From positions 1-24,261 of IMG/VR virus record IMGVR_UViG_3300046786_000770: a stretch of DNA of 24,261 nucleotides; one strand, 5' to 3'. The stretch's first letter is position 1, and the number at the start of each line of letters is the position of its first letter. Below, in pieces: positions 1-24,261 of this stretch. The notes below the pieces were generated by a model, which saw only the letters and a program-made list of their open reading frames with translations, did not search any database and was not told the origin of the DNA. Position numbers and translations under genes: made by a program. The stretch is from a virus. Its lineage: Duplodnaviria; Caudoviricetes.

Positions 1-10
1 ACCGACAGCC

Positions 11-3000
11 ATGAAAGAGTACATGATGGATGGCTACGAGAATGGTAGCTTTAAAGACTTCAATGATTTTTGGTCACGCATGTCTGCGATCACTCTTGAA
101 ACTGCAAAATCAGCAACCGTTGGGGTTGCAACCGAAATGACTGCGGGGCTTATTAACCCTGCTACAGTAAAGATAGCAGAAAAATTTGCATCACCTCTTG
201 CGAAGAAAGTAGCCGATGAACTGGCAAAAGTAACAGTTATGTCTACTGTAGGAAGCGCACTAGAGGGTGAAATGCCGACCGCTAAAGGCACTACGGAAGC
301 CGCGATAATGGTAGGCATGTTTCACTCTGTCGGCCCAATCAAAAGAAAAGTGATGAAAACTTTCATTGATAAGAACGTTTCACCAAGCCAAGTCGCGCTC
401 GACAGTGAAAAGAACCCCGCTATTAAACAAGATTTACACGCAACCAATAAAGATATTCCAGACGCTTATAATGAAAGACCGGTAGATAAAGCGGCAACCG
501 AAGCACTTGGTAAACCTCTTGACCCAATGTTCACTGAAGAGGAAATCAGAAGTCAGCCACCGGAAGTTAAAATCGGAAAAGATTTAGAAGTTGAAACAAA
601 ACCCGTCGAAGTAAAACCTTTAACCGAAGGGACTTCTTTTGAAGAATCGTTCGAGGCCATTCAATCACAGTTGGTTACTAAAGGCGGCGAGACGATAGCT
701 CAAAGAGCAAAAGCGGCTAAAGATTTTTTCGTTGATTCAATTGAGAACATGTATACGAGAGTGGTCGATCGGTTTGACCCAATGAAAGAAGCAAGAGACG
801 AATTACTAAAAAGAGGGTTAGTAGATACAGGAGTAGGTTCTTACAAACTCGCTAGACTTTCGCCGGATGCCAAAGCAAAGGCGCTGTTATTCGTGAAACA
901 TGAAACATTAGATTTTCACACTATGGAAAGAAGCGGAGAGGGTTTGAATGAAGCATTAAGCGGCATCCCTAAAAACGAAATGAGAATGTTTGATGCTTTC
1001 CTAGCAGCTAACCGCTCAGTAGAATTGCGCGCGAGAGGCATTAAGGATACTGGTTTTCCTGAAGGCCACGATGCAAACTACGTGAGTAAAGCCCCCGCGC
1101 ATTTTGTTGAAGCCGCAAAAAGAGTTACTGAATACAGAAATAGAAACTTAGATTATTTGGTTCAAGCCGGACTACTTGAGAAAGACGTAGCTCAGAAATT
1201 TAAAGACGAACATAAACTTTACGTACCGTTTAACCGTATCGTTGATATCAATAACGAAATTGCGATCAGCGGTAAAAAAGGTAAAAAAATAGGTAAGGAA
1301 TTAAAGGGAGCAAACGACTTAAAAACTCAAAGTCCACTTCAGGCGATTTCGCTCGACACTGCCACTTTCATGCAGTTGGCGGAAGCAAACCGCGCGCGTG
1401 TTGAAATGGTAATGGAGCAGGAGTCGGTCGGAGGCAAAAACCCTCTCCTATACAGAGTTAAAACACCGGGAAAAATTGTAGTGACCAAAGAGATGGCAGA
1501 AATGCTAAACACACTTGGTATCCCGACTGAATCAGGAGAGGCATTTGAATTTACTCGCCGTAATACTGAATTAAAAGAAAACCAATTTGAAATCTACCGC
1601 GAAGGACAACGAGAAGTGTGGGAAACTGCGGACCCTGAACTTGCCAAATCCCTTAAAGCCATAGACGGGGAACCCGGCATGAGAAATGTCATAATAAAGG
1701 TCGCATCCTCTATATCAAATATGGTTAGGGGTACAACGTCTGTTACTCCTGATTTCATCTTGCGAAACTTTTTCGGCGACCAATTGGCGGCACAGATTTT
1801 AAGTAAACACCACGGCGCTCAGATACCTCATACGTTTCAAGCCCTCGGCGACTTAATGGGTAAAGAACATTCAGAGGTTTGGAAACAATTTTTAAAATCC
1901 GGCGCGGCTGGAGGGTCTATGGTGGATTTAAACGCCCATTATTTTGACAAAGAAATATATAAGCTCCAAACAGAAACCGGTTTCATGGATGCCACATGGA
2001 ACGTGATCAAAACACCTTTCAAAGCGATGGAAGCAATTTCATCCACTCTTGAGCAATCCACTCGTTTAGCTGAATTTAAACGCACTACCCAAGGTGATTA
2101 CTCTATCAATAAATTATTTGAGGCCGGATTTAACGCAAGAGAGGTAACAGTAGATTTTCAACGAAGAGGTTCGGCAGTGAGTGTTTTAAACTCAATCACT
2201 GCTTTCCAAAATGCGGGCATTCAAGGTTTAGATAGATCGGTTCGAGCGTTCAATGAAAACAAAGGGAAGTTTACCGCGATGGCGGGCCTCACTGTTACCG
2301 CACCTACACTTCTTAACTACGCAGTAAATAAAGATGACCCAAGATACCGTGATGCCCCAGCTTGGCAGAGAGATATGTTTTGGGTAGTGCCGACTGATAA
2401 ATGGGTGAAACCAGACCCAAGCGATGACATTTCAAAACTACCGGCGTACTTAGTGAAAATAGGTGATGACGGAATGCCACTGGTAAACCGAGGTGTCACT
2501 TTCCGCATTCCAAAACCGCGTGAGATTGGGTTGGTTTTTGGTTCTCTCGTAGAGCGATCACTGGATTTGTTCTTTGAAAAGAACCCGGACGCTTTCAAAG
2601 GTTTCGCAAGTTCAGTTCTGGACGGTATCACTCCGCCGGTTGTCCCTAGCATAGCGACCCCTGTGGGTGAAACGTGGGCTAATAAAAATATGTTCACAGG
2701 CGACGCCATCGTTCCACATTCAAGCGAGCGTTTACTTCCAAGAGATAGATACAGCGAGTACACTTCAGAACTTGCTAAAAAAGTGAGTGTGATTTTAACA
2801 ACACATGTACCTGCACTTGAGCATAAAGACGTTGTGGCTCCGGCAGTAATTGATAACTGGATTGGTGACTGGACCGGCAACATGGGCCGCTACATTCTTT
2901 CCGGTATTGACTACGTACTGAAAGACAACGCTCCGGAGAAATCCACTGCGGACATTCCGTTCATTAAAGCTTTTCTTGTTCGTAACCCTTCAATGGGTGG

Positions 3001-3337
3001 CCGCATAATGCAGGACTTCAATGAACAAGTAAAAAATATCAATCAATATCAAGCATCTATTAGTAAGTTGGATAAAAGTCAAAATCCAGAAGACAGGATG
3101 AGAATGGCCGAAACTCAACAAAGACTTTTAAAAGAATACCCTGACTATAGGCGCATTCTTAACGCTTCGCAAGCAATACAAAATATGCGGCAGTTCGTTC
3201 ATAACGTTTACCTCACAACTAAAATGAACAAACATGAAAAGCGACAAGCAATCGACGGTACGTATTACCAAATGATCGAAATGGCAAGAGGTACTAAAAA
3301 ATCAACTTTACAGGGCGATGAAGAAAGCGAAGAATAA
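11..3337 (+). CDS. Large internal virion/ejection protein with C-terminal LPD38-like domain (probably 5' partial)
   Basis: 1108-aa ORF whose frame is open to the window edge. The C-terminal motifs AREVTVDFQRRG, FQNAGIQGLDR, DDPRY..APAWQRDMFW and FRIPKPREIG resemble LPD38. It lies directly upstream of the tail adaptor, as in podoviruses. Confidence 0.75.
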   Translation: MKEYMMDGYENGSFKDFNDFWSRMSAITLETAKSATVGVATEMTAGLINPATVKIAEKFASPLAKKVADELAKVTVMSTVGSALEGEMPTAKGTTEAAIMVGMFHSVGPIKRKVMKTFIDKNVSPSQVALDSEKNPAIKQDLHATNKDIPDAYNERPVDKAATEALGKPLDPMFTEEEIRSQPPEVKIGKDLEVETKPVEVKPLTEGTSFEESFEAIQSQLVTKGGETIAQRAKAAKDFFVDSIENMYTRVVDRFDPMKEARDELLKRGLVDTGVGSYKLARLSPDAKAKALLFVKHETLDFHTMERSGEGLNEALSGIPKNEMRMFDAFLAANRSVELRARGIKDTGFPEGHDANYVSKAPAHFVEAAKRVTEYRNRNLDYLVQAGLLEKDVAQKFKDEHKLYVPFNRIVDINNEIAISGKKGKKIGKELKGANDLKTQSPLQAISLDTATFMQLAEANRARVEMVMEQESVGGKNPLLYRVKTPGKIVVTKEMAEMLNTLGIPTESGEAFEFTRRNTELKENQFEIYREGQREVWETADPELAKSLKAIDGEPGMRNVIIKVASSISNMVRGTTSVTPDFILRNFFGDQLAAQILSKHHGAQIPHTFQALGDLMGKEHSEVWKQFLKSGAAGGSMVDLNAHYFDKEIYKLQTETGFMDATWNVIKTPFKAMEAISSTLEQSTRLAEFKRTTQGDYSINKLFEAGFNAREVTVDFQRRGSAVSVLNSITAFQNAGIQGLDRSVRAFNENKGKFTAMAGLTVTAPTLLNYAVNKDDPRYRDAPAWQRDMFWVVPTDKWVKPDPSDDISKLPAYLVKIGDDGMPLVNRGVTFRIPKPREIGLVFGSLVERSLDLFFEKNPDAFKGFASSVLDGITPPVVPSIATPVGETWANKNMFTGDAIVPHSSERLLPRDRYSEYTSELAKKVSVILTTHVPALEHKDVVAPAVIDNWIGDWTGNMGRYILSGIDYVLKDNAPEKSTADIPFIKAFLVRNPSMGGRIMQDFNEQVKNINQYQASISKLDKSQNPEDRMRMAETQQRLLKEYPDYRRILNASQAIQNMRQFVHNVYLTTKMNKHEKRQAIDGTYYQMIEMARGTKKSTLQGDEESEE

Positions 3338-3342
3338 AACTA

Positions 3343-4236
3343 ATGTCAGTGTCAACTAATCAAAATCGTTTTAGTAGCCTTGGGGATGGAGTGAATGATA
3401 CATTCAACTTCCCTTCCTATTTCAAATCTCAGCCCGACATTTTGGTGTTGGTCACTGATGACACAGGTATCGTGACCACAAAAGTTCTCGATGTTGATTA
3501 CAGTATCAACGGAACTCCGGTTGCAGGATTTGGTTACAAAAACGGAGCAGATATTGTTTTTGCGGTGGCTCCTTTGGCTACTGACACTGTAATTCTGATC
3601 AATGACCCGACTCCACTTCAGAACACTGTTCTCGCAGCATATTCAGCTTATCCACCACAAAAGATTGAATCAACACTCGATTCAATCATCCTAATCTTTC
3701 AAAGAGTGTACGACATGATGTTTTCTCGTACCGTTGTGATGAAAGATGGAATGGTAGACCCTTTCGACCCAACTTTACCGATTGATCTTGCGACCGTTGA
3801 TAATCAAGGAAAAGTGATGATCACTGACCCTGCGGGCAGTAACACTTTTGTAATGGGTCCGAGTGCTGATGATATTGAAAACGCTCAACAATATGCAGCG
3901 GACGCGGCAGCTTCGGCGGCAGCGGCTCTCGCAAGTGAGAACGTGGCAGTAGCGGCAGCGGTTCAAGCTACAGAAAGCGCGGCAGACGTTGCGGCATACA
4001 TCAGTGATTTTAACGAAGTGGATACTTCAGGCGGCGACGTGCCGGTTATACTTCCGCTTGCAATAGATGGAAAAAGAATCATATCTTACATAAATAAACT
4101 CGGTTCTGCGTTTAACATCGACGTTACACCTTCAGGTGGAGACACCATTCACGGTGACCCGAGCGACTCGTTAGGCACAGGCGAAGTTGGACAATATTGG
4201 AGCAATGGTACTGATACTTGGTACAGAATAAATTAA
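3343..4236 (+). CDS. Short tail fibre/adaptor with T7 gp17-like N-terminal tail-attachment domain
   Basis: The N-terminus GDGVNDTFNFP...DILVLV...LDVDYSING is typical of T7-type fibre anchors. An Ala-rich helical stalk follows (AADAAASAAAALASE), then a ~70-aa DTSGG...SNGT.W domain. No signal peptide. Confidence 0.75.
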   Translation: MSVSTNQNRFSSLGDGVNDTFNFPSYFKSQPDILVLVTDDTGIVTTKVLDVDYSINGTPVAGFGYKNGADIVFAVAPLATDTVILINDPTPLQNTVLAAYSAYPPQKIESTLDSIILIFQRVYDMMFSRTVVMKDGMVDPFDPTLPIDLATVDNQGKVMITDPAGSNTFVMGPSADDIENAQQYAADAAASAAAALASENVAVAAAVQATESAADVAAYISDFNEVDTSGGDVPVILPLAIDGKRIISYINKLGSAFNIDVTPSGGDTIHGDPSDSLGTGEVGQYWSNGTDTWYRIN

Positions 4237-4245
4237 GGAGAAACG

Positions 4246-5292
4246 ATGAGAAATTTAATTTTAGCAGTTTTGTTTTTGGTAGGGATGGATGCACAGGCAA
4301 GGGTAGCTTACGATGCGTACCGCATGGGCGCGACAGGTAACTTACCAACTTGGGGTAAGATTGATCTTGCCAACGGTACAACCGGAAGTGCGCCACTGGC
4401 TACTGATTTAGCAGGCGGACTTGGCGGACAAGTTTGCTACCAAAATGCAGTAAACGACACTGTGTTTTTGGCTAACGGAACTGCCGGACAAATTTTACAA
4501 AGTAACGGAACGACTCTCGCACCAAGTTGGGTGAGTGCTTCGGGCGGTACTGTAACTGCGGTATCGGTTGCTTCGGCTAACGGGTTTGCGGGTTCATCAA
4601 GTGGCGGAGCTACCCCCGCCCTAACTCTTTCAACTTCAATCACTGGTATGCTAAAAGGTAACGGAACTGCAATGAGTGCCGCTACAGCGGGAACTGATTA
4701 CAGTGATGGTACTTCTGCATTAGCTACTGGTATTTTGAAATCGACTACTACTACAGGTGCGTTAACGATTGCAGTAGCGGGTGACTTTCCAACTCTCAAT
4801 CAAGACACGACAGGAAAATCAGCTAGTACAGATGCATTAAAATCCGCTACTACTACAATCAACGTATCAAGTGCTACGGCTCCAACATCGGGTCAGGTTC
4901 TTACCGCTACTTCAGGAACCGCAGCGACTTGGCAAACGCCTTCAGGTGGCGGAGGAACCGCAAGTGTTAAATTTACTCTGGAAGGCGCAACCGTTCCTTA
5001 CACTTCTATTAACGGCCCTCACTATCAAACAACTACTCAGTCACTCACTACTGTAAATATTTCTGCACTTGATTCAGGTACTTCGGGTTCGACTACTGTC
5101 CAAGTGAATCAATACCGTTCAGGTTCTTTGCTAAGTTCTGCTACCGCTTCATTGTCTGCATCGTCTGGAAATCCAAGTGGTTCCGCAGCGGCATTAAGTG
5201 GTACTTTAAGTTTGTTGGCTGGTGACATTATTACCGTGGATGTTAACAGTGTTGCAGGTGGAAACCCATCTGAATTATCGGTAGAATATTAA
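4246..5292 (+). CDS. Tail-fibre-like Gly/Ser/Thr-rich protein with predicted Sec signal peptide
   Basis: SD AAGGAG. N-terminus MRNLILAVLFLVGMDAQA (basic, hydrophobic, AxA). Fibre-type motifs GTAGQILQSNGT..APSW, GTVTAVSV and GQVLTATSGTAATWQ. Confidence 0.7.
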   Translation: MRNLILAVLFLVGMDAQARVAYDAYRMGATGNLPTWGKIDLANGTTGSAPLATDLAGGLGGQVCYQNAVNDTVFLANGTAGQILQSNGTTLAPSWVSASGGTVTAVSVASANGFAGSSSGGATPALTLSTSITGMLKGNGTAMSAATAGTDYSDGTSALATGILKSTTTTGALTIAVAGDFPTLNQDTTGKSASTDALKSATTTINVSSATAPTSGQVLTATSGTAATWQTPSGGGGTASVKFTLEGATVPYTSINGPHYQTTTQSLTTVNISALDSGTSGSTTVQVNQYRSGSLLSSATASLSASSGNPSGSAAALSGTLSLLAGDIITVDVNSVAGGNPSELSVEY

Positions 5293-5313
5293 TAACGAAG
5301 GAGAAAGAAAAGT

Positions 5314-5841
5314 ATGAGAAATTTAATTAGTTTAGTTTTAGTTTTGTTTGCCACGAATGTTTTTGCGGCTACTGGTTCAGGAAACGTAAGTAACGTGTTA
5401 ACTCTTGGAGGGGTTTCTAACTTAGGAAATCTAGTAATACCAGAGGCAAACTCACAAGGGTATTTTGCTTTGTACACCTCTGGAGTAGCAATTACTTCTG
5501 GTAACGTAGCTCCACTATATAAGAATGGGGTTGCATACCAAGTTACTGCGGCTAAAACTTTTAAGACTACAAAAATTTGTGTAGCAAGTGGTGCAGCTCC
5601 CGTATTTAACTATCAGCTAATAACAGCAACAGCTTCTTTTGCAGCTAATGCGACTACGGCATCATTAACTGGTCCAGTCTATCAAAGTGGAGCGGCGGGA
5701 GGATATTCTCTCATGAACGCTGCTGCTGCGGGAGTATATACTTGTTTTGATGCTACTTTCGATATGGCAGCGTCAACATACGCTGGCTACCAATCAAACA
5801 GCACAAATAATTCTGTGATCGTTATAGGTAAAGAAATCTAA
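5314..5841 (+). CDS. Predicted exported beta-rich protein, function unknown
   Basis: SD AAGGAG. Signal peptide MRNLISLVLVLFATNVFA. 175 aa with two Cys. Confidence 0.7.
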   Translation: MRNLISLVLVLFATNVFAATGSGNVSNVLTLGGVSNLGNLVIPEANSQGYFALYTSGVAITSGNVAPLYKNGVAYQVTAAKTFKTTKICVASGAAPVFNYQLITATASFAANATTASLTGPVYQSGAAGGYSLMNAAAAGVYTCFDATFDMAASTYAGYQSNSTNNSVIVIGKEI

Positions 5842-5842
5842 T

Positions 5843-6007
5843 ATGAAAGTATTATTTTTGGCACTTTTAATATCGGTATCGGCGTGGGCACAAACTCCCA
5901 CGCCTTCACCTATACCCGCGCCTACTCCAAAACCTAAATCTGAGTTTTGTGGATTGAAATTTAGTGGGGCTGCGTACAAAGCGTGGGTGGCAGCTAACTG
6001 TAGATAG
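5843..6007 (+). CDS. Small exported Pro-rich peptide, 54 aa (not in ORF track)
   Basis: Hand translation: MKVLFLALLISVSAWAQTPTPSPIPAPTPKPKSEFCGLKFSGAAYKAWVAANCR. It starts 1 nt after the upstream stop and fills the gap up to the next SD. Confidence 0.75.
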   Translation: MKVLFLALLISVSAWAQTPTPSPIPAPTPKPKSEFCGLKFSGAAYKAWVAANCR

Positions 6008-6016
6008 GAGATCGTC

Positions 6017-6238
6017 ATGCAAGATGCCGTAACATTTTCGCAGTTTGTTAACTGGGTATTTTACGGTTTACTTGCTTACGTGGCTGTGGACATAATGAGA
6101 TCAATCAGAGAAGTGAAAGACAGCATTGCTACTCTGAATACACAAGTTGCTGTCGTAATTGCTCAAACTGAATCGCACAAAGAAGTCTTAGATAGACACG
6201 ATGAGCGCATTCACAGTTTAGAGGTAAAGGAAAAATAG
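6017..6238 (+). CDS. Single-TM plus coiled-coil membrane protein (holin/XhlA-like)
   Basis: SD AGGAG. TM segment FVNWVFYGLLAYVAV, followed by a heptad-like region ending HDERIHSLE. Confidence 0.55.
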   Translation: MQDAVTFSQFVNWVFYGLLAYVAVDIMRSIREVKDSIATLNTQVAVVIAQTESHKEVLDRHDERIHSLEVKEK

Positions 6239-6242
6239 TAGT

Positions 6243-6644
6243 ATGAAAAATTTTATCATGAAAAACCAACTGTCAATTTTCTTCGCATTCGCAGCCCTTA
6301 TCATCGGAGTGTTCTTGGGCCAAAACGTTTTTGCTCAAACCCCAGACAGCATTCCGACTGCGAGTGAATACCTTCAACTTTTTTCATCTTTACAGGGTAT
6401 TGGCGGTTTGAAAGCTGCCGGTATCATCACATTAATCGTGCAAGCGTTAATGTTAATCGTTCGCCAATTTGTTCAGGGTAAGTACAAATTGTTGATCGTG
6501 TCTGCTCTCACCCTAATCGGTGCGGCAGTGAGTGCGTATATCAGTGGTGGTAATTTTGCATCTGTGATGACTAACTCCGTTGTTTTAACTTCGGTGCAAG
6601 TTTTGGTTAACCAAATCTTCACTCAAATTAAAAAACCGGCGTAA
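6243..6644 (+). CDS. Multi-TM membrane protein with N-terminal signal peptide (holin-like)
   Basis: Signal-like N-terminus ending NVFA|Q, then 2-3 hydrophobic helices and a basic C-terminus (IKKPA). Alternative start at 6258. Confidence 0.55.
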   Translation: MKNFIMKNQLSIFFAFAALIIGVFLGQNVFAQTPDSIPTASEYLQLFSSLQGIGGLKAAGIITLIVQALMLIVRQFVQGKYKLLIVSALTLIGAAVSAYISGGNFASVMTNSVVLTSVQVLVNQIFTQIKKPA

Positions 6645-6662
6645 AACTTCACGGACGAATGA

Positions 6663-6692
6663 GGAGAGATCGGATTAAACTCTGATCTCTCC
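6663..6692 (+). promoter_or_regulatory. Intergenic RNA hairpin (12-bp stem, 6-nt loop)
   Basis: GGAGAGATCGGA-TTAAAC-TCTGATCTCTCC with one G:U pair on the plus-strand RNA. No downstream U-tract. Confidence 0.55.
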
Positions 6693-6718
6693 AACAAAAA
6701 GAAAAGGGGAAATACAAA

Positions 6719-7018
6719 ATGGCAGGACAAGGTACAGTATCAATTAAAGCTTATGAAAAACCACTTGGGTATGAACAGATTTTATCTGCAACTCTTGCGG
6801 CCCCTACTCAGTTAAACAAACCGGCTTACACAAAGGTTGCTTACGTTCAAGTCGAAGGCGGTCAAGTTCGTTACCGCGATGACGGCACTAACCCAACGGC
6901 GGCAGTCGGGATGCTTCTCGTAGATGGAGCATTTTTAGAATATGCGGGAGATTTATCCGCTCTAACTTTTCTCACCGAATCAGGGGCACCAAAACTTAAC
7001 GTATCTTATTACGAATAG
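6719..7018 (+). CDS. Small conserved phage protein, probably virion-associated
   Basis: The motif VRYRDDGTNPTAAVGM resembles small beta-rich proteins seen in phage structural regions. No signal peptide. Confidence 0.6.
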   Translation: MAGQGTVSIKAYEKPLGYEQILSATLAAPTQLNKPAYTKVAYVQVEGGQVRYRDDGTNPTAAVGMLLVDGAFLEYAGDLSALTFLTESGAPKLNVSYYE

Positions 7019-7027
7019 GAGATTAAA

Positions 7028-9898
7028 ATGAAAAATACCCTCACTAAACTTTTACTTTTGGCGGGGGTGTTTTTCGCATCCTCTTCTTACGCTCAACGAA
7101 TTAACGTTCCGGGCGGCGCTCCAAACTATAAACCGAGCGTCACCAATCCTGCGGCACTTCCGGCTACCGGAAACGCTACGGGTGATGCCCGCGTTTCAAA
7201 GTCTAACGCTTCCATTTACATTTGGGATGGAGCCGCTTGGCAAGGAACCGCAGGTGGCGGAGCCGCTGCATGGGGTGCTATTATTGGTACACTCTCAAAC
7301 CAAACGGATTTACAAACCGCGCTCGGCCTAAAAGAAAATACAATCACTGCTACAACTTCTGCGGACTACTACCGTGGGGATAAAACTTTTCAACCGTTTG
7401 ATGCTGCCGCGCAAGCTGCATCTATCTCTCAAGTAATCACTAATGGTGTGACGACTAAAGCGCCAAGTGAAGACGCAGTGTTTGACGGTTTGGCACTAAA
7501 AGAACCTACCATCACTGCCACAACTTCTGCGGACTATTATCGCGGAGACAAAACATTTCAACCGTTTAATGCCGCTGCTCAGTCTGCGGTAGTAACTCAA
7601 GTGATCACCAATGGGGTGACTGCTACGGCTCCGAGTGAAGACGCGGTTTTTGACGGTTTGGCGTTGAAGCAATCCACTTCAGAAAAAGATGCAAACAACG
7701 GTTACGCAGGCTTAGATGCAGGCGGAAAAATTGCAATCTCTGCACTTCCTAACACTGTGATGACTTTTGAAGGGCAGTGGAACGCAAACACCAATACTCC
7801 GGCACTTGCTGACGGTGTCGGTAATGCGGGTGATGTTTGGCGCGCTAACGTTGCAGGAACTACCAACTTTGGTTCAGGCGCAATCGCTTTTAACTTAGGT
7901 GACTGGGCTGTTTATAACGGAACGATTTGGGAGTACGCTGCCAATTCAAATTTAGTTATGTCAGTGAACGGGCAACAAGGTGTTGTGGTTTTAGATACTG
8001 ATGATATTGCCGAGGGTACTAATCTTTACTTCACTGATGCGCGCGCAATCGCTGCTCCAATCACAGGGTTTACTTCCGGTGCGGGAGCATTAGCAGCTAC
8101 AGATACTATCTTGCAAGCGATCAATAAACTTGACGGTAACATTGGTGCGGCCACTACTGGTAACGTCTACGGAATGGCGGGCTTCAATGCTTCCGGCGTT
8201 TTGTACTCTATCCCTAACTCATACCACACTGACTACAATGGTTTTTATACTACGATTCAAATACCAGTAGCGGGTGATGTTACTTATTTAAACATGGGTT
8301 CTGCGGCGGGAACGGGATTAGGTTCTGTGAACGGTATTCTTTTAAATAACCAAATCGAGAGTACAACAAACTTAACTTTAATTGATCTTAATAACTCCGC
8401 GCCAGTTGGGGATGATTTTCAGGGTTCAAGACTATTCAACACCGGAAACGTATTTGATGGTCTAACTATGCAATCGGTTGGTAACTCTGGTACTTTCGGC
8501 GGTCAGCTTCGTTTGATGGAAGCCAACAATTCAGGAACCGGCGCGGGCGGTATTTTATACAATATCTCAAACTCTGGAGCTATGTCCGGCCCTTTCACTG
8601 GGTTGCAAGTTAGCGATTCAGGAAATCATACGGCTAACAGTCAGGCGTTCAACATCAATAAAACGGGTGACACTACCGGCGATGCCAACGGTATTGGATT
8701 GAACATGGACGGAGACACAACTGGAAATGTTGTTGCGTTTACTTTAGGAGCAAACGCAAACTTAGTTGGTGGAAATTTCATGGGTCAAAACATTTACAGT
8801 AGTGATGTTGTGACCGGAAGTTCTACCATGGTGAGTATTTCCGAAAACGGAAGTTCTACAAATGAAACTGGTTTGAACATAAGTTTAGCCGGTACAGCAA
8901 GCACAAGCGTTGTGGGCGCAAACATTGACGTAAGCGGTGCTACTTTTGCCGGTCAGAAAACAGCTTTGCAAGTTCAGGGCGGTATTTTTAACTCAAGTAG
9001 CTCGGTTGACACTGGGGATTACACACCCGGCTTTTTCTTCAACAACAATAGTCTTGGTGGGCAATTGCAAATTGATTCAGGTTCACCGCTTTTAGCTACC
9101 GCAGGCTTTGGTAACAATCTTGGTATCGTAGTCAACTTTGACGATGACGTTACCGCAGACAACACTATTGGCGCAGGAAACAGTATCGGTTACTCGATCA
9201 ACGGTTTTGTGAACCAAATCACAGGTGCTACAGGTAAAACTTTTGATACCATCAACTATATGTTTGCAGGCGGTTCAAATCCTTCCGGTGATGGAACGAT
9301 TGAGAACTTAAACTTTTTCCGAGCAGCGGGGTTGTTAAACGCGGGTGGAAACTTAACTGCGACAAACCTCAGAGCGTTTTATGTTGACCCTGCTCTAGAC
9401 GGCTCAGTTACCGCTACCAACAAGTGGGGTTTTATCAATGCTTCTTCTACTTCTGAAAACTGGTTTAAAAAGAACGTAGTAGTTGGCGGTACGACTGGCT
9501 TGGGTGAAGCAGGCGTGGAACTTGATGTTGACGGTGAAGCCCGTATTAGAAGCTTGACTACGGCTGGGTACGTGACAACGGACGCGACAGGGCATTTAAC
9601 TTCTGTGGCTATTCCTGGCACTCCGGTTTCATCTAACATCACTGCCAACACCACTTTGTCTTCGGCTACTCGATACTACTTCTGCGATACTTCAGGCGGT
9701 GCTTTCACAGTTACACTTCCGGCAGCGGCATCTAACGATGGCGTGGCTTTCACAGTGAAGCATACTACTTTTGGTGGCGCAAATGACGTGACGGTTGCAA
9801 CCGGCCAAACTATCGACGGTGAAGCGGGGGATACCTTAACAGCGGGTGAAGGTAAAACTTATATCAGTAACGGTACTGCATGGTTTGTGAGTAACTAA
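7028..9898 (+). CDS. Large tail-fibre/adhesin-like protein with predicted Sec signal peptide
   Basis: SD AGGAG. Signal peptide MKNTLTKLLLLAGVFFASSSYA. Fibre motifs WGAIIGTLSNQTDL, GYAGLDAGGKI, GQWNANTNTP, VMSVNGQQG and TDDIAEGTNLYFT. A Gly/Asn-rich, possibly beta-helical middle and a C-terminal DTSGG domain. Confidence 0.75.
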   Translation: MKNTLTKLLLLAGVFFASSSYAQRINVPGGAPNYKPSVTNPAALPATGNATGDARVSKSNASIYIWDGAAWQGTAGGGAAAWGAIIGTLSNQTDLQTALGLKENTITATTSADYYRGDKTFQPFDAAAQAASISQVITNGVTTKAPSEDAVFDGLALKEPTITATTSADYYRGDKTFQPFNAAAQSAVVTQVITNGVTATAPSEDAVFDGLALKQSTSEKDANNGYAGLDAGGKIAISALPNTVMTFEGQWNANTNTPALADGVGNAGDVWRANVAGTTNFGSGAIAFNLGDWAVYNGTIWEYAANSNLVMSVNGQQGVVVLDTDDIAEGTNLYFTDARAIAAPITGFTSGAGALAATDTILQAINKLDGNIGAATTGNVYGMAGFNASGVLYSIPNSYHTDYNGFYTTIQIPVAGDVTYLNMGSAAGTGLGSVNGILLNNQIESTTNLTLIDLNNSAPVGDDFQGSRLFNTGNVFDGLTMQSVGNSGTFGGQLRLMEANNSGTGAGGILYNISNSGAMSGPFTGLQVSDSGNHTANSQAFNINKTGDTTGDANGIGLNMDGDTTGNVVAFTLGANANLVGGNFMGQNIYSSDVVTGSSTMVSISENGSSTNETGLNISLAGTASTSVVGANIDVSGATFAGQKTALQVQGGIFNSSSSVDTGDYTPGFFFNNNSLGGQLQIDSGSPLLATAGFGNNLGIVVNFDDDVTADNTIGAGNSIGYSINGFVNQITGATGKTFDTINYMFAGGSNPSGDGTIENLNFFRAAGLLNAGGNLTATNLRAFYVDPALDGSVTATNKWGFINASSTSENWFKKNVVVGGTTGLGEAGVELDVDGEARIRSLTTAGYVTTDATGHLTSVAIPGTPVSSNITANTTLSSATRYYFCDTSGGAFTVTLPAAASNDGVAFTVKHTTFGGANDVTVATGQTIDGEAGDTLTAGEGKTYISNGTAWFVSN
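7328..7669 (+). repeat. Two copies of a 168-bp (56-aa) in-frame tandem repeat
   Basis: LKE.TITATTSADYYRGDKTFQPF.AAAQ.....QVITNGVT..APSEDAVFDGLA occurs twice, with units starting at 7328 and 7496. Confidence 0.9.
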
Positions 9899-9899
9899 T

Positions 9900-10103
9900 A
9901 TGAAAGACGCATCAGGAATAGCAGCGGCGGTGAGCGCAGTAATTGGTTTGATTTATTTCATCTACGGCAAGGTGAGAGCGTCGCAAGGTGCAACCAAGCA
10001 AGAAAAACTTGATGCGCTTTATTTGGCAATGAGCAAGGCCACAACTGACCAACAAAGGAAAGATTTACAAGATGAGATTAACAAGCTTCTTAATTCTAAG
10101 TAG
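9900..10103 (+). CDS. Putative inner-membrane spanin (Rz-like)
   Basis: N-terminal TM (IAAAVSAVIGLIYFIY) followed by a helical coiled-coil. It overlaps a lipoprotein gene next to the endolysin. Confidence 0.5.
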   Translation: MKDASGIAAAVSAVIGLIYFIYGKVRASQGATKQEKLDALYLAMSKATTDQQRKDLQDEINKLLNSK

Positions 10104-10326
10104 TCTTCTCAGTGGTTGTGCAACGTTTGCAATGGGTAGAAACCGTTGCGACGCTCCCGACTTACCAGCACGTCCAAACGTTGAACGCCACTTTCCAAAC
10201 GAGAATGGTCAGTACATTTGTGATCAAGGTGTTTGCAATGTGAAAAATCAGCAATGTATTACGATCGAAGACGCTAGACTTACTGAACTGTGGATTAACT
10301 CAGTGTTAAAGGGTTGCGGTCAATGA
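10072..10326 (+). CDS. Lipoprotein, putative outer-membrane spanin (Rz1-like)
   Basis: Lipobox LLSG-C16, Pro-rich linker (APDLPARP) and six Cys in total. It overlaps the upstream gene by 32 nt. Confidence 0.6.
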   Translation: MRLTSFLILSSLLSGCATFAMGRNRCDAPDLPARPNVERHFPNENGQYICDQGVCNVKNQQCITIEDARLTELWINSVLKGCGQ

Positions 10327-10718
10327 CCGGCAAACGTCTCATTTTAGCGCGTGATCTCTACCGTGAAGACGGTATTTTTGGTGATCTCATTGCAGAAGAC
10401 GGCGACCTTGATTTATTAACTCTTGAACACTCCTACGGCCTGCTTCCCAAAGTACCAAAAGGTGAATACGTCTGTAAGCGGACGGTCTGGCACAAAAAAG
10501 GCATACCCACGTTTGAAATCACCGGAGTACCTGATGCCACTCGAATCTTATTTCACACAGGAAACAAGGAGCAAGACAGTGAAGGTTGCGTTTTATTAGG
10601 GTTGGCAAGGCTCGAAGGAAACGACGGCGTAATGTTGGTATCATCCAGTAAAGCTGCTCATAAACGTTTTATGGAGCATTTTGAGGGCGTTGATGAGTTT
10701 CCTCTCACAATCCTGTAA
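10323..10718 (+). CDS. DUF5675-type (L,D-peptidase-like) putative endolysin
   Basis: Motifs LTLE..., VPKGEY, GVPDATRILFHTGN and DSEGCVLLG. The ATG at 10323 forms an ATGA overlap with the lipoprotein stop, so it is preferred to the TTG at 10314. Confidence 0.8.
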   Translation: MTGKRLILARDLYREDGIFGDLIAEDGDLDLLTLEHSYGLLPKVPKGEYVCKRTVWHKKGIPTFEITGVPDATRILFHTGNKEQDSEGCVLLGLARLEGNDGVMLVSSSKAAHKRFMEHFEGVDEFPLTIL

Positions 10719-10785
10719 CTTGGCAGAAAAGAACGAATACAAAGAGAATAAAGGCGCACAGAAAGACTTCGACGACTTTTACCAT
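10705..10785 (-). CDS. 26-aa hydrophobic micropeptide
   Basis: MVKVVEVFLCAFILFVFVLFCQVTGL. Its start overlaps the end of the 32-aa ORF (ATGGTAA). Confidence 0.45.
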   Translation of the reverse strand: MVKVVEVFLCAFILFVFVLFCQVTGL

Positions 10786-10877
10786 AAGCGGTTTAAACCT
10801 TTCATGGCCACGTAAAAAACACATATTAGCGCAAAAATAATGACGTAACTGATTAAGAAATCTTTTACTAATTTCAT
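10779..10877 (-). CDS. 32-aa single-TM micropeptide, probably leaderless
   Basis: MKLVKDFLISYVIIFALICVFYVAMKGLNRLW. Only 6 nt separate the ATG from a -10 box. Confidence 0.55.
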   Translation of the reverse strand: MKLVKDFLISYVIIFALICVFYVAMKGLNRLW

Positions 10878-10883
10878 AGGCGT

Positions 10884-10912
10884 ATTCTAATGCGGGGCAA
10901 GATGAAAGTCAA
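10884..10912 (-). promoter_or_regulatory. Sigma70-type promoter
   Basis: TTGACT (10912-10907), 17-nt spacer, TAGAAT (10889-10884). Each box matches consensus at 5 of 6 positions. Confidence 0.7.
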
Positions 10913-10914
10913 GA

Positions 10915-10974
10915 TCATTTCTTTTTCCCGCCGCAAGTACAGGGGAACCAAATACAGTTAGGTTCATGGCTCAT
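10915..10974 (-). CDS. Possible 19-aa Cys-rich peptide
   Basis: MSHEPNCIWFPCTCGGKKK, with an ATGA overlap on the peptidase stop codon. Confidence 0.25.
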   Translation of the reverse strand: MSHEPNCIWFPCTCGGKKK

Positions 10975-11525
10975 TGGAAGTACCTCTTGAACCTTTCAAA
11001 GTAAGACATTTTGCCAGTACGTTTCGCGTAATCCTCGCAAGCGTAACCAAGTGCATAGTTCACACTAAACTCGCGGTTGAACGTGTATTGGTACTCATGA
11101 TCAAAACCGAGTTTATGTAGGTATTCGTGCATGATGTTTCCCGCGATCTCTTCTGCCGACCAATTGCGGAAAAACTTTGCATAAATCCACTGCGTAGGGG
11201 TGGTTGGGTAAGTGTAACCAATTACGTTTCTAGTCCATGAATTATCAAGCTCGATTTGAATATCAGCTTCGCTATCAGTTTCAGGAGTTAAAGTTTCACT
11301 GCCTGATAAAATTATAGATAGGACTTCTTGGTTGGTGAATGTGGTGTAATGAAATCTTGTGTGTTTATTGTCGTCGTAATCGGTGTACGAGTAGTTCAAA
11401 ACAATCTTTTCAAATTCTTCTGAGTTGATAAACTCTTCAACATATTTAACTGCTTTGTTCAATTTGATAAGATCATTAGTAAAAAAGTTACTTGATTTTA
11501 AATTAGTTCTGAATATTTTTCTCAT
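10971..11525 (-). CDS. Zinc metallopeptidase (HExxHxxGxxH zincin)
   Basis: AGNIMHEYLHKLGFDH motif, preceded by VIGYTYP. Confidence 0.75.
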   Translation of the reverse strand: MRKIFRTNLKSSNFFTNDLIKLNKAVKYVEEFINSEEFEKIVLNYSYTDYDDNKHTRFHYTTFTNQEVLSIILSGSETLTPETDSEADIQIELDNSWTRNVIGYTYPTTPTQWIYAKFFRNWSAEEIAGNIMHEYLHKLGFDHEYQYTFNREFSVNYALGYACEDYAKRTGKMSYFERFKRYFQ

Positions 11526-11526
11526 C

Positions 11527-11838
11527 TTAGTTCTCCACTTTCTCTCTTGTGAAATATCCGAGGATTAATCCTACCCCTAACGCAAGCCCCACCCCGTTTT
11601 CGTAAATCTCTCCGCATATTTTATCCCCTACAAAAATCTCATGACGTTTGGCAAGCTTGACAATGCCAACTATTTCTTTCCACTTACGGTTTTTCATGAA
11701 TCTAATAATGGGTTGCTGTCTTGGGCCGACTACCGCAGCCGAAAGTAAAACTTGATAAATCAGAAACTCTGGGTCTTTCTGTTTGATGTTTGGTTCTAGT
11801 TTTCTTATTGCTTTGTTTACTTCTTGAATCGTTTTCAT
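11527..11838 (-). CDS. Hypothetical protein
   Basis: 103-aa ORF with 1-nt gaps to both neighbours. Confidence 0.65.
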   Translation of the reverse strand: MKTIQEVNKAIRKLEPNIKQKDPEFLIYQVLLSAAVVGPRQQPIIRFMKNRKWKEIVGIVKLAKRHEIFVGDKICGEIYENGVGLALGVGLILGYFTREKVEN

Positions 11839-11839
11839 T

Positions 11840-13978
11840 CTATTTCTCCCAATCGGTTTTTGTTTTCAAACGTTTATCCCACTCATCCCTTGCTTGAGTA
11901 AGTGACGGTAACTCAAGAGTCATTAACCCTGCCCTGCCAAACGTAGCCGACGGGCAAATTGCTTTAATGTCTTCCATTAACTTGCCATCGCTTCCAATCC
12001 ACAAAGTACCTCTGCGACTTCTTGAAGTGCTAATAAAAGCATCGGTAAAGTTTTTAAAGTCAACTGTCGTTTGCCATTCTCCATCGTTCATTGAACTGAC
12101 ACCTTCAAAGTAACCTTTGTAAAGTGAATCATGCCAATATTTTTCAAGAGGTGAAAGACTTGCTAATTGTTGTTCAACTAACCCTTCGGTTTTTGGTGCA
12201 ACGGCCACGTTCACTTTGCTTATATCATAAGATTTAAGTTTGGTGAGTAGGTAACGGTATCCGCCTGCTTCCATGTTTTTTCTCATCGCGGTAAAGAAAT
12301 CCACATCAAGACGACGACCTTCACCCACACTGAACACGGCAAAACGACGCTCATCTTCTGTAGCCGGTACAAGCCAAGCCTCGTTACCAATTACTGAAAC
12401 ACGCAAGCACGATTCAACGGAGTAAGAGTCAACACCTTTACGCTCAATTTCAACCGTTTCACCCGTGATCAAATCTTTTAAAATACCCTCTTGTTCTTTG
12501 TCACCTGACCAAAACGCCTCATCAAGTACCAAATAAAGTAAACTCTCAAGGTGACTGTTAAAGTTACCCACTACGTGACGACGTGAAGCTGTCACCATGT
12601 AGTTATCTTTGAAAAGGTTTCCTACACAATTAAGGAGCGCGTTTTTACCAGTACCCTTTTTACCTTTAAACACGGTTGCGACAAGCGGTTTCTCCCACGG
12701 TTTTTGAACAATGTGAGCAAACCAAGTCATCAGATATTGGTAAAGCTCAACATCGCCATGACAAACGTTTTCAAGCGCGTGTTCAGTGAAAGATGCGTAA
12801 GCGTCTAACATTTCTTTAGTGGGCTGCTCATCCTCTGTTAATGGTTCAACTGAGAAACCGCGCCAAGTGTTGTAAAATCTTTCATTGACTTTTTGCTCAG
12901 GAGCAAACACAAGCCCATCATAAGAACGGCGGAACCCACTTTTAATCCATTCTTTAGAGAGTGATTTTGGTTTATCTCCATCAGGTTGAAAGAATCGGTT
13001 AGCAAGTTTGGCGTGGAATGAGGGTTCGCTTAAATGCTCGACGATGCGTTTGCCTTTATAGTCCGTTGACTCGCGTAAAATTCTATGGTTTCCGCCGATG
13101 CTACAAAACGCATACTCTTCGCTTAAAATTTGAAATGGGTTTTTCGCTTCCGGTGCCTCTTCAAGTTCTGGTAACTGCGCTTCAATGGACTTACTACCTT
13201 GGGCATCCCCGCCGTATTTATAAGCAGACCGCACCACTGCTTCTAACTCTTCGTCTTCTAGCGGCGGTTCGCATTTCCAGAACTGCCCCATTAAGAATAA
13301 GTTTTGGTCGTAATCACAACCAAAGTCTTTTACGAAAGATGCGGCCTTGAAAGCCTCGTGATTTCGTTCACCACTTGTCACGGTTGGACGAGCGTTTAAA
13401 AACTTCATTGCGTCAGCTTCGGCGCGTTTTGGGTCAACCTGGATTACTTCTTTCGCCTCGGTTGACTTCTCTTTTTTCTCACTTAATTTATTGGCAATCC
13501 ACTCGGGAAGCTCGGCAATCTCATGAGTGAAATCCATTTCATAAGTTCCACGCCCGATAGTTGAACCATGGCCTACCACAAACCCACCGTCTGCGCGAAT
13601 GTCGATGCCTTCCCACAGGTTTACTTTGTTACCATAAAGAGTGTCTGACTTAAAAAACAAGTGAAGAGAACCTGAAGCAGTTTTCTGCATCAAAGTATCA
13701 GGTAAGTTATTGTGCTTTTTTAAATTGGCGAGAGTTTTAAAACCGTCTTTTTCATTTTTGAAATCAACGTCTACTACTACATATCCTTTAGTAGCGATAC
13801 CGATGTTTGCAGTCGGATGCGATGACCACCAAGCATGAACTTGGTTTTTATCATCAGTAGCTTTCTCCGGCCAATTCTTCATGAACGGCATTGGAATTTT
13901 TTTATTTTCTAAAAGCGGAAAAACTTTAAATCCGAGCGACGCAAGTCGGTTAGCTGATTGGTATTTTGTGGTGTTCAT
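11840..13978 (-). CDS. Bifunctional primase-polymerase / PriCT / SF3 (DUF5906-like) helicase
   Basis: Prim-Pol motifs ANIGIAT, VVVDVD, TASGSLHLFF and GIDIRADGGFVV. PriCT-like GERN...CEPPLEDEEL. Walker A GKKGTGKN, Walker B LVLDEAFW and ERRFAVF. Confidence 0.9.
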   Translation of the reverse strand: MNTTKYQSANRLASLGFKVFPLLENKKIPMPFMKNWPEKATDDKNQVHAWWSSHPTANIGIATKGYVVVDVDFKNEKDGFKTLANLKKHNNLPDTLMQKTASGSLHLFFKSDTLYGNKVNLWEGIDIRADGGFVVGHGSTIGRGTYEMDFTHEIAELPEWIANKLSEKKEKSTEAKEVIQVDPKRAEADAMKFLNARPTVTSGERNHEAFKAASFVKDFGCDYDQNLFLMGQFWKCEPPLEDEELEAVVRSAYKYGGDAQGSKSIEAQLPELEEAPEAKNPFQILSEEYAFCSIGGNHRILRESTDYKGKRIVEHLSEPSFHAKLANRFFQPDGDKPKSLSKEWIKSGFRRSYDGLVFAPEQKVNERFYNTWRGFSVEPLTEDEQPTKEMLDAYASFTEHALENVCHGDVELYQYLMTWFAHIVQKPWEKPLVATVFKGKKGTGKNALLNCVGNLFKDNYMVTASRRHVVGNFNSHLESLLYLVLDEAFWSGDKEQEGILKDLITGETVEIERKGVDSYSVESCLRVSVIGNEAWLVPATEDERRFAVFSVGEGRRLDVDFFTAMRKNMEAGGYRYLLTKLKSYDISKVNVAVAPKTEGLVEQQLASLSPLEKYWHDSLYKGYFEGVSSMNDGEWQTTVDFKNFTDAFISTSRSRRGTLWIGSDGKLMEDIKAICPSATFGRAGLMTLELPSLTQARDEWDKRLKTKTDWEK

Positions 13979-13992
13979 TGAACGACTTCCCC

Positions 13993-16011
13993 TTAGTCTT
14001 TCCGATACCGTAATGTCTCAAACCCTTTGCTGTCAATCGGGAAACCCACAGCCCACACAGGGACTTCATTCATTGAGTTTTCGAGCATTCGCGCCGTGTA
14101 ATTTTTATTATCTGGCACTTCGCAAACTATTTCATCGTGAACGTGTAAAACCACTGGTAAATTTGCTTGACTTGCTCTGATTAAAGCTTCACCCATTAAA
14201 TCGCGGCAAGAGGCTTGTGTGATATTCTCCACCAAACTTCCGCCATAAGTTGGGCCGCGTGTCCATTTCTTTGTGAAGGTGTCTTCGTACATATAGGTGA
14301 GAGCCATTTTCTTTTTACCCCAAGGAGTGTCTATTTCCTCGATCTTGGGAAATGGGTAACTCATGATTCTACCACTTGGAAGTTGGCAAAGTAAAAATGA
14401 GCCAGACTTTTTAAAGCGAATCATGTTTGGTTGACCGGCGTTTACTGCAAATGTCGTGCCCGGAGTTTTAACCGCGTTCATTGCGGCCTCTTCAACGTCG
14501 TACCACAGTGCAACGGTTGCGGGTCTTGATTCGCGCCACACATCAACCAACTCTTTTGCCTTTGCATCGCTGATCACAACGCCGTAGTTTTTCGCCATTG
14601 AGTGGAAGGAACCAACCGCGCCTTGATAACCAAACGCAAGCTCCATGATTTTACCGAGTTGACGTTGGTCTTTGTTAACTGACATTGGTTCAATACCATA
14701 CGCGGCAGCGTAGGACATTTTGTAAGCGTCTGGGACTTTTCCTTCCGTGTCCGCATCGAGTTTTATATAGTGCTCAAGTACCCACTCTTCACCCGCAAGC
14801 CAAGCGAGTTTTCGTCCCTCAACTGCCGACCAATCCGATACTAAAAGTTTATGTCCTTTTTTGGCTCTGATCATTGGGCGAATGAGACTTGCGCCGTCTG
14901 TTTTTACATCAAAGAATTTTCCAAATGTCTCGCCTGTTTTATCGTACCCAAGAATTTCAATAGCCTCTTCAATCTGAGCTTCATCTAAGTTTCCTCTAGG
15001 GAAGTTATGCGGTTGTAAATCACGCCCCGCCCAACGACCTGTTTGCTTTGCTCCGTAATAGAAAAATGTGTTACGGATGCGAGAGTCAGAATCAGCTAAA
15101 TCGCACATCACTTGCATTTTAGCAGTAGAGTTTTTAGCGTACTGTCTTCTTATTTTGAGAGCCTTGATGACGTAATCGGGTAGTTTTTTATTATGGTCTA
15201 ACTCGTTTTCGTCTGCCTCAAGGAGATCGGCAACGTGTTGTTTATCTACCGACTTGGTTTCAATCCCATACTTTAATAACCATTTCTTTAAAGCTGCATG
15301 ACTTGCGGGTGTTGGTACTTGCCCGCCGGTCAACTCTTTAAACTCATGTAGCATCTCCATGTTTGCTACTTCTACAGCGATTGAAAGTTTTCTTGCGTTC
15401 TTCACGTCCACTTCAAAACCACGCTCATTGATCTCGCGATCAGCTAACCAAATTTGGTATTCTTTCGGCGGAAGTTTTCTTAATTTTTTATAAAGTTGAC
15501 GTTCAACTTCCACGTCTTGTTTGCAATATTTATAAAGTGTTTCAAATATTTCTGGATGAGATTGAGGAGTTAAAAAGCTGCCATCACTCTGAGGTTTGCA
15601 AGTCGCCATCATTGCGCGGGAACCGGCAATATCTTTCTTATGTTCAATGCCTGTACTGATTGCAGCGTTTTCTAAACTGCTCATGAAACCTGAGTAGTTG
15701 GCCATCGCCATTGTGCAGTGACAAATATCAATCGGTAACTCCGGCCAACCGTGTTTGGTCACGCACACTTTATTCCAGATATTCCACTCGAAAGCCACGT
15801 TGTGGGCTACGACTGTTTCGCGGCTGAGAATGTGGAAAAGGATTTCATCAGGTAGTTTTTCACCGTGTTTGATTAACTTCACCGGCTCATCATCAAAACC
15901 ATACCCCATGCAAGTAAAATCAGTGGAAGGGTCTGTAGCATAACTGTGCAGACTTCTTCTTATTAGTTCTCGTCTGGACTTGGTTTCAAAATCTATGAAT
16001 AAAACGCTCAT
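13993..16011 (-). CDS. Phage DNA polymerase family A with 3'-5' exonuclease
   Basis: Exonuclease motifs IDFET, AHNVAFE and YCKQDV. Polymerase motifs DWSAVE (A), RQLGKIMELAFGY (B) and HVHDEIV (C). Start moved to ATG 16011, which has SD AAGGA. Confidence 0.95.
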   Translation of the reverse strand: MSVLFIDFETKSRRELIRRSLHSYATDPSTDFTCMGYGFDDEPVKLIKHGEKLPDEILFHILSRETVVAHNVAFEWNIWNKVCVTKHGWPELPIDICHCTMAMANYSGFMSSLENAAISTGIEHKKDIAGSRAMMATCKPQSDGSFLTPQSHPEIFETLYKYCKQDVEVERQLYKKLRKLPPKEYQIWLADREINERGFEVDVKNARKLSIAVEVANMEMLHEFKELTGGQVPTPASHAALKKWLLKYGIETKSVDKQHVADLLEADENELDHNKKLPDYVIKALKIRRQYAKNSTAKMQVMCDLADSDSRIRNTFFYYGAKQTGRWAGRDLQPHNFPRGNLDEAQIEEAIEILGYDKTGETFGKFFDVKTDGASLIRPMIRAKKGHKLLVSDWSAVEGRKLAWLAGEEWVLEHYIKLDADTEGKVPDAYKMSYAAAYGIEPMSVNKDQRQLGKIMELAFGYQGAVGSFHSMAKNYGVVISDAKAKELVDVWRESRPATVALWYDVEEAAMNAVKTPGTTFAVNAGQPNMIRFKKSGSFLLCQLPSGRIMSYPFPKIEEIDTPWGKKKMALTYMYEDTFTKKWTRGPTYGGSLVENITQASCRDLMGEALIRASQANLPVVLHVHDEIVCEVPDNKNYTARMLENSMNEVPVWAVGFPIDSKGFETLRYRKD

Positions 16012-16032
16012 GGTGTATTTCCTTTTGTGGTG

Positions 16033-16072
16033 AAAACAAAACAAGCCGCAAAGTGATCGAAAACTTTGCGGC
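16033..16072 (-). terminator. Rho-independent terminator between SSB and polymerase
   Basis: GCCGCAAAGT-TTTCGATC-ACTTTGCGGC (perfect 10-bp stem) followed by TTGTTTTGTTTT. Confidence 0.8.
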
Positions 16073-16103
16073 AAGTTCCGTTACTTAACTGACACCACGA
16101 CAG

Positions 16104-16730
16104 TTAGAGTAAATCTGCTCCGTCGTCTTCGATAGCATCGAAAGCGTCTTCGGCTTTAATTCTTCCGCCACCAAATGAATCGCCATCTTTGGTTTTTTGG
16201 AAACCATTCAAGTACGCAGTCACGTAGTGAATTGGTGCGATTGGTTTTTTGGTGCGTGGGTCTGTCTGGGCGATTGAGTTAACATATAAGTTAACAGACA
16301 GGCGACCGTAGCAACCGCCGTAAACATCGGATTGCACTTCGATTTCTTTACGTTGACCATCGACCACAAACGGAGCGCCGTTTTTAGCTTTGGTTTTTGA
16401 TTTGATCATCATGTTTCCCGCTGTTAAATGATCTGGTACAGCTTTGGACTTGGCAACGAGTTTATCCATCTCGACTTCTTGGTCGGTGAGAGGAAGAATC
16501 ACGTTGTCCATTGGCCACTTCTTTTTATCCGCTCCAAAAGCGTCCACTAAAACTTCATCCACCGCTTTGTTGAAAGCTGTGAAGTCGGCTTTATCGTCGA
16601 AAATTAAATCGGCGCGATACTCTTTGTCTGTTTTTGAAAAGTTATCGGTTGGAGTGAAGAGGTATGGAAAACTAAGTCTTCCGATCGGGGTTGTTACACG
16701 TACTGATTTTTGCTTCTTTTTTGCTGACAT
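16104..16730 (-). CDS. ssDNA-binding protein (DUF2815 / T7 gp2.5-like)
   Basis: GRLSFPYLFTP, VYGGCYGRLSV, LNGFQKTKDGDSFGG and an acidic C-terminal tail. It sits between the nuclease and the polymerase. Confidence 0.85.
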   Translation of the reverse strand: MSAKKKQKSVRVTTPIGRLSFPYLFTPTDNFSKTDKEYRADLIFDDKADFTAFNKAVDEVLVDAFGADKKKWPMDNVILPLTDQEVEMDKLVAKSKAVPDHLTAGNMMIKSKTKAKNGAPFVVDGQRKEIEVQSDVYGGCYGRLSVNLYVNSIAQTDPRTKKPIAPIHYVTAYLNGFQKTKDGDSFGGGRIKAEDAFDAIEDDGADLL

Positions 16731-16751
16731 ATTGCCTTCTTTCTTTTTGCA

Positions 16752-17924
16752 CTAAAATTGAGAAAACATTCTCTCGATAAGTGTGCGTTTTGTTGTTACT
16801 TCGCCATCATGCTCTAAAGGCACCAATTTGTCACCTGAAGAAATTGAAACCGTAAGTCCTTCAACGATCTCTTTCCCTGCCTTGCCGCCAATAGTCTTTT
16901 CAATCTGAGCCGGTGATTTAAGTTCCGGCTGAGTGTAACATTCATGAAGTACGTTTGGATTTACCAAGCTGTTTAATGCCGCTTTGGTTTTGTCCTCGTC
17001 TGCCCATTTACGAGTTGCGCGTTTTGGTACAAGTTTAAAACCTTCAGGCACTCTGCCTTTTAAAGCTTGCTCGTAAGCGTAAGACTTCATAGCCTTGCAC
17101 CACTCTTCAACTGCTTCAATACCCATTAAAACGCTACCCATTTTTACCTGATCAAGCGGCGCGGGATGCCCGTTCTCCATCATGGTATCTTGGAAGTCTG
17201 TTTTAATAAGGTCTAAAGCCTTGTTTCGTAAAGCTGGACATACTGGTTTTGCTGAACAAAACCGGCACTGTTCTTCACCCACAACAAGCGGCGCGTTTTT
17301 CTCTTCGGTCTTCTTAATTGCATCCACTACCCTGATTTGAAATTCAGCTAGGTCAAGGAAGTCCACTTCCCAATGATCAATCTGTTCTTCACCTTCAAAG
17401 CGGGGTTGAACGATAGTGAGTTTCACTTTTTCAATCGGTGCCTTGATCGTGTAAGCCGAGCCAATACCATAGTAGAGAAGCTGAACGTTTCCCGTAGCGT
17501 AAACTTTTTTACCCGCGCCATGTTTGTAATCAATCACATGAAGCGTTTTGTTTTTGGCATCGTAGATCACGCAATCTGAAGTACCGCGAAAATCTTTGTG
17601 GATTTTCTTGTGTTCAAATCTAAGCTCAAGAAAAACCTTATTGTCTTTGTGGTTTCCGATCTCTTGTATCAATGATTTTACATAGTCAACATACACGTTC
17701 ACGGCATCTTTCATTTCCTCTGTAACCCCTTCAGGGTCTTTCATTGGAAAATGACCATTCTTCAACTTGTACTCGCCGAGAGTGTGGGCAATAGTGCCCT
17801 CTTCGGCGTAACTGCTAGAAGTGTTTGGTATCGTGGAGCAAAGTCTAACGGAACCTGGGCATTTCTCCCAGCGTTCCATCGAACTTGCGCCAACTCCTGA
17901 GTGAGTTAGATTTGGTCCACTCAT
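16752..17924 (-). CDS. DUF2800 / Cas4-like PD-(D/E)xK exonuclease
   Basis: GASSMERWEKCPGS, AEEGTIAH, GTSDC, VIDYKHG, QLLYY, IVQPR and CRFC..K..CP. Confidence 0.9.
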   Translation of the reverse strand: MSGPNLTHSGVGASSMERWEKCPGSVRLCSTIPNTSSSYAEEGTIAHTLGEYKLKNGHFPMKDPEGVTEEMKDAVNVYVDYVKSLIQEIGNHKDNKVFLELRFEHKKIHKDFRGTSDCVIYDAKNKTLHVIDYKHGAGKKVYATGNVQLLYYGIGSAYTIKAPIEKVKLTIVQPRFEGEEQIDHWEVDFLDLAEFQIRVVDAIKKTEEKNAPLVVGEEQCRFCSAKPVCPALRNKALDLIKTDFQDTMMENGHPAPLDQVKMGSVLMGIEAVEEWCKAMKSYAYEQALKGRVPEGFKLVPKRATRKWADEDKTKAALNSLVNPNVLHECYTQPELKSPAQIEKTIGGKAGKEIVEGLTVSISSGDKLVPLEHDGEVTTKRTLIERMFSQF

Positions 17925-17925
17925 A

Positions 17926-18390
17926 TTAAGCTAGTGCCTCTGATACTTTAGCAACGAAACGCGGGCGGAGATTCATTGGCACTTCAGTTACTTTTTTAGA
18001 ACTGAGTGAAGAAAGAATTTTAGTCAATTCTCCAACGCCATCTTTACCATTGGCATTCATCTCGCGTAGAAGTTTACCGCCAACTTCGCGCATAGTAGCG
18101 TCGTCAATGTCACCTTCCTGCGTCTCAACGGTAGAGACTGCTTCCGCTTCGGCTGAAGTCGCGTCGTTTTTTGAGGCAGCTACCTCTTCAGCGATTTCAG
18201 CTACCGTGGATTTTTTAGCTTTAGGAGCTGCTTTGGTTTTTGGTTCTAACTTAGCCACTGCTTCAGCTTTCACTTCTGCGGCTTGTGGTGCGGGTGCAAG
18301 CGCCATAACAGTCTGGGTGTTTCTGTTCTCCAGTGCTGCCACTACTGCTTTTACTTCATCAAGGTTTGTTAGTTCGATAGTTATTTTCAT
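17926..18390 (-). CDS. Hypothetical Ala/Glu/Lys-rich replication-module protein
   Basis: 154 aa with a low-complexity middle. Its position directly upstream of DUF2800 is typical for this module. Confidence 0.7.
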   Translation of the reverse strand: MKITIELTNLDEVKAVVAALENRNTQTVMALAPAPQAAEVKAEAVAKLEPKTKAAPKAKKSTVAEIAEEVAASKNDATSAEAEAVSTVETQEGDIDDATMREVGGKLLREMNANGKDGVGELTKILSSLSSKKVTEVPMNLRPRFVAKVSEALA

Positions 18391-18391
18391 T

Positions 18392-19702
18392 TTATATCTC
18401 CATTAAAGACTGAATGTCTTTTTGTTTTCTGATTAATATACTACTTACGAGTTCGTCAATAGAATCAGCAACCATTGCCACCCGTACATTCACCAAAGAA
18501 GTTTGACCAAGACGATCACAACGTGCAATCGCTTGAATGTTATTTCCTACAACCCAATCTTGCTCGACAAAAATCATTTCGTTAGCAGCGGTTAACGTGA
18601 TGTTCGTTCCTGCGGCTAAGATGTTACCTATGAAAATCTGACAATCAGTAGAGTTTTGAAAACGTTCAACTCGTCTTTGTCTTTCATCCGGTGTGATTTC
18701 ACCAAATACACTGACCGCGCCGAATTTTGATAACCCTAATTCTAACTGTTTAATGGTTTCAGTGTGAGAAGCAAAGATCACAATTTTTTTATAGCTGCCT
18801 TCGGTTAGTTCTTCACTCACCAATTTAATAATAGGGTCAACTTTAGCAAGTGACATAATTCGTTTTACTGAACTGATACTGGCGCTCATGCCGGTTAAAA
18901 TGTCGAGAGCCTGATCAGCATTCACGCTGCCAATGCGTTCTTCTAACTCTTCAATCTTTGCCTTGTCTTCAGGGGTCATCTTTCCGAGTTTGGCTTCGAT
19001 AGGAAATTCAGAAACCCGATGACCTTTTAAATCTTTCAATACTTCCTGCTTAGTTAAACGCATCATGATTGAATCAAGTTCGCTTCTCAAGGTTGGCATC
19101 ATATTACGTTTGGCTCCTGTTATTCTTTGGCTGTATCCATCCCAATAGCACTCACAATATTTTTCAATAAATGCTTTTGCTCCGAGTTTTGTCGCGCCGA
19201 AAGTCGCCATCGTCGGCCAAAGCTCAAAAGGATGGTTTGGCATTGGTGTACCGGTGAGCAACCAACGGCGGGATGCAAGTCTAGCCACGCCATTCATGCC
19301 TAAAATATTTTGGGTGCGTTTAGTCGTGTTGTTTTTAAGGTAGTGGCTTTCGTCTGCGATCATAACGTCAAATTTTAAGCCACTAAAATTACCAATATTT
19401 CTCACGATATAGTCGTAGCTGCAAATGTTGATCGCGTTTAGTTTCGGCTTGTCATTGCTCGTGCTCATAACGTTGACGACACGAGGAAATGCCGCCCACT
19501 TTTTGATTTCCCGCGCCCATGTAAGGCGAGAGATAGCCGGACCAATGACAAGCCAAGATTTTAAGCCCAGTTGTTCTGCGGCTGTAATTGCAATAGCGGT
19601 TTTACCAAGCCCCATGTCGAGCGCAAGTAAGCGGTTTGGATGGTTTTTAAGCCATTCAATTGCATCAAGTTGATAAGGTAGTAATTGTGGTGTGATGTTC
19701 AT
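18392..19702 (-). CDS. SNF2-family (SF2) helicase
   Basis: PYQ, DMGLGKT, DESH, LTGTP, GTNITL and QAIARCDRLGQ. Confidence 0.93.
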   Translation of the reverse strand: MNITPQLLPYQLDAIEWLKNHPNRLLALDMGLGKTAIAITAAEQLGLKSWLVIGPAISRLTWAREIKKWAAFPRVVNVMSTSNDKPKLNAINICSYDYIVRNIGNFSGLKFDVMIADESHYLKNNTTKRTQNILGMNGVARLASRRWLLTGTPMPNHPFELWPTMATFGATKLGAKAFIEKYCECYWDGYSQRITGAKRNMMPTLRSELDSIMMRLTKQEVLKDLKGHRVSEFPIEAKLGKMTPEDKAKIEELEERIGSVNADQALDILTGMSASISSVKRIMSLAKVDPIIKLVSEELTEGSYKKIVIFASHTETIKQLELGLSKFGAVSVFGEITPDERQRRVERFQNSTDCQIFIGNILAAGTNITLTAANEMIFVEQDWVVGNNIQAIARCDRLGQTSLVNVRVAMVADSIDELVSSILIRKQKDIQSLMEI

Positions 19703-19717
19703 ATCTTATAGACTGGG

Positions 19718-19745
19718 AGTTAATCGGTACATGTACCGATTAACT
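19718..19745. promoter_or_regulatory. Perfect 28-bp palindrome upstream of the helicase
   Basis: AGTTAATCGGTACA|TGTACCGATTAACT. Function not determined. Confidence 0.7.
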
Positions 19746-19751
19746 TAATTT

Positions 19752-20072
19752 TTATTTATTGTCAATAAATCCCCAAGTGTGGGGCTGTTTTTCTTCACTG
19801 AATACCGCACTCTTCACAAAGTCCATATAACCCTGTTTAAGCACGTTTAAGCTGAGTGTAGTCGAGCTTTGGGGTGCGCTCATCACGATCGCCAAGTGTT
19901 CAACTACGTCACCGTTTTCCGCTTTGCGGAATAGTACGTGATCGCCGAGCTTTGGTATTTTAATTTTCGGGTCTTCTGCTTTCGGCGCTGCTTTCGCAAC
20001 CGGTTTAACTTCTTTTTTAACTGGCGCTTTAATATCTGCTTCACCGAGCAAGTCATGTTCTGATTTTTTCAT
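19752..20072 (-). CDS. Hypothetical protein
   Basis: 106 aa. Lys/Ala/Pro-rich N-terminus followed by a small beta-rich domain (PKLGDHVLF...W). Confidence 0.7.
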   Translation of the reverse strand: MKKSEHDLLGEADIKAPVKKEVKPVAKAAPKAEDPKIKIPKLGDHVLFRKAENGDVVEHLAIVMSAPQSSTTLSLNVLKQGYMDFVKSAVFSEEKQPHTWGFIDNK

Positions 20073-20074
20073 AT

Positions 20075-20632
20075 TTAGTTCCCCTTTTCAATTTTGTAAT
20101 CGGTTTTAAAACGGATATAAGGCAGTCCTTCAGGCAAAACAACCCACTCTTTTCTAGGGTAAGTCCACTCCGCCATGCCTGCCGCCATTGCAAGGTAGCA
20201 AAGGTTTAAAATACTTCTGTCGTTGCCCCATACCCGCCCCTTTTTATCGCGTCGTAGGTTACGGATTGAAACGCCGTCGTCACTGGTAAAAAATTCATCG
20301 TCAAATTCATTGATCGCGGTTTTAATAAGGTCGACGTGGCGCTCTAGTCGCTCGTCTTTAAATAACCAATGACCATTTAGAGAATCAACTCTAGTGATGT
20401 TCTCACCTGTCACCAAAAAGTCTTCAATGACAAGCCGATTGTGCTCATCTTTTTGCATTTCCTTTTTCTCTTCACCCTGGGCGAGTTGAGACTGGGTGTT
20501 CAACTCCTCTAACTCTTTCATAGTGAGCATGGAGTCAGCCGCCATCAAGTCAATCGTGTGCTGAAAAGCGGGGTCTTTGTGGCGCGGAGTATGGCGGTGC
20601 TTGTTGCGTTTCTTTTTTAACTGTCTGCTCAT
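20075..20632 (-). CDS. Conserved phage hypothetical protein
   Basis: Start refined to ATG 20632 (SD GGAG, ATGA overlap). Basic N-terminus. The C-terminus ERLE.H...DKKGRVW...PRKEWVVLPEGLPY resembles an uncharacterised phage family. Confidence 0.7.
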   Translation of the reverse strand: MSRQLKKKRNKHRHTPRHKDPAFQHTIDLMAADSMLTMKELEELNTQSQLAQGEEKKEMQKDEHNRLVIEDFLVTGENITRVDSLNGHWLFKDERLERHVDLIKTAINEFDDEFFTSDDGVSIRNLRRDKKGRVWGNDRSILNLCYLAMAAGMAEWTYPRKEWVVLPEGLPYIRFKTDYKIEKGN

Positions 20633-20811
20633 TTTATCTCCGGTACGTTCACACATTTTGCCGAGCAACTACCTGAATAGTTCTTTTTTAATTCAATACA
20701 ATCTTTCTTAGTTTTAACTAACGCCGATTGCTGAACCCATGTGCCGTTGTAGTTTTTGTCATTTATTTTCTCAACGTCAGAAACACACATTACCAAAAGT
20801 AAATATATCAT
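20629..20811 (-). CDS. Small hypothetical protein with hydrophobic N-terminus and 4 Cys
   Basis: SD AAGGAG. 60 aa, coupled to the downstream gene. Confidence 0.65.
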   Translation of the reverse strand: MIYLLLVMCVSDVEKINDKNYNGTWVQQSALVKTKKDCIELKKNYSGSCSAKCVNVPEIK

Positions 20812-20820
20812 TTGTACTCC

Positions 20821-21228
20821 TTAAAATTTTAAATTACCCTTGTCGTTCATTACTTCATAAAGCGCAGGGTATTCTTTTTTAATCGTTTCAATACTCGTAC
20901 CATTAGCAGGTTTTTTAATCCAGCCCTTTGGTATTTCGGCGCGGTCACTCACTAACACGCCGCCAACTTTGTGCGGGGTTTGATAGAGTAGATCAGCTTC
21001 GGGCATGGAGGCGTTAGCTTCGTCAGCGTCGACTACAATAATAAAATGTTTTTCAGTGGTGGGGTAGTTTTTAGGTGCATCAGCCCGCCATTGGGGTTTA
21101 GGGTCTGAGGTAATGCGGGCAATTCGCTCGTCTTTTGATTCGTTCAAACGTTCTGAGAGATCAGATTTTTTTAACGTGGCCTTGTACTTTTCAAGCCACT
21201 GTTCCTCGGTCATTAAATTACTGCTCAT
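20821..21228 (-). CDS. Hypothetical protein
   Basis: 135 aa with SD AAGGA. Confidence 0.65.
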   Translation of the reverse strand: MSSNLMTEEQWLEKYKATLKKSDLSERLNESKDERIARITSDPKPQWRADAPKNYPTTEKHFIIVVDADEANASMPEADLLYQTPHKVGGVLVSDRAEIPKGWIKKPANGTSIETIKKEYPALYEVMNDKGNLKF

Positions 21229-21248
21229 GGTTCATTCCTTTTTAAAGT

Positions 21249-21315
21249 TTTTACCCGCCCTCACGTTAACTTAGTCATACAGCAAGTAATATTAGTTTTT
21301 TGAGAGCGGATAAAA
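21249..21315 (-). promoter_or_regulatory. Long intergenic RNA stem-loop
   Basis: TTTTATCCGCTCTCA ... 37 nt ... TGAGGGCGGGTAAAA. Both arm mismatches are G:U pairs on the minus-strand RNA. Confidence 0.6.
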
Positions 21316-21335
21316 GAGGTATTGCACTTTTGAAA

Positions 21336-21389
21336 CTATTTCTTTTTCTTTGGTGCTGCTTTTTTAGATTTAATTTTAGATTTTTTCAT
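21336..21389 (-). CDS. 17-aa Lys-rich micropeptide
   Basis: MKKSKIKSKKAAPKKKK, preceded by AAAGGAGAAACGCG. Confidence 0.5.
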   Translation of the reverse strand: MKKSKIKSKKAAPKKKK

Positions 21390-21918
21390 CGCGTTTCTCC
21401 TTTCCGAAAGTTTGGTAAGCTAAAAATGCAAGTAATGCGCTCTCTGCTCGCCCGTCTTTTGATTTTAAAAATACCTCATTAACATTTTTATGCAAGTTGA
21501 AAGTCTGGATAGCTCGCGCAACGCTTTCCTTTTTGTCTTTACCTATCCCAAGTTTGGCTTTCCACACCGCCGGATTGATTGGGTAGTAGCGAATGCCAAG
21601 TGATTGCAACACGCCTTTAACAATACCAACACCTTCACCAAAAGTAAAAGCTCCCGCCGCTCCGTCTCGTGGCATCGCGTGGGGTTGCTCAAAATAAACA
21701 GGTGCATGATTTAAGAACGGTTCAAAGCCATCAAACAAAGTAAAAATTGCATTTCCATTTGGCTCTCGTCTGTCTTTAATGTGGCTCGGTCGTAACGGCA
21801 TATCGTAAACTTGCAAGCCGTGGGTAAGGTCGAGAGGATTAAAAAAGGTGATCGCCCCTTTTAAACCGCAGTCAATGCCGCAATAGTATTTATTTCCTGT
21901 GATTATTGGTTGGTTCAT
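21376..21918 (-). CDS. RuvC-like Holliday junction resolvase
   Basis: GIDCGLKGA, FEQPHAMP, FTFGEG.G, PAVWK and DGRAESALLA. Start refined to ATG 21918 (ATGA overlap). Confidence 0.85.
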   Translation of the reverse strand: MNQPIITGNKYYCGIDCGLKGAITFFNPLDLTHGLQVYDMPLRPSHIKDRREPNGNAIFTLFDGFEPFLNHAPVYFEQPHAMPRDGAAGAFTFGEGVGIVKGVLQSLGIRYYPINPAVWKAKLGIGKDKKESVARAIQTFNLHKNVNEVFLKSKDGRAESALLAFLAYQTFGKEKRDEKI

Positions 21919-22223
21919 TTTTTGAACTCTCTTGGCGTGAACTTCCACCCGTTCTTTTTGTAATATTGTTCTCGATGGTACTCGCTTGTCATGTGTTTTG
22001 ATTCTTTTGCTTCTTCTTGCTCGCGTTGTTCACGTTGTTCCGCTTGACGGTCTTCTTCATTTAAAAGGAATCTAAATTTTGCAGGTATATCAACACCTGA
22101 ATCACGCAAAGCTGACCAAAGCTCTTTCCATTCGTCCTCGTTTGGTGTCCATTTACTTTCAATCGTCGAACACTCTTCATTGTCGTGGTGTCTTGCTTCG
22201 CAAGCGTTACAATGTTTACTCAT
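21915..22223 (-). CDS. Hypothetical protein with N-terminal CxxC/His/Cys cluster
   Basis: MSKHCNACEARHHDNEEC. The start at 22223 avoids overlap with the upstream 56-aa ORF. Confidence 0.6.
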   Translation of the reverse strand: MSKHCNACEARHHDNEECSTIESKWTPNEDEWKELWSALRDSGVDIPAKFRFLLNEEDRQAEQREQREQEEAKESKHMTSEYHREQYYKKNGWKFTPREFKK

Positions 22224-22228
22224 TTTAT

Positions 22229-22399
22229 TTATTCCCATTTACCAAAGATAGCGCGGTAAAGTCTCTTTGCTTCCTTTAATTCTGCGCGGAGTTGTTTAAG
22301 TTCTTTCAAAGATATGAAAATATTTTTATTGCCGATTGACATTTGTATAGCCTTTTTACCATTCAGAAGTGTGACTGGTTTTGCTTCTACGTATCTCAT
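22229..22399 (-). CDS. 56-aa basic hypothetical protein (not in ORF track)
   Basis: MRYVEAKPVTLLNGKKAIQMSIGNKNIFISLKELKQLRAELKEAKRLYRAIFGKWE. ATGA overlap with the upstream stop; fills the gap. Confidence 0.65.
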   Translation of the reverse strand: MRYVEAKPVTLLNGKKAIQMSIGNKNIFISLKELKQLRAELKEAKRLYRAIFGKWE

Positions 22400-22758
22400 T
22401 TGTTCATTTCCTTTTCCTGTTTTTCAATCCGTTTTTTAATTTTCGTATGTGTGTAGGTTTCATCATGCCACTTTACAGCCCATCTTTTCTCGGCTTCGTA
22501 TCTGTCTGCCAAAGATTTCATGTCATTAAAGTCTGTGCGCTCACTTGCCGAAAGGTAAAACTCTACTGTAATGTTAGCGCGTCCTAGTAACGTCCTAACA
22601 TCAAACGCATATTGATAGGTCATGTTCTTTGTTGCAAAGTAACCATGGCAGCCCATTGGTAGCCTGATGCGGTCATGAGTGTAACGTTCTGCTATGGCAA
22701 CGAACTCCGCGTGATCTTTGCAAACAATGAACGTGGTTTTATTTGGTAGGGGTTTCAT
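22396..22758 (-). CDS. Hypothetical protein
   Basis: 120 aa, ATGA-coupled on both sides. Confidence 0.65.
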   Translation of the reverse strand: MKPLPNKTTFIVCKDHAEFVAIAERYTHDRIRLPMGCHGYFATKNMTYQYAFDVRTLLGRANITVEFYLSASERTDFNDMKSLADRYEAEKRWAVKWHDETYTHTKIKKRIEKQEKEMNK

Positions 22759-22922
22759 TTTACTGCATCCATGATCTTTTTATTCGCCCCGCTCCATCCC
22801 GCAATACATTTTTCAAAGTTGTTTTTCCATGTGATACTGTTATCACTTAAAAAATCTCGTTGAATCATCGCGCCTAGCATGGTGAAACTGAATAACTGAG
22901 CTAAAAGTATAAACGTTTTCAT
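22755..22922 (-). CDS. 55-aa protein with hydrophobic N-terminus (not in ORF track)
   Basis: MKTFILLAQLFSFTMLGAMIQRDFLSDNSITWKNNFEKCIAGWSGANKKIMDAVK. ATGA overlaps at both ends. Confidence 0.7.
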   Translation of the reverse strand: MKTFILLAQLFSFTMLGAMIQRDFLSDNSITWKNNFEKCIAGWSGANKKIMDAVK

Positions 22923-23398
22923 CCTAAAATATCTTTCGCGCTCTCATCGGCTTCGATCTCTTTTTCCAAGTCATAACACGCAATTAAAAAATCTTTCATT
23001 TTCCGCGATAGTTTTTTAGATAGTGTGGCTTCAAGTGAAAAATGATTAAACCTCATCGGCGGGATTGCAAAAATATCGGTTTTGTTTCGTTCTTCGTTAA
23101 TGTGTGATGCCACTTTTCCCAGTCCGTAGCTTTTTAATTTTGCCAATGTTTCAGGGTATATTGTTTTAATCACCCCTACTCTGTTTTTGCCCCTATTGTC
23201 TTTTCTGAGATAGGGTTTTAAATTAACACCGTGTTTTTTCTCAATAACGTCAATGATCGGGGAGTATTTAAAAGGGATTGCCTGAACGTTATACATTTGA
23301 AAATTTGCGGGTGGTACTTCTACACCTTCCATTTTAAACATTAGTTTCAAAGCGGCAAGCCCGCCCAGTGGTTTCATGGTTTCTTTTAGTGTTTTCAT
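22919..23398 (-). CDS. Hypothetical basic protein
   Basis: 159 aa, ATGA-coupled on both sides. Confidence 0.65.
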   Translation of the reverse strand: MKTLKETMKPLGGLAALKLMFKMEGVEVPPANFQMYNVQAIPFKYSPIIDVIEKKHGVNLKPYLRKDNRGKNRVGVIKTIYPETLAKLKSYGLGKVASHINEERNKTDIFAIPPMRFNHFSLEATLSKKLSRKMKDFLIACYDLEKEIEADESAKDILG

Positions 23399-24261
23399 TT
23401 GAAAAACTCCTCAAATTTTTTACTGCCGTATTGGTCTTTTGTCATTTCGATGGCTTTTGCAATGCTTAGGGCTTTAGGTAATTTTTTACCTTCACAAAAG
23501 TTTTTAGTCCCTAAGCTACACGCGCCGGTTATCACTCGGTATGCCTCTATTATATCGTCAATTGGTTTAACATCATTTTTCTTCCACTTTCTAAAGTGTG
23601 AAGTGTCGCGGTTTGATATTTTATATCTTAAATCACCTATCGCATCTTTAATTGTTTTTCCGTGGGAGAATTTATCACCTTTTTTGACGACGTAAGACAT
23701 TGTATGTTTAAGAAAGTTTTCTTCAACTTCAAAAACTTCAATATCTTTTATTTTCTTTTGGCTAATCAACTTTTTAGTAAAACCATCGGCATGAACATAA
23801 CCTTGTTTTAACCATTCTTTAAAACTTCGCTCAATTTTTTCAGGCGTTTTAATAACGGTGGCAGTTTTTGATTTCCTACCTACTTTACCTGAAAACCCTC
23901 TGAAAGATGCAACCGAATAATCTAGTAATTTTTTAAGTATTACAGAAGATACCAAAACTGTAATCATTGAGAAATCATGCGCCACAACGCTTGAATTTTC
24001 CCGCGCCACAACGCTTGAATTTTCCCGCGCCTCAACGCTTGAATTTTCCCGCGCCTCAACGCTTGAATTTTCCCACGCCACAACGCTTGAATTTTCCCAC
24101 GCCTCAACGCTTGAATTTTTCAGCGCCACAACGCTTGAATTTTCCCGCGCCTCAACGCTTGAATTTCCCCGCGCCTCAACGCTTGAATTTTCCCACGCCA
24201 CAACGCTTGAATTTTCCCACGCCACAACGCTTGAATTTTCCCACGCCACAACGCTTGAATT
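23395..24261 (-). CDS. Octapeptide-repeat (probable beta-solenoid) protein with conserved phage C-terminal domain, 5' partial
   Basis: Frame is open to the window end. A(W/R)ENSSV(V/E) repeats, then a C-terminus SHGKTIKDA..DL.YK...YRVITGAC..GT..F...QYG...F..FF. Confidence 0.8.
   Translation of the reverse strand, partial: NSSVVAWENSSVVAWENSSVVAWENSSVEARGNSSVEARENSSVVALKNSSVEAWENSSVVAWENSSVEARENSSVEARENSSVVARENSSVVAHDFSMITVLVSSVILKKLLDYSVASFRGFSGKVGRKSKTATVIKTPEKIERSFKEWLKQGYVHADGFTKKLISQKKIKDIEVFEVEENFLKHTMSYVVKKGDKFSHGKTIKDAIGDLRYKISNRDTSHFRKWKKNDVKPIDDIIEAYRVITGACSLGTKNFCEGKKLPKALSIAKAIEMTKDQYGSKKFEEFFK
23981..24261. repeat. 24-bp coding tandem repeat, at least 11.7 copies, running off the window
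   Basis: Unit GCC(A/T)CAACGCTTGAATTTTCCC(A/G)C, head-to-tail with no spacers. Confidence 0.97.

Follow-up and report, generated by a model that had tools for sequence, protein, structure and literature searches.

Here we report that the tail fibre of a short-tailed, uncultured phage appears to be split in two: a leaderless stub has a podovirus-type virion anchor, and a separate fibre protein bears a leader and is likely exported by the Sec route. The phage is represented by a stretch of 24,261 nucleotides (the window; 57% complete), and all features described here lie on its + strand. The usual assumption is that tailed phages assemble their entire particle in the cytoplasm. In this phage, the fibres probably undergo export and are added to the particle at lysis. 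Since docking of the exported fibre on the stub is predicted, the particle likely gains its host-recognition parts only at that stage. The stub, fibre A and protein B are encoded by neighbouring late genes, and only the stub has no leader. A sequence-only reading of this DNA had offered periplasmic storage of fibres as one option but omitted a key part, the upstream stub gene (3343-4236). That option is now supported by the leaderless anchored stub, a conserved plug at the cleavage site of fibre A, a complex model above the docking mark and recurrence of the arrangement in a myovirus.

Export leaders were scored by a rule of our own, which asks for a basic n-region, an uncharged hydrophobic core and small residues at -3/-1. 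All five N-termini claimed earlier as leaders were found where they had been placed; those of the genes starting at 4246, 5314, 5843 and 7028 passed the rule, but the one at 6243 passed only from Met6. Signal peptidase I (SPase I) was predicted to cut after residue 18 in the 4246 and 5314 products, after 16 in 5843 and after 22 in 7028. Four of the seven cluster genes were thus rule-positive as against 26 of 1370 distinct ORFs of at least 100 aa from other phage loci, and with this background the probability of at least 4 in 7 is about 4e-6. When windows from inside the three larger leader-bearing proteins were scored, none passed (0/278, 0/105 and 0/886). The rule missed leaders that to the eye seem clear, in the L133 fibre, protein B of the relative G001, gp085 of Cellulophaga phage phi18:3 and a 505-aa protein of the relative G004, and the leader counts are therefore lower bounds. 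It is extremely improbable that the starts were miscalled or that the N-termini are hydrophobic by chance: shuffled versions did satisfy the rule in 0.7-3% of trials, but against this reading stand the clustering, the leaders in 13/13 top matches of the long fibre (itself included) and the ribosome sites. Strong sites (AGGAG) precede 4246, 5314 and 7028, and the in-frame downstream starts of the same genes have no ribosome site, bar a GTG at codon 28 of 5314. Leaders were present as well in 7/7 orthologues of fibre A and in the 12/12 closest homologues of the long fibre. Judged from the sequence, the Sec/SPase I leaders are real, and export and cleavage are predicted.

The stub (3343..4236, 297 aa) comprises a virion anchor (residues 1-165), a short helix and a terminal XD1-type domain (residues 217-297, nt about 3991-4233) identified by structure and profile matches. 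Residues 1-135 matched PHROG tail/fibre families (best E 8e-7), and tblastn with the anchor matched tail fibres of Pelagibacter and epsilon15-like phages. The model, poor outside residues 220-297 (mean pLDDT 47), matched XD1 of TSP4 with Z 8.4 (rmsd 2.7, 82 residues aligned) and a KP1 gp9-size chain with Z 8.2, and the profile matched residues 54-121 of T4 gp10 (E 4e-8). XD1 of TSP4, gp9 and gp10 are the matches listed; XD2 and XD3 are not among them, and kinship with these may still exist. Residues I269, H270, G271, D275, G280 and E281 of the stub are invariant. According to a published account (PMC8825819), XD1 acts as a spacer, with no axial binding of trimeric partners, the known sockets being XD2 and XD3; flanking linkers are given there as the reason, and the function of XD1 is termed not fully understood. 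The flanking-linker reason does not hold where XD1 is terminal, and for such an XD1 a socket role is suggested by one model.

Fibre A (4246..5292, 348 aa) consists, by sequence matches, of a leader, a plug, a mosaic shaft that matches many leaderless phage fibres, and a variable C-terminal domain, which in the orthologues of two relatives (G001 and G002) matched PHROG tail fibre 9017 (E 5e-9 to 3e-8). Its predicted Sec/SPase I leader covers 18 aa (4246..4299), and the predicted mature N-terminus that follows, a putative docking plug of 24 residues (4300..4371), was delimited by conservation and modelling. Among orthologues, the leaders are 29-53% identical and keep their leader character, and the plugs are 54-92% identical; R1, M9, G13, L15, W18, G19 and D22 of the plug are invariant in 7/7 aligned sequences. 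When three copies of stub residues 200-297 were modelled with three copies of mature A residues 1-77, the complex scored 0.86, and the best of 3 controls scored 0.00. The docking mark is reached by 116/157 solved and 2/215 mismatched pairs, counts that hold only roughly for the stub-A job. Runs shared at least 94% of contacts, with a partner pLDDT of at least 94. The modelled interface involves residues 1-2, 13-15 and 17-18 of A, including the invariant R1, G13, L15 and W18, and on the stub the six invariant residues named above. Thus, a short N-terminal peptide of A is predicted to bind the gp10-like domain of the stub.

Conservation of the plug begins exactly at +1 of the predicted mature protein, and residue +1 itself lies in the modelled interface. 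Both observations, along with the small residues retained at -3/-1 in 7/7 orthologues compared, speak against leaders that stay uncleaved before docking, serving as an inner-membrane tether or timing lock while particles collect fibres at the membrane; the hydrophobic core alone could anchor a protein in this way, but we regard the arrangement as very unlikely. Every plug found stands behind a leader. The plug profile recovered only its 8 source sequences and one near-copy, which shows only that the local sequence set holds no leaderless or internal plug, and among PDB sequences no relative of the plug was found at E up to 1.

A comparable architecture is known from branched fibre systems, namely gp37-gp38 of Klebsiella phage KP32, the CBA120 TSP4 complex and T4 gp10-gp12, which also pair an anchored gp10-like domain with a docking peptide. 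In KP32, the gp10-like domain sits on an anchored protein, and the second trimeric fibre docks by a short conserved N-terminal peptide of 29 aa (PMC13352976). The window differs in that its anchor protein has no further enzymatic domain and in that the matching domain is XD1 rather than XD2 or XD3. Moreover, both partners of the branched systems are cytoplasmic and leaderless, whereas the plug of the window lies behind a leader; with the docking peptide hidden in this manner, the two partners would be made in different compartments.

The same pairing was found in G004, a complete 57.8-kb myovirus, where a myovirus fibre anchor (PHROG 2282), different from that of the window, is joined to the same XD1, and behind this gene comes an orthologue of A that carries the same plug. 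In the complete relatives G001 and G004, inspection of the ORF lists by eye revealed no leaderless fibre gene apart from the stub. MW202898 likewise encodes a 305-aa stub and then a leader-bearing fibre of 906 aa. The pattern is not uniform, as G006, in which no XD1 match was obtained, has a leader-bearing fibre beside a leaderless fibre-like gene of 477 aa. Ralstonia phage DU_RP_II and epsilon15-like podoviruses share the anchor and the gene slot with the window and have a related DNA polymerase (41% identity), but DU_RP_II carries the anchor on one unsplit, leaderless fibre of 838 aa. It also has an integrase beside its lysis genes, where the window has none.

Contrary to the earlier description of a tail-fibre cluster, only the 4246 and 7028 products are fibres; those of 5314, 5843 and 6243 are not. 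Protein B (5314..5841, 175 aa, 157 mature) is a beta protein with 2 Cys, exported according to the rule. Its nearest models were phage hypothetical proteins (TM about 0.5), and in relatives its slot is occupied by a different leader-bearing, Gly-rich protein. From its position, protein B is likely the tip of fibre A. The next gene (5843..6007) encodes a 38-aa peptide with 2 Cys, rule-positive for export and kept with its leader in G001 and G002; it may be a lysis regulator or a fibre accessory. A leaderless 73-aa protein with one hydrophobic stretch (6017..6238), which gave only weak database matches, appears holin-like. It is followed by a 133-aa membrane protein (6243..6644) with, by hydropathy, a leader or first transmembrane helix and two further such helices; these, and its place among lysis-type genes, led us to reject it as a fibre. 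Its kinship with the leaderless L122 membrane protein was not significant (E 0.09). Further downstream (9900..10718) lie two spanins, inner and outer, together with a DUF5675 protein, recognised by an Rz-like PHROG match (E 7e-4), a lipobox Cys16 and PF18925 (E 8e-18). The presence of spanins implies that the host possesses an outer membrane and a periplasm.

With lysis-type genes around them (6017, 6243 and the spanins), the exported proteins might never enter the particle and instead be released as soluble decoys at lysis or act in the periplasm in superinfection block or lysis timing, and the two-Cys peptide would fit a periplasmic lysis regulator. Such roles would leave a conserved plug that fits an anchored stub unexplained, and the complete relatives would be left with no other recognised fibre gene; we therefore consider them quite unlikely.

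The long fibre (7028..9898, 956 aa) has a 22-aa leader, a fibre N-domain, a shaft, a beta-rich body and a terminal XD1 (residues 874-956) homologous to that of the stub (E 7e-7). It matched a PHROG minor tail protein (E 2e-33). Long-fibre N-termini fall into three classes, and in each of these leaderless phage counterparts carry the same domain near Met1 (5/17, 9/15 and 6/12 matches), which indicates that the ends of ordinary phage fibres acquired leaders. Upstream lies a gene for a single, leaderless jelly-roll of 99 aa (6719..7018; pLDDT 89) from a large viral family. In a comparison with known vertex proteins (capsid spike bases or pentons), its best match, PM2 spike P1 (Z 8.2), was tied with cupins (within 1). 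Foldseek returned no match below E 0.001, and no structural match was specific. This protein is a candidate, unproven, for the particle-side base of the long fibre.

XD1 terminates many fibres, leaderless ones included, and may thus be a receptor-binding tip. Repeats of StcE and CpaA have the XD1 fold, and the StcE module binds mucin. In addition, shaft modules of the long fibre (residues about 90-420) are common to five large cellular-type secreted fibres, two of them with S74. These features would suit the other option of the sequence-only reading, in which the exported fibres are adhesins on the host surface, and the stub alone would then be the receptor-binding fibre of the virion. The model for this is the MAT adhesins of Bdellovibrio bacteriovorus, which are described as secreted mosaic fibres made from phage-fibre modules (PMC10769870). 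MAT adhesins resemble the window fibres in these modules and in their signal peptide but behind it carry a beta-rich domain, ~130 aa long, that is conserved, whereas the window fibres start with phage fibre N-domains. No MAT-type N-domain was detected in A, B or the long fibre, and none of them has a lipobox or a transmembrane anchor; a comparison with residues 21-180 of five cellular-type homologues used as MAT proxies gave no match (best E 0.03 over 18 aa). The S74 chaperone, found in 13/21 MAT members and not required in the NS74 subgroup, had no match (PF13884) anywhere in the window. No tyrosine integrase or large serine recombinase was found in 4/4 records, 2 of them complete. The genes also sit within the late operon, only two of the five leader-bearing ones are fibres, and plug and stub stay together in phages of different morphotypes. 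The option of surface adhesins is thereby weakened, and we consider it unlikely. Among phage proteins, pIII of filamentous phages is a receptor-binding protein with a cleaved Sec leader, as proposed here, but it is membrane-anchored and added during extrusion of a non-lytic phage, whereas the window proteins lack a membrane anchor and come from a tailed phage that is lytic.

Under the proposed route of export and joining at lysis, the stub trimer would bind the tail in the cytoplasm and present its terminal XD1, as its homologues suggest. A, B, the long fibre and the 38-aa peptide are predicted to cross the inner membrane, shed their leaders and trimerise in the periplasm. The two pools would come together upon opening of the inner membrane by the holin, either ahead of spanin action on the outer membrane or during it, and residues 1-18 of mature A would then rest on the XD1 trimer at its distal face, as modelled. 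The 956-aa fibre might be another appendage, possibly seated on the 99-aa jelly-roll, with a terminal XD1 that might offer A a second socket. We put forward only tentatively the wider scheme in which bare-socket particles are armed at lysis from the periplasmic pool, plug and XD1 are a standard common to podoviruses and myoviruses, and a second socket terminates the long fibre. A shared plug and socket together with a second socket would make receptor-binding modules mountable at two distances and swappable between unrelated co-infecting phages without genetic exchange.

If the proposed route is correct, the two compartments keep receptor-binding proteins from the assembling particles, the fibres can make use of periplasmic folding, and lysis adds a final maturation step. 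Late-operon genes with signal peptides, often read as host-modifying cargo, could then be virion parts. The stub-A pair suggests, from the model, a socket role for XD1. With an XD1 trimer of 80 aa on one side and, on the other, a peptide of 24 residues for which contact residues are predicted, the pair is small enough for a test with purified proteins, without culturing the phage. Disulfide folding as the reason for export of both fibres was rejected because each mature fibre has one Cys; leader-bearing homologues contain 2.7 Cys per 1000 aa against 1.4 in those without a leader, and 12 Cys occur in the A orthologue of G004. Glycosylation was rejected as well, the exported proteins of the window having no sequon excess (N-x-S/T observed vs expected: A, 7 vs 4.6; long fibre, 21 vs 17.2) and D-S/T motifs at chance level; pooled leader-bearing homologues had a mild D-S/T excess (1.26 vs 0.76).

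In support of the proposed route, gp085-gp087 of phi18:3 are also leader-bearing proteins of a tailed phage and are annotated as virion proteins from MS/MS, although co-purification may account for their presence. Their N-termini are leader-like (2/3 by rule), but the record is silent on leaders, and the proteins showed no detectable homology to those of the window and no XD1 match. Pfam and NCBIfam gave no family name for A, B or the long fibre. Relatives were confirmed in 0/97 and 0/599 stretches of two metagenome scans, and a scan of genome contigs for the host gave five fragments, all unrelated. Cellular-type homologues of the fibres leave the impression of a Bdellovibrionota host, which we do not claim. 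Promoter and terminator scans gave chance-level results only, and no RNA holder was listed. A 12-bp RNA hairpin (6663..6692) occupies the sole wide intergenic gap of the cluster; its energy of -20.5 kcal/mol (z -4.6) was equalled by 0/200 shuffles.

The window, a virus record of 24.3 kb, has a completeness of about 57%. An internal-virion-type LPD38 protein, the fibre cluster, spanins and DUF5675 are encoded on the plus strand, and primase, DNA polymerase A, ssDNA-binding protein, nuclease and helicase on the minus strand. The closest cultured DNA polymerases, at 41%, belong to Ralstonia phages of ~42 kb. The inner-spanin match, together with a lipobox protein, implies a host with a periplasm. 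A protein of 184 aa containing the zinc-protease motif HExxH (10971-11525, minus strand), for which no match was found among cultured phages, occupies the slot that holds an integrase in the Ralstonia phage DU_RP_II. At the start of the ORF at 23395-24249 (minus strand; PHROG 15773), an 8-aa repeat of the AWENSSVV type occurs about eleven times in tandem.

Predicted Sec/SPase I leaders were scored by a rule written for this analysis, which was passed by 26 of 1370 distinct ORFs of other phage loci, by 0.7-3% of shuffles and by none of the internal windows of fibres. The sequence-only reading had placed such leaders on five genes (4246, 5314, 5843, 6243 and 7028) and taken the cluster as fibre-like. 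All five N-termini were as described and 4 of 7 genes passed the rule (P ~4e-6), the exception among the five being 6243, whose product is a membrane protein since it passes only from Met6 and retains two further transmembrane helices. That the leaders are an artefact is extremely improbable; the leader-bearing fibre feature is real and conserved. Fibre identity held for 4246 (fibre A, 348 aa) and 7028 (long fibre, 956 aa), these two being the only fibres; 5314 encodes a compact beta protein (B), and the product of 5843 is a peptide of 38 aa with two Cys. A protein of 51 aa with one TM segment and four Cys, encoded at L006:8677-8832 and by the matching gene of the phage record G001, precedes the two-Cys peptide in G001 and in a further record, G002; its gene is absent from the window. 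Neither disulfides nor sequons account for the predicted export in the window's phage.

Conservation of the leaders in homologues was confirmed. Among the 120 long-fibre homologues listed, leaders were present in 13/13 of ranks 1-13 (self included), 7/11 of ranks 14-24, 5/36 of ranks 25-60 and 5/60 of ranks 61-120. These leaders have a common character and no common sequence, and the mature N-terminal domains behind them are of three kinds, each found also close to Met1 in phage proteins without a leader. Of 120 matches to fibre A, 10 had leaders by the rule, including all four whose alignment starts at the first residue, the other alignments being confined to the shaft. Only 3 of 91 distinct IMG/VR fibre homologues passed. 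Therefore, leader counts and shared N-terminal domains indicate that the predicted export is a trait of particular phage lineages, added to ordinary fibre modules. In the cultured Cellulophaga phage phi18:3, gp085-087, annotated in the record as virion proteins from MS/MS, have leader-like N-termini, and 2 of the 3 passed the rule versus 0 of 9 other MS/MS-annotated proteins in the stretch; they showed no homology with the window's proteins. Three leader-like genes also lie in a row in a long-tailed phage (L133:8429-15264), encoding a 1484-aa fibre, a 334-aa protein and a 456-aa LamG protein.

The sequence-only reading had left out the gene directly upstream of fibre A (3343-4236), which encodes a 297-aa protein with no leader, the stub. 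Over residues 1-165 it matches the virion anchor found in fibres of epsilon15-like and Pelagibacter phages; the same anchor begins an 838-aa fibre in DU_RP_II, whereas the window's protein stops at 297. In its fold, the C-terminal stretch of 80 residues resembles T4 gp9/gp10 and CBA120 TSP4 (best Foldseek E 0.014; VIA Z 8.4 and 8.2), and a profile of this terminal domain matches T4 gp10 residues 54-121 (E 4e-8), the range aligned being XD1. XD1 is described in PMC8825819 as a spacer unable to bind a trimer axially, since linkers emerge from both of its faces, which is evidence against XD1 being a known socket. The stub, however, ends with its XD1, and the distal face of that domain is therefore free.

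Conservation among seven fibre A orthologues begins at the predicted +1 and spans about 24 residues (the plug), beyond which the shafts are mosaic; identity to the window's fibre A was 29-53% in leaders and 54-92% in plugs. The alternative that the leaders stay uncleaved and act as tethers is very unlikely. Modelled as 3+3, stub 200-297 and mature A 1-77 reached a score of 0.86 (runs 0.81-0.89; best control 0.00), against a mark attained by 116/157 solved and 2/215 mismatched pairs, counts that are only roughly valid for this job. At least 94% of contacts agreed between runs, with partner pLDDT of at least 94. Plug residues 1-2, 13-15 and 17-18 contact stub residues 253, 269-272, 275-276, 278-281 and 295, and the modelled interface contains invariant residues of both partners. 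Residue +1 is paired with E281 and the C-terminus of the stub lies within the interface, an arrangement that would be expected were the plug the continuation of a fibre split at that point. The plug has no sequence relative in PDB, and resemblance to solved gp10-family complexes may contribute to the score. The docking model supports the predicted binding of the plug by the stub; that the fibres, if exported, serve as soluble decoys is quite unlikely.

The same stub, A and B run is present in G001 (42.6 kb, complete), where the replication module and gene order differ from the window and the long fibre is located among head genes. In G004, a contractile-tailed phage (57.8 kb, complete), the fibre slot holds a 162-aa stub in which a myovirus anchor is joined to the same XD1, and after it comes a fibre A orthologue bearing the same plug. 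A functional pair predicts such a combination, in which two different anchors occur with a single socket and a single plug. By eye, no further leaderless fibre gene was recognised besides the stub in G001 and G004. Phage MW202898 offers a parallel in which the stub ends differently, and the record G006 deviates, having a leader-bearing fibre without an XD1 match and a leaderless fibre-like neighbour gene. G004 also carries, between terminase and portal (reverse strand, ~29114-32859), a second cluster of leader-bearing proteins, which includes an exported-type 148-aa protein that is nearly all XD1 domain plus a Gly-rich tip, and then two small leaderless genes.

Fibre A, B and the long fibre would be exported, cleaved and trimerised in the periplasm, and the fibres would dock on stub-bearing particles once the compartments are joined by lysis. 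This is our best reading and is probably correct; it retains one of two options offered earlier, that of periplasmic fibres joining virions at lysis. The other, surface adhesins like the fibre-like MAT proteins of Bdellovibrio, is unlikely, as no match to the N-terminal domain in the sequences used as proxies, no membrane anchor and no integrase were found. The logic of docking follows branched fibre systems, of which it is a variant. No description of exported tailed-phage fibres was found at abstract level in the literature searched, which is mostly open-access; passages of PMC13288928 mention neither signal peptide nor periplasm. The compartment is not described in the searchable literature.

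The long fibre ends in a C-terminal XD1 homologous to that of the stub. When XD1 of 16 leader-bearing long fibres were aligned, the residues equivalent to D275 and G280 were Asp and Gly in 16/16, and an acidic residue stood at 281 in 11/16; leaderless non-stub XD1 domains mostly differ at these positions by eye. The XD1 of the long fibre may act as a second socket; alternatively, recombination may explain the likeness. The leaderless 99-aa neighbour of the long fibre (6719-7018) is a generic jelly-roll, and 24 of its 150 relatives bear leaders by the rule, so export of this small protein may occur in other phages as well. In unrelated phages (L122:5125-9854 and L134:9647-13006), small leaderless genes precede leader-bearing fibres. 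A strong 12-bp hairpin lies mid-operon at 6663-6692, and the tract after it is rich in A and not in U; the hairpin may have a stabilising or tuning effect on the transcript upstream of the long-fibre genes.
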